Source of the DNA: an uncultured Deferribacteres bacterium
Lineage (GTDB): Bacteria > Zhuqueibacterota > Zhuqueibacteria > Zhuqueibacterales > Geothermadaptataceae
Direction of reading: 5' to 3'
Length of the DNA stretch: 46,962 nt
Assembly (NCBI GenBank): GCA_964014485.1
Contig: CAXHAT010000040.1
Coordinates: 1 to 46,962 of the forward strand
In this document: positions 1-46,962 of the stretch, in pieces
How the letters are laid out: every line of letters begins with the position of its first letter
Position numbering within the stretch: position 1 is the stretch's first letter
Notes under the pieces: generated by a model
What the model saw: the letters and a program-made list of their open reading frames with translations, nothing else
Told to the model about the DNA's origin: nothing
Database searches by the model: none
Translations under genes and position numbers: made by a program

Positions 1-2
1 CG

Positions 3-1070
3 CTTGAATTACCCGACGGACAGAGCGTGAATCGTACTTTTGGGCGCGTAACCGGCGGCCAGGCGTCCGTTTTTCTGCCCGGCGGTCTGAACGCAGGCGG
101 GGCGTTTCTTCAGCATCGCGAATCCTTTCCCGTTGCAGGTTCAGAAGAAATGCGCACAGAAAAAAATGAATATGTGATGCAATTTCTGGCTTGGAGCGCG
201 GATCAATTTCTTTCAAAAATTGGTGCGGGCGCATTCACGCTGGACTTGTACGCCGAATACGCGCACCAACTCAAATCGGGCGGTTATTTTGATTTGGACG
301 CCGATGCGCCGCGTGCGTTTTACGGCTCCGCCAGCTTTTCCGTCGGCACGTTTGGCGGCAGTTTTGAGTACAAGCGCTACAATCAATTCGAATTTGCTTT
401 TAATGAACCGGCGGCGGCGATCCGAGAGAATTCAGAATATTTGCTCGACCGTACAGCGCATACGCTGGAAGCGGAGTCCGAGCGGGGTTACCAGTTGGAA
501 TTGTATTATGCGCCGTTTTCTGCGGGTCGATTCACGCTCAATTTAACGCGTGCGAAAAACGAGTTCGCTTTTGTTGATCCAATCATTTTTACGCAGCGCT
601 TTTTCAGCTTTGAGTACACCGGCGATCCGATGAGCGTCACCGCTTATGTTGACAGAAGCGCCAAGCCGCAATTTGGCATTTTGAAAGGCTGGACGCTCGG
701 CAGCCTTGTCAGCCGACAATTGCAATCCGGTCCGACCGTCGCCGCCGATGTTGGCTGGCAGCGTTTAAACCGCGAGTTTTTTGGTAAAATTCATAACCAG
801 TACGTGTCGTTCAAGCTGCAGAACTGGAAAAGCTTCAACGCCGCCTTTTCGATTGAGCGAACGGAAGACCCTGACCTGAATCTTGATTTCAACGTCACTG
901 AATTTTCAACGTATTTGCCGAGCTTCACGCTTGGTTGGCAGGCGACGCACCATGCCGATTTCCAGCTTTTCGTCGGCAAACGCCGCGGCGGGACATTCTG
1001 CGATCACGGGTTTTGCATCGAGGTTTTGGATTTCGAAGGCGTCGAATTGCGCGTCGAAACGCGGTGGTAG
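3..1070 (+). CDS. DUF6029-like outer-membrane beta-barrel protein (5'-partial)
   Basis: The frame is open from the window start. The sequence has alternating aromatic beta-strands. The C-terminal G-K-R-R-G-G-x-F-C-x-x-G-F-C motif and terminal Trp resemble DUF6029 C-termini. Confidence 0.65.
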   Translation, partial: LELPDGQSVNRTFGRVTGGQASVFLPGGLNAGGAFLQHRESFPVAGSEEMRTEKNEYVMQFLAWSADQFLSKIGAGAFTLDLYAEYAHQLKSGGYFDLDADAPRAFYGSASFSVGTFGGSFEYKRYNQFEFAFNEPAAAIRENSEYLLDRTAHTLEAESERGYQLELYYAPFSAGRFTLNLTRAKNEFAFVDPIIFTQRFFSFEYTGDPMSVTAYVDRSAKPQFGILKGWTLGSLVSRQLQSGPTVAADVGWQRLNREFFGKIHNQYVSFKLQNWKSFNAAFSIERTEDPDLNLDFNVTEFSTYLPSFTLGWQATHHADFQLFVGKRRGGTFCDHGFCIEVLDFEGVELRVETRW

Positions 1071-1144
1071 ACTGTACTATCTTCTAGCTCAAGGATTGTG
1101 CTGTCTCAAAACGCAAAACTTGCAGAGCCAACACACAGTATGTC

Positions 1145-1172
1145 GTAGGGGTTCAAAATTTTGAACATCTAG
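1145..1172. repeat. GTAG-type REP-like palindrome (degenerate)
   Basis: GTAGGG-GTTCAAAATTTTGAAC-ATCTAG; the 16-bp core at 1151-1166 is a perfect palindrome. Confidence 0.55.
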
Positions 1173-1330
1173 ATATGGATGCCTGCTATTCAGACGCCCT
1201 GCTTTTGGACAGTCCCCATTGACGGCAAGCCACACTCAAACGCTGAAGCGTTTGACTTCGGCGCGGGTTACTTTTTGGTCAAGCCCGCAAGCGCGGTTGG
1301 TTAGCTAAACAGAATTTTCTTTACGCAACC

Positions 1331-3040
1331 GTGAAACTATCAAGAATGACTTCGACAAATTATCGAATCTTGCTTTTTGCCTGCCTGCTTTTTTCCTGCG
1401 CCGGACAAGTTGCGCCCACCGGCGGCCCGGAAGATAAAAAGCCGCCGCAAATCATCTCAACTTCCCCGGAAAAAAAAGCTGTCAATGTGCCGCTTGATTC
1501 CGAGGTCGTTTTTCGGTTTAGCGAAAAAATAGACCGCGAAACTTTCCGGCAAGCTTTTTTCATCACCCCCAGACCGCGCGGCAGAATCCGCTTCGATGTT
1601 GGCGGCACAAAGGCTCGTCTGCGATTCAGCGAGCCGCTTCTGCAAGATCGCACTTACATTATTACGCTGGGGACGGATTTGAAAGACATGCGCCGCGTGT
1701 CCATGGCGCAGTCGTTCACGCTGGCATTTTCGACCGGCGACAGTCTCGACGAGGGCGAGATCAACGGCAAGATTTACGGAAGCAATGTGCAAGGCGTCAG
1801 CTTGTGGGCGTATATTCTGCCTGACAGCGGAGGCGCGGACGAGATCGATCCGCACAAAAAGAGCGGCGACTACATCACCCAGGCCGGGCAAAACGGCGAT
1901 TTTCAGATTCCGTTCATTTCAAGAGGGAAATACCGCGTTTTCGCCGTGCATGACCAAGGACGAAACGGCGTCTATGACCCTTCCGAAGATAGAATCGGCG
2001 TGCCGCTGCGCGACGTTGAGTTAACGCCGGGGAATCTGACGTACAACAATCTTGCTTTCCGCATGTTTCGAGAAGACACGACCGGCCCGGCGTTGGATAA
2101 TGTCGTCATGCACAACAACGCCGTCATCGAAGCGCGATTTGACGAGCCTGTCACAGCTCTTGATACGACGTGGACGGAACGTTTCACGCTCGTAAACATG
2201 GAAAACGGCGATACTCTGCGTGCGCTCGCCGCCTCTCGTTTACCACTGGATGCGAGAATTTTTCAACTCCGCGTTGCACCGCAGGCGTCGGCGAGTGATG
2301 TGACTTTCTTTAGCTCAGGCGTCACGGACACGGCAGGCAATGCGATTGACGACGCATTTGCTAATCTTGAGTTTACGACGAACGCCGCTTCGGACGCAGA
2401 ATCGCCGCAAATTTTGCGAATTGTTCCCGAAGGCAGTAGCCGAAATCACACGCTTGAGCAGGGTGTGCGGATTATTTTTAATGAATGGATGCAGCGTCCG
2501 GATTCGGTTGTTGGGCTTGCGGTTGCGGATTCTGCAAACGCGCCGGTCTCGGGAAGCCTGGCTTGGAACAACCCTTTTGAGCTTGTGTTTACGCCCGACA
2601 CGTTTTTGCAGAGCGCGTCGGAATACAGAATTTCACTGCAAAACGCCGCGCTCACTGATTTAGCGGGCAACGCCTTGTTCGACACGCTCGGTACTCGCGT
2701 CTTTTATACTTACAACGTTGACACGCTGACCTCGATTTCGGGCGCGATTATCGACAGTTCCGCCGCCGATTCAGCGCGCATTTTTCTTACGGCGCGCCAA
2801 GCTGGAGGAGAAAAGAGAACATACAAAACAATAATCGACGGGCCGAGGGAGTATCGATTTGACAAGATGCTGCCGGGCGTATTTGTGATTGATGGATTTA
2901 TTGACGGCAACGCGAACGGCAAGTATGATTTTGGGGAAATTTTTCCATTCAAACCCGCGGAGCGCTTCTTTATCTATCCAGATTCGATTAAAACGCGCTC
3001 GCGTTGGCCGAATGAGGGCAATGATATTACGATCAAATAA
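1331..3040 (+). CDS. Lipoprotein with bacterial Ig-like (Big_5/SbsA-like) domains
   Basis: Lipobox LFSC followed by AGQVAPTGGPEDKKPP. Repeated F-S/N-E ... Y-x-I/L ... D-x-x-G-N Ig motifs. Typical FCB-group family. The exact start is uncertain. Confidence 0.8.
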   Translation: MKLSRMTSTNYRILLFACLLFSCAGQVAPTGGPEDKKPPQIISTSPEKKAVNVPLDSEVVFRFSEKIDRETFRQAFFITPRPRGRIRFDVGGTKARLRFSEPLLQDRTYIITLGTDLKDMRRVSMAQSFTLAFSTGDSLDEGEINGKIYGSNVQGVSLWAYILPDSGGADEIDPHKKSGDYITQAGQNGDFQIPFISRGKYRVFAVHDQGRNGVYDPSEDRIGVPLRDVELTPGNLTYNNLAFRMFREDTTGPALDNVVMHNNAVIEARFDEPVTALDTTWTERFTLVNMENGDTLRALAASRLPLDARIFQLRVAPQASASDVTFFSSGVTDTAGNAIDDAFANLEFTTNAASDAESPQILRIVPEGSSRNHTLEQGVRIIFNEWMQRPDSVVGLAVADSANAPVSGSLAWNNPFELVFTPDTFLQSASEYRISLQNAALTDLAGNALFDTLGTRVFYTYNVDTLTSISGAIIDSSAADSARIFLTARQAGGEKRTYKTIIDGPREYRFDKMLPGVFVIDGFIDGNANGKYDFGEIFPFKPAERFFIYPDSIKTRSRWPNEGNDITIK

Positions 3041-3102
3041 CTTAAGCGCACCGGGAGTTTTGATTCGGGAAAGAGTGTTTGAGTGAAATTGGCGCTATTG
3101 AA

Positions 3103-3690
3103 TTACGCTGGTTGCAGGCCCGAACGAGCGTCGATGGCGGGGTGTAACAGCTTGTCCAGATATTCAAAAACGGTGGCGATTTGTTCTTCGATGGTGTGGT
3201 CTGAGTGTGTTAAAACTTGCAGATTGTAATAAGGCTCGCGCTCTGGTTGCTGGCCAAGGCAAATGCGCAAGTTCGAGTCGATCTTGGCGGCGACATACGT
3301 TGACGGTAGATCGAATTCGACATTCAAGTCCAGAACCATGCCAAAAGACCGCAACTCAAACTGTTTGAGGAATCTGCGCGAAGGGGTTTGGCAAACCGTG
3401 AGATCGTCTGCACCGAGGGAAAAACTATATTCTTTGGCGTGATTCGGCAACAAACTGAAATATTGCTCGCGGACGATGTAAGTAAAATGAACGCCGGCAA
3501 ATAGTTGTTCCAGAAGCACTTGCTTCTTGATCGCTGCGCTAAATGCGTCGTTGTTTTCAGGGAAAATAACCAACGCTTGTTTGATGCCTTTCAAGTACTG
3601 CGAATAGTCGAACGCCTCCGTTTTCTTGAAGCGCTGCTTTTGAAGTGAAAGGCTGCGTTGCCCGCATTGTAGGAAAAGTTTTTTGAACAT
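3103..3690 (-). CDS. Hypothetical protein, DUF6913-like or resembling the N-terminal domain of glycosyltransferase family 9
   Basis: Contains an F-x-x-V-L-D-L-N ... R-I-C ... Y-N-L pattern. Start moved to ATG 3690 because the TTG at 3756 lies inside the predicted -10 box. Confidence 0.55.
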   Translation of the reverse strand: MFKKLFLQCGQRSLSLQKQRFKKTEAFDYSQYLKGIKQALVIFPENNDAFSAAIKKQVLLEQLFAGVHFTYIVREQYFSLLPNHAKEYSFSLGADDLTVCQTPSRRFLKQFELRSFGMVLDLNVEFDLPSTYVAAKIDSNLRICLGQQPEREPYYNLQVLTHSDHTIEEQIATVFEYLDKLLHPAIDARSGLQPA

Positions 3691-3755
3691 TTTTGCCAGT
3701 TTGAACCAATATTCAGATGCGCGAACACAATAGGGCCTGCTTCCGGGAAACGGCA

Positions 3756-3784
3756 AATATAGAGAACCGTGTAAAGCATGTCAA
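3756..3784 (-). promoter_or_regulatory. Sigma70-type promoter TTGACA-N17-TATATT
   Basis: Minus-strand TTGACA at 3784-3779, 17-nt spacer, TATATT at 3761-3756. Confidence 0.7.
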
Positions 3785-3871
3785 TATGAAAGTGTTACTG
3801 TTGTTTATACGTCTCAAGGCGTTATGTGCGCGATAGCGCAAAGATAAAAGCATGTAAAATTTCGCCGAACG

Positions 3872-5734
3872 TCAGCGGTAAATATCTGCCTGGAGGCCAA
3901 ATTGATTCGATGATTTGCGCTGAGCTCTGCGCATATGATACGCGTAAGCGCTTAGTTTGACGCTTCCGCCCAACTTCAAGCCGACCTGCCCAAATATTCT
4001 TTCGCCTTCCCCGGAAAACGCCGTCGCTCGAACTGCACCCGGCAATTGGTACTCGACCTGGTAAATTCTGCCGTCAAAACTTGGGATCGAAAAATAGGAG
4101 TAACGAACGGTTCCGGAAACCGGGTTGACTCTTAGTTGAAATTCGTGCATTTGCGCAAGCCCGATTTCCGGGCGCATACGTTCTTCTTTATAGCGAGAAA
4201 TATCGATTCGGAAGCGATAACGCAGAACACGATGCAAATAAGTTTGCAGTTGCAGCCGCCATTGAAAGCTTTTTTCATTCAAGAGAACATCGCTCGGGCG
4301 CTGTTGAAGCAATGTGTCTGAGAACGTGGTATGGTCGCCAGTACCGTAGCGAAACCTGGAGAGCATGGTTGTTTTTCGAAAGACGGTTTTCTCCCATTGC
4401 AAACCGAGACGCTCGTTTGCACTAGGTTGCGGTATAAAAAACGTTCGCCACAATGATGCGCTTTTCGCGGCAAAGAGCGTAAATACGCCCATATTTTTTC
4501 GCGTCCGCAAACCAAAATAGAACGTTTGCTGATTGGAAGTCTCGCCGATGAATTCTCCCGGCAATGCGCCAAACGCATTTTGAAACCCCGGCTCGGCATA
4601 CCACCAGGCGATGGTGATTTGTGATTCCGGACGGCGTATTTTTAAGCCCGCAACAACTGCATTTTGTCTGTCGCTGTTCGCCCACTCAAAAAGCCAGCGA
4701 AACTTGCCGTCGTGAACAGATGATTGCATGAAGGCGCCGTAAATTAGGTTTTCCGTTCCGCGAAATGCAAAGCGATTTCGAGTCGTATCAGGCGAAAAAA
4801 TTGGGCGATTGTAGCGATGGCGGAAAATGTTCGCGCCGATGACGACGGCTGAAGAAGCGGAAACTGACAGCGATGCGCCAAGCGAAGTCTCTCGTAAAGC
4901 GTCTTTGGCTGCAATTTCGTTTTCCGTCCGATGATGGCCGGATTGCGGCAAACTGGAGGCGAAACCTTCAGAGGAAATTCTTGCGTCACGGGACGAGCGG
5001 GAAGCAAAGAAAAACGCGGTTACTGGGCCGCGATTTCCTTCCAAAGCGCCGCCGCGAAAAGCCAGATTTTCTTGCACTGATCTAAACGGCCGGACATTTG
5101 GCGACTCAAACCGCAGGACGCTTTCCGGAGAAGTGAGCGATGCGCCGCCAAAAGCTCCTGCTGCAACCAACCCGAGCCCTGCGCGTGTTGTAAAATCTCC
5201 AAGAGTCAGCCTGAGACCTCGTTTCGGGAACTCATGGCGTGTAAATCCGGATGAAAAATCTGCAAGCTGCGGCTCACCCGCATCTTTTTCTGTGATCAAT
5301 CCAAAAGAACTATTTCCGCGTTCAGCATCGAATCGAATCTGTTGCTGCCAGCCTTCGTCGAGGCGGCGGATTGTACGATTCCTGCCAAAGACGTTAACCG
5401 CAGCATGTACTTTTACGCTGAAAATTGCTTTGACGATTTCCATTGGAAGGCCGATACTGTCACTAATTTGGCGAAGCTTGATGTTCGGAAAATGCGTCGC
5501 GTACAACTGCATCAGCGTTTCAATTTGAGAAAGCTCGAGAAACCAGATTCTCTTGAGTTCGTCAAGAGCGACTTCGTTGATTCGAATCGGCTCTTCAACG
5601 AAAGTGCGAATGATGGCTTCAAGTTCGTCGGTCTCCAGATCTTCGTATTCTTCAAGCATGGTTTCTATGCTTTGCGCTTGCAACGACAGAGGAAAGAACA
5701 ACAGGAAAAAGTAGAGGGCGAAGCGCAAGATCAT
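3872..5734 (-). CDS. Helix-hairpin-helix (ComEA-like) domain protein with C-terminal beta-barrel
   Basis: Signal peptide, P-I-R-I-N...ELKRI HhH-like segment and the conserved EKDAGE motif of this FCB family. Its start overlaps the upstream stop (ATGA). Confidence 0.75.
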   Translation of the reverse strand: MILRFALYFFLLFFPLSLQAQSIETMLEEYEDLETDELEAIIRTFVEEPIRINEVALDELKRIWFLELSQIETLMQLYATHFPNIKLRQISDSIGLPMEIVKAIFSVKVHAAVNVFGRNRTIRRLDEGWQQQIRFDAERGNSSFGLITEKDAGEPQLADFSSGFTRHEFPKRGLRLTLGDFTTRAGLGLVAAGAFGGASLTSPESVLRFESPNVRPFRSVQENLAFRGGALEGNRGPVTAFFFASRSSRDARISSEGFASSLPQSGHHRTENEIAAKDALRETSLGASLSVSASSAVVIGANIFRHRYNRPIFSPDTTRNRFAFRGTENLIYGAFMQSSVHDGKFRWLFEWANSDRQNAVVAGLKIRRPESQITIAWWYAEPGFQNAFGALPGEFIGETSNQQTFYFGLRTRKNMGVFTLFAAKSASLWRTFFIPQPSANERLGLQWEKTVFRKTTMLSRFRYGTGDHTTFSDTLLQQRPSDVLLNEKSFQWRLQLQTYLHRVLRYRFRIDISRYKEERMRPEIGLAQMHEFQLRVNPVSGTVRYSYFSIPSFDGRIYQVEYQLPGAVRATAFSGEGERIFGQVGLKLGGSVKLSAYAYHMRRAQRKSSNQFGLQADIYR

Positions 5735-6537
5735 CGTTTGCCCCCCAGAATCGTGAATGAAAAAACATGGGATTGGCTCAAGGCAAAATGGTTTTGAAAC
5801 GCATAATCTAATGCAATTCGTGAGAAACGTAATCCAAAGCCTCCGGCAAATGAACTTGCGCCGTTCAAGCCCGTTCCTGCACGGAGAACGAGTACGCCGG
5901 CGGGCTGAAAATCGAAGGCTAACTTGTAATCCGGTTCAAAGCCTTGTTCTTGCGCGATTTCGAAATACAATTGGGCTTTGTCGAAAAGCGAAATTCGAGC
6001 GCCGGTGAGCAAACTTCTGATCGGCTTTTCGCCGCTTTGGCCAATTTCTGTCGCCGCCAGATTCTTCACCAAAAAACCGATCTCCAGTTGTTGATGGACG
6101 GGGGCGAACACGCCAAAATCGAACGCAACGTTCCCGGCCTCGCCGTAGTTTTCGACGATCAAGCGTCTGCGCTTAAATTTAAAGCCAACATGAAGTTTTG
6201 GCGAGAGCCGGAGAGCGGGCGCTGCGACGTAAAGCTTTTCATGAAAAAGCGCATTGCCGTACTGCAAATATCCTGCGCCGATGCTGTATCCTTTCCCGGC
6301 ATAATTTGCGGCCAGGGCGTAAACATCAATTTCGGTAAGACCAAAGGGATTATAGTGATTGAGCCAAAACGAGAAGTGGTCTTGCGTCGTCAATAAAGCA
6401 GGATTCAAAAATGTCGAGCCTGCGTGCTCATCGACAAGGGTTTCCTGAGAGTTCAACGCCATCGATCGTGAACCGATTGGCAAGGATTGGGAAAATGCCT
6501 GTGCGACAGAAAAGAGAGAAATGAGAAATGTGCGCAT
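5731..6537 (-). CDS. Outer-membrane beta-barrel, PorV/PorQ-like family
   Basis: Signal peptide; G-x-R-S-M-A-L ... F-L-N-P-A N-terminus; LRAG and DYAF..H..L..SH C-terminal motifs. Confidence 0.65.
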   Translation of the reverse strand: MRTFLISLFSVAQAFSQSLPIGSRSMALNSQETLVDEHAGSTFLNPALLTTQDHFSFWLNHYNPFGLTEIDVYALAANYAGKGYSIGAGYLQYGNALFHEKLYVAAPALRLSPKLHVGFKFKRRRLIVENYGEAGNVAFDFGVFAPVHQQLEIGFLVKNLAATEIGQSGEKPIRSLLTGARISLFDKAQLYFEIAQEQGFEPDYKLAFDFQPAGVLVLRAGTGLNGASSFAGGFGLRFSRIALDYAFQNHFALSQSHVFSFTILGGKR

Positions 6538-6579
6538 AACGCCCCCCTTAGCAGGTAAAATTCGAGGCTTCTAATTCAC

Positions 6580-6608
6580 TTGACAAGCCGTCCCAAGTAG
6601 GCTATATT
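6580..6608 (+). promoter_or_regulatory. Sigma70-type promoter TTGACA-N17-TATATT
   Basis: TTGACA at 6580-6585, 17-nt spacer, TATATT at 6603-6608; RBS-like GAGGA at 6641-6645. Confidence 0.75.
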
Positions 6609-6652
6609 TTGCGAAATCTGGGTACAATACCGCTCACGACGAGGAATTGAAC

Positions 6653-7537
6653 ATGCGTCCGCCAAAAGAAAAAGTGATCAAAAAGCATATCGTTTGTGTT
6701 ATTCTCTTCACATTGTTGACCTTCGTTTTGTCGAATTCGACGATTGCTGCGCCGATCAATGATATTGTCGAAGTGAGCGTCAGTCTTGAGTTGAAGCAAT
6801 TGCCGCTCGACAAGCAGGAGAAAATGAGCGATTTTCGTGAAAAGCTGCTTAAATACCTCAATGACTACTCCTGGCTTGAAGACGGCGATGAAGAAGACAT
6901 GTATCCGTTTAAGCTTCATTTTCAGGTTTTCCTGGAAGACCGTCCGTCAAATATTGAAGACCGCTACCGTTGCTCCATCGTCGCTTCCGGGCCGGACAAT
7001 CAATATATTGATACGCGCGCTACTTTCGCCTTTCAGGAAGGAGAGCCTCTCGAGCATGACGGCCAAGTCACGTCGCTCAAACAATTGTTGGATTTTTATG
7101 TGTATTTATTGATTGCCGCTGAATTTGACAAATTGGGGCACCTTGAAGGCGCTCCTTATTTTGCCAAAGCGCGGGCGGCCTTAGAACAAGGAAAATTTGT
7201 ACGATTCCCCAACGGCTGGGATCGGCGCGACGAGCTTATGGAGCAGCTTGAGGGCGCGAATTACAAAAAATACCGTGAAATGGTAGACTACTATTTTTAC
7301 GCGCTCTCAATCTGGCCTGATGAAAAAGGCAAAGCGCGCGAAAATATGGCCAAAGCCATTTTCATGCTGCGTGAAATTAAATCAGCGGATGTGAATTTGG
7401 AAGCCCCGAAACATTTTATAAACGCCCATTACCAAGAAGTTATAGAACTCTTCAAGAATGCTTCGAACCGGGAGCCTATCGAAATCCTTAAAGAGCTCGA
7501 CCCCGACCGTGAAGATATTTACGATGAATATCTGTAG
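6653..7537 (+). CDS. DUF4835 family protein (T9SS-associated PorD-like)
   Basis: Signal peptide; SLKQLLDFYVYLLIAAEFDK...EGAPYFAKA and GW-x-x-R motifs; ends in LDP...Y like DUF4835 proteins. Confidence 0.75.
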   Translation: MRPPKEKVIKKHIVCVILFTLLTFVLSNSTIAAPINDIVEVSVSLELKQLPLDKQEKMSDFREKLLKYLNDYSWLEDGDEEDMYPFKLHFQVFLEDRPSNIEDRYRCSIVASGPDNQYIDTRATFAFQEGEPLEHDGQVTSLKQLLDFYVYLLIAAEFDKLGHLEGAPYFAKARAALEQGKFVRFPNGWDRRDELMEQLEGANYKKYREMVDYYFYALSIWPDEKGKARENMAKAIFMLREIKSADVNLEAPKHFINAHYQEVIELFKNASNREPIEILKELDPDREDIYDEYL

Positions 7538-7576
7538 GATTCTTTGCACAAAACGAATCTGTGCTTGTTTTAATCC

Positions 7577-7725
7577 TGGATTATTGGAATAATGGATTGC
7601 TGGCTTGATGAGAAGTTTAAACTCTTCTGAGTAACTCTTTTTCGGAGTGCGGCGATTCATCGTTGTCAGTGACGCAAGCTATGGTCAAACGCTGAATGGT
7701 CACTCATCCAACATTCCAGTAACCC
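7577..7725. repeat. Inverted pair of 8-bp tandem repeats (TGGANTRN) between convergent genes
   Basis: TGGATTAT TGGAATAA TGGATTGC TGGCTTGA at 7577-7608, with complementary units CTCATCCA ACATTCCA GTAACCC at 7703-7725. Confidence 0.5.
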
Positions 7726-7776
7726 GGAATTGGCGCCAATTTTCTGGCGATAATTTATCTCGAAGCCATCAGGCTA

Positions 7777-8634
7777 TTACTGCCGTCCTCTCAAAAACAC
7801 AAGCCGTTTGACGATGCGTTCCCGCCCCGAGGTTAAAACATAAAAGTAAATTCCCGCAGGTGCAAAAGCGCCTTTTCCATTTCTGCCGTCCCAAGCCGCA
7901 TTGTACGCGCCGCCTGCAAGCGGAGCGTTGATGATCGACTTTATTTCTCTGCCAAGCAAATCATAAATCGTCAGCTTCGTGACGTTCTTCTCCGCGCCCG
8001 GCCCAAGATTAAATTTGAAAACCGTTCGGTCGACAAATGGGTTTGGCGCGTTGTTTTGCAAGGAAAAATCTTTAGGATTCGAAGCTTCTTCAGTGACGTT
8101 TGTCGTTGTGAGCAACTCATCCAGCTTGTCGAAGACTTCCTGCTTGTGCGTTTCGTAACGCGACGAGTAGCGCGTGCTTTGCGGCGTGATGTACTGAATG
8201 ACGCCGCTCGCATCAACAATCGCAATGCTGCTGCGGTCGATGTTATTCCAGGCATTGCCGAAAAATGCGCCTTGCATGGCCAGCGGATAAGTCACATTTC
8301 GGCCTGAGCCGCGAGCGTAGTTGTTGACCTGGCTGAATGAACCGTCCCAAACGTCAATGCCGACCACGGCCACGCCCTTGTCCTTATATGCCAGCCAAAG
8401 TTCGTTTTCCTGTTTCTGAGCCTCAGAAATGCAGGGGCCTCAGTAGCTGCCGAAAAAATTGTAGACGATAATCTGTCCGGCAAGTTCGCTCGACGAAAAC
8501 GTGCCTTGTATCACGCCTTCCTGGTATTTTGGCAGTTCTGTAAACGCTGGCGCCGTATCGCCGACCGTCTGCGCATGAGCAAACCCGACAACAAGCAGAC
8601 ACGCGAGTAACAACAAAAGTCTTACTTTTTTCAT
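7777..8634 (-). CDS. Secreted selenocysteine-containing redoxin (TlpA/AhpC-TSA-like, UxxC) with C-terminal FlgD-Ig/T9SS sorting domain, 285 aa
   Basis: ORFs 8440-8634 and 7777-8373 are in the same frame, separated only by TGA (8442-8440). Read-through gives VYNFFGSY-U-GPCISEAQKQENELWLAYKDKGVAVVGID. There is a signal peptide, a VGDTAPAFT start of domain, and an NxPNPF...IYDLLGREI...WDG...AGIYFY C-terminal domain. Confidence 0.88.
8409..8435 (-). promoter_or_regulatory. Putative bacterial SECIS hairpin
   Basis: mRNA after the UGA: GGCC-CCUG-CA-UUUCUGA-GGC-UCAGAAA-CAGG. This gives a 4+7 bp stem with a 2-nt bulge and a G-starting apical loop 17 nt from the UGA. Confidence 0.75.
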
Positions 8635-8653
8635 ATGTTGATTCCTGAATTTG

Positions 8654-10033
8654 TCAGAATAACTTCACGCCTAAAAATCTGTCAAGTACCGTCAGAATGA
8701 AAACTATGCCGAGAACGATCGGTGCAATGTAGCTGACGGTCATATCGATAAATTTTTGTACGAACGACCCGGCGTAGCTCTCATTGCCAATCATGATCTG
8801 CTCATGCAGGTTTGATTTACGCCAAACATAGGCGGCGAAGACGGAGATCAAAAGTCCGCCCAGGGGCAAGAATGAATCGTTGGCAATGTATCCAACAAAA
8901 CTCATGAAATCCGTTGTCGCTACGCCCGGCAGCCCGAATGTCGTCGACCAGAAATCGGAAGCGCCGTTTGAGAGTAGGGAAGGAATGCCAATGACAAAAA
9001 TTGCCGCTGCCGTTCCCCAAACCGCGGTCTTTCTTTTGACCTTATGTTCATCAACGATATAGGCGACTGGCACCTCAAGCAACGAAACTGTAGAAGTTAA
9101 TGCGGCGAATGAAAGGAGGAGAAAAAAGAGCGTGCCGATAACCACGCCAAGAATCGGGCCGAGCGTCTCGAATACGCCGGGAAGCGTCGCGAAAATAAGC
9201 CCGGCGCCGCCGTTCGGCGGCAGCCCTTGCGAAAAAACAAGCGGGAACATCATCAAACCGGCGACGAAAGCGATGCCGACGTCCGCAAGCGTAATCATCG
9301 CGGCTGAAGTCACAATATTTTCTTTGCGGGACAGATAACTGCCGTAAGTAATTAAAGCGCCCATGCCGAGAGAGAGCGAGAAAAACGCTTGACCGAGCGC
9401 GCTATAAACCACCTGAAAATCGAGCTTGGAAAAATCCGGGACAAGATAGAACGAAACGCCTTCCATTGCCCGGGGCAGCGTGAAAGCGTAAATCACCAGA
9501 AAAACCATAATGCCGAGCAAAGAAGGCATCAATATTTTTGCGGCGCGTTCAATACCGCCGCTCACGCCGCGCGATACAATAAAAGCCGTCATACTCATGA
9601 AAATGATTCCGTAAAGCCCAATTTTTAGCCAGTCTTTGACAAACTCGCCAAACTGTGAGCCGATCTCAAAATTGGCCGAGATCATTTCAACAACGTACCC
9701 AAACGCCCACGCTGCGACGACATTATAAAAGGACAAGATCAGCACGCCGGAGCCAATCCCAAGTAGGCCGAGAAACGCCCAGTTTTTATAGCCAAGCGCT
9801 TTGTAGGCGCCGACGGGGTTTTTGCTCGTTTTTCGCCCGATGGCGATTTCCGTAACCATCACCGGAAAACAGAGGACAAAGCAGAAAAACAGATAGAGCA
9901 GAACAAAAGCTGCGCCGCCGCTGGCGCCGACTTTGAATGGAAATTGCCAAATATTACCCAGCCCGATGGCGGAGCCTGCCGCGGCGAGTACAAATCCGAT
10001 CCGTGAGCTCCACTGCCCTCTTTGCGCGTTCAT
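8654..10033 (-). CDS. Sodium-dependent transporter, NSS/SNF (LeuT-like) family
   Basis: WSSRIGFVLAAAGSAIGLGNIWQFP and GQAFFSLSLGMGALITYGSY signatures; about 11 hydrophobic segments. Confidence 0.95.
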   Translation of the reverse strand: MNAQRGQWSSRIGFVLAAAGSAIGLGNIWQFPFKVGASGGAAFVLLYLFFCFVLCFPVMVTEIAIGRKTSKNPVGAYKALGYKNWAFLGLLGIGSGVLILSFYNVVAAWAFGYVVEMISANFEIGSQFGEFVKDWLKIGLYGIIFMSMTAFIVSRGVSGGIERAAKILMPSLLGIMVFLVIYAFTLPRAMEGVSFYLVPDFSKLDFQVVYSALGQAFFSLSLGMGALITYGSYLSRKENIVTSAAMITLADVGIAFVAGLMMFPLVFSQGLPPNGGAGLIFATLPGVFETLGPILGVVIGTLFFLLLSFAALTSTVSLLEVPVAYIVDEHKVKRKTAVWGTAAAIFVIGIPSLLSNGASDFWSTTFGLPGVATTDFMSFVGYIANDSFLPLGGLLISVFAAYVWRKSNLHEQIMIGNESYAGSFVQKFIDMTVSYIAPIVLGIVFILTVLDRFLGVKLF

Positions 10034-10196
10034 AAAAGTCTTCCTCCGTCTGTAAACCGACGCATTTTCGGCAAAAACTGATTGCGTAATTCAATCGTCA
10101 ACATATGATTTAGGTTCCGAAAAAATAAGACATTCCATTGCCTTTGCAAGAAAAACGGTTCCGTTTGCATTGCAGCCGCGAGATGAACGGATAGTT

Positions 10197-10224
10197 GCAG
10201 AGACGCGATGCATCGCGTCTCTGC
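10197..10224. repeat. 28-bp perfect REP-like palindrome
   Basis: GCAGAGACGCGATGCATCGCGTCTCTGC; a near-identical copy lies at 35344-35371. Confidence 0.85.
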
Positions 10225-10260
10225 GACGTCAGGATATATGAAAGAGAATGGCCTTTGAGT

Positions 10261-11568
10261 ATGATGCTTAGACGCGCTATAAAATCAGCCGTGCTTTTTA
10301 GCGCCATGGTATTCATGGCCGGGTGCCAAGATGACGAGCAGTTGACGCTGCGTCTCGCAAATTGGGCCGATCACAGTGAAATTAAAATCGTCGACGCGAT
10401 TCTGAAAGAGTTTGAGCGGCGAAATCCGGGCGTTTTGGTAAAACAGGAATCTTATCCAAACCAGTACCGCGAAAAATTGATCGCGTCGTTTGCAGCCGGG
10501 ACGGCGCCGGACGTTTTTCTTTTCGACTCCGTCGATATTCCCACCTTCGCCGACCGAGGGCTTGCGTTAGATTTAAAGCCTTACATGGCGCGCGTCGGCT
10601 TCAATCCGGACGATTACTTCCCCAACGTCCTCGAAATTGCCATGCGCAACGGCAAGCTTTACGCATTTCCAAAAGATTTTACCCCGATGGTCATATTTTA
10701 CAACAAGGACGTGCTGCGAAAAAACGGCGTCCCATTTCCGCGCAGTGACTGGACGTGGAATGATTTTGTGCAGGCGTGCCTGGCTTTGCGAAAGGACTTT
10801 GACGACGACGGAAAGCTTGACCAATACGGCTCTTTTTTCCTGCGTCAACTCTACCAATACCAACCTTTTCTTTGGAACAACGGCGGCGATATTCTCAGCC
10901 CGGACGGCGCCCGGGCTTCCGGCTTTCTCAACAGTCCCGAAACCGTTGAAGCGTTCCGATTTTTAATCGACTGGCACAATAAATGGGATTTTACCGGGCC
11001 GTTGAACATTAAGCGCAATCCGACGCATCGTGATCGAAATGTTTTCTATTTAGGCAAGGCCGGCTTCCTTTTGAACGGGCATTGGTGGCTGCCGGAAGTA
11101 AAGCGCTATGTTAAAAAGCGCGATCTCGAGATTGGCGTCGTTGGGTTGCCGCGTGTTCCGGGCAAGAAATATCAGAATGTTATGTACGAATCCGGGTGGG
11201 CGGTATCGGTCGCCACGCAGCGCCGAAAACACGCGGTGAAATTGGCTGCATTTATGTCTGGAGAATTTGCGCAGCGACTCTCCGCCAGGCGCGGTCTGGC
11301 GATTTCGGCAATGAAGAGAGTCGCGGAAGAAATCGCTGAGAAAGACTCAACGGGTCTGGAGAAAATTTTCTTAGAAGAAGTTGCGTTCGCTCGCCAGCCT
11401 TGGGGCGCCAAAATACCTGACTTTTCCACGATTGACGATCTGTTGAAGCAAGTCTTCGACCGAACCGTTTGGGGTGACGAAAAATTGGAACTCGTCATTG
11501 ACGATGTGACGCGGAAAATTGACGCCCTTTTGCGAGAACGACGCTTGCAGGCCGATCTCGCACATTGA
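10261..11568 (+). CDS. Sugar ABC transporter substrate-binding lipoprotein (SBP family 1)
   Basis: Lipobox MAGC; AGTAPDVF, GKLYAFP and IFYNKD motifs. Start set to ATG 10261 because the upstream extension is REP-derived. Confidence 0.9.
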   Translation: MMLRRAIKSAVLFSAMVFMAGCQDDEQLTLRLANWADHSEIKIVDAILKEFERRNPGVLVKQESYPNQYREKLIASFAAGTAPDVFLFDSVDIPTFADRGLALDLKPYMARVGFNPDDYFPNVLEIAMRNGKLYAFPKDFTPMVIFYNKDVLRKNGVPFPRSDWTWNDFVQACLALRKDFDDDGKLDQYGSFFLRQLYQYQPFLWNNGGDILSPDGARASGFLNSPETVEAFRFLIDWHNKWDFTGPLNIKRNPTHRDRNVFYLGKAGFLLNGHWWLPEVKRYVKKRDLEIGVVGLPRVPGKKYQNVMYESGWAVSVATQRRKHAVKLAAFMSGEFAQRLSARRGLAISAMKRVAEEIAEKDSTGLEKIFLEEVAFARQPWGAKIPDFSTIDDLLKQVFDRTVWGDEKLELVIDDVTRKIDALLRERRLQADLAH

Positions 11569-11577
11569 CGCAGCACG

Positions 11578-14352
11578 TCAATTCTTGTCTCCGGCCTGGT
11601 TTTGAATTCGCCGGATTTCATCTTCGTGGTTTTTGTACAGGACTCCGTTCGTAATCCAGGCGGGCGCAGGATCGCCTTTAAGATAGTGTCCGAACCACTC
11701 CAAAATCCTGTTGTGGTAGTCGATCTGGTTGGCTTTCTGGCGGAAGCCGTGATCCTCGCCTTCATAGACCAGCAGCACCATTTGCTTGCCTGCGCGTCGT
11801 GCAAAGTTATAGAACTCCGTCCCTTGATCCCAATCTACAACCCCGTCGTCGTCGCCGAAAGCCATGAGCAGCGGCGTTTCCATCTCGTGAATTTTGTGAA
11901 TCGGTGAATTGCGGACGTGCGCTTCAGGGTCTTCCCAAAAAGGCACTTCCATGCGCGCCTGTCCGGTCTCCCAGTGATCAACTTCCGGAATGCCGGGATT
12001 CCAGTGAATTGAGCCCATAAAGCTGACAAAATCAGTGAGCGGAGCACCTGCAACGGAGGCGGCGAAAAGCTTGGTGCGCGTCGGCAAGTACGTAGCCTGA
12101 TAACCGCCCCAGGAATGGCCGATCAAACCGACTCGCGCCTCATCGGCCAAGCCCATTTCCACGACCTTGCGGATTGCCGGGCGTACGGCTTCAATCGCGC
12201 TCACGCCGGGATCGCGCGGACGATAAACGATGTCCGGCATAAGCACAAAATAACCGTTCTGCGTCCAGGCAGTGAAATTATAGTAGCTGCGCTGGTTTGG
12301 CGCCTGGAAGAAATGAATTTGCGGCGAGAGAATTTCGTAAGTGTAGACGATCATCGGGTAGCGACGACCTTCTTCATAATTCGCCGGATAGAGCAGCCCG
12401 GTTTGCAACCTGCGACCGGATTCGCTCTGGAATTCCACCAGCTCCGACCGCGTCCAGGCGTGATCGACAAGCCAAGGATTGGTGGCAGTCGCCTGTTGCG
12501 GGCGTTTAAAATCTTTTTTGGTCACAAAGAAATCCGGCGAATCATCGCGGGCTTCTGAGCGATAGAGAAAAATCTGAGCACTGTCTGCTTTTTGCAATGA
12601 ACGAATCATTTTGTCATCAAAAACCAACTGTTCGACGCCGCCCGAAGGCTTGATTCGAGCATAGCCCCGTTTTTCACTCCATTCTCCGCGCATGGAAACG
12701 TAAATCGGATTTTTGGGATCAAAGGCGGGCTCTTCGCGATCCAGATCGACCACGCGATGCATCACGTTCTCAGCCGCACCCTGGGTCAAGCGTTGAGCGC
12801 CCGAGCCGTCCGGCTTGATGCGCCAAATATCGAAGTGATCGTAGAGTAAAACCGCTTCGTCGTTTTTGAGCCATCCGCCGATGGTGAAGCCAAACGGCGG
12901 CGTGAGATCGGTGGGCGTGTCGTAAGTCGTGTCGGCGAAAACTGTCACGACCGAAGCGGTCAGATTGGCTTTTTTGCCGCTTTTCAGGGACTGACTCCAA
13001 TAATCCTTGCCGTCGAACCAGAGCAAAAATTTGCCGCCCGGACTTGCCCAGGAGTAGCGCACTTTTTCGAGCGCTTTTTCACGTTTGCCGGTCTTGAGAT
13101 CAACCGTCCAGAGATCGTGGTAGGGCCGTCCGAACATGTCGCCCCAGGCGTAAGGCTCGGCAGTGCGCTCAATCCCCGTGCCCCAATCTTCCGTAATTTC
13201 CGTGCGCGCCAAAAGCTGCGTCCCGATTTGCACGGCGCGATTGCGATCCAGATCCCAGACGGTTAGGAACGTGCGGCGTTCGTCGCGGTTTTTGGCGACT
13301 TTTTGCTGCGGATAAATGCGCACGTCCGAGGAATGCCAGATTTGCAGTTTCGCCAACTCGTCATCTTTTTTCTTCTTGGTTTTGGTGGAGTCGGCAGCGC
13401 TGGAATCGCTCTCTTCGATTTTTTCGACAGGACGCAGCCCGAAGGAGAGCATTTTTCCATCTTTGGACCATTCCGGCTTTCTGTGCTCAACCACTTCTAT
13501 TGAATCGACCAATCCGGCTTGTATCGGCATAAAATTGAATTTTTGCGGCCATGACGCGTCCAGTCTTCGCCAAGCCAGCAGCTCAAAAGTCGAACTGTCT
13601 TTGCTCGCTTCCGCCGCTGATTTCAGCACGGCAAGGTCGGCGCTTTTTTTCCGCCATGACAATTGTTTGTATTTTGAGTACGATGCGTCTAAGCTTTGCA
13701 AACGACCGCTCGCGGCGTCAAAAATCTGTACGCCGTTGCCAGCGCCGTTTCCGGTCGCGATGGTCAGCGCCAAAAGCGCGCCCTTGCCGCTCCACGAAAA
13801 ATCAGAAACATTGCCGAAAGTCGTTTCACCGCCGGTTGCGAGATTGAGCACGCGAATGTCCGCGCCTTTGCCCTTTGGCTCTTTCGGAGCGTAACCAAGC
13901 AGCGCAAGGAAGCGTCCGGTCGCGTCAAAAGTCAAGCGTTGAACGTCGTCGAAATTCTTTTCTTCACCGGTTTTTAAACTGAGCACGGCGGCTTTTTTAT
14001 GAACCGGCTTTTTGTCTTTCTCCAGCTTTTTCCTTTCTTCCTGCGAAACGCCGACTTGCCACGCCAGCCACTCGCTGTTGGAAGAGAAAGCCGGCGATTC
14101 GCCCCACAAAATTGCGCGCGTCGTGTCGCGCTCCAAAGGACGATAACGCAATTCCATCTCGTCGTTGACGCGTGCGATGCGGTAGGCCAGCCACTTGCCG
14201 TCGGGTGATAAATTGCCGCCGCGCAGGTTTTCCCAACGTCCGTAATCTTCCGGTGAGATGGTTGGCTTTTGCGCCAACGCTGTACTGGTAATTGTAAGGT
14301 AGGCAAAACAAAGCGACGCAACGGCGCTTAAAAAACGGCGAGACAAAAACAT
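11578..14352 (-). CDS. Secreted S9 family (prolyl oligopeptidase/acylaminoacyl peptidase-like) peptidase
   Basis: Signal peptide, beta-propeller repeats (SPDGKWLAY), nucleophile motif GHSWGGY, and GDDDGVVD / GEDHG Asp and His of the triad. Confidence 0.93.
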   Translation of the reverse strand: MFLSRRFLSAVASLCFAYLTITSTALAQKPTISPEDYGRWENLRGGNLSPDGKWLAYRIARVNDEMELRYRPLERDTTRAILWGESPAFSSNSEWLAWQVGVSQEERKKLEKDKKPVHKKAAVLSLKTGEEKNFDDVQRLTFDATGRFLALLGYAPKEPKGKGADIRVLNLATGGETTFGNVSDFSWSGKGALLALTIATGNGAGNGVQIFDAASGRLQSLDASYSKYKQLSWRKKSADLAVLKSAAEASKDSSTFELLAWRRLDASWPQKFNFMPIQAGLVDSIEVVEHRKPEWSKDGKMLSFGLRPVEKIEESDSSAADSTKTKKKKDDELAKLQIWHSSDVRIYPQQKVAKNRDERRTFLTVWDLDRNRAVQIGTQLLARTEITEDWGTGIERTAEPYAWGDMFGRPYHDLWTVDLKTGKREKALEKVRYSWASPGGKFLLWFDGKDYWSQSLKSGKKANLTASVVTVFADTTYDTPTDLTPPFGFTIGGWLKNDEAVLLYDHFDIWRIKPDGSGAQRLTQGAAENVMHRVVDLDREEPAFDPKNPIYVSMRGEWSEKRGYARIKPSGGVEQLVFDDKMIRSLQKADSAQIFLYRSEARDDSPDFFVTKKDFKRPQQATATNPWLVDHAWTRSELVEFQSESGRRLQTGLLYPANYEEGRRYPMIVYTYEILSPQIHFFQAPNQRSYYNFTAWTQNGYFVLMPDIVYRPRDPGVSAIEAVRPAIRKVVEMGLADEARVGLIGHSWGGYQATYLPTRTKLFAASVAGAPLTDFVSFMGSIHWNPGIPEVDHWETGQARMEVPFWEDPEAHVRNSPIHKIHEMETPLLMAFGDDDGVVDWDQGTEFYNFARRAGKQMVLLVYEGEDHGFRQKANQIDYHNRILEWFGHYLKGDPAPAWITNGVLYKNHEDEIRRIQNQAGDKN

Positions 14353-14467
14353 GGCTTGACTCCAGCTAACGTCATTTTAGAAATTACTATTCTTTGACCT
14401 GTGAATTTAGCGGAAGGTTGTTTTGACGCAACTTTATTGAAGCCAAAATTTTTCGAGTTTGTCAACA

Positions 14468-14610
14468 GGAGTGCAAAGCTTGCTTTGCTTTTCACTCGGC
14501 TCAAAAGCACAAAATTCAAACTTTTCAGCACAAGGCGTAAGAAAGCGCACGATTCAGAAAAACCTGCCGTGCAAAGGGGCTGTCCAAAGGCAAAGCAAGC
14601 TTTGCACTCC
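14468..14610. repeat. REPIN-like element with 21-bp inverted GGAGTGC... arms (copy 1)
   Basis: GGAGTGCAAAGCTTGCTTTGC at 14468-14488 and its perfect reverse complement at 14590-14610. Confidence 0.85.
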
Positions 14611-14665
14611 TTTTGCTCCTTCCACTCGAACTGGATTTGAAAAGCGGAAAATTAATCGGACGGTT

Positions 14666-15136
14666 CTATGGCTGTTCGCCATAACTCAAAACGCCGCTGG
14701 TATAGTCGCTGCCGAAAGTTGCGGCGAGGTTGAACACTTGCCGCAAAGCGGAACGCAATTCATCGCTAGTGAGCGGGGAAAGCGGGTGGATAAAGGCGGA
14801 ATAAACAATGCCGTCATTGGTGCAATAACGAGCGTCCAGCGCGGAATGGAAATTCGCCGCGAGCATTTTGTCTTTTTGCTCCGGCGTGACTTTTTTGTAT
14901 TCGATAATCGGCGCGATAAGGCGCATGCGATCAAACGACGTGTCGATCACGCAAGCGACCGGCAATTCATTGATGGTAAACTGCCAGACGTTAAACTGCG
15001 GGCGCTGGATATTTTCGGCTTCTGCGCGGAATATTTTATCGAGCTTGTTTGGCGACATTTTTTCGTTTTGCAATGTTGGAGAATTTGGCGAGAAAACGGC
15101 GGCGGAGAGTAGGACGAGCAATTTGAAAGCTAACAT
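14666..15136 (-). CDS. Exported YbjN/type III chaperone-fold protein
   Basis: Signal-like N-terminus; DRMRLIAPI...MLAANFHSALDARY...SAFIHPL pattern. Confidence 0.6.
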   Translation of the reverse strand: MLAFKLLVLLSAAVFSPNSPTLQNEKMSPNKLDKIFRAEAENIQRPQFNVWQFTINELPVACVIDTSFDRMRLIAPIIEYKKVTPEQKDKMLAANFHSALDARYCTNDGIVYSAFIHPLSPLTSDELRSALRQVFNLAATFGSDYTSGVLSYGEQP

Positions 15137-15253
15137 TTAGAACCCCTCAATTTTAAGAAGACAGACTTTTGGCGATTCAATCACGCCGTCGATTTTGAAC
15201 TGCGACCCCGGTGCGGATGCGTTCCAAAATTGACGGCGTGACGCGCTTGCTGC

Positions 15254-16174
15254 TTATAGCTCTTCCACAATCGCGCGCAAGGCGGCAATTTCCGCCTCCA
15301 GCGCAGCGATGCGAGCAAGCAATTTGGCTTTGAGCTCTTCGATTGAAATTGTGGTTGGCGGTGAAATGTCAAAAGCGGCTTGCACCGGACGGTGGTCGGG
15401 CGTAGAGCTGTCGTCAGGGAAATCGCCCGGAGTGACAAGAATTTCCGACGAAGCCCGCCATGAATCAGGCAAGTTTGCGGCAAAAACAAAATCCAAAACG
15501 CTGTTGAATCGACAACCGCCGCTCGAAGTCGCGGAGCATTGCGTCCGGCGCAAAGTTTCCGGGCGAATCCAGATAAAAATGTTTGCGGCGGTCAAAAGAT
15601 CGAAGCCTGCATCGTGATCATTATCGCCGCCTTCCACTTCCCAGTCATAGTTGTAGTCGCCCACAGCGATCACAGGCGAATCTTGCTCGCTCGCCCACTC
15701 ATTCAGCAAGCGCGATTGCTGATGACGGCGATCTTTGCGCGAGCGGTAGAGATGGTTGACCATGAAGAAAAATCCCTGTCCTGTAATAACGTCCTGAAAC
15801 TGAGCGACCAGCGGCGCGCGCACATTGCCGCCGATGTTGATTTCGTCCAATTCTTCCTGGCTTACCAATTCAAGCCGGTCGGCGTCGTAGATGATGAGCA
15901 TCCGGTCGCCGCCGCCGGTTGTGCCCAAAATGCTTTGATAATCGGCGTTCTCGCCGTCTTCCGCCGCCGATTCCAGAGTCGGAATAACAGCGGCGCCCTG
16001 CACTTCCGTAAAGCCCCAAATATCCACGCCTTGGGCGGTTTTGATACGGTCGGCGATCACGTTTGCGTCCGCATCGCCGGACTCGATGTTCCACGTAACA
16101 ACGGTGAGCGTTTCTTGTGCGACCAGCGGCGCAGCGAAGACTAAAAGTAATAGAAAGGCGAATTTTCGATGCAT
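15254..16174 (-). CDS. Secreted endonuclease/exonuclease/phosphatase (EEP) family protein with C-terminal coiled coil
   Basis: TWNI, TEVQ, VNHL, VGDYN, LDFVF and PDHRPV motifs; RBS before ATG 16174; heptad tail IEELKAKLLARIAALEAEIAALRAIVEEL. Confidence 0.9.
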   Translation of the reverse strand: MHRKFAFLLLLVFAAPLVAQETLTVVTWNIESGDADANVIADRIKTAQGVDIWGFTEVQGAAVIPTLESAAEDGENADYQSILGTTGGGDRMLIIYDADRLELVSQEELDEINIGGNVRAPLVAQFQDVITGQGFFFMVNHLYRSRKDRRHQQSRLLNEWASEQDSPVIAVGDYNYDWEVEGGDNDHDAGFDLLTAANIFIWIRPETLRRTQCSATSSGGCRFNSVLDFVFAANLPDSWRASSEILVTPGDFPDDSSTPDHRPVQAAFDISPPTTISIEELKAKLLARIAALEAEIAALRAIVEEL

Positions 16175-16235
16175 GATTTTCCTCAATGAGATGGGTTATG
16201 ATTTTATTTAATTTCTACAATTGAGTTTAGGCTTG

Positions 16236-16634
16236 TTATAGTTTTTGCAAATTGAGTTCTAATAATCGCGATCGTAAATCTTTTCTTTCCCAATTTTCGA
16301 AGCCAAGGATGCGATTATCGTGATCGACGTCAATGATCACATGGCCGGCATGAGTCATAATGTCGATGCTATGGCTGTAGTTTCGGACCGATTCATTAGA
16401 TGCTTTCAAATCGTCAATTGTAGACACTGAAAGTGATGCGCAACTTTTGTGATAACATGCGCATGCGCCGGTTATATACAATCCGTCCAGTTGCGTTGCC
16501 AAGTCAGTCTTCAGAGATGCGTTTAGATCATCGCTGCTTTCACCGGTCAAAATCCCAGTCTTGACTTCCTCGTAATAGTCTGGAAGAACGTTTTTTAAAC
16601 GATTTTTGGCAGTAGTTGGATTATTTTTAAACAT
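16236..16634 (-). CDS. Hypothetical protein (132 aa) with a CxC...C cluster
   Basis: GACACYHKSCAS and a C-terminal IIDVDHDNRILGFE. The upstream part of the called ORF runs through the MITE and is not included. Confidence 0.55.
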   Translation of the reverse strand: MFKNNPTTAKNRLKNVLPDYYEEVKTGILTGESSDDLNASLKTDLATQLDGLYITGACACYHKSCASLSVSTIDDLKASNESVRNYSHSIDIMTHAGHVIIDVDHDNRILGFENWERKDLRSRLLELNLQKL

Positions 16635-16639
16635 AGTAA

Positions 16640-17056
16640 CTGATGTTACGCACTCTTGAAAATTTCTCAAGCAGCACCAGATGAAAGTCGCTTTTACGGC
16701 ATTCCCGCGCAGGCGCACGCGCGATAAAAAGGTTGTGGATAACTTGCAACTTGTCCCGGATGGATATTCGAAAATAGCCAGCCAATTCATTGGCTGGACT
16801 GAAGTTACGCCCGATTTCCATAAAGTCCCGCAAGGGACGATTGAAGTTGAGCGTTGTGTAAAAATCTCAGTCGTCCCTGCCGGGACTTCACTCGAAACAT
16901 GGCTGATTTTGCCCCGCCAATGAATTGGCGGGCTAGTTTCGGCCGTCCCTCTGGGACTGATTTGAGTTATCCACATTCTTTTTATCGCGCGTGCGCCTGC
17001 GCGGGAATGACTTTAACAGGAGTTTCTTTGGCTTCATCGCTGGCGCGTAAAATCAG
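16640..17056. mobile_element. MITE (417 bp) with 12-bp TIRs and 7-bp TSD, containing nested inverted-repeat elements
   Basis: TIRs CTGATGTTACGC (16640-16651) and GCGTAAAATCAG (17045-17056). Direct repeats ATAGTAA at 16633-16639 and 17057-17063. Inner IR layers at 16700-16744/16965-17009 and 16753-16957. Confidence 0.85.
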
Positions 17057-17127
17057 ATAGTAACAACGGCAACTTTTGCCCCGGTTTATCCCCATATAAT
17101 TTTGGTTAGGCGGGACGGGGAATCGAT

Positions 17128-17541
17128 TCACCCGGTTTTGAAGCTGTAAATCACAGCCCCGGATTCTGAAACGCTGATGTCGGCCAAGCCGTTTGAATGG
17201 CACTGGTCGAGCATCGTTTTCGCTTCTGTTGAAGAGACGGACATCTCGCGCGCAACGTCAGCGACGGTCAAATTGCCTTGATTGTCTTTGGCCAGTTGCA
17301 GCACATTCCTTTCTCGCAGCTCCTGTTTTCGGAGCCTGCCCTGCCGTCTCATACGTCCGCAAAGGATGGTTCCGCCGACCAGCGGGACAGCGCCGAACAT
17401 GGCGATCCAGAAAATCCATTCCAGCATTCGGCCTTCATTTTTGGGATCGACCATATTTCCGATTCCGCCGACCAGGAAAATAAAACCGAAGATAATTAAG
17501 ACGACCCCGAGTAAATAGAGCAGTTTTTCAGAAAGAGTCAT
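17128..17541 (-). CDS. Two-TM membrane protein with C-terminal winged-helix-like domain
   Basis: Two hydrophobic helices followed by VLQLAKDNQGNLTVADVAREMSVSSTEAKTML...SESGAVIYSF. Confidence 0.7.
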   Translation of the reverse strand: MTLSEKLLYLLGVVLIIFGFIFLVGGIGNMVDPKNEGRMLEWIFWIAMFGAVPLVGGTILCGRMRRQGRLRKQELRERNVLQLAKDNQGNLTVADVAREMSVSSTEAKTMLDQCHSNGLADISVSESGAVIYSFKTG

Positions 17542-17552
17542 TGATAAGCTCG

Positions 17553-17837
17553 CTACTTCATAATTTCGTAAACTTGCGTGCTGGCGACAATTGGACATTC
17601 CCCTGCAATTCTTGCCGCTTCGTCCAGATTTTCCGCCTTAATCATGGTGTAACCGGTGATTGAGTCTTTCCCGAATGGAATGTCTTCCGTTCCCGAGCGA
17701 GAAATTTCGCGTCCGCCGCGAAACCCGCCCTGGTCGACTTTTATGTCCGCGATCGATTCGAACCATTTGTTCCATGCGCCCATTTCTTCGGGGGTTGGCT
17801 TTTCAAAACCATAATGCAAAATCATGTAATTTTTCAT
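17553..17837 (-). CDS. YciI/DGPF-like small protein
   Basis: MGAWNKWF and ITGYTMIKAENLDEAARIAGECP are typical of YCII-related proteins. Confidence 0.75.
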   Translation of the reverse strand: MKNYMILHYGFEKPTPEEMGAWNKWFESIADIKVDQGGFRGGREISRSGTEDIPFGKDSITGYTMIKAENLDEAARIAGECPIVASTQVYEIMK

Positions 17838-17959
17838 GTTCCAAGCCTCGTTTGTTGTCGTTAGCATTCACTTGTCGCAATAGTTTCAGACCTTTAGAAC
17901 CAAGGCCCAGGGTCTCGGTCTGCAATCCGTTTGATAGCCGTTCTTGCAGATCGAACCGT

Positions 17960-19315
17960 CTATTTTATGGCTAAAAGACTTTTTGTCGTTCTGAAGAAGA
18001 GCACGCCTTCCGAGACGGCGGGCGTTGCAAAGCAAGGTTCGCCCATTTCGTTCTGCGCCAAAATTTTGAACTCCGCGCCCGCCGCGAGCACGTAAACCGC
18101 GCCGTTTTCGGAAGCGCAGTATATTTTCCCATCCGCGGCAACCAGGGAAGAGATAATCGATGCGCCGGTTTCAAGACGTTCCTCGTAAATCTTCTCGCCG
18201 GTTGTGGCGTTGAAGCAGCGGATCACGCCGTTTGTATTGCCCAAGTAGAGATAATCGCCATAGACAACCGGCGTAGACATGTAAGACCCGCCGCGCATTG
18301 TACTCCAAACCATGGCGTCGCTGGCTGGCGCCTCAGGGGAAGGCGTGACGTCTCCGCTGGCTTCCGGGCGAACGACATAAATCGGGGATTGACCGCCGTG
18401 AGAGTTTGTGATATAAATCCAGCCGTTGGCTTCAAAGGGCGTCGGGACGGGGTTGTCGCCGCCGCCGCGAATTCGCCAAAGCTCTTTTCCTGAGTTCAAA
18501 TCGTAGGAGACGATCCAGGGCCAGCCGTTGACGACGACCTGCGTGCGTTCAGCGCCGGCGTGAATCATCGGCGTTCCCCAACTGCGCTCACAAACGTCTT
18601 TGCGAGAGACGCGCCAGAGTTCCTCGCCGTTTTCAAGGCGCAGCACAACGACGTACGGATTGTCTGGATCATCGCACACGAGCGCGATACGGTCTTGGTG
18701 AATCGCGGGAGAACTGGCGAATCCCCATCCAATTCCGTACTTGCTGATGTTGATGACTCCGAGATCGCGACTCCATTTAAGATTGCCGTCCAAATCATAG
18801 CAATAGAGCCCCTCTGAACCAAAAAAAGCGAGCAGATTGCGTCCGTCCGTTGTCAGACTGGTGTTCGCATGGGTCGCCTTGGCGTGGCGACTGGCTTGGG
18901 GTTTTCCTGTATGGGCGACTTGCCGCCAAAGCTCTTTCCCAGTCCGCTTGTCGAAACAGAGAACGACCCAGCTTTGCACGCCATGATCGTCGGCTGCTGT
19001 CGGTTTTCCGCTTCTGCCAATGCTCAAAGGAGCGTCGCCCGCTTCGGCTACCGCTGAGGCAAGGAAAATGCGATTGCCAAAGATTATTGGGCTGGAATGG
19101 CCTAAGCCGGGAACAGGCGTTCGCCACATGACGCCTTCAATATCGCCTGACATGGCGTCGGCGTTCCAGGCGGTTCTGGCGGGAAAGCCGTCCGCGACGC
19201 CTCGTGCGCCCGTCCCGCGAAACGCAGGCCAATTCTGAGCGTTAGAAGCTCCTGACGCCGCCAGCAGAATGAATGCAACGACCTGAAACGACGGCATTGG
19301 TTGGCGAAATTTCAT
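17960..19315 (-). CDS. PQQ-binding-like (BamB-type) beta-propeller protein
   Basis: Signal peptide, NWPAFRG, GLGHSSPI, repeated G-x-x-x-W blades, ATPAVSEG..FFRT C-terminus. Confidence 0.88.
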   Translation of the reverse strand: MKFRQPMPSFQVVAFILLAASGASNAQNWPAFRGTGARGVADGFPARTAWNADAMSGDIEGVMWRTPVPGLGHSSPIIFGNRIFLASAVAEAGDAPLSIGRSGKPTAADDHGVQSWVVLCFDKRTGKELWRQVAHTGKPQASRHAKATHANTSLTTDGRNLLAFFGSEGLYCYDLDGNLKWSRDLGVINISKYGIGWGFASSPAIHQDRIALVCDDPDNPYVVVLRLENGEELWRVSRKDVCERSWGTPMIHAGAERTQVVVNGWPWIVSYDLNSGKELWRIRGGGDNPVPTPFEANGWIYITNSHGGQSPIYVVRPEASGDVTPSPEAPASDAMVWSTMRGGSYMSTPVVYGDYLYLGNTNGVIRCFNATTGEKIYEERLETGASIISSLVAADGKIYCASENGAVYVLAAGAEFKILAQNEMGEPCFATPAVSEGVLFFRTTKSLLAIK

Positions 19316-19366
19316 CTGATCTCCAAAAGGTTACTGATTGACTGCGTTTCGAATGGCGTTTTTCCT

Positions 19367-20227
19367 TCAGCGCGCTGAGAAGTTCGGCTGCGAAGCAAAT
19401 TCTTTAAAAAATAGTTCAGCGTCAACAAGATGGTCGAATCCAAAAATCCAGCACGTCTCCGATACGTCGGAAAAATCCAGCCCGCCTTTGGCGATGGATG
19501 GATTATGGTAGCGCTCTTCTTGGCCGTTGTACCTGTTTGCGATTTCTATGGCCGTTTCCCAGATTTTCACCAGCTTCTGGTCAGTGATGCGATCCCGCCA
19601 TTTGACGACTTTTTCGCTGTTAAGTCCGGGCGAGCCGTTCCCGACGACGTTGCCGTCCGGGATTTTGTGGTACATGGCGTTCGATTTGACATAGCCTAGA
19701 TTTTCCGGTGCTGTGACGCTTTCGTTCCAGTCGCTATGCTGAACGACGTGAATTCGTTGCTCCGTCGCAATTTTCGGGAGCGTTTTTTTGATGCTTCTGA
19801 CAATATCTGATGAAAAATCCGATTGCCCGGCGTCAGCAATCCAGACCTCCCCGCCGTTTTGCAGAGTTTTCGAAACAAGATTTGTTACTTCGTGCAAGGC
19901 TTTGGCGCGATCCGCGTGCGCGTCCGACCAATTGTTTCCAAACGCGGCTTCAAACAATTCATTGCCTGGAACATACAGCCCGATCTGGGTTCCGTAGGCT
20001 CCGGCAACTGCATGATAGCGCACATTTTTGAAGCGCGGGTCAGCCAGCATGGTCGCCACGCCCGCGACGGAGTGGAGATCATCAACGTCCGTCTTAACGT
20101 CGAATTGAGCAAGGAACAAATCCTTCTCGATCCGAAAGTTACCGATTTTTTCCGGTGAAGGCGGCGAAGAACTGCAAGAAAGAAGAAACGCGAGGAAAAA
20201 TAGCATGACCCTCGAAAATGAGCTCAT
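19367..20227 (-). CDS. Hypothetical lipoprotein, possible nucleoside-hydrolase-like fold
   Basis: Lipobox LLSC; acidic D-x-K-T-D-V-D-D motif near the N-terminus; AGQSDF and VVQHSDWNE segments. Confidence 0.55.
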   Translation of the reverse strand: MSSFSRVMLFFLAFLLSCSSSPPSPEKIGNFRIEKDLFLAQFDVKTDVDDLHSVAGVATMLADPRFKNVRYHAVAGAYGTQIGLYVPGNELFEAAFGNNWSDAHADRAKALHEVTNLVSKTLQNGGEVWIADAGQSDFSSDIVRSIKKTLPKIATEQRIHVVQHSDWNESVTAPENLGYVKSNAMYHKIPDGNVVGNGSPGLNSEKVVKWRDRITDQKLVKIWETAIEIANRYNGQEERYHNPSIAKGGLDFSDVSETCWIFGFDHLVDAELFFKEFASQPNFSAR

Positions 20228-20665
20228 TTTAGATCAGCCGGTGATTTTTACATTGTTCACAACCAGGAAAATTTTCGCCGCAACAAATCGCAATTTCGGA
20301 CTTTCCTATAGCCGGATGAAAAAGTATTGGCGGCGAAGTACAAACGCAATCCTCGCAGTCAGAGTCAAGAAAAAAGGCCTAAATGTCGTCTTTTATAAAA
20401 AGCGGAGTGCGTGACTGGTTGCCCTTGCTGCGAGATGCGGAATTTTCAAACGAATCATCGAATGTCGAGACGACTCCCGAATCTGTCGACCTAAAATCTG
20501 TAGCAATTTTGCAAAAATTGTCGTACGATAGGCAGTTGCCCGATAAACTCCTATTTTAAAATGGCTTAGGTTTATCTCTAAACACAAGAGACGGAGTGCA
20601 TCGGGCTTTTTTTGATCAAGACAAAGAACTATTCAAACAGTACTTATTTTCATAAGGCATAACCA

Positions 20666-21709
20666 ATGACTGTGTTGATCGTTGTTGTACTTCTCACGGT
20701 GGCCATTTCGGCGAGCTGTTCGCTTTTCGAAGCCGTCTTGTATTCAACGAGACTCTCGACTGTGGAAGCCGCCAAAAAAAAGAAGAAGATGATGAGAGTG
20801 GCTTCTGTGTTTTCAGAAATGAAAAAAAACGTTGCACCGCCTATCGCCGCAATTTTGATTTTGAACACAATCGCAAACACGGCTGGAGCGACAATCGCGG
20901 GCATGTACGCGACCGGCGTATTGGGCTCGGCCTGGGTGCCTGTTTTTTCTGCGCTTCTAACCATCTCGATTCTTGTTTTTTCTGAAATTATCCCCAAGAC
21001 GGTTGGCGTGGTTTATTGGCGAAGCCTCTGGACGATGATTGCATATCCGTTGCGTTTTATGCGATTTATTTTGACGCCGATCATCTTCCTGACCCAAAAA
21101 ATGACCAGCAAATTGACAAGCGGCCAAAACGGGGCTTCGATTACTGAAGATGAGATTTTACATTTTGTACAGCTCGGAGCGAAAGAGGGAGAGATTTCCA
21201 GGGAAGAGAGCCAGATGATTGAAAGCATCATTAATCTGGAGAATATCCCAATCCGAAAAATCATGACTCCCCGCCGCGTCGCCTTCTCGCTCAATGTAAG
21301 CACCGATTTGAAGACCACGTTGGAACTCATAGATAAACATGCGTTTACGCGCATTCCTGTTTACGAAAATGACCGCGAGCACATTATCGGCTACACGATG
21401 CGTACGGATATTCAGGATGCTGCGATTGAAGACGAAAAAAGCTTCAATCTCAAAGCTCTGGTGAAACCGATTACTTTTGAGCGAGATACGGCAAATTGCC
21501 TGTCATTGCTGGTTTCTTTTCTTAAACATCGCCGACACATTGCGATTGTAACGGATGAATTTGGGGGCATGGACGGCATCATTACGCTAGAAGATTTACT
21601 CGAGACGGCCATCGGGATGGAGATTGTCGATGAGACAGATCAGGCGGTGGATTTGCAAAAAATTGCGCGTGAAAAAGCGAACAAAGCTCAAAAGCCGAGA
21701 TCGGCTTAA
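20666..21709 (+). CDS. CNNM/DUF21-CBS domain membrane protein (hemolysin/CorC-like)
   Basis: SASCSLFEAVL, ILILNTIANT, FSEIIPKT, IMTPR, TRIPVY and DEFGGMDGIITLEDLLE motifs. Confidence 0.92.
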   Translation: MTVLIVVVLLTVAISASCSLFEAVLYSTRLSTVEAAKKKKKMMRVASVFSEMKKNVAPPIAAILILNTIANTAGATIAGMYATGVLGSAWVPVFSALLTISILVFSEIIPKTVGVVYWRSLWTMIAYPLRFMRFILTPIIFLTQKMTSKLTSGQNGASITEDEILHFVQLGAKEGEISREESQMIESIINLENIPIRKIMTPRRVAFSLNVSTDLKTTLELIDKHAFTRIPVYENDREHIIGYTMRTDIQDAAIEDEKSFNLKALVKPITFERDTANCLSLLVSFLKHRRHIAIVTDEFGGMDGIITLEDLLETAIGMEIVDETDQAVDLQKIAREKANKAQKPRSA

Positions 21710-21952
21710 AACGCCTCTTGCCGCACAAACCAAACTGCGGAGCTGTTTTCAAGGCGGGCCGGCATCAATCGCTTTAGCATTTTTGGGCATGCACAAATAA
21801 AGGCGCTGAGGCTGGCTGACCGATGATCCTGGGGCTGACGGCGGGCGCTCCGTCTCGCTCGGTTTCGCTTGATTTTTCATTAGGATAGGCTTAAAACTGC
21901 GCCGTACCCGCCAAAATGTTTCCTAACTATTTGCGTGTGGAGGCGCAGGAAA

Positions 21953-22714
21953 ATGAAGATGAAAAGCGTTTGCAGCAGCCTACTCTTTTTAGCGTCAAGC
22001 TTTGGTTTGTGCTATGCACAGGGAACCAAAGACGACGTTCACCTCATTCAAAATTTATTCTTCGACTCGGCCAAAGCTCCCAAAACCTACATCAACGGGG
22101 GGCTGGACTACGCTTCTTTTGATTTTTTGAATAGATTTACCGCTGGCGGAAGCGTCCATGCGCCGGTTTCGCCGTTGCTTGAAGTCGGAGCCGGGTTGAA
22201 CTATCTGAACCTTAATCCCGAAGTCGGAGACAGCCGCTCCGGATTAAGCGACTTATTTGTGAGCGGCAAATATCATCTGGATTTTGAGCAAGCGCAATTG
22301 GCCGCTGGAGGATTTGTCACTTTCCCGCTGGGAAGCGATGAGGTGGGCGGCGGTTCGTTTGATTTTGGCGGTTTTGGCGCCGGACGACTCGGATTGTTAG
22401 AAAGTACGGTCCTGACCGGAATGGTTGGCCTCTTTTCATTTGACGTCGGTTCGAGTCAAAACAGTTCGGGTAACGTTGTTTCGGATCGTGATTTTGTCCT
22501 GCAATTGGCGCCTGGGATTATTCACCAGCTCAACGACAAAACCCATTTGATCGGCGAACTGACCATTCAAACAAACACCAGTTTCATGCAGCTTTCTGTC
22601 GGCGGTGACCTTGAGACGTCTTCCAAAGGTCGGTTCCGCCCCGCGATTGCTCTGGGGCTCGATAACGCGGCCCCGGATATTTCTCTCACCGCATCCTACC
22701 TGGTTTCATTTTAA
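21953..22714 (+). CDS. Small outer-membrane beta-barrel protein
   Basis: RBS GGAGG at 21939-21943, signal peptide, SGLSD..V.GKY and LTF-PxG-like segments, C-terminal Phe. Confidence 0.6.
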   Translation: MKMKSVCSSLLFLASSFGLCYAQGTKDDVHLIQNLFFDSAKAPKTYINGGLDYASFDFLNRFTAGGSVHAPVSPLLEVGAGLNYLNLNPEVGDSRSGLSDLFVSGKYHLDFEQAQLAAGGFVTFPLGSDEVGGGSFDFGGFGAGRLGLLESTVLTGMVGLFSFDVGSSQNSSGNVVSDRDFVLQLAPGIIHQLNDKTHLIGELTIQTNTSFMQLSVGGDLETSSKGRFRPAIALGLDNAAPDISLTASYLVSF

Positions 22715-22719
22715 CCTTT

Positions 22720-24372
22720 ATGAAAAACAAGGCTTTGCTAGTCGATGAGCGCGATGACGTCGTCGTTGCGCTCAAGGCCCTTGCAGCAGGTGAAACGGTC
22801 GCCGTAAACGGTAACACGGTCGAACTGCAAGAAAATATCCCGCCTAAGCACAAATTTGCTGCAAGGCGCTTTGAGGCTGGCGAGAGCGTAAAAATGTACG
22901 GCATTATTGTGGGCGAGGCGCTGCGCGGTATTCCCAAAGGCGGGCTCATTTCAACAAAGAATATTGTCCACGCCGCCGCCGACTATTCTTTAACTCATGG
23001 AAAAAGGAATTGGAAGCAACCTGATACAGCGAGTTTATCGGAACTAAAATTCGACGGCTTCCACCGAAAGGACGGGCGCGTTGGTACGGCGAATTATTGG
23101 ATTGTCGTGCCCATGGTTTTTTGCGAAAATCGCAATTTGCTGACCATGAAAGACGCTTTTGTCAAGGAGTTGGGTTATGACCGGATGGAAGGCTATCGTT
23201 TGCAAGTTCGGACGCTTGCCGAAGCCTGCCGAAACGGTGAGAATGAAAACGCGATTCTGGCCAAAAGCTTCAAATCCGCGAATTCAATCGACTCTCGCAG
23301 CAAATTATTTCCAAATGTCGACGGCATCAAGTTCTTGACCCACCACCTCGGCTGCGGCGGCACGCGTAAGGACGCTGACGATCTTTGCGGCTTGCTTGCC
23401 GGATACATCACCCATCCCAATGTTGCGGGGGCGACCGTGCTCAGCCTGGGCTGTCAAAACGCCCAAGTCGAGACGTTGAAAGCAGAGATTTCCAAGCGAG
23501 ACCACCAGTTTGAAAAGCCGCTTTTCTTTTTTGAGCAGCAGCAATATTCTTCTGAAAAGCGTTTGTTGGAAGACGCGATCAAACATACGTTTTGCGGCCT
23601 GATGACTGCCGATAAAATGCGCCGAAAACCGGCGCCAATCAGCAAGTTGACTATTGGCGTTGAATGCGGCGGCTCGGACGGCTTTTCTGGAATCAGCGCC
23701 AATCCTGCGATGGGCTTTTGCAGCGATTTGCTCGTTGCGCTTGGCGGGGCCGTCGTTTTAGCGGAATTCCCGGAGTTGTGCGGCGTTGAGCAAGATTTGA
23801 TAGATCGCTGCGTGAATCGTGAAATTGCCGAGAAGTTTATCAAAATCCAGCGTCTTTATGCCGCCCAGGTCAGGTCGGTCGGCTCGGACTTCGCGTTCAA
23901 CCCCTCCCCTGGAAACATCAGGGACGGCTTGATTACGGATGCAATGAAGTCAGCAGGGGCGGCGAAAAAAGGCGGGACGTCGCAGGTGACGGACGTGCTG
24001 GATTATCCGGAATTTGTCACTAAGCCCGGTCTTAATTTGCTCTGCACGCCCGGCGGAGATGTTGAATCGACGACCGCGTTGGCTGGAGCGGGGGCGAACA
24101 TCATCCTGTTTTCGACCGGTCTGGGCACGCCGACGGGAAATCCTGTCGCCCCGGTGGTGAAAATTTCCAGCAATTCTGAGCTGGCAAGACGAATGCCGGA
24201 TATCATCGATATTGACGCCGGTGGCGTGATTCGCGGCGAAGAAACGATTCAGGACGTCGGTGAGAGAATTCTCAGGTATTGCGCGCGCTTGGCCGGCGGC
24301 AAAGTGACGACCAAGGCGATGGATTTGGATCAAGACGATTTTATCCCCTGGAAGCGCGGCGTTTCGCTGTAA
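22720..24372 (+). CDS. uxaA: UxaA family altronate dehydratase (SAF + D-galactarate/altronate dehydratase domain)
   Basis: DDVVVAL...HKFA SAF domain, GRVGTAN, LGCG, ECGGSDGFSGISANP, NPSPGNIRDGL and FSTGLGTPTG. Confidence 0.9.
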   Translation: MKNKALLVDERDDVVVALKALAAGETVAVNGNTVELQENIPPKHKFAARRFEAGESVKMYGIIVGEALRGIPKGGLISTKNIVHAAADYSLTHGKRNWKQPDTASLSELKFDGFHRKDGRVGTANYWIVVPMVFCENRNLLTMKDAFVKELGYDRMEGYRLQVRTLAEACRNGENENAILAKSFKSANSIDSRSKLFPNVDGIKFLTHHLGCGGTRKDADDLCGLLAGYITHPNVAGATVLSLGCQNAQVETLKAEISKRDHQFEKPLFFFEQQQYSSEKRLLEDAIKHTFCGLMTADKMRRKPAPISKLTIGVECGGSDGFSGISANPAMGFCSDLLVALGGAVVLAEFPELCGVEQDLIDRCVNREIAEKFIKIQRLYAAQVRSVGSDFAFNPSPGNIRDGLITDAMKSAGAAKKGGTSQVTDVLDYPEFVTKPGLNLLCTPGGDVESTTALAGAGANIILFSTGLGTPTGNPVAPVVKISSNSELARRMPDIIDIDAGGVIRGEETIQDVGERILRYCARLAGGKVTTKAMDLDQDDFIPWKRGVSL

Positions 24373-24380
24373 ATGTGGTG

Positions 24381-24407
24381 ATAGGGGCGATTGCAATACG
24401 CCCCGGC
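24381..24407. repeat. Degenerate GTAG-type REP palindrome between convergent genes (may also act as a terminator)
   Basis: ATAGGGGCG-ATTGCAATA-CGCCCCGGC. Confidence 0.55.
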
Positions 24408-24417
24408 AGTTCACAAA

Positions 24418-26310
24418 TTATTTTTTGGATGGTTCGGCAAACTGGGCGAATTCTTCCCGCAAGGAAGCGGCGTCCCAGCCTAAATCTTTGTCTTTGTGCG
24501 CTCTTTCCTGTTCTTCCAACATCAGTTCTTGCAATTCTTCAAAATGACGGCGAACGCGCTTTAAGTGATCCCCGCTTTCTTTCCTTAATTTTGCAAATTT
24601 CTTTAACGCGTTTTGGTCTCTCTTAAAAAACTTTTTTGAAGCGCGATTGACCTGGTAGCATCGGAATCCCAGCTCGTTCAGAGCGTCAAGGCCGAGGCGC
24701 AAGGAGGTGTCAAAGGTTTCTCGGTAGACGTTTTCTATACCCAAGTCCATGTACTCATAAGCGTCTTCCCAGCCGTTGGAGCGGACTAAAATCTGCATAT
24801 GCGGGAAATGCTTTTGCGCCGTTTCCACAATTTCCAGGCCCTTCTCCGGCGCGTCAACGGCAACAATCAAAATTTGCGCTTCAGCCGCGCCCGCCGCTTT
24901 AAGCAAGTCGAAGCGAGAAGCGTCGCCATAGTAAACCTCCAGTCCGAGTTTTCTCAAAAAATCAACGTTGTCGGGGTTGACGTCGAGGTAGGTCGATTGT
25001 ACGCCGTTAGCCTGCAAGAACCGTCCAACGACGCTGCCGAATCGGCCAAACCCGGCGATGATGACTTTTTTGTGTTCTTCAATCGCGTCCGGCTCCCGGT
25101 CAACGGTTTCCTTAACGCCGAAGCGCGGTTGAATCAGTTTTTCGTTGATCAGCATAATCAGCGGCGACAGCCCCATACTGAGCGCAACGACCGCCACGAG
25201 CGGACTCGCCACCGTTTCGCTGAGAACGTTGTTCTGCGTTGCGAACGAAAAGAGCACAAATCCAAATTCTCCGCCTTGCGCCAAAGTAAACGTAAACAAG
25301 AAGTTGTTATCCAACCCCATCTTGAAAATGCGCCCGATCAAAAACAGAACGACGAATTTGACCGCGATGAGAGCGACGACCAATTCGCTGATCAGTAGCG
25401 GATCATTTGCGATAAGTTGAAAATCGATTGAGGCGCCTACGGCGATAAAAAACAGGCCGAGCAGCAAGCCTTTGAACGGTTCAATGTCAGTTTCGAGTTC
25501 ATGACGGTACTCACTTTGCGCCAAAACAACGCCGGCAAGGAAAGTCCCCAGCGCCGGACTGAGGCCGACTTGCGTCATGAGAATGGCGATTCCGATCACC
25601 AGCAGGAGGGAAGCGGCGGTAAAAATTTCGCGCAAGCCCGTCTTTGCGATGGTGCGAAACAAGGGGGTGAGCAAATATTTTCCGGCGAGGACGATGGCTG
25701 CAATAATCCCTAGAACAGAAAGCGTTTGCGCCCAAACCGGCAATCCGTCGATCCAGGTGTGATGATCTGCAGCGCCGCCTGATACTGCGCCGACGGCCAA
25801 CAAAGGCATAAATGCCAAAATGGGAATGACGGCAATATCCTGAAAAAGCAGCACGGAAAAGGCGTTCTGCCCGCCTTCGGTTTTGGTCAGACCTTTTTCG
25901 TTCAGGGACTGCATGACGATGGCGGTTGAAGAGAGCGCGAGCGTCAGGCCGATTGCCAGCGATGATTGCCAACTCAATCCGGCAATAACGCCGATTGCGA
26001 GAATGGCCAGCGCCGTTCCGAGCACTTGTGCGCCGCCCAAGCCGAGAATTGGAACGCGCAATTTCCAGAGCAGCGAAGGCTGTAACTCCAGGCCGATCAA
26101 AAAGAGCATCATCACAACGCCGAATTCCGCGAAGTGCATGACGCTTTGCCCTTCTTCGCCGATCAGGCCGATTCCAAACGGGCCGATGACAATTCCGGCG
26201 AGCAGGTAACCAAGAACGGAGCCAAGCCCCAGCCTTTTGGCAATCGGCACTGAAATGACTGCGGCAGCCAAATAGACAAAAGCTTGGTAAAAAAAGCCGC
26301 CCTCGTGCAT
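24418..26310 (-). CDS. kefC: Glutathione-regulated potassium efflux antiporter, KefB/KefC (CPA2 + TrkA-N)
   Basis: RLGLGSVLGYL, FAEFGVVMMLF, HELETDIEPFKGLLLGLFF, QGGEFGFV, IAGFGRFG and YYGDASR. KefB versus KefC cannot be separated by eye. Confidence 0.88.
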   Translation of the reverse strand: MHEGGFFYQAFVYLAAAVISVPIAKRLGLGSVLGYLLAGIVIGPFGIGLIGEEGQSVMHFAEFGVVMMLFLIGLELQPSLLWKLRVPILGLGGAQVLGTALAILAIGVIAGLSWQSSLAIGLTLALSSTAIVMQSLNEKGLTKTEGGQNAFSVLLFQDIAVIPILAFMPLLAVGAVSGGAADHHTWIDGLPVWAQTLSVLGIIAAIVLAGKYLLTPLFRTIAKTGLREIFTAASLLLVIGIAILMTQVGLSPALGTFLAGVVLAQSEYRHELETDIEPFKGLLLGLFFIAVGASIDFQLIANDPLLISELVVALIAVKFVVLFLIGRIFKMGLDNNFLFTFTLAQGGEFGFVLFSFATQNNVLSETVASPLVAVVALSMGLSPLIMLINEKLIQPRFGVKETVDREPDAIEEHKKVIIAGFGRFGSVVGRFLQANGVQSTYLDVNPDNVDFLRKLGLEVYYGDASRFDLLKAAGAAEAQILIVAVDAPEKGLEIVETAQKHFPHMQILVRSNGWEDAYEYMDLGIENVYRETFDTSLRLGLDALNELGFRCYQVNRASKKFFKRDQNALKKFAKLRKESGDHLKRVRRHFEELQELMLEEQERAHKDKDLGWDAASLREEFAQFAEPSKK

Positions 26311-26396
26311 GGAGAGTCTCCCTGTTTTATATCAAAATTCTATGACTCTGACCTGAATTACTTATGAACTGCAAATTTATGTTTAACATTCTGCTC

Positions 26397-26469
26397 TGTC
26401 ATACCCGCGCAGTCGGGTATCCAGGGGCATTGCCCGATTGGCTGGATTCCCGCCTGCGTGGGTATGACA
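26397..26469. repeat. Palindromic element of the GTCAT(T/A)CCCGC...GCGGG(A/T)ATGAC type
   Basis: 28-bp imperfect inverted repeat at 26397-26424 and 26442-26469. It shares CAT(T/A)CCCGCGCAG with the element at 16700. Confidence 0.8.
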
Positions 26470-26497
26470 TTTGTGAACAATTAAAATAGAGCCGATT

Positions 26498-27106
26498 CTA
26501 ATTTCCGTTGCGAATAATTCGATCCAAATCCGCGTTGATGCGATCTTTTCTAAAGGCGCGGTCGAGATCGATTTGATCTTTTGACAACGCATCTAAAAAC
26601 CGATGCAATTCCCGGCGATGCGTTTCAATGTCTTCGCGAGCAAGAGAATGCGTGCCGTGAACGATAAACGGCGGTAAATATCTCATTTTGCATAACTTAA
26701 ACGTCTGCTCCAGGGGAAGCAAAAGCTCGCGCATCGTGCGACCGTTATACCCTTCGCGAGAATAGGCGTCTTCCATGCCGCCGGTGGTGATGACGTTCAT
26801 CACGTGCTTGCCCTTGAGTGCATTGCCTTCGCTGCCGTAAGCCCATCCATGCTCCAAAACCAAATCCTGCCACTCTTTTAGAATTGCCGGCGTGCTGTAC
26901 CAGAAAAACGGGTGATGCAGAATAATAAAATCGTGCTCTTCCAACAACTTCTGCTCGTGGTCGACATCGATGTCGAGTTCGGGATACGCCTGGTACAAGT
27001 CGTGAAACGTCACGGCCTCCAATTGCTCGATTCCCTTGATCAAGTATTTGTTGATTCTGGATTTTTCCAACGCCGGGTGGGCGAAAAGAACAAGGATTTT
27101 GTTCAT
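26498..27106 (-). CDS. kefG: Kef ancillary NAD(P)H oxidoreductase (flavodoxin-2 fold, KefG/KefF-like)
   Basis: ILVLFAHP, HDLYQAYP and HPFFWYSTPAILKEWQDLVLEHGWAYG; directly upstream of the kef antiporter. Confidence 0.8.
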   Translation of the reverse strand: MNKILVLFAHPALEKSRINKYLIKGIEQLEAVTFHDLYQAYPELDIDVDHEQKLLEEHDFIILHHPFFWYSTPAILKEWQDLVLEHGWAYGSEGNALKGKHVMNVITTGGMEDAYSREGYNGRTMRELLLPLEQTFKLCKMRYLPPFIVHGTHSLAREDIETHRRELHRFLDALSKDQIDLDRAFRKDRINADLDRIIRNGN

Positions 27107-27190
27107 GATAACTTTGGCAGGTTTTAAAGTGGGGGCTTCAAATGAATTTGTGTGGATGAAGTCTATAAATGTATGTTTCTCCGCCGCCGC

Positions 27191-27410
27191 GTCATTCCGA
27201 ACAGAATCTATCGTCTGTTCGAATTTTTTCTTATCCCGAGATTTTTAGAAACGATTGAGCGTGTTTTTTCTTTGGAGTGAGGAATCTCAACCATCGTCGT
27301 TTGAGAACGGCTGAGATTCCTCACTCGTAGCTAAAAACAGTTATTGACTGGTAAGCGCATTATCGTGTCAATCATGTCTCATTTTTATCAAAAAATCCGT
27401 TCGGAATGAC
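27191..27410. repeat. Expanded palindromic element GTCATTCCGAAC...GAGTGAGGAATCTCA / TGAGATTCCTCACTC...GTTCGGAATGAC
   Basis: Perfect 12-bp outer IR (27191-27202/27399-27410) and perfect 15-bp inner IR (27275-27289/27312-27326). Confidence 0.8.
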
Positions 27411-27739
27411 ACGTAAAAATACCGCGTTCGATTGATTTGCGGCGACAACTTTTTAAATTCTATCGCGCAGTTGAATATTATAGAATAAACGCTTCAGGCA
27501 AGAAATTCCAGACGTTTTACAATTGGTGAAAAACGAGGATGGAGGAGGGATGGTGGTATTTTCTTGATCTTATTATAGTGGTTTGTATTATTGAAGCAAG
27601 AGGGAGATCGTGGGATATGTATCAAATTTGGTTCTGAAACGGGAGATCTTTCACGAAAACTCGCACGAAATATGGGCAGGATGTGCGACTCCCTATTGAG
27701 CAGAATAATCCAATGTTAGATTATAAATGGACTAATGTG

Positions 27740-28603
27740 ATGTCTATCACTATCCCAGATGCATCTTGGTATAAAAGAAAAAGCTCTAAAGTGGATGCTC
27801 CTGCTTCATGCCCTTATGCAAATGTACATAAATGCCGAAGGTATTACGCAAGCATCCGCGTGCTTGGGGAGGCTGGAATGATAACTGATATCAGAGATGA
27901 TAAAAAAAAGGCTTTAGATGCATTTTGGGAAGATTCTGGATTATCGCCAGTTATAGCCGAAGAAGACACTGGCATAATGGGAGCTAATGGCAGATCGAGT
28001 ATTTTTACTAATTTTTGCCCTGAGGTGTCTTATGCTTATTTTAATTATTACGCAAGTTTTTTGGCAAAATATGCGGATGAAATTGATGAAATTAGCGGCC
28101 ACAAAAGGGCTGAAGGCGATAATATTCCCAACGATTGGAGATTTCTTTGGGCGGATGTGACGGCATGCCATTTTTTAGATTGCAATGTTTACAATCAAGT
28201 TCATGACTTCAATTCGAAGAATATTAGCAAATTTGACGAGCTCGTTCATTCCAATATTTTAGTCTTAATAAATAGAATGAACCGATGCATAGAAGAGAAA
28301 GATCCGGCTGGTGTTTTGCATGCTGCAGCAAATATATTGGAAACAACTGCTAAAGATATTATTAAGGATGACAGTATAGAGAATCAAACTTTAGGGAGTT
28401 TCGTTTATAAATACGAGAAAGAATCAAAACTACCCGAAGAGATAAAGAGCATAGTTGGGAAAATATACAATCTAAGAAGCAAGATGCCTTTATCCGGGCA
28501 TGGTAGCACTCGCTCACCAAATATAGAAATGCAAGATGCAGTTGTGATTGCTGCTGTAACAAAATGTATTGTTGAAATTGAATATCGTATTCAACAAATT
28601 TAG
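27740..28603 (+). CDS. AT-rich hypothetical protein: Cys-rich N-domain plus Abi_C/HEPN-like C-domain
   Basis: CPYANVHKCRRYY, NFCPE and CHFLDC in the N-half. DPAGVLHAAANILETTAKDII...LRSKMPLSGHG in the C-half. Visibly lower GC than its neighbours. Confidence 0.6.
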   Translation: MSITIPDASWYKRKSSKVDAPASCPYANVHKCRRYYASIRVLGEAGMITDIRDDKKKALDAFWEDSGLSPVIAEEDTGIMGANGRSSIFTNFCPEVSYAYFNYYASFLAKYADEIDEISGHKRAEGDNIPNDWRFLWADVTACHFLDCNVYNQVHDFNSKNISKFDELVHSNILVLINRMNRCIEEKDPAGVLHAAANILETTAKDIIKDDSIENQTLGSFVYKYEKESKLPEEIKSIVGKIYNLRSKMPLSGHGSTRSPNIEMQDAVVIAAVTKCIVEIEYRIQQI

Positions 28604-28754
28604 CAATCATATCACCCGGACTTTGAAACAGAGTTAGCCTATTGGCGTTTGGAGCTTCGCAGAATTTTTGTTGTCCATTTAGAAGTACTTTTACGTTTCA
28701 CCCCCACTTTTGCTAACCGATAGATATTCTTACAACCAAAAGTCGCAATAAGGA

Positions 28755-29513
28755 TCAACCGTAGCGGCCTTCGATGTAGTCGGCGGTTTTTTTGTGTTTG
28801 GGGTTGAGAAAGAGGTCTTCGGTGCGGGCGTGCTCGACGATTTCGCCCAGATACATGTAAATGCACTCGTGGCTGGCCCGTCGCGCTTGCGCCATGTTGT
28901 GGGTAACGATGACAATGGTGTACTCGCCCGCCAATTCCATCATCAATTCTTCAACAGCACTGGTCGCTTCGGTATCAAGAGCGGAGCAAGGTTCATCCAT
29001 GAGAATGACTTGCGGCTTCAGGGGGAGCAGGCGAGCGATGCAGAGCTTTTGCTGTTGTTCGAGCTGCAGTTCTGTCGCCTTGGTTTTGAGCTTATCTTTA
29101 AAATCATCCCAAAGAAAAACTGTGCGCAGCGATTGCTCAACAATATCGTCAAGTTCAGATTTTTTCACGCCGCCGGAGTGGATTTTCATCCCGAAAATCA
29201 CGTTATCGTAAACCGAAATCGGCAGCGGATTGGGCCGCTGAAAAACCATGCCGACGGACTTGCGCAGTTCCGTCAACGAAACGTCTTCGTCGTAGATGTT
29301 TTTTTCGAGAATGCGAATTTCACCAGTCGTCGTCACGTAGCCGTAGCGTTCGTTCATGCGGTTGAAGCAGCGCAGCAAGGTCGACTTGCCGCAGCCGGAC
29401 GGGCCGATGAGCGATGTGATCAAACCGTCCTTTATATTGATGCTGACGTCAATCAGCGCTTGAAAATCGGCGTACCAGAGATTGAGATGTTCGGTTTCGA
29501 TACTGTATTTCAT
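28755..29513 (-). CDS. pstB: Phosphate ABC transporter ATP-binding protein (canonical Walker A/Q/B/H, degenerate signature)
   Basis: GPSGCGKST, GMVFQRPNP, ILMDEPCSALD, VTHNMAQA and C-terminal YIEGRYG. The signature reads LQLEQQQK instead of LSGGQQQR. Confidence 0.92.
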   Translation of the reverse strand: MKYSIETEHLNLWYADFQALIDVSINIKDGLITSLIGPSGCGKSTLLRCFNRMNERYGYVTTTGEIRILEKNIYDEDVSLTELRKSVGMVFQRPNPLPISVYDNVIFGMKIHSGGVKKSELDDIVEQSLRTVFLWDDFKDKLKTKATELQLEQQQKLCIARLLPLKPQVILMDEPCSALDTEATSAVEELMMELAGEYTIVIVTHNMAQARRASHECIYMYLGEIVEHARTEDLFLNPKHKKTADYIEGRYG

Positions 29514-30277
29514 TAGCCAAAAATTCCGTTGACGTAGTCATATGTCATTTTATTCGCCGTGTTGTCGGAAAAGATCACGTCGTTGTCGTCGATTTCGATC
29601 AACTCGCTGTTGAAGATAAACGCAGTTCTGTCCGCCAGCCGCCGCGCTTGCTGCACGAGGTTTGTGACCAGAATAATCGTCATTTGTGAGCGCAATTCCT
29701 TGAGTACGTCTTCAATGCGCATCGTCGTGACCGGGTCGACGGCGATGGAAAATTCATCGAGACAGAGGATTTCGGGCTGATGGGAGAGCGCCCGGGCAAT
29801 TGTCAGTCGCTGCTGCTGACCGCCCGAAAGCTTGGTGCCGAGGCTGTCCAGACGATCTTCAACTTCTTCCCACAACGCCGCTTGCTTTAAACAGCGCTCG
29901 ACAAGTTCGTCCAATTCGCCTTTGTCGCGCATCCCCGCGGCGCGCGGCGCGAATGCGACGTTGTCGTAAATGGAAAGCGGCAGACCGACCGGAAGCGGAA
30001 AGACCATGCCGACGCGGCGACGCAAGCCGTGAACGTTTTTCATATCCCGCACGTTTTCCCCGTCGATTTTCACGTCGCCTTCAACTTTGGCGGTCGGAAT
30101 AAAATCTATTGTTCGGTTGATCGTCTTCAAAAACGTCGTTTTGCCGGACTGCGCCGGGCCGATGACGCCGAGAATTTCATTGCGATGAATCTCGAGTGAG
30201 ATATCCTTGAGCGCTTGTTTCTGGCCGTACCAGACGTTCAGATTTGAAATTTCGATGAATTTGTCAGAATTCGACAT
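29513..30277 (-). CDS. pstB: Phosphate ABC transporter ATP-binding protein (canonical signature, degenerate Q- and H-loops)
   Basis: GPAQSGKTT, GMVFPLP (no Gln), LSGGQQQR, LCLDEFSIAVDP, LVTNLVQQA (no His) and C-terminal YVNGIFG. Confidence 0.9.
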   Translation of the reverse strand: MSNSDKFIEISNLNVWYGQKQALKDISLEIHRNEILGVIGPAQSGKTTFLKTINRTIDFIPTAKVEGDVKIDGENVRDMKNVHGLRRRVGMVFPLPVGLPLSIYDNVAFAPRAAGMRDKGELDELVERCLKQAALWEEVEDRLDSLGTKLSGGQQQRLTIARALSHQPEILCLDEFSIAVDPVTTMRIEDVLKELRSQMTIILVTNLVQQARRLADRTAFIFNSELIEIDDNDVIFSDNTANKMTYDYVNGIFG

Positions 30278-30287
30278 GTTTTATTCT

Positions 30288-31037
30288 TCAATGTACCGTG
30301 TCAGATTCGCTCGCAGCCGCCAGGGCTGCGCCGATTATTCCTGCTTCGTTTCGTAGCTGCGCCGTAACGACTTCGACGCCGCACTTTAAATAGTCGCCCC
30401 ACTTTTTCTGTTTTTTACTCGCTCCGCCGCCAAGGACAATGAGGTTCGGCGAAAGCAGTCTGCACATATGCTCTAAATATTCGCTAAACCGTTCCGCCCA
30501 TTCCTGCCAGGACAGATCTTCCCTTTTGCGCGTTGCGTCGGAAGCGTATTGTTCAGCAATCATTCCGTGCAGCAACACATGACCGAACTCCGTGTTCGGC
30601 ACGAGTTTACCATTGACAACCAAGCAAGTGCCTAACCCGGTGCCGACGGTGACCAAGAAAATAGCGCCGCGACGATTTTTGCCAACGCCGAATTTTGCTT
30701 CCGCAAAACCGGCGGCGTCAGCGTCATTGACGACTTTGACTTTGCAGTTCGTAGCTTTTGAGAGAAGCTTTTCGACTTTGACTTCCAACCACTTCTCTGA
30801 AATATTGGCGGCGGATTTGACGACGCCGTCTAATACAATCGCCGGAAAACCGCACCCGATCGGACCTTGCCAATTAAAATGCTCAACCAGCGCGGCGACA
30901 GTCTCCGCGACAGCGTTAGGCGTTGCAGGCTGCGGCGTTGATATTCTGTGCCGCTCCGCCAAGAGCTCGCCGGTTTTCGTATTCACCAGCGCTCCTTTGA
31001 TTCCTGAACCGCCAATGTCAATGCCTAAAACTTGCAT
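30288..31037 (-). CDS. ppgK: Polyphosphate glucokinase (ROK family)
   Basis: [50 protein letters not shown] and [11 protein letters not shown]. Confidence 0.9.
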
Positions 31038-31054
31038 ATGGATTCCCTGACATT

Positions 31055-31187
31055 ACTGTCGAAAAACCCAAAATTGTCATGCTGGAAGCATCTTTTTTGA
31101 TCTGACCCTTGAACTTTTGAGCGTAATCTATACCGGTCGATAACAAAGATTCTTACAGAATGACATACGCGGAATTTTTCCGACAGT
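31055..31187. repeat. Small inverted-repeat element inside the pst operon
   Basis: ACTGTCGAAAAA (31055-31066) and TTTTTCCGACAGT (31175-31187) enclose TGTCATGCTG...CAGAATGACA. Confidence 0.55.
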
Positions 31188-31214
31188 CTCTTCCAGTTAA
31201 ACAAAAAAGGGAAT

Positions 31215-32120
31215 CTACCATTTTTTGCGAGAACGTAAATAAACTCTCAGACCAATTGAAATGGCGTTCATCATGAGCACTGTGCCAAGCAATGCGATGG
31301 CAGTGCCGAATTGCAGCGCGGGATTTACATCAGGAACCTGGGTTGATAGGGTAAAAAGATGCATGGAAAGCGCCATAAATTGGTCGAGCAAGCCGTAGGC
31401 GAACGGATCGCCCTCAGCAATAGCTTTGTAGAAAACAGCTCCAGTGAACATGATCGGGGCCGTTTCGCCAGCGGCGCGTGAAACTTCCAGAATCACGCCG
31501 GTGAGGATACCGCTGACCGAGTTCGGCAAAACGATTTTTTTGATCGTCTGCCATTTGGTGGCGCCTACGTTCCAGCACGCTTCGCGAAAGGCTTGCGGAA
31601 CGGCGTTGAGCGCTTCGCGCGTACCGGTAATGATGACCGGCAAATTCATAATGCCGACGGTCAATGCCGCCGCCAAAAGCGAGCGCCCGAATTGTGCTGC
31701 GAGTACAAAAGCGCCAAGTCCAAAAAGCGCATGAACAATGCTGGGAACGCCGGCCAGGTTGACAACGGCCAAGTTGCAGAAGCGCGTCAACCAGTTGTCC
31801 TTCGCATATTCATTCAAATAAATCGCGGCCATCACGCCGATGGGCCCGGCAACGCACAGCGACCCGAGCACAAGATAGATGGTGCCCAGAAACGGCGCCC
31901 AAACGCCGCCTTCGCGCATGCCGCGAATCGGATTTGAAAGGATGTAATCGAGTGAAAGAACCGGCCACGCTTTGTAAACCATGAACACGACGATTACGAT
32001 TAGGGGCGTGATCATCAAAAGCGTCATGCCCAAGAAAGCGCTTTTCGCGGCTGTTTCACTGCGTTTTGAATTGCGTGAAACTCTTGTTTCAGTAAAATGC
32101 TGTAATGCTGTCGTCTCCAA
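31215..32120 (-). CDS. pstA: Phosphate ABC transporter permease PstA
   Basis: AIYLNEY, NLAGVPSIV, REA..VGATKWQTI, SRAAGETAPI. Confidence 0.93.
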   Translation of the reverse strand: METTALQHFTETRVSRNSKRSETAAKSAFLGMTLLMITPLIVIVVFMVYKAWPVLSLDYILSNPIRGMREGGVWAPFLGTIYLVLGSLCVAGPIGVMAAIYLNEYAKDNWLTRFCNLAVVNLAGVPSIVHALFGLGAFVLAAQFGRSLLAAALTVGIMNLPVIITGTREALNAVPQAFREACWNVGATKWQTIKKIVLPNSVSGILTGVILEVSRAAGETAPIMFTGAVFYKAIAEGDPFAYGLLDQFMALSMHLFTLSTQVPDVNPALQFGTAIALLGTVLMMNAISIGLRVYLRSRKKW

Positions 32121-32141
32121 AATTTCCTTCCGCTATATCTG

Positions 32142-33044
32142 TTATTCTGTTTTGCCGCGAATGCCTTTTACCACCAGATCGGCAAGCAAATTGACGAAAA
32201 AGGTTATGGTAAAAAGCAGGATACCGATAATGAAAAGCACTTGATAATGGTCTGAACCGACCGAGGTTTCACCCAGTTCCGCCGCTATTGTCGCTGTTAG
32301 GGTGCGCACTGAATCAAGCAGGCTGGTGGGAAGGTTTACGGCATGACCTGTTGCCATAAGAACCGCCATTGTCTCGCCGATGGCTCTGCCCGCACCAAGA
32401 AGCACTGCTGCCAAAAGACCGTTTTTGGCCGCCGGCAGCAGAACTTTGTAAATCATTTGCCAACGTGAGGCGCCCAGTGCAAAGGCCGCTTCCCTGTAAG
32501 AGTCTGGAACGGCCTTCAGGGCGTCTTCACCAATGGAAACGATAATCGGCAAGCTCATGAGAGCGAGAATCATACCGCCGTTTAATACCGTCAAACCGAT
32601 AGGCGCATCAAAAAGGTCGATGATCAACCCGTTCATGATTGTGAGGCCGATGAAGCCCCATACCACCGACGGGATGGCGGCCAAAAGCTCGATGACGACT
32701 TTCAGCGTTTCCTTGGTTTTGGGACCGCTGAATTCCGAGACGTAAATTGCGGCTCCCAGGCCAAACGGCACGGCGATGACAAGCGCGAATACCGTCACGC
32801 TGAACGTTCCCGCCATCAAGGCGAGAACGCCGTAGCGCTTGTTGGAATTCGAGTCCGGGTACCATTCCGGGCTGGTGAGGAATTGGCCGAAATCGAGCCC
32901 GTCCAGGAAAAAGGGCGCGCCTTCTCTAAATACAAAGAAGAAGATACTGAATATGAAGATCATGGCGCTGACGCCCGCAAGCTTGATCAGCGTCTCAATG
33001 ATCGGTTCCGAAATCTTTTCGAAACGGCTTCGACGGTCTTGCAT
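32142..33044 (-). CDS. pstC: Phosphate ABC transporter permease PstC
   Basis: IELLAAIPSVVWG, EAAFALGASRWQ, GRAIGETMAVLM, RTLTATIAAELGE. Confidence 0.94.
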   Translation of the reverse strand: MQDRRSRFEKISEPIIETLIKLAGVSAMIFIFSIFFFVFREGAPFFLDGLDFGQFLTSPEWYPDSNSNKRYGVLALMAGTFSVTVFALVIAVPFGLGAAIYVSEFSGPKTKETLKVVIELLAAIPSVVWGFIGLTIMNGLIIDLFDAPIGLTVLNGGMILALMSLPIIVSIGEDALKAVPDSYREAAFALGASRWQMIYKVLLPAAKNGLLAAVLLGAGRAIGETMAVLMATGHAVNLPTSLLDSVRTLTATIAAELGETSVGSDHYQVLFIIGILLFTITFFVNLLADLVVKGIRGKTE

Positions 33045-33050
33045 AAAATA

Positions 33051-33968
33051 TTAATCTCCGGATGAACCGTCCCCGCCGCCAGCTTGCAACGGTACATAAC
33101 CCGATTCAGAAACCATTGCCTGTCCTGCGGCCGACATCGCCCAATCGATATACGCTTTAACTTCCGGCGTGGGTTCGCCGATGGTGTACAGGTAAAGCGG
33201 ACGTGCAACCGGGTAGTCGCCGGAGAGGGCGTTAGCAACGCTTGGTGCGAACGCTTCACCGCCCTCTTCTTTTGAAACTTTCAGCATTTTGATATGATCC
33301 GTGGCGTAGCCCATGCCGCTGTAACCAATGGCGCAAGGCGTTTTTTCAACGAGTTCGACAACGTCTTTGGAACCGTGCAGATCGCGAGAGCCAAGCTTAA
33401 AATCACCTTTCTTGCCCAACAGCGTTTCGCGAAAGTAGTGGTAGGTGCCGGAATTATTCTGGCGGCTGACGCGAATGATCTCGCCGTTTGAACAATCAGC
33501 ATTGTTGACGCCGAGCTGCGACCATTCCGTCGTCGTGCCGTTTTCTCCGTAAATTCCCGCTAATTGAGGAATTGAAATTTTTTCCATAGGGTTGTTCTGA
33601 TGGACGTAGACGGCGAGCGCGTCGAAGCCGACGATAAACTCTTTCGGCTCAACGCCGTGTGCAGCTTTGACTCGCTCAATTTCTTCCGGCTTGATGGATC
33701 GGCTGGCGTTTGCAATATCAACGGTTCCGTTGATCAATGCAGCGATGCCGGTTCCTGAACCGCCGCCTGAAACTTCTACTGATACGTTGGGGTTGACTTC
33801 AGCATACTTTTCCGCCCAAGCTTGCGCCAGGTTGACAATCGTGTCAGAACCCTGGTTCTGAATAATCATTTTTCCGCCGGAACCGCCGTCGGAAGTTCCG
33901 CCGCCACAGCCCAAAATCGCCAGACTGAGCGCGGCCGCCGCTACGATGTTAAGAATACTTTTCTTCAT
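33051..33968 (-). CDS. pstS: Phosphate ABC transporter substrate-binding lipoprotein PstS
   Basis: RBS AGGAGGAG, lipobox ILGC, QGSDT, GGGSGTGIAALING, SRQNNSGT and YPVARPLY. Confidence 0.94.
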   Translation of the reverse strand: MKKSILNIVAAAALSLAILGCGGGTSDGGSGGKMIIQNQGSDTIVNLAQAWAEKYAEVNPNVSVEVSGGGSGTGIAALINGTVDIANASRSIKPEEIERVKAAHGVEPKEFIVGFDALAVYVHQNNPMEKISIPQLAGIYGENGTTTEWSQLGVNNADCSNGEIIRVSRQNNSGTYHYFRETLLGKKGDFKLGSRDLHGSKDVVELVEKTPCAIGYSGMGYATDHIKMLKVSKEEGGEAFAPSVANALSGDYPVARPLYLYTIGEPTPEVKAYIDWAMSAAGQAMVSESGYVPLQAGGGDGSSGD

Positions 33969-33979
33969 TGTCTCCTCCT

Positions 33980-35083
33980 TCATTCATGATTGCTTTCACC
34001 GCGAATCGCTTGAATAAGGTCGCGGATATGGGTGTCAAGATATTTGTAAGTCTTTTCATACGCCGCCTGAATTTCTTCCTCCGTTCCTTGCACTTGCGAA
34101 GGGTCTTTCACTTTCCAACGAATGCTGACCGTTTTGGTCGGCGCAGGCGGCAAGGCCACCTCCGCTTCTTTGCAAAGCGAAACGATGACGGCGTAATGAT
34201 CCAGGTTGAGAATTTGGTTAAGGTATTTCGACGTTTGGTGAGAAATATCAATGTCCTTCTCTTCCATGAAATCAACAGTTTTTTTGTCGATTTCCGTTGG
34301 AGAAATTCCAGCGCTGTTGAAATGGAACCCTTCGATTCCAATGGAATCCGCGATGCCCAGCGCCATTTGCCCGCGACATGCGTCGTGTTCGTCCACGAAC
34401 AATACACGCGAGACTTCCTTGCCTTGGTGCTTAATGTTCTGGCCCGTTGTCATGTAAAGCACTTCTTCGCAAATATTGGTCGCTTGATCTGCTGCGCGCT
34501 CGAATCGACTGGCAATAATCATCAACGGCGAGAGCGCTTCAAGAGGCAGTTCGTCGCGCTCGTGGCGCTTAATCAAACTGTCATGCGCTGAAGTTCTGGC
34601 TTCGTCAACCTTGTCTTCCATCGCGATTGTCGATTTGGCCAATTCCGGATTTTGTCGCGTAAACGCCAGCAAAGCATTCTTGACCATCGGAATGGACAAT
34701 TGTGCAATTTGTGATATTTTGCCGTCACTGAACCTGTGTTCGTAGTCGCTAATCGCTAGATACTGGCGAGCGATACTTTCAGCATAATCGCCCACGCGCT
34801 CCAATTCGTTGTTGATTTTAATTGAAGCGTAGACGAACCTCAGGTGCCCTGCTACCGGTTGCTGCCGTACGATAAATTCGAGGCAAAGCCTGTCGAGCTC
34901 TTTTTCAAGCTCATCAATGTAACGATCGCGCAGAATCACCGAGTATGCCAATTCGCGATTGTTTTCCGTTAGCGCTTGCAAGCTTGACTCTAACGATGCA
35001 ACCACCAGCTCGCCCATTTCGGTGATTTTCTTCCGAATCAGGTCGGCGTCGCGTTGCAGACTTTCTTCCAAATGTGTTGACAT
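33980..35083 (-). CDS. phoU: PhoU fused to a C-terminal degenerate ArsC/LMW-PTP domain
   Basis: Two PhoU repeats (QQPVAGHLR, ELERVGD, FERAADQATNICEEV), then RVLFVDEHDACRGQMA...SAG...DISHQTSK...W.V.DP. Confidence 0.9.
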   Translation of the reverse strand: MSTHLEESLQRDADLIRKKITEMGELVVASLESSLQALTENNRELAYSVILRDRYIDELEKELDRLCLEFIVRQQPVAGHLRFVYASIKINNELERVGDYAESIARQYLAISDYEHRFSDGKISQIAQLSIPMVKNALLAFTRQNPELAKSTIAMEDKVDEARTSAHDSLIKRHERDELPLEALSPLMIIASRFERAADQATNICEEVLYMTTGQNIKHQGKEVSRVLFVDEHDACRGQMALGIADSIGIEGFHFNSAGISPTEIDKKTVDFMEEKDIDISHQTSKYLNQILNLDHYAVIVSLCKEAEVALPPAPTKTVSIRWKVKDPSQVQGTEEEIQAAYEKTYKYLDTHIRDLIQAIRGESNHE

Positions 35084-35247
35084 GATATTTTTCTTTGGGT
35101 ACGAAAATTAAAAGCCCGATTTGTCTATGAAGTGCGCTCAAAATAACCGAACCGATTATTTCTCCAACACAATTCGTTCAAAAACAAACCGTACTGTTTT
35201 CGACAAAACTTAAAGCTTTAGACGGCCTTCTAAATCTTTCGTGGCGC

Positions 35248-35301
35248 AATATATCGTGAGGTGGTTAGGGAGGTATTAATGCAATGTTAAGAAAGTGTTA
35301 A
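35248..35301 (-). promoter_or_regulatory. Putative Pho box array (four units, 11-bp period) followed by a TATATT -10 box
   Basis: Minus strand reads TTAACAC-N4-TTAACAT-N4-TTAATAC-N4-CTAACCA (35301-35262), then TATATT (35253-35248), upstream of phoU-pst. Confidence 0.75.
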
Positions 35302-35343
35302 GAAAATCTCGAGGGCGGGATTCCGCAATTTGCAAATCATGTC

Positions 35344-35371
35344 GTAGAGACGCGATGCATCGCGTCTCTAC
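35344..35371. repeat. 28-bp perfect GTAG-type REP palindrome
   Basis: GTAGAGACGCGATGCATCGCGTCTCTAC. Confidence 0.85.
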
Positions 35372-35414
35372 CAATGTGGACAAATTCGGAATTTCGTCGT
35401 GTCGATGCGGGCGT

Positions 35415-35777
35415 TTATTTGTTCACGGATTCCCATGAAATCGGGCTGACGTCGTCGTGATTCAATGTGCGCGACGCAACCCTGTCAATGCGCATGATGA
35501 GCCTGCACGCCGGATCGGGGCAAACGATGCGCGTATCGGTTTCCATCCAGTCCGCCGGATGGCATTGCCGTTGTTTGGCAGGCAAAAGCGGAATTGCGGC
35601 CTGGAGTGCGTAAAGGCAAAAATCTGAACCGTCCGGCATTGAAATTTTCCCGCCGAGAAGGTGAAAACAATCCCCGGCGGCCATGTTGCAAGTGCAATGT
35701 CCTTCGATCTTTTCAACAACGATTTTGAGATCATAAAGCTCGAATTGATCATCCCGAAGATTTTTATCTTGAGACAA
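35415..35777 (-). CDS. TIGR04076 family Cys-rich protein
   Basis: FELYDLKIVV..HCTC....GDCF, FCLYALQAAIPLLPAKQR, DWM and CPDPAC. TTG start with a GGGAG RBS. Confidence 0.85.
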   Translation of the reverse strand: MSQDKNLRDDQFELYDLKIVVEKIEGHCTCNMAAGDCFHLLGGKISMPDGSDFCLYALQAAIPLLPAKQRQCHPADWMETDTRIVCPDPACRLIMRIDRVASRTLNHDDVSPISWESVNK

Positions 35778-35833
35778 AACCGCACTCCCTCATTGTTTAA
35801 TCCGATTCTGTATGATCTTGTGTGGGTAAAACA

Positions 35834-36127
35834 TTACGCTGAAGGCGTTAAATTCCATAGCCCAGGGAGCGCAACTCGTCGCGCTCCCTGGGGAAATTGC
35901 CATGTATCAACAAATCCCGAAGGGATTTTACAAGAAGAGGGCGCCTGCGCAATCATAAGCTCAAACCTGTTTAACAGCCGCCTTTTCAACCACAGGCCGC
36001 GACATTTTCTAAAGGAAAAGCAGTTTGTTAAACTCTTTCAGAGTTTCAATACTCCGGTGATGAATCCCCAGGATATTCCGCTTTGCTGGAATACCCTGGG
36101 CTGTGAAGTTTAACGCCTTTGGCGTAA
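35834..36127. repeat. About 294-bp multi-hairpin inverted-repeat (MITE-like) element
   Basis: 34-bp terminal IR with 29/34 matches (TTACGCTGAAGGCGTTAAATTCCATAGCCCAGGG...). Internal hairpins include CCCAGGG/CCCTGGG, AAATCCCGAAGGGATTT and AAACTCTTTCAGAGTTT. Confidence 0.8.
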
Positions 36128-36184
36128 GGCTTTGATCAAGTATGGGTAATAATTTTGCTCATACAAATTCTTTTAGCGCCGCTT

Positions 36185-37633
36185 TTATACTCTTGCCTTT
36201 TCTTTCTTCTCACTCTTACGGCCAAAGCCGAAGAACAGGGCAATCGCCGTCATCATCAAAAGCCCCCACGCGACAAAATTATGCAAGCCGACGGCCAGCG
36301 GCGAAACGCTTGGCGTGCCGGATTCAACGCCGGCGGTAGTTGCGTTTGCCATGAGTATGACCGGGATAAAATAAGGCAGCAGAAACGGAAAAACACACAC
36401 GATCAAGCTCAACAAATTCGCCCGACGCAGTTTTTCGACGCCCGCCTTCTTGCCGGTTTTCCGCACAAATTCTCCAACAGTCAGAATGGCGACGATGCTG
36501 TGCGTCGTCAACAGAACCGCCGCGCCGACCGTGCCGCTAATCCAGAATTCCGCCTGCTTTGCCGTTTTGCTGTACTGCGCGGCGAAATTGACCAACCTGT
36601 CGAATAGGCCGCTCTGTTGCAAGGTTGCGACCAAGCCCATGAGCAGGATGGTGAAGAAACCGATCCCGACGGCTCGGTTCATGCCGTCGATAATAAAACT
36701 GCGTGCGGTAAAATTTTGTAGGTCGAGCGACAGCAATTTTTCAAGCGGGAGGAGGGACAATGAGAGCCCAAGCGCTGCGCCGAAGAGCAGACCAAAGAGC
36801 AAGCCGTGAATGAGATGTTTGCCGCGAAGAAAAAGGAAAATGATGAGGCCGGGAACAAGAATCATCGGCAGGCCGTCCGGATTGCCGGCGATGTTTTGTG
36901 CGTCGGTCACGGCGCCGTTCTCGGAAACTGACGCGCTTAGAAAATAGAGCAAAACGGCGATCAAGCCGGCGGGAATCACGTACTTGAGCCGGCTGCGCAC
37001 CGATGCGCCGATTGCCGCCTGCTGACTCAAGGCGCTGGCGATTGTTGTGTCAGAGATTGGCGCGATGCAATCGCCGAAAGTTGCGCCGCCGAGAATCGCG
37101 CCCGCCAGCGTCGGCAAATGCGCGCCCAATGCGCCGCCGACAGGATAGAGCAACGGCGCGCAAATGAGGATTGTCGCGAAGCTGGAGCCGGTGGAAAGCG
37201 AGACGATGCAGCAAATGACGAATGCGGCGAGAACAAACGCCACGCCGCCCAGGTTCAATTGCGAAGCCAGCCAGGTCAACGCTTCGACCAGCCCCGTGAC
37301 TGTCATTAACGAACCTATGATCGAAGCGAGCATCCAAGCCGCGATCATTATCATCACGATTTCTTGGGACATGCCGGTCACGACTGTTTGACAAAAGCGC
37401 TGTCTATCGCGCGCCAAAAGAAGCCCGATGCTCAGAGCGAAAATCAGAATCGGCCAAAAGCCGCGCTCATCCGGCGCACCGAATAATGCGATGATAATTA
37501 CGCCCGTCACGAAGAAAATGAACGGAGCCAAAGCGCCAAGCGCGCCGCCGTAAAATTGCAGCGGTTCTAAAGCGTTCTTACCCGAAAGCGGTTCGTTGTC
37601 GGGAGAGGGAATTTCGCTGCTAACGCTGGCCAT
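36185..37633 (-). CDS. Na+/H+ antiporter NhaC family (ion transporter superfamily) permease
   Basis: SLSTGSSFAT and GAILGGATFGDCIAPISDTTIASA signatures; many TM helices; 14-bp overlap with the upstream AKR gene. Confidence 0.85.
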   Translation of the reverse strand: MASVSSEIPSPDNEPLSGKNALEPLQFYGGALGALAPFIFFVTGVIIIALFGAPDERGFWPILIFALSIGLLLARDRQRFCQTVVTGMSQEIVMIMIAAWMLASIIGSLMTVTGLVEALTWLASQLNLGGVAFVLAAFVICCIVSLSTGSSFATILICAPLLYPVGGALGAHLPTLAGAILGGATFGDCIAPISDTTIASALSQQAAIGASVRSRLKYVIPAGLIAVLLYFLSASVSENGAVTDAQNIAGNPDGLPMILVPGLIIFLFLRGKHLIHGLLFGLLFGAALGLSLSLLPLEKLLSLDLQNFTARSFIIDGMNRAVGIGFFTILLMGLVATLQQSGLFDRLVNFAAQYSKTAKQAEFWISGTVGAAVLLTTHSIVAILTVGEFVRKTGKKAGVEKLRRANLLSLIVCVFPFLLPYFIPVILMANATTAGVESGTPSVSPLAVGLHNFVAWGLLMMTAIALFFGFGRKSEKKEKARV

Positions 37634-38678
37634 TTAAATTGTATCGCATAATTTTTCCGTGCTTTCCGTTTCGGTCACGCTCAAGTTCATAGACCGGCCC
37701 GACTGGCCCCTGCGCCTTTTCGACGACGACGTCGATGATTTTCAAATCATCAGCGTCTAACTCAAAATGCTCCAATTTGAGCAAATTTTTGAGATGGCGT
37801 GCGTTGCGTGCGCCGACAATAACGCCTGCAACTGACGGCTTTTGCAAAACATATTTCGCCGCAATCTCCGCGACGCCGACCTTGTACTTTTGAGCGATTT
37901 CGTGCAAAAATGACAAGGCTTTCTGGAATAGCGCATAGCCGCCGAATTCGTCAATGATCAGCCGATATTTCACCAAAGAACGATTTTCCAGCGCAGCATC
38001 TGTTTCAATTGCGCCGAGGTAGCGATCGCTCAAGTATCCTCCAGCAATCACGCCATAGCACAGCAACGCAAAGTCGAATTTCTGCGCAAGGGCGGTCATC
38101 GCGGCTTCCGGGCGGCGGTCGAGAACAGAATATTGTACTTGATTCGCAACGATTGGCGCTCCCGCTAGCAGCATTTCTTCCATGCGTTTCGCGTCGAAAT
38201 TTGTGGCGCCGATAAACCGGATTTTTCCGGCTTGCTGCAGTTCAGTCAAATGCAGCGCGGTTTCCACATATCCGGGGATTTCATAGTTCCACCAGGCAAA
38301 CTGCACCAGATCAAGCCGCTCAACGCCGAGGCGCTTGAGCGATCTGTCAATGACCGCGGTCGTGTCTTCTTTGGTCAAAGTCGCCAAGGCGTTTTCATCC
38401 GGGACATACTTGGTGTGAATCTGGACGGAAGGGAGGTTGTCGGAGACAAATGCGCCACGATAACGGCGCAGGAATTTCCCGATCAGCGTCTCAACGCCGG
38501 TGTAAATATCGGCGCAGTCAAATGTAGTTACGCCCGCTTCGACGAACGATTTCATGTCGAGAATCGCCTGCTGCTCGTCAATACGGCCGTGCCCGCCAGC
38601 CAAATGCCAGCCCCCCTTAATGACTCTCGAAATGGAATAGCCCGGGCGCAGTTCGAAACGCGAAATTTTGGAATTCAT
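37620..38678 (-). CDS. Aldo/keto reductase family protein
   Basis: GGWHL, TFDCADIY, IHTKY, SLKRLGVERLDLVQFAWW, GKIRFIGATNF and NQVQYSVLDRR. Confidence 0.92.
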   Translation of the reverse strand: MNSKISRFELRPGYSISRVIKGGWHLAGGHGRIDEQQAILDMKSFVEAGVTTFDCADIYTGVETLIGKFLRRYRGAFVSDNLPSVQIHTKYVPDENALATLTKEDTTAVIDRSLKRLGVERLDLVQFAWWNYEIPGYVETALHLTELQQAGKIRFIGATNFDAKRMEEMLLAGAPIVANQVQYSVLDRRPEAAMTALAQKFDFALLCYGVIAGGYLSDRYLGAIETDAALENRSLVKYRLIIDEFGGYALFQKALSFLHEIAQKYKVGVAEIAAKYVLQKPSVAGVIVGARNARHLKNLLKLEHFELDADDLKIIDVVVEKAQGPVGPVYELERDRNGKHGKIMRYNLNGQR

Positions 38679-38693
38679 GTAGTCAATCCGCGC

Positions 38694-39413
38694 TCAATAA
38701 CCGCGTTCCCAGTAACCGTACATTGGATTTGGAAACATGAAATAACGAGCGCCCCATTCGCCGCGCGTCACATACGCTTCACGCATGTTTTTCATCGAAT
38801 CGGATTTCTGAGGCGCTTCTAAATCCGCGAGCTGGTCGCCGAACAACGCGATTATTTTTCGCGGGCCTTTGCCTTCGCATCGCCCGGAGCCGGTGATCAC
38901 TTCCTGACGCCTGACTTCTTTTGAATCATCGCTGTTTTTCTTGCCCATCAAGACGTCGTTGTCGCTCCACAGACCATATTTTTTCAAATTATTCTTGGTG
39001 ACTTCTTCCTGGCCGGCTGTGCGATTGGTGATGAAAACGACTTGCGCTTTTTCGCTCAACGCACGCACCTGATCGAGGAAGATTTTGGCGCCGGGAACCG
39101 GGGTCGCTTCTTCGCGTCGCGTCCAGGCGTCCCAACGGTCGGCGGAATGACCGACTCCGGTTTCGAATAGTTCTTTTTGGTAGCCAGTGTTGTTGAGCAC
39201 GGTTTCGTCCACGTCGAGTACAACGGCCCAGTTTTCGTCTGTTGCATTTGCTTGCGATTCAACGAATTGCCATGCAGCGCGGTAAGTTTGCACGCAAAGT
39301 CCGGCGTATTCTACGGATTCGTCCACCCACCGAATGCCTGTGTCGCCGCCGGGTTGTTGGCACGATAAAATCAAAAATGTGAAGACAAGTATGAGCGAAT
39401 TAATTTTTTTCAT
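38694..39413 (-). CDS. 5'-nucleotidase / class C acid phosphatase lipoprotein, e(P4) family (HAD)
   Basis: Lipobox ILSC, VVLDVDETVLNN, FITNR, FGDQLAD and FPNPMYGYWE. Confidence 0.9.
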   Translation of the reverse strand: MKKINSLILVFTFLILSCQQPGGDTGIRWVDESVEYAGLCVQTYRAAWQFVESQANATDENWAVVLDVDETVLNNTGYQKELFETGVGHSADRWDAWTRREEATPVPGAKIFLDQVRALSEKAQVVFITNRTAGQEEVTKNNLKKYGLWSDNDVLMGKKNSDDSKEVRRQEVITGSGRCEGKGPRKIIALFGDQLADLEAPQKSDSMKNMREAYVTRGEWGARYFMFPNPMYGYWERGY

Positions 39414-39467
39414 CACGTTCATCTCTCTGGTTTTTGAACAAGGCAACGAAAATTGAGAACTTAAAAG

Positions 39468-39643
39468 CTAATGTTACGCACGCCGAAAACATAAGGAGTG
39501 CAAAGCTTGCTTTGCCTTTCACTCGCCGCCGACAAGAAAAGCGGCGAATTCAGACTTCTTGGCGCAGAAGTTCGAAAATATCCGCAACTGAATAGCAAGG
39601 CAAGCCTTGCACTCCATTTTCTGTACGATCCGCGTAACATCAG
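39468..39643. mobile_element. MITE (176 bp) of the same TIR family as 16640-17056, enclosing REPIN copy 2 (39495-39615)
   Basis: TIRs CTAATGTTACGC (39468-39479) and GCGTAACATCAG (39632-39643). Direct repeats TTAAAAG at 39461-39467 and 39644-39650. Confidence 0.85.
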
Positions 39644-39663
39644 TTAAAAGTAAAACGAGCAAA

Positions 39664-39784
39664 GGAGTGCAAAGCTTGCTTTGCCTTTCAATTTAAACGG
39701 ACAAACAGATGCGTCATATTTTCGTAACAGGCGGAGGTTTCCGGCAAAGCCTGCGACTGAAAAGCAAGGCAAGCCTCGCACTCC
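39664..39784. repeat. REPIN-like GGAGTGC element (copy 3)
   Basis: GGAGTGCAAAGCTTGCTTTGC at 39664-39684 and GCAAGGCAAGCCTCGCACTCC at 39764-39784. Confidence 0.8.
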
Positions 39785-39820
39785 TTTGGTTTTTCCGAAA
39801 CGCACGTATTTTCTTGTTTT

Positions 39821-40810
39821 TCAAGCTGCGCCTCGACGTACCGCCGTCATTTGCGCCAAAATGCTCAGCGCAATCTCAGCCGTCGATTTGGCGCCGATTT
39901 TTAGACCGACCGGCGCGTGCAATTGCGCGATCTGTGATTCCGTTATGCCAGCGTCGCGTAATCTTTTAACACGTTTTTCGTGTGTTCTTTTGCTGCCCAA
40001 AACGCCGACGTAGGCAGGGCTTGCGGCAAGCGCCGATTTGAGTGCCGGGTCGTCGATTTTGGGATCGTGCGTCAACAAAACGACAAACGTGTTTTGATCA
40101 ATTTTTAGCTCCGGCAAGGCGTCTTGCGGCCACTGATTGAGAATATGCCGAACGTGCGGAAAACGATCCGGATTTGCAAACGCCGTTCTCGGATCAATCA
40201 GGTAAACTTCGTACTCGAGCTCGGCGGCAAATTTCGTCAAAGGAATCGCGATGTGAACGCCGCCGATAACGATGAGTCGCAGAGGGGGCAAGTAAGGCTC
40301 GACAAAAAAAACGCCGTCGTCGTTTTCCAGCAAAAATGCTTCTCGCGGAGGATTTTCCGCGTCGAGATTTAGAACCGTTTTTTCGTCGTCTTTGATTAAC
40401 AGGTTTTTTTTCGCCGCCGCATCACCGATATTTGTCACAGCAATTGCCGTCTGATTTTGTCGAATCGCTTCGAATAGTCTCTGATAAAAAGAATCATCTG
40501 GTGAGCAGGGCTGGACCAAGATTTCAATTTGGCCGCCGCAAGCCAGGCCGACGCTCCAGGCTTCTTCGTTCGTCACGCCGTACTTCAAGCGTTTTGGTTT
40601 TTGCGCTGCAATCACTTTTTGCGCTTCTTCAACCACAGCGGTCTCAACGCACCCGCCGCTGACGGAGCCGACCATTTCGCCGCGATCCGAGATGATCATG
40701 TGCGACCCGACAGGACGCGGCGCCGACCCCCAGGCCTTGATCACCATCGCCAAAGCGATGCGCTTGCCGTCGCCCCGCCATTTTAAAATATCGTTAATCA
40801 GTTCACGCAT
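39821..40810 (-). CDS. xdhC: XdhC/CoxI family molybdoenzyme accessory protein
   Basis: WGSAPRPVG, GSVSGGCVE, GLACGG, LTHDPKIDDPAL, YVGVLGSKRT and APVGLKIGA..AEIALSILA. Confidence 0.88.
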   Translation of the reverse strand: MRELINDILKWRGDGKRIALAMVIKAWGSAPRPVGSHMIISDRGEMVGSVSGGCVETAVVEEAQKVIAAQKPKRLKYGVTNEEAWSVGLACGGQIEILVQPCSPDDSFYQRLFEAIRQNQTAIAVTNIGDAAAKKNLLIKDDEKTVLNLDAENPPREAFLLENDDGVFFVEPYLPPLRLIVIGGVHIAIPLTKFAAELEYEVYLIDPRTAFANPDRFPHVRHILNQWPQDALPELKIDQNTFVVLLTHDPKIDDPALKSALAASPAYVGVLGSKRTHEKRVKRLRDAGITESQIAQLHAPVGLKIGAKSTAEIALSILAQMTAVRRGAA

Positions 40811-41001
40811 GGGTTTTCACAATGCTCTTCGAAATGCAATGATGAGCTGCTTTATTTTTGGGCTTCTGCAACAGACGATGCTGAAGAACAGCACACGACA
40901 AATGCAAATAAAGTTTGCAATCGTTTGTCAGGAAACTGTTTTCGTTCGAGTTAATGAAATTTAACTTCTGGCTGCAAAAAATCAAAAACGAGGAGATGGA
41001 A

Positions 41002-41823
41002 ATGAGACGATTTGTAGTATTTGCCGTTTTATTGACGATTGGGTGCGCGAGTGAGGAACAGCCTTCAACGCAAGCCGCCAGCACAATCATGACTGAAGCC
41101 GTCGAATATACGGCAGGCGAGACGGTGATGAAGGGCTACCTGGCTTATGACAGCGCCAAGGAAGGCCTCAGGCCGGGCGTTCTGGTCGTGCACGAGTGGT
41201 GGGGGCACAACGATTACGCACGCAAACGCGCGGAAATGTTGGCTGAACTCGGCTACACCGCACTGGCTGTTGACATGTACGGCGACGGCCAACAAGCCGA
41301 CCATCCCGACGACGCCATGAAATTTGTCATGGCGGTCGTTTCCAATATGGAAGACGCCGTTGCGCGTTTTAATGCAGCGTATGATTTACTCAAACAGCAT
41401 GAAACCACCGATCCGGAAAAAACGGCTGCGATTGGCTATTGCTTCGGCGGCAGCGTCGTCATATCCATGGCGAACCTCGGTATTGATTTAGATGCGGTCG
41501 CGAGTTTCCATGGCGGATTGCAGGGGATTGCGCCGCCGGAGCCGGGCAAGACAAAAGCCCGCGTTCTCGTCTGTAACGGCGGAGCCGATCCGATGGTGAC
41601 CCCGGAGCAAATCGAGGGTTTTAAACAGAGCATGAGCGCAGCCGATGTGAATTATGAATTCGTCAATTATGACGGCGCTCTGCACAGCTTCACCAATCCC
41701 GCCGCTGATTCAATTGCTGTAAAATTTAACATGCCCGTGGGTTACAATGCCGCTGCGGATGAACAATCCTGGGAAGCCATGAAAAAGCTTTTTGAAGAAG
41801 TTTTCAGCAATTCAGGCGAATGA
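41002..41823 (+). CDS. Dienelactone hydrolase family lipoprotein
   Basis: RBS AGGAG at 40991-40995, lipobox TIGC, VHEWWG, IGYCFGG, ADP and HSFTNP. Confidence 0.92.
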   Translation: MRRFVVFAVLLTIGCASEEQPSTQAASTIMTEAVEYTAGETVMKGYLAYDSAKEGLRPGVLVVHEWWGHNDYARKRAEMLAELGYTALAVDMYGDGQQADHPDDAMKFVMAVVSNMEDAVARFNAAYDLLKQHETTDPEKTAAIGYCFGGSVVISMANLGIDLDAVASFHGGLQGIAPPEPGKTKARVLVCNGGADPMVTPEQIEGFKQSMSAADVNYEFVNYDGALHSFTNPAADSIAVKFNMPVGYNAAADEQSWEAMKKLFEEVFSNSGE

Positions 41824-41872
41824 TAGAATTCTAACGAACCTATTCCGAAATCCGCGGCATTGCTGTTTTTTG

Positions 41873-41943
41873 TGACGGGATCAACCGGATTGACCGGATC
41901 AAGAATGAAGAAAATAATCCAGTTGATCTCGTTGATCCGGTCA
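41873..41943. repeat. Inverted pair of 9-bp tandem repeats (RACCGGATY)
   Basis: TGACGGGATCAACCGGATTGACCGGATC (41873-41900) faces AATCCAGTTGATCTCGTTGATCCGGTCA (41916-41943). Confidence 0.65.
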
Positions 41944-41970
41944 AGAATTAGCTTTTAAAAACAGAAAATC

Positions 41971-42945
41971 ATGAAATATCGAAAATTTGGAAAGACCGGG
42001 ATTGACGTTTCGGAAATCGGCTTTGGCGCCTGGGCGATAGGGGGGAGCTGGGGGCCGCAAAATGACCGCGACTCAGTCGCCGCGCTGCACAAGGCGCTCG
42101 ATTTGGGCGTCAATTTTATCGACACCGCCGCTGTTTACGGCGACGGCAGAAGCGAGCGCATTATTGCGAAGGTGTTCAAAGAACGCTCGGAACGCATTTA
42201 CGTCGCGACCAAGACGCCGCCGGTTGAGGGCGCTTGGCCGCCGACGCCTTACTGCAAAATGGAAGAGCGTTACCCGGAAAAATATCTGCGCGAGAACATC
42301 GAGGAGCGCCTGCGAAATCTCGAAACGGATTGCCTAGACGTTCTGCAACTACACACCTGGACGCGCGCCTGGAACCGCAATCCCGCACCGTTTGAAATTC
42401 TTGCCCGATTGAAGGAAGAAGGCAAGGTGCGCTTTGTCGGCGTTTCCACCCCGGAGCACGATCAGAATTCGGTGATTGACTTGATGCGCCACGGCTGGGT
42501 TGACGTCGTGCAGGTCATTTACAATATTTTTGAGCAGGAGCCCACGGCTGAGCTTTTGCCTGCGGCGGCGGAGTACAACGTCGGCGTGATTATTCGCGTT
42601 GCATTCGATGAAGGCGTGTTGACCGGCAAGTACGCCGCCGACAGCCCTTTCGCCGAAGATGATTTCAGGCGGGATTACTTTGCCGGGGATCGCCTGGCGC
42701 GAGCCGTTGCGCGCGTCGATAAGATTAAAGAAGAAATCAAGGATTCGGGTTTCACTATGCCGCAAGCGGCGCTGAAATTCGCCTTGAGTCACCCAGCCGT
42801 GAGTACCGTGATTCCCGGCATTCGTACCGTGGAACATGCCGAGGCCAACACGGCCGTTTCCGATCTTCCCGGAATGCCGGAAGATTTGTTGAAGCGCTTG
42901 CGCAATCACGCCTGGCTGCGCGCTTTCTGGTACGGCGGGAAATAG
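41971..42945 (+). CDS. Aldo/keto reductase family protein
   Basis: MKYRKFGKTG..VSEIGFGAW, IDTAAVYG, ATK, LQLH and VSTVIPG; the D-Y-K-H tetrad is complete. Confidence 0.93.
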   Translation: MKYRKFGKTGIDVSEIGFGAWAIGGSWGPQNDRDSVAALHKALDLGVNFIDTAAVYGDGRSERIIAKVFKERSERIYVATKTPPVEGAWPPTPYCKMEERYPEKYLRENIEERLRNLETDCLDVLQLHTWTRAWNRNPAPFEILARLKEEGKVRFVGVSTPEHDQNSVIDLMRHGWVDVVQVIYNIFEQEPTAELLPAAAEYNVGVIIRVAFDEGVLTGKYAADSPFAEDDFRRDYFAGDRLARAVARVDKIKEEIKDSGFTMPQAALKFALSHPAVSTVIPGIRTVEHAEANTAVSDLPGMPEDLLKRLRNHAWLRAFWYGGK

Positions 42946-43058
42946 CGTTGGAGTTAAGCGCTTCGACGTTTGATCTGAGAGCGTTTATTGGCAAGGCGAC
43001 GATGAACCGACGGACTTCCTCGCCCAGGATTGCTCAGAGGCCAAAGCTTTCAAAAAAA

Positions 43059-43087
43059 TTGCCTTTAATGATTGTCTGCGCTATATT
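43059..43087 (+). promoter_or_regulatory. Putative promoter TTGCCT-N17-TATATT
   Basis: TTGCCT at 43059-43064, 17-nt spacer, TATATT at 43082-43087, upstream of clpS. Confidence 0.55.
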
Positions 43088-43132
43088 GCGGACTTCATTT
43101 TTGAGCGAGTCGAGCGATAAACTGTAAATGTC

Positions 43133-43492
43133 ATGCCAAATCCAATATTCCCGGATTTTCAGGACGACGTCTCCACCATTGATTTCACCGATACGACCAA
43201 GCGCGTCGTGCGCGTTCCGCGCTATCACGTCGTTCTCTTGGACGATAATCACCACACGTATGATTATGTCATCGAAATGCTGACCAAGGTATTCGGTCAT
43301 AGCGTCGAGACGGCTTTTTGTATGGCTGTGGAAGTAGATTCGCAAGGCGCCGTCATCGTTGACACAACGACGAAAGAACGCGCCGAATTTAAGCGCGATC
43401 AAATTCACGCCTACGGCGCCGATTGGCGGATTCCCCATAGCAAAGGCTCTATGAGCGCCACAATTGAACCTGCGGAGGACGGGTGTGAATGA
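43133..43492 (+). CDS. clpS: ATP-dependent Clp protease adaptor ClpS (atypical pocket)
   Basis: PRYHVVLLDDNHHTYDYVIEMLTKVF...EVDSQGAVIV...ERAE...ATIEP. Confidence 0.85.
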   Translation: MPNPIFPDFQDDVSTIDFTDTTKRVVRVPRYHVVLLDDNHHTYDYVIEMLTKVFGHSVETAFCMAVEVDSQGAVIVDTTTKERAEFKRDQIHAYGADWRIPHSKGSMSATIEPAEDGCE

Positions 43493-43501
43493 CTTGTAAG
43501 A

Positions 43502-43577
43502 TGCAAAGGGGCAAAGAGACAAAGGAGCAGAGTTTTTCTTAAAATACTCTGTCCCTTTGCCGCTCTGTGCCTTTGCA
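43502..43577. repeat. Inverted pair of 8-bp tandem repeats (RCAAAG-containing)
   Basis: TGCAAAGG GGCAAAGA GACAAAGG AGCAGAG faces CTCTGTCC CTTTGCCG CTCTGTGC CTTTGCA. Confidence 0.65.
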
Positions 43578-43675
43578 CCTGAATAAAAAGCGCGGCGTTG
43601 TTTTCGGCCTGGCCTTGTTTTACCCGCCTCAAAATATACCGAATTAAACCGCTCCGGAGAGAGGAAAGCGAAATT

Positions 43676-45910
43676 ATGCAATCCACTGCGTCTGATCACG
43701 ATATTCAAAAGATCGTTTCCGCTGATCATTACCTGCCAAACGAAATCTTGGGCGTGCATGAGCTTGAAAAAAACGGCTCTGCGTGCGTTTCTATCCGTGC
43801 ATTCGTTCCCGGCGCGAAATCACTGCAGGTCGTTCCGGAAGCAAAAAGCACAGAACCTGTAGAGATGTTGAAATTACACGAAAACGGCTTTTTTGAAGCT
43901 GTTTTCCACTCTCGCCGCAAGAAATTCAAATACTATTTCAAGGCGTCCGGTTTTTCAGACCATGTTTGGGAATTTCAAGACGCATATCGGTTTCCTTCCA
44001 TTTTTTCAGAACAGGACAAGCATCTGTTCAACGAAGGGAAATTAACGCGTCTTTATGAAAAACTTGGCGCGCAGATTATGGAATTGGCAGGCGTCAAAGG
44101 CGTTTGTTTTTCCGTTTGGGCGCCCAATGCAAGGCGCGTCAGCGTCGTGGGGAATTTCAACTCCTGGGACGGTCGCTTGCACATGATGAACGCCGTCGGG
44201 CAAACCGGCGTGTGGGAGCTTTTTATCCCCGGAATTGACGCCGGCGAAATTTATAAGTTCGAGATAAAAACCCAGGAAGGCGCGCTGAGAATCAAAACCG
44301 ATCCAATGGCGTTTCGCGGTGAATTGCGCCCCGCAAATGCGTCGATTACACACGCTTTGGGGCGGTATCAGTGGGGCGACGAAAATTGGCTTCAAGAACG
44401 AAAAAATCAAAAGCCGTTGAAGCGGCCGACGACAATTTATGAGGTGCATCTCGGTTCATGGAAACGCCGCGCGGAAGAAAATAATCGCGTTCTCAATTAT
44501 CGCGAATTGGCGCATGAACTGGCGGATTACGTTTTAGACTTGGGGTACACGCACATTGAACTCATGCCTGTCGCGGAGCATCCGTACGACGGCTCGTGGG
44601 GCTATCAAGTCACCGGATACTACGCGCCGACAAGCCGCTACGGCCCGCCTGATGATTTCAAATATTTCGTCGATCATATACACCAAAAGGGAATCGGCGT
44701 CATTCTGGATTGGGTGCCGGCGCATTTCCCGAAAGACGATTTTGCACTGCGTTTTTTTGACGGTACAGCGCTTTATGAGCATGAAGATCCGCGTAAAGGG
44801 GAGCACCCCGATTGGGGCACGCTCATTTTCAATTATGGGCGCAACGAAGTCCGAAATTTTTTGATTTCGAATGCGCTTTTCTGGTTCGACGAGTACCACA
44901 TCGACGGCCTGCGTGTGGATGCGGTCGCTTCCATGCTTTATCTTGACTATTCTCGCGAAGGCGATGAGTGGCTGCCGAATCAATTTGGCGGACGGGAGAA
45001 TCTCGAAGCCATTGAATTCATGCAAAAGTTAAGCGAAACGGTCTGCGCCGAATTCCCGGATGCGTTGATGATTGCGGAAGAATCGACCTCGTGGCCAAAC
45101 GTTTCCAAACCGACTTATATCGGCGGCCTGGGCTTCCATTTCAAGTGGAACATGGGGTGGATGAACGATTTTCTTGAGTACATGAGCCAAGACCCGGTAC
45201 ATAAAAAATTTCATCACAATGAGCTGACTTTTAGCCTGTGGTACGCTTTTTCAGAGAATTTCATTTTGGTGCTTTCCCACGATGAAGTCGTGCATGGAAA
45301 GGGTTCGTTGATTGGAAAAATGCCCGGCGACGAGTGGCAAAAGTTTGCGAACCTTCGTTTGCTTTATGCTATGATGTATGCGCATCCCGGCAAAAAACTG
45401 CTGTTTATGGGCGGTGAATTTGGGCAGTGGAACGAGTGGAATGCAACCGAAAGCCTGGATTGGGGACTCCTTGGATTTGAGAAGCACGGGCAGTTGCGGG
45501 ATTGCGTTCGCGAGTTGAACAAAATCTATTCGCAGAACTGCGCCATGTGGCAAAGAGATGCGGAACCCGAAGGTTTTCAATGGATAGATTATCAGGATGC
45601 AGATCACAGCGTCATCGCTCTGATGCGCAAGGGCGACGATCCGAATGATTTTGTTGTGGTCGTCTGCAATTTCACGCCGGTGCCGCGATTTAACTACCAC
45701 ATCGGCGTGCCGGAATCCGGTTTTTATGACGAGATTTTTAACTCAGATTCAGAAATGTACGGGGGGAGCAATTTAGGGAATTATGGCGGCGTGAAGGCAA
45801 ACAGCCAACCGGAGCACGGTTTTGACTTCTCGCTCAGCATTACGCTGCCACCTTTGTGCGCGGTTTACTTTAAGCCAAGGCGGGATAAAACGCGCGAAAA
45901 ACAAGGATGA
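43676..45910 (+). CDS. glgB: 1,4-alpha-glucan branching enzyme (GH13)
   Basis: FSVWAPNA, IYEVHLGSW, SWGYQ, DWVPAHF, GLRVDAVASM, IAEEST and LSHDEVVHGK. Start set at ATG 43676. Confidence 0.97.
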   Translation: MQSTASDHDIQKIVSADHYLPNEILGVHELEKNGSACVSIRAFVPGAKSLQVVPEAKSTEPVEMLKLHENGFFEAVFHSRRKKFKYYFKASGFSDHVWEFQDAYRFPSIFSEQDKHLFNEGKLTRLYEKLGAQIMELAGVKGVCFSVWAPNARRVSVVGNFNSWDGRLHMMNAVGQTGVWELFIPGIDAGEIYKFEIKTQEGALRIKTDPMAFRGELRPANASITHALGRYQWGDENWLQERKNQKPLKRPTTIYEVHLGSWKRRAEENNRVLNYRELAHELADYVLDLGYTHIELMPVAEHPYDGSWGYQVTGYYAPTSRYGPPDDFKYFVDHIHQKGIGVILDWVPAHFPKDDFALRFFDGTALYEHEDPRKGEHPDWGTLIFNYGRNEVRNFLISNALFWFDEYHIDGLRVDAVASMLYLDYSREGDEWLPNQFGGRENLEAIEFMQKLSETVCAEFPDALMIAEESTSWPNVSKPTYIGGLGFHFKWNMGWMNDFLEYMSQDPVHKKFHHNELTFSLWYAFSENFILVLSHDEVVHGKGSLIGKMPGDEWQKFANLRLLYAMMYAHPGKKLLFMGGEFGQWNEWNATESLDWGLLGFEKHGQLRDCVRELNKIYSQNCAMWQRDAEPEGFQWIDYQDADHSVIALMRKGDDPNDFVVVVCNFTPVPRFNYHIGVPESGFYDEIFNSDSEMYGGSNLGNYGGVKANSQPEHGFDFSLSITLPPLCAVYFKPRRDKTREKQG

Positions 45911-45952
45911 AAAAAACAGTTTGTGCAGCTTTGTATTTGAAGGAGACTTGAG

Positions 45953-46378
45953 ATGACAAAAATTGACCGCGAAATCTCAATCGCATCGAGTCCGGAACAA
46001 ATCTGGCCGTGGATGGACATTCTAAAATGGCCGGAGTTCTCAGACATTTTCACTGAAGTTTCTCTCGATAACGGCAACGTTGCCTTGGGGGCAAAAGCGC
46101 AAATTACTGCCGGGCCTGGTGAAGAAAAAGTGAATTACTCCGCCCAAATTACGGCTTTTCAGCCTTCCAAAAAGCTGGCCTATTCCAGAAGCGGCGGTCC
46201 TTTGCCCGGGGATAGCGAATGGGAAATTTTACCTGCGGAAAACGGAAGCACGGTGATTTATCGCAATTCGTTCGATCACGCTCTGGCTGAGCCTGTCAAA
46301 GAGTCGATGGCAAAAACTATGGAGCGTTTTTTAGCGCAAATTAAGAAGGTGGCGGAAAATAGCCAAGTTAAAGCCTGA
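45953..46378 (+). CDS. SRPBCC (polyketide cyclase/dehydrase-like) family protein
   Basis: RBS AAGGAG; I-x-R-E-I-S-I-A-S-S-P-E-Q-I-W...W-P start; GSTV...C-terminal helix. Confidence 0.8.
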   Translation: MTKIDREISIASSPEQIWPWMDILKWPEFSDIFTEVSLDNGNVALGAKAQITAGPGEEKVNYSAQITAFQPSKKLAYSRSGGPLPGDSEWEILPAENGSTVIYRNSFDHALAEPVKESMAKTMERFLAQIKKVAENSQVKA

Positions 46379-46716
46379 CGGTTCTCTCGCAGAGCGTTTG
46401 TATTCGCGCATTGGAGTATTCTGAGAATAGATTTTTGCGTTTTTTTATAAATGCATGTATAGATCATGAGTTAAACCTTCCGCCAGGTGTAGGCTCGTTA
46501 CGTTGAGCGACTGGAGACGCTAGGATTTGCGGCTGACGGAGGCGTTAAACAACTACATCGCGCAATTCGCCCTACCTGCCGGGATGCTGTATTCTTTACT
46601 TGCAAACTTTGGCTGCGAACGAAGCTCAATAATTGCCGACAAGGCTTTGAAACTTGCGCTTGACGACCAGGGCGATAATCTAAACCAAATTTGTGTTCTT
46701 ACCCAGGGACGATTAG

Positions 46717-46917
46717 ATGAACATTCTCGGAATCTCAGCATTTTATCACGACAGCGCCGCCTGCCTGATTCAGGACGGCAAAGTGGTCGCTGCGGCTCAG
46801 GAAGAGCGATTTACACGTAAGAAGCACGATTTCAATTTTCCTGCTTTAGCCGTTGAATATTGCTTGAAAGAAGCCGGCATTTCCAACAAAGATTTGAATT
46901 ATGTCGCATTTTATGAC
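46717..46917 (+). CDS. Carbamoyltransferase (NodU/CmcH family), N-terminal fragment truncated by the contig end
   Basis: MNILGISAFYHDSAACL..DG..VAAAQEERFTRKKHD.NFP. The final LSLIHI* comes from the adapter. Confidence 0.9.
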
Positions 46918-46962
46918 CTGTCTCTTATACACATCTGACGCTGCCGACGAGCTTCTTGGTGT
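46918..46962 (+). other. Untrimmed Illumina Nextera adapter (sequencing artefact)
   Basis: CTGTCTCTTATACACATCT (Tn5 mosaic end) + GACGCTGCCGACGA + 8-nt index-like GCTTCTTG + GTGT. Confidence 0.97.

Follow-up and report, generated by a model that had tools for sequence, protein, structure and literature searches.

Two apparent short genes on the minus strand of the window (the whole stretch of 46,962 nucleotides that was analysed) form a single gene. It encodes a thiol-redox enzyme, predicted to be exported, that almost certainly has selenocysteine (Sec) in its active site. The product is very probably a selenocysteine disulfide reductase exported to the cell surface, in which a signal peptide is followed by a TlpA/ResA-like redoxin with the active site U65-G-P-C68, a linker and a type A T9SS tail. 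The initial annotation had proposed a selenium-dependent oxidoreductase sent out by a T9SS-like system. Comparative analysis upheld the Sec redoxin and the tail of this proposal and identified T9SS genes in the genome; T9SS export itself is a step that we infer. Computed here, and described below, are the single frame with its assigned domains, the alternation of Sec and Cys among homologues, a conserved hairpin that covaries, and the presence of the Sec machinery and of T9SS genes. Table 1 lists the features of the locus.

Table 1. Features of the selenoprotein gene and its neighbours, in coordinates of the window.
Feature	Position	Strand	Remarks
Complete coding sequence	7777..8634	-	285 codons + TAA stop, TGA(65) as putative Sec codon; full-length homologues aligned
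Sec-type signal peptide (predicted), residues 1-22	8569..8634	-	MKKVR, hydrophobic core, AHA/Q cleavage site; by inspection
Redoxin domain (thioredoxin-fold, TlpA/ResA-like), residues 24-151	8182..8565	-	PF08534; AF2 pLDDT >90; PDB matches 2ls5, ResA
Active-site motif U65-G-P-C68	8431..8442	-	Putative Sec codon TGA 8440-8442; columns invariant in 19 homologues
SECIS-like stem-loop, inside coding region	8409..8435	-	CCUG-CA-UUUCUGA-GGC-UCAGAAA-CAGG; -10.6 kcal/mol; recoding and covariation
Linker, residues 176-196 (TTTNVTEEASNPKDF...)	8047..8109	-	Lower-confidence part of the model (pLDDT about 71-75); variable in the alignment
T9SS type A C-terminal sorting domain, residues 197-279	7798..8046	-	TIGR04183; NAPNPF ... 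IYDLLGRE ... WDG ... AGIYFY
SNF-family sodium symporter, upstream same-strand neighbour	8654..10033	-	Its TGA stop lies 19 nt ahead of the start of the Sec gene
DUF4835, distant PorD-like (T9SS component), convergent downstream neighbour	6647..7537	+	PF16119 89.9 bits; T9SS_PorD 79 bits, below the 170 cut-off

The frame was read from 8634 to 7777, and its sole internal stop is the TGA of codon 65, found in the context NFFGSY-TGA-GPC. Translation table 11 divides it into a 64-aa ORF (8440..8634) and a 198-aa ORF (7777..8373). The initial annotation had joined these two ORFs into one frame interrupted by a lone TGA, with a 285-aa product and the TGA exactly at the first Cys of a thioredoxin-type motif, and each of these points was confirmed. 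Of this protein, public gene calls have no more than the C-terminal 198 aa, and in a large protein collection four close homologues occur as pieces of 194-205 aa that start 14-25 residues past the motif. The same annotation had named an assembly error as a possible pitfall; contigs of two public runs show no difference at 8440-8442, at low depth and within one study, and one of the runs may be the source sample.

The first motif position was read from the loci of 33 homologous sequences. It was TGA in 16 and TGT or TGC in 17, and no sequence had another residue there; Cys or TGA, and never Trp, is what the initial annotation would have predicted for this column. TGA was found at exactly the same column in 15 homologues from other genomes of the same phylum, probably KSB1, and the TGA forms span seven GTDB families of that phylum. 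Among the matches listed in the phylum search, 18 of 48 have an in-frame TGA. Cys forms with an identical architecture of redoxin and tail were found in G147, G108, G127, G066 and P0007, and they include close partners of Sec forms: G125 (U) and G108 (C) are 59% identical, and G126 (U) and G127 (C) are 52% identical. An alignment of 19 sequences showed conservation from residue 25 to the C-terminus, that is, on both sides of the Sec codon, and in these homologues the first motif column is always U or C and the second always C. A search for related loci with a nine-sequence alignment of the close clade returned 19 loci, in five of which the active-site pattern was unmatched; when the single window protein was the query, no relatives were returned.

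A hairpin follows the TGA within the coding region. As had been described exactly in the initial annotation, its loop starts with G 17 nt after the UGA; it consists of a CCUG/CAGG lower stem, a CA bulge, an upper stem of 7 bp and a GGC loop. With a minimum free energy (MFE) of -10.6 kcal/mol, the structure agrees with the published bSECIS consensus (PMC13188914), i.e., an apical loop of 3-9 nt, an upper stem of 4-16 bp, a G in the first two loop positions, a distance of 16-37 nt from UGA to loop and an MFE of -7.5 kcal/mol or lower. The energy alone is not above chance, as 33 of 200 dinucleotide shuffles of the hairpin fold equally well (72 of 200 for a 61-nt stretch). Synonymous recoding of the same peptide, on the other hand, yielded an equally stable G-loop hairpin in only 3 of 1000 cases, which is above chance. 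Each of the 16 TGA forms carries a G-loop hairpin, whose stem of 5-8 bp starts 12-22 nt from the U of UGA and whose loop is GGC, GUC, GGU, GUU or AGGCA. A comparable hairpin is absent from 10 of the 17 Cys forms, the best of which reaches -4.9 kcal/mol. The observed stability was matched by 5% or fewer of the synonymous recodings in 11 of the 16 TGA forms and in none of the Cys forms; for the 'AAGPATE' clade, with its five sequences, recoding did not tell the hairpin apart from codon constraints (fractions 0.21-0.38). Pairs were counted in eight TGA forms that share one register, because three different codon registers are used by the hairpin and a joint alignment in MAFFT followed sequence similarity instead; the remaining TGA forms were analysed by script. 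Within these eight, compensatory changes were found in six of eight pairs, 89% of the cells were paired as opposed to 25-50% with slid partners, and the covariation score was reached by none of 500 shuffles. The covariation analysis that had been suggested for this element is in its favour, with the hairpin kept in all 16 TGA forms and compensatory changes in its stem. With Rfam at gathering thresholds, no family matched at the hairpin, and Acido-Lenti-1 was the sole match in the rest of the window, a result that is uninformative on SECIS elements.

The genome also encodes the machinery that the initial annotation had expected to accompany such a gene. SelA (567 bits), SelB (332 bits), SelD (377 bits) and a tRNA-Sec(TCA) (68.8 bits) are all present and above curated cut-offs, and ARAGORN calls the tRNA as tRNA-SeC with anticodon tca. 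The selD gene is a second selenoprotein gene, with its own in-frame TGA read as CGUAAK. The SNF gene adjoining upstream terminates at TGA, and therefore the codon is not reassigned. Taken as sequence evidence, these results support TGA 65 as a Sec codon at which selenocysteine would be inserted.

The redoxin domain matched Pfam PF08534 (Redoxin) with 41.4 bits (cut-off 26.6). The AF2 model has a mean pLDDT of 88, with values above 90 in the redoxin domain, and a helix starts in it at residue 66, which places the CxxC-type motif at the N-terminus of helix 1. The stretch N-F-F-G-S-Y-U-G-P-C fits the F-[WF]-x-[ST]-[WY]-C-x-x-C context of TlpA/ResA-like thiol-disulfide oxidoreductases (cd02966), and the best relatives in the PDB are 2ls5, ResA and DsbE. 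The NCBIfam model for ResA (NF002854) gave 40 bits against a cut-off of 170, and therefore the window protein is not a ResA orthologue; the DsbE model (TIGR00385) gave 17.8 against 123. As the initial annotation had noticed, IDRSSIAIVD occupies the usual position of the cis-Pro loop. In the alignments, its Ser135 takes the place held by the cis-Pro in ResA and in the homologues from G040 and G051; instead of the conserved Pro, members of the clade carry Ser, Asp or His. Since Ser replaces the canonical cis-Pro, the chemistry may differ from that of ResA.

The same loop had led the initial annotation to favour peroxidase over disulfide-reductase activity. The selenoprotein would then resemble a peroxiredoxin or GPx, the peroxidatic role falling to Sec65 and the resolving role to Cys68, a reading that we regard as unlikely. 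Selenols reduce peroxides fast, but the PxxxT/SxxC(U) motif of peroxiredoxins is absent, Tyr58 (-7) and Gly62 (-3) being found in the positions of Pro and Thr. The lost cis-Pro would fit a peroxidase, and so would Arg134 of 'DRSS', which precedes the strand by two residues, recalls the peroxiredoxin Arg and is present in seven of the nine closest sequences. This Arg is absent from 15 of the 19 aligned family members: G001 and P0007 have Gln or Ser at the column, and the wider family has Asn, Tyr, Val or Thr. PF00578 (AhpC-TSA) matched with 30.8 bits (cut-off 26) and peroxiredoxins are interspersed among the fold matches, but when the family profile was compared with the PDB, the best peroxiredoxin chain reached 5.8e-9, as against 1e-27 to 1e-21 for ResA-type structures, so that ResA profiles match better by at least 12 orders of magnitude. 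In addition, N-F-F-G-S-Y-U-x-P-C fits the F-W-x-[ST]-W-C-x-x-C of the aligned ResA and 2ls5 chains. Of all the proposals in the initial annotation, that of a peroxidase was the one for which the analysis gave no support.

By inspection, the N-terminal MKKVRLLLLLACLLVVGFAHA-Q resembles the Sec signal peptide that had been proposed. Its n, h and c regions look typical, and a similar hydrophobic start was found in all 19 aligned homologues. A lipoprotein reading of 'LLAC' (residues 9-12) was rejected, as the motif is too near the N-terminus, has an atypical -2 residue and its Cys is missing in homologues. At the other end, the T9SS-type tail was borne out by a match of the C-terminal 83 residues to TIGR04183 with 37 bits (cut-off 23; 33.4 bits in the genome search), and the region is a beta-sandwich in the AF2 model. 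The genome includes genes for PorU (825 bits) and SprA (693+180 bits), both above cut-offs, as well as a PorV-like gene (247.9 bits, cut-off 250), and at least 150 of its ORFs carry T9SS sorting tails. From these sequences, export of the window protein by the T9SS is predicted.

The same selenoprotein might instead reside in the periplasm and act there on envelope proteins like TlpA or ResA, recharged by DsbD/CcdA, with its C-terminal Ig-like domain as a binding or anchoring module. This would place it where the known electron donors are confined, and the Sec gene of G163, G166 and G013 has beside it a gene for a Cys redoxin of the classical TlpA-like type. The tail domain also matches FlgD_ig, but its TIGR04183 score is above the cut-off. 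GldL/PorL and GldM/PorM, of the PorL/M motor, had no match with three models in the 97%-complete genome; two of the models, TIGR03513 and TIGR03517, also matched no control genome. A genome that encodes the sortase PorU, the translocon SprA and a PorV-like protein, and in which at least 150 ORFs have the same tail, would be difficult to account for if export did not function, and for this reason we consider a periplasmic enzyme improbable.

The remaining two alternatives concern the TGA itself. A pseudogene or two separate small genes, with the TGA as a nonsense mutation or assembly error, is very improbable: table-11 callers do give two ORFs, but 16 genomes have TGA at the same column with the protein conserved on both sides and a conserved hairpin after it, contigs of two runs match the window, and the 198-aa piece would be without active site and signal peptide. 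Bacteria do show low-level UGA read-through by Trp or Cys tRNAs, but a UGA read as Trp, Gly or Cys, either by near-cognate read-through or through a reassigned code, has next to nothing in its favour at a locus where the adjacent SNF gene terminates at TGA, homologues carry Cys at the column and not Trp or Gly, and the full Sec machinery is present together with a second selenoprotein, SelD.

For the preferred reading, that of a surface-exported Sec disulfide reductase, we infer a course of events that covers Sec insertion, export, tail cleavage, substrate and electron donor. SelB with Sec-tRNA(Sec) would recognise the hairpin at 8409-8435, leading to selenocysteine at the UGA at 8440-8442. 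The resulting precursor of about 31 kDa, composed of Sec signal peptide, redoxin domain, short linker and type A sorting domain, would be exported through the inner membrane via the Sec pathway, to fold in the periplasm. The C-terminal domain would guide it to the SprA translocon, and PorU would be expected to cut off the tail, leaving the redoxin on the cell surface or released. The U65 selenolate would be the group that attacks disulfides, or other sulfur or selenium species in oxidised form, and C68 would resolve the selenenylsulfide so formed. This would be a thiol-disulfide reduction of the ResA/TlpA type carried out with selenium, which would be more nucleophilic and easier to recycle. 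No electron donor is known outside the outer membrane; on the more tentative reading of a surface selenoenzyme class, given below, sulfide from the environment or small thiols could recycle the selenenylsulfide.

The gene joins a known class of bacterial selenoproteins and introduces no new principle. UxxC redoxin selenoproteins are a listed class in a selenoprotein review, in which Prx selenoproteins have the motif PxxxTxxU. Compared by description only, the redoxin selenoproteins of that text are like the window protein in their Pfam families (PF08534 and PF00578), in a UxxC with Sec first, in a bSECIS just downstream and in having Cys homologues; the text describes neither a T9SS tail nor these phyla nor a missing cis-Pro. 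The terms signal peptide, secreted, sorting, KSB1, Calditrich and Latescibacter are all unmentioned in the same text. Bacillus ResA, rhizobial TlpA, DsbE (CcmG) and the solved Bacteroides thetaiotaomicron protein 2ls5 provided the best profile and fold matches (9.5e-27 and 27% identity for 2ls5, 1e-24 to 1e-21 for ResA) and share with the window protein the context of the CxxC motif and a location outside the cytoplasm. This group differs in having Cys where the window protein has Sec and a membrane anchor where it has a T9SS tail. The cis-Pro of ResA is Ser in the window protein, and 2ls5 is likewise without that Pro in the alignment. Two papers (PMC2907840, PMC3120885) describe HBP35 (hemin-binding protein 35) of Porphyromonas gingivalis as a T9SS cargo with thioredoxin activity in vitro that the Por system carries to the surface and that loses its tail. 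As in the window protein, a thioredoxin-like domain is joined to a C-terminal sorting domain; the motif of HBP35 is CxxC, with Cys instead of Sec, the protein also binds haem, and the likeness is drawn from description. A T9SS-tailed UxxC selenoprotein was in none of the papers found in a literature search, and the search returned no relevant paper on KSB1 with type IX secretion.

The surroundings of the gene vary among relatives. The SNF transporter neighbour is shared only with G001 among the compared loci. A DUF6029 gene adjoins the Sec gene in 9 of 14 other loci and not at the window locus, and the window's own genome has only a weak partial match to it, at a contig end. Tentatively, and with less confidence than we place in the enzyme itself, the gene may represent a family of surface-displayed Sec redoxins across FCB-group phyla (KSB1, Calditrichota and Latescibacterota), which would be the first bacterial selenoenzyme class to work outside the outer membrane and would use selenium as no dedicated reductase reaches the surface. 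If this is true, a dedicated outer-membrane DUF6029 partner may take part in sister clades.

To our knowledge, discussion of bacterial selenoproteins has been almost wholly of cytoplasmic or periplasmic enzymes. A Sec redoxin with a surface tail would put selenium chemistry at the interface between anaerobe and sediment, where it raises the question of how the enzyme is recharged. If the tentative surface class exists, it could let anaerobes reduce extracellular disulfides, polysulfides or peroxides. Gene calls cut this family systematically, the window gene and four relatives being represented by pieces that lack the active site, and therefore censuses of selenoproteomes and of T9SS cargo undercount it in these uncultured phyla. 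Since close relatives in the clade have repeatedly exchanged Sec and Cys, the family could serve to study the retention and loss of selenium.

The initial annotation had proposed that two called open reading frames are a single frame broken by one TGA located at the first Cys of a thioredoxin-type motif. Both claims held. The frame is on the minus strand, and translation table 11 splits it into ORFs of 64 and 198 amino acids; the TGA is its sole interruption and, in the context NFFGSY-TGA-GPC, opens a CxxC-type motif. The ATG has an AGGA 9-13 nt on its 5′ side. The TGA is identical in contigs from two coded public runs (low depth; a single study; one possibly the source sample). Since the SNF-family gene upstream terminates with TGA, this triplet is an ordinary stop codon in the organism. 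This symporter precedes the redoxin gene only in the window's own genome (G000) and in the related genome G001 (locus L041), and no functional link between the two genes was seen. A large public protein collection represents the window gene and four of its close homologues solely by unnamed C-terminal pieces of 194-205 amino acids; the four homologues, we infer, also have an upstream TGA.

Features of the window, of its genome (G000) and of the homologues. P0001 is the read-through product, with C standing for U, used as query for the domain models; bits are followed by the model's cut-off where available.
Feature	Location	Strand	Score or remark
Redoxin gene, ATG to TAA	8634..7777	-	285 codons; TGA (codon 65, U65) at 8440-8442
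SNF-family sodium symporter gene	8654-10033	-	directly upstream of the redoxin gene, 19-nt gap
DUF4835, distant PorD-like	6647-7537	+	convergent, downstream; 79 bits (170)
Weak PorQ/PorV-family similarity	5731-6537	-	32 bits, below cut-off
620-aa gene	3872-5734		overlaps the 5731-6537 gene by 4 nt; no family match
Rfam Acido-Lenti-1 sRNA match	16913-16958	+	46.6 bits (gathering score 37)
Pfam Redoxin	P0001, residues 24-151		41.4 bits (26.6)
AhpC-TSA	P0001		30.8 bits (26)
FlgD_ig	P0001		match
NCBIfam TIGR04183, T9SS type A sorting domain	P0001, residues 197-279		37 bits (23)
selD	G000:C68:143-1069 (locus L001)	-	377 bits; one in-frame TGA, read as CGUAAK
selA	G000		567 bits
selB	G000		332 bits
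tRNA-Sec	G000		68.8 bits; ARAGORN: tRNA-SeC, anticodon tca
PorU	G000		825 bits (420)
SprA	G000		693+180 bits
PorV-like	G000		247.9 bits (250)
TGA motif group GSY-U-xxC	G000, G001, G163, G166		
TGA motif group G[YH][NTS]-U-xxC	G003, G008, G009, G011, G014, G016, G027, G125, G126		
TGA motif group A[ST]W-U-xxC	G013, G040, G051		

The genome (8.4 Mb in 465 contigs, 97% complete) has all the components looked for, selA, selB, selD and tRNA-Sec. As read from its own in-frame TGA, SelD is itself a predicted selenoprotein, which makes its gene the second one in this organism to decode Sec.

A search with the whole protein in 41 related genomes produced 11 matches spanning redoxin and C-terminal sorting domain (the tail), that of the window included, each with exactly one TGA. 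A phylum search with residues 1-175 against 167 genomes (E ≤ 1e-8) found matches in 43 genomes, and an in-frame TGA was present at 18 of the 48 listed places. Thirty-three sequences were read from loci, 30 from the 167-genome search and 3 from the 41-genome search, leaving out 18 listed places without a locus. The first motif position was TGA in 16 of them, TGT or TGC in 17, and nothing else. The TGA forms span 7 GTDB families; one of the genomes, G016, is unpublished, and all claims stand without it. Cys forms with the redoxin and tail architecture were found in G147, G108, G127 and G066, as well as in the protein collection (P0007, 280 aa, GSY-C-PIC). The U form of G125 and the C form of G108 are 59% identical, and those of G126 and G127 52%, so Sec and Cys have been exchanged between close relatives. 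In a 19-sequence alignment, conservation flanks the codon on both sides and both motif positions are invariant. Among named records, the nearest relatives come from MAGs labeled candidate division KSB1. Hairpin-bearing TGA forms were also seen in MAGs recorded as Caldithrix sp., Candidatus Latescibacterota or "uncultured bacterium", and Cys forms in Bacteroidales, Saprospiraceae and Calditrichia MAGs; in 5 of the 19 loci from named records, the motif pattern had no match.

A hairpin 3′ of the TGA, its G-starting loop 17 nt on, had also been described, and it folded as stated (CCUG / CA bulge / UUUCUGA / GGC / UCAGAAA / CAGG, -10.6 kcal/mol). It agrees with the bSECIS consensus given in PMC13188914 (loop of 3-9 nt, upper stem of 4-16 bp, G in the first two loop positions, spacing of 16-37 nt, MFE ≤ -7.5). 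Support for this candidate element comes from homologue comparison, synonymous recoding and covariation; energy alone does not stand out: 33 of 200 dinucleotide shuffles were equally stable and 72 of 200 folded equally well for a longer stretch around it. Each of the 16 TGA forms contains a stem of 5-8 bp beginning 12-22 nt from the U, with loops GGC, GUC, GGU, GUU or AGGCA. Such a hairpin is missing from 10 of the 17 Cys forms, and the two best hairpins of the Cys set reached -4.9 and -3.7 kcal/mol. The latter, in G066 (L066), is a weak hairpin about 14-28 nt past the Cys codon (6-bp stem, loop AGG), perhaps left over from a recent switch of Sec to Cys. When the same 19 codons were recoded synonymously 1000 times, the window hairpin was matched in 3 recodings; the fraction was ≤ 0.05 in 11 of 16 TGA forms and in no Cys form. 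The other five TGA forms (0.21-0.38) are all from the "AAGPATE" clade, whose peptide sequence on its own nearly dictates GGCUGGUCCAGCC. Covariation was counted on 8 TGA forms in one shared register: six of eight pairs changed on both sides, paired cells amounted to 89% versus 25-50% with partners slid 1-3 columns, and the score was reached by none of 500 shuffles. The hairpin register relative to the codons differs between clades, which argues that the structure rather than the peptide is kept.

The N-F-F-G-S-Y-U-G-P-C segment is the counterpart of F-W-x-[ST]-W-C-x-x-C in the aligned ResA and 2ls5 chains. An AlphaFold2 model of P0001 based on the 19-sequence alignment (mean pLDDT 88) shows a thioredoxin fold with a helix beginning at residue 66, immediately after U65, then a lower-confidence linker and a C-terminal beta-sandwich. 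The top Foldseek matches in the PDB were Bacteroides thetaiotaomicron 2ls5, ResA, DsbE and the DipZ C-terminal domain, with peroxiredoxins interspersed. P0001 scored just 40 bits with the ResA model, below its cut-off of 170. The family profile set the two types clearly apart when compared with PDB sequences: 2ls5 at 9.5e-27, ResA chains at 1e-24 to 1e-21, and the first peroxiredoxin chain at 5.8e-9. The initial annotation rightly considered the cis-Pro position unusual: Ser135 of the window protein occupies the column where ResA and the A[ST]W-U homologues G040 and G051 have their cis-Pro, and elsewhere in the family this column is Ser, Asp or His. The closest solved relative, 2ls5, is also without a cis-Pro in the alignment. 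The accompanying hint of a peroxiredoxin was not sustained. Seven of the nine closest sequences have the Arg of "DRSS", but G001 and P0007 carry Gln or Ser instead, and the wider family in the 19-sequence alignment lacks it; the peroxiredoxin motif PxxxTxxU quoted in a selenoprotein survey is absent, with Tyr at -7 and Gly at -3 instead of Pro and Thr; and ResA-type profile scores are better by at least 12 orders of magnitude. The sequence is compatible with a peroxidase side activity that the selenol might have.

The T9SS/FlgD-type tail was confirmed by TIGR04183 and FlgD_ig, and at least 150 ORFs of the genome, the window redoxin included, have TIGR04183 tails. GldL/PorL and GldM/PorM were not found in G000 with TIGR03513, TIGR03517 and PF12081, two of which were silent in control genomes too; this phylum may have a divergent secretion motor or another kind of motor. 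The genes at 6647-7537 and 5731-6537 are possible divergent T9SS components of the phylum.

Of 14 homologue loci, 9 have a DUF6029 gene (PF19494, about 540 aa) adjoining the redoxin-tail gene, with Sec and Cys forms (L044, L046, L047, L050, L051, L053, L054, L060 and L066), and the corresponding upstream frame in G014 has a C-terminal Phe, as in outer-membrane barrels. DUF6029 may be a dedicated outer-membrane partner; this neighbor is absent in the window's own clade, G000 having just a weak partial match at a contig end. In G013 (G013:C60; L035, L052), the Sec redoxin-tail module follows a long N-terminal extension, forming the C-terminal part of a 678-aa protein, and its gene adjoins one for a TlpA-like Cys lipoprotein of 178 aa. 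In G163 and G166 (L040, L042), the gene immediately downstream encodes a classical ResA-like Cys redoxin, and G147 (G147:C256, L043) carries adjacent Cys and TGA copies. These arrangements suggest a periplasmic redoxin partner or relay.

UxxC redoxin selenoproteins are an already known kind, listed in the selenoprotein survey, the text of which does not mention signal peptides, secretion, sorting domains or these phyla. A review of the T9SS places the system across the FCB superphylum, without reference to any thioredoxin, redox or seleno cargo. Full-text literature, supplements aside, contained nothing relevant linking selenoproteins or selenocysteine with type IX secretion or a sorting domain, nor on KSB1 and type IX secretion. 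According to PMC2907840 and PMC3120885, HBP35 of Porphyromonas gingivalis has thioredoxin activity and is carried to the surface by the T9SS, where its tail is lost; by description, it is a characterized Cys analogue of the window protein. The comparisons make a well-supported case for a genuine hidden selenoprotein, a Sec-containing TlpA/ResA-like redoxin with a predicted signal peptide and a T9SS type A tail, for which Sec insertion and export are predicted. Rather than revealing a new principle, the gene adds a new architecture to a selenoprotein class that is already known.

Follow-up and report, generated by a model that had tools for sequence, protein, structure and literature searches.

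The pst operon described here encodes two different PstB-type ATPases with complementary motif losses. One of them (PstB-1) has altered nucleotide-binding motifs and an intact signature, the other (PstB-2) has intact nucleotide-binding motifs and a degenerate signature, i.e., in a heterodimer the changes of the two chains would all meet in a single ATP site. The pair is an old and strictly conserved family present in many phyla and is not private to the assembly in which it was noticed. It probably works as an obligate PstB-1/PstB-2 heterodimer in which only one of the two ATP sites is catalytic. The Pst system is the textbook high-affinity phosphate importer and a signaling hub of the Pho regulon, and its working model is a symmetric PstB homodimer. 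In a large, old branch of the family, distributed over many environmental phyla, an asymmetric motor with one consensus site appears to have been fixed.

A pst operon with two unequal ATPases

The window, i.e., the whole stretch of 46,962 nucleotides that was analyzed, carries the operon on its minus strand. The genes and the two signature motifs are the following:

33980..35083, minus strand: first gene of the operon, a fusion of PhoU with an ArsC/LMW-phosphatase-like domain
33051..33983, minus strand: PstS, phosphate-binding protein (TIGR02136, 231 bits against a cut-off of 206.6)
32142..33044, minus strand: PstC permease (TIGR02138, 282 bits)
31215..32120, minus strand: PstA permease (TIGR00974, 248.8 bits)
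30288..31037, minus strand: ppgK, polyphosphate-glucose phosphotransferase, between pstA and pstB-1 (NF045942, 327 bits against a cut-off of 250)
29513..30277, minus strand: PstB-1 (alpha type), 254 aa, signature intact; Walker A, Q-loop, D-loop and H-loop altered
29816..29830, minus strand: signature LSGGQ of PstB-1, predicted to complete the consensus site
28755..29513, minus strand: PstB-2 (beta type), 252 aa, with consensus Walker A, Q-loop, Walker B, D-loop and H-loop; signature LQLEQ
29055..29069, minus strand: degenerate signature LQLEQ of PstB-2, with Glu at position 4

The genes pstS, pstC and pstA are thus found in the same operon as the PstB pair, and the phosphate-binding residues of both permeases are intact. 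PstC retains the equivalents of E. coli Arg237 and Glu241 (in GRAIGETMAV) and PstA those of Arg220 and Glu224 (in SRAAGETAP), these being the phosphate-binding Arg and Glu residues of the E. coli proteins named in PMC12976172. The product of the first gene matches the PhoU family TIGR02135 over residues 10–217 (167.5 bits) and the arsC_pI258 family over residues 229–355, and its Pfam matches are PhoU and LMWPc. The same fusion is kept upstream of pstS in 34 other loci. In this operon type the phosphatase-like, oxyanion-binding domain of the fusion is devoid of its nucleophile. The ppgK gene was considered as a component of the system and rejected; it was absent from the position between pstA and pstB-1 in all 19 loci of relatives and in all 80 genome loci compared (the best 80 of at least 553), and since this position is unique to the window among the loci compared we treat it as a local insertion. 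Another contig of the same genome carries a separate, second pstC-pstA-pstB locus with a single near-canonical PstB. The DNA itself is contained in three sequencing runs of one study, with no RNA run among those listed, which has no bearing on its expression.

The two pstB genes are separate open reading frames with a stop codon between them, unlike the single polypeptides of the RbsA/NupO type discussed below. They overlap by one base (29513), the TAA stop and the ATG start reading TAATG. Their products share 37% identity, and the best family for both is the PstB equivalog TIGR00972, although PstB-1 (290.1 bits) and PstB-2 (333.2 bits) miss its curated cut-off of 343.2. Annotation pipelines label both plainly as “phosphate ABC transporter ATP-binding protein”, and because the two genes carry the same generic name the feature is invisible in databases.

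The motifs of both proteins were read from an alignment to E. coli PstB as found in the solved PstSCAB complex (PDB 9k3x). In PstB-1 the Q-loop GMVFQKP has become GMVFPLP, with the Gln replaced by Pro (Pro94, positions 29996–29998), and the H-loop VTHN has become VTNL, with the His replaced by Asn (Asn206, positions 29660–29662). The segment that follows Walker B has changed from DEPCSALD to DEFSIAVD, so that the D-loop reads IAVD in place of SALD. In addition, the Walker A is GPAQSGKT, with Gln in the place of the usual middle Gly, a change absent from the preliminary description of this DNA. PstB-1 retains the Walker A Lys-Thr, the Walker B Asp174-Glu175, the aromatic A-loop residue Tyr17 and the signature LSGGQQQR. 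In PstB-2 the signature has changed from LSGGQ to LQLEQ, and all its other motifs are consensus. The alignment therefore bears out what the preliminary description had read from the letters of the sequence, i.e., the Q-loop, H-loop and post-Walker B losses of PstB-1 beside an intact LSGGQQQR, the LQLEQ signature of an otherwise consensus PstB-2, and the TAATG overlap, whose base 29513 is common to both genes.

Neither chain has the full consensus set, PstB-1 being without the Q-loop Gln and the H-loop His and PstB-2 without LSGGQ. In an ABC transporter each ATPase subunit supplies its Walker-side motifs to one ATP site and its signature to the other, as restated for PstB in PMC12976172. Given this split-site architecture, a homodimer of either protein would have two defective sites, while a heterodimer would pair a consensus site with another that is altered in five elements. 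Judging from the motifs, the changes of two different ATPase subunits would converge on one composite site.

Conservation and strict pairing in the lineage of the window

Orthologs of PstB-1 were found in 19 of 40 relatives (74–85% identity, one of them clipped by the start of its contig), each accompanied by a PstB-2 ortholog. When the window is included, the motifs were invariant in 20 of 20 PstB-1 rows and in 18 of 18 in-locus PstB-2 rows, the latter number being smaller since two PstB-2 genes of the relatives fell outside the compared loci. In ten relatives with genomes 75–100% complete, a search for other PstB-like genes (E ≤ 1e-30) found none besides the pair, and therefore the pair must power their Pst system. 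Of the 167 genomes of the phylum to which the window belongs, 45 had a PstB-1 ortholog (E ≤ 1e-85) and all 45 carried one of PstB-2 on the same strand of the same contig, separated by up to about 110 nt in 43 genomes and by an insert of 2.3–2.5 kb in the other two. PstB-2 orthologs were found in these 45 genomes and in three others whose locus is clipped by a contig end, and PstB-1 alone was found in none of the 167. Two unpublished genomes (G016 and G023) contribute to the counts for the relatives and for the phylum, and leaving them out gives 43 of 43 for the phylum.

The distribution of the pair extends well outside this phylum. A scan of one genome per species gave at least 553 stretches encoding relatives, and the best 80 loci among them were analyzed. 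Their records are titled Poribacteria (most), KSB1/Zhuqueibacterota, Latescibacterota, Calditrichaceae, Verrucomicrobiota, Desulfobacterota, Myxococcota, Acidobacteriota and Planctomycetia, with the caution that labels of metagenome bins may err. In each of these best 80 loci a PstB-1-type gene was followed by a PstB-2-type gene, with an intergenic gap of at most about 300 nt in 75 of them and of 0.6–2.6 kb in the other five, and the PstB-2 signature was LQLEQ in 76, LQLDQ in two, LLLEQ in one and LSLDQ in one. The altered motifs of PstB-1 were the same in its 120 best database homologs (120/120). Among 45 PstB-1 sequences of 68–81% identity, the invariant residues include P94–P100, D174–A179, D181 and T205–L207. 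Since the motif pattern is invariant across relatives, the 120 homologs and the 80 loci, it is not the product of chance or an assembly quirk.

Both pstB genes are under purifying selection, with a median NG86 dN/dS of 0.155 for PstB-1 (286 pairs) and 0.126 for PstB-2 (315 pairs), restricted to pairs with dS between 0.1 and 1.5. The preliminary description had named two findings that would speak against it, substitutions specific to this assembly and relaxed selection; the presence of the same substitutions in many genomes and these dN/dS values indicate neither.

A second, more diverse lineage

The analysis also uncovered a second lineage with the same complementary pairing. In a search among representatives at 50% identity the PstB-1 family was collapsed, and the matches were mostly fragments and canonical PstBs, along with three leads to the second lineage (P0138, P0170 and P0234) and further PstB-like proteins with partial degeneracy. 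P0138 was traced to metagenome contigs, where 80 loci were recovered, 76 with the alpha-type gene and four with a canonical single PstB. The alpha-type proteins of this lineage have the Q-loop Gln replaced by Ala, the H-loop His replaced by Asn (VTNNT), an intact LSGGQ and the segment DEPCSGLD. Thirteen of the 76 alpha loci are clipped by contig ends, and the beta partner was present in all 63 that had room downstream. These beta-type proteins have consensus Walker A, Q-loop, Walker B and H-loop, and their signature is LSLEQ, LPLDQ, LTLEQ, LSPEQ, LSGEQ, LTEEQ or similar.

When both lineages are taken together, signature position 4 of the beta subunit is Glu or Asp in all 143 complete pairs. 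The alpha subunits (156 sequences) have an invariant LSGGQ and keep the Walker B Asp-Glu and the Walker A Lys-Thr/Ser; at position 4 of Walker A the lineage of the window has Gln, and the second lineage has Gly, Asn, Lys or Ser. The degeneracy of the signature is graded, from the single change LSGEQ up to LQLEQ. The preliminary description had proposed to check if the Q-loop and H-loop losses always accompany the loss of the signature in homologous tandem pairs, and this was so in every genome locus (80/80, the best 80 of at least 553), every metagenome locus of the second lineage with room downstream (63/63) and every genome of the phylum with a PstB-1 ortholog (45/45).

In a tree of 117 PstB sequences, the 44 alpha rows were all gathered by one split and the 44 beta rows by another (SH-aLRT 99 each), and the type found in the window was a derived subgroup within alpha and within beta (support 100). 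The beta split still had a support of 98 after removal of the five motif stretches. A quick tree built without the motifs showed alpha split in two (two changes). We rejected this split as a search artifact, since holding alpha together on the same motif-free columns improved the log-likelihood by 25 units over the free search (p-AU 0.80). Each subunit type is of single origin, and neither has the other as its nearest relative on the tree. The distances among alpha subunits correlated with those among their beta partners (Mantel r 0.863, with none of 999 permutations as high), also within each of the two lineages (r of 0.62 and 0.66). This correlation fits joint inheritance of the two genes, although the shared history of related loci means that it is not proof of co-evolution.

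A model of the proposed heterodimer

PstB-1 and PstB-2 were modeled together with two ATP and two Mg, using our own alignments. The heterodimer model had an ipSAE of 0.63, against 0.00 for the best of three controls, a score that speaks for likeness to the solved PstB dimers (9k3x) and not for binding as such. In the calibration of the tool, which covered neither ligands nor user alignments, 116 of 157 solved complexes and two of 215 mismatched pairs attained this mark. The runs agreed in at least 89% of the contacts, with a partner pLDDT of at least 88.

The confident contacts were one-sided. They join the signature (residues 149–157) and D-loop (178–187) of PstB-1 to the Walker A (36–44), A-loop (14 and 17) and H-loop (205 and 207) of PstB-2, and the lowest expected errors of the model are those of PstB-1 residues 149–157 against the PstB-2 Walker A 36–44. 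The list of confident contacts includes neither the PstB-2 signature nor most of the PstB-1 Walker A, an absence that is not evidence of no contact. The altered D-loop of PstB-1 (IAVD) contacts the Walker A and the H-loop of PstB-2 in the model; if it does reach the consensus site in this way, that site would not be entirely untouched and therefore may not behave exactly as a canonical one.

The central proposal of the preliminary description was that the Q-loop, H-loop and signature defects fall into one composite site of a heterodimer, and it is supported by the confirmed motifs, their co-occurrence and purifying selection, and agrees with the complex model. Its companion claim that the other site stays essentially consensus stands as far as the motifs are concerned, but has to be tempered by the altered D-loop of PstB-1 that touches this site in the model.

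Proposed mechanism and alternatives

We infer that PstB-1 and PstB-2 form a heterodimeric ATPase in the cell, seated on PstC and PstA, the membrane subunits of a phosphate importer that depends on PstS. The hydrolyzing site would be made of the Walker A, Q-loop, Walker B and H-loop of PstB-2 and the LSGGQ of PstB-1. The altered site would combine the changed Walker A, the Pro of the Q-loop and the Asn of the H-loop of PstB-1 with the LQLEQ of PstB-2, and would have lost hydrolysis at any useful rate. It most likely still binds nucleotide, since the Lys-Thr of Walker A, the Asp-Glu of Walker B and the Tyr that stacks on adenine are all retained in PstB-1, and by analogy with heterodimeric exporters it could act as a standing clamp or an allosteric site that holds or tunes the dimer. 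The preliminary description had suggested a putative regulatory role for it, such as nucleotide or phosphate sensing or PhoU docking. Such a pump would spend one ATP per cycle; one active site is sufficient in the histidine importer, as cited in PMC3971661. Residual hydrolysis at the altered site may nevertheless take place, judging from the Walker B catalytic Glu that PstB-1 keeps and that is usually lost in degenerate exporter sites. Conversely, the Gly to Gln change in Walker A could weaken nucleotide binding, in which case the site would be empty instead of ATP-clamped.

A first alternative is that transport is driven by a PstB-2 homodimer that tolerates LQLEQ, with PstB-1 as an ATPase-like protein in an accessory or regulatory role, perhaps beside PhoU, and outside the stoichiometric pump. 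We regard it as rather unlikely, even if PstB-2 does retain every catalytic motif of its own half-site. A precedent exists in E. faecalis, where a single member of the PstB tandem is essential and its neighbor plays an accessory, replaceable part (PMC12096839), and E. coli PhoU has been reported to contact PstB, as cited in PMC12976172. However, LQLEQ would stand in both sites of a PstB-2 homodimer. A bulky Leu and an acidic Glu would be placed where the Gly residues of an ABC signature meet the gamma-phosphate. Furthermore, the LSGGQ of PstB-1, invariant in 156 of 156 alpha sequences, is to be expected if it completes a working site and would be left unexplained in a mere regulator. The strict pairing and the tracking of partner distances also disfavor an accessory PstB-1, and the contacts predicted with confidence by the model are exactly those of the PstB-1 signature with the PstB-2 Walker A.

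It is also improbable that both sites hydrolyze ATP and that the substitutions only retune the kinetics of a functionally symmetric heterodimer. The Walker A Lys, the Walker B Asp-Glu and the aromatic A-loop residue kept by PstB-1 would allow for it, and H-loop or Q-loop mutants of some ABC proteins retain partial activity. Yet five elements of one site have changed together, in a manner that is fixed in two lineages and always complementary, and the change in the signature resembles that of the non-hydrolytic site of Pdr5. As for one of the two pstB genes being a decaying and functionless duplicate, the chance of this is close to nil: both proteins score under the curated PstB cut-off, but the median dN/dS is 0.13–0.16, about 240 loci have intact frames, the altered motifs do not themselves vary and identity remains at 68–81% across loci whose records name several phyla. 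Pseudogene decay was accordingly rejected on dN/dS and motif conservation.

A different role for the altered site within the heterodimer can be imagined, although we would give it little weight. It could be a built-in sensor that closes on ADP, or on ADP plus free phosphate, and not on ATP, so that cytoplasmic phosphate or energy charge would gate the single catalytic site and the signal may pass to PhoU. The idea comes from the invariant acidic residue at signature position 4, which sits where the gamma-phosphate of ATP would lie. If true, an ancient, multi-phylum branch of Pst importers would sense internal phosphate via a dead ATP site.

Comparison with known transporters

The E. coli PstSCAB system (9k3x, 9k3y, 9k3s; PMC12976172) has the same parts, i.e., PstS, PstC, PstA, PstB-type ATPases and PhoU in the operon, and among solved structures E. 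coli PstB matches both subunits best (E values of 3e-73 and 4.5e-66). The E. coli transporter has two identical PstB subunits and two consensus sites, whereas the present pair consists of unlike subunits, with one site consensus and the other altered. Adjacent pstB genes in one pst operon are likewise known in Firmicutes, as PstB1/PstB2 of E. faecalis and PstBA/PstBB of B. subtilis (PMC12096839). Genetics in E. faecalis has indicated unequal and partly substitutable roles for the two, and the authors considered such tandems previously unstudied (PMC12096839). Both Firmicutes copies have canonical motifs, and the account given in PMC12096839 describes no complementary degeneracy; the motifs of the pair in the window set it outside this Firmicute type. 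The canonical tandem of E. faecalis also means that tandem pstB genes need not imply an obligate heterodimer.

Among exporters, degenerate sites are frequent (PMC3971661). TM287/288, TAP1/2, CFTR and Pdr5 have the same complementary layout, in which Walker-side defects face the defective signature of the partner. The degenerate signature of Pdr5, LNVEQ, has Glu at position 4 as LQLEQ does (PMC7756269, PMC8421411). The non-hydrolytic site of Pdr5 binds ATP (PMC8421411, PMC7756269), and the degenerate site of TM287/288 holds nucleotide (reported among PMC8421411, PMC7756269 and PMC3971661). These exporters have other membrane folds, and their kinship with the PstB pair is only through the common ABC ATPase fold. 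Most of them have lost the Walker B catalytic Glu and Pdr5 also the Walker A Lys, while PstB-1 keeps both; this loss, typical of degenerate exporter sites, is absent here, Asp-Glu being kept in 156 of 156 alpha sequences.

The preliminary description had called the arrangement unusual for a type I importer, and our literature search agrees, since the only importers with a degenerate site that it returned were the fused ATPases RbsA and NupO. Judged by its sequence, one ATP site of each of these B. subtilis importers is degenerate (PMC11466899). They differ from the PstB pair in having fused ATPase domains, in being type II-like and in a degenerate site without the Walker A Lys, against two genes, a type I importer and a retained Lys here. 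A complementary degenerate PstB pair was not found described in the literature searched, supplements and subscription journals being outside the search. If the proposed mechanism is right, the pair would represent a natural type I importer that runs on one hydrolytic site, with a bearing on the long-standing question of the ATP cost per transport cycle. It would also offer a tractable bacterial model for the role of degenerate sites, a question that has mostly been addressed in exporters. The two lineages make up a graded natural series, from LSGEQ to LQLEQ in the signature and from Gly to Asn to Gln in Walker A, that could guide mutagenesis.

Additional genes in and around the pst operons

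In the window's pst operon, a gene for a polyphosphate-glucose phosphotransferase lies between pstA and pstB-1. The features considered here are the following (coordinates in the window unless stated otherwise).

30288–31037, minus strand: polyphosphate-glucose phosphotransferase gene (NF045942, 327 bits)
33980–35083, minus strand: PhoU and an ArsC/LMW-phosphatase-like domain in one fused protein
27683–28603, plus strand: 306-aa ORF directly downstream of pstB-2, on the opposite strand
L002 (another contig of the same genome) 1489–2301, minus strand: second pst locus, with pstC, pstA and a single pstB

No polyphosphate-glucose phosphotransferase gene was found at the equivalent position in any of the loci of the 19 relatives carrying a PstB-1 ortholog, nor in any of 80 genome loci (the best 80 of at least 553 stretches encoding relatives, one genome per species). 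Because of this absence, the gene looks like a local insertion, linking polyphosphate use with the pst operon.

The PhoU fusion protein was aligned with those of 34 other loci. At the position of the catalytic Cys in ArsC/LMW-phosphatase-like enzymes, all 35 proteins have Asp, Ala or Ser, and the Cys-Arg that immediately follows is mostly retained. The fused domain could be an oxyanion-binding module without catalytic activity.

The single PstB of the second pst locus has consensus motifs apart from its signature, LSLGQ, and scores 314.9 bits against the PstB equivalog profile TIGR00972, likewise under the curated cut-off of 343.2 bits.

A different layout was found in 32 Poribacteria-titled loci within L061–L113 (for example L062, 5168–5929, 7816–8706 and 8740–9558). 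Here the PhoU fusion is missing upstream, a K+-channel-like gene (Ion_trans) separates pstA from pstB-1, and pstB-2 is followed on its 3' side by genes for an additional permease-like protein, for a third PstB-like protein and for a plain PhoU. The third PstB is degenerate too, with Arg or other residues in the Q-loop, Asn in the H-loop and the signature LSTGQ, LSNGQ or LSIGQ.

For the 306-aa ORF flanking pstB-2 in the window no Pfam match was found. Elsewhere pstB-1 and pstB-2 are themselves separated: in relatives G022 and G021 (loci L014, 2249–3761, and L016) by DUF47/PhoU_div and PHO4/PiT-family phosphate permease genes (Pfam E 2.6e-51 and 8.7e-60), in locus L069 (6786–9224) by genes for a TPR protein and an IS605-type OrfB/TnpB-like transposase, and in locus L089 by a TPR gene alone.
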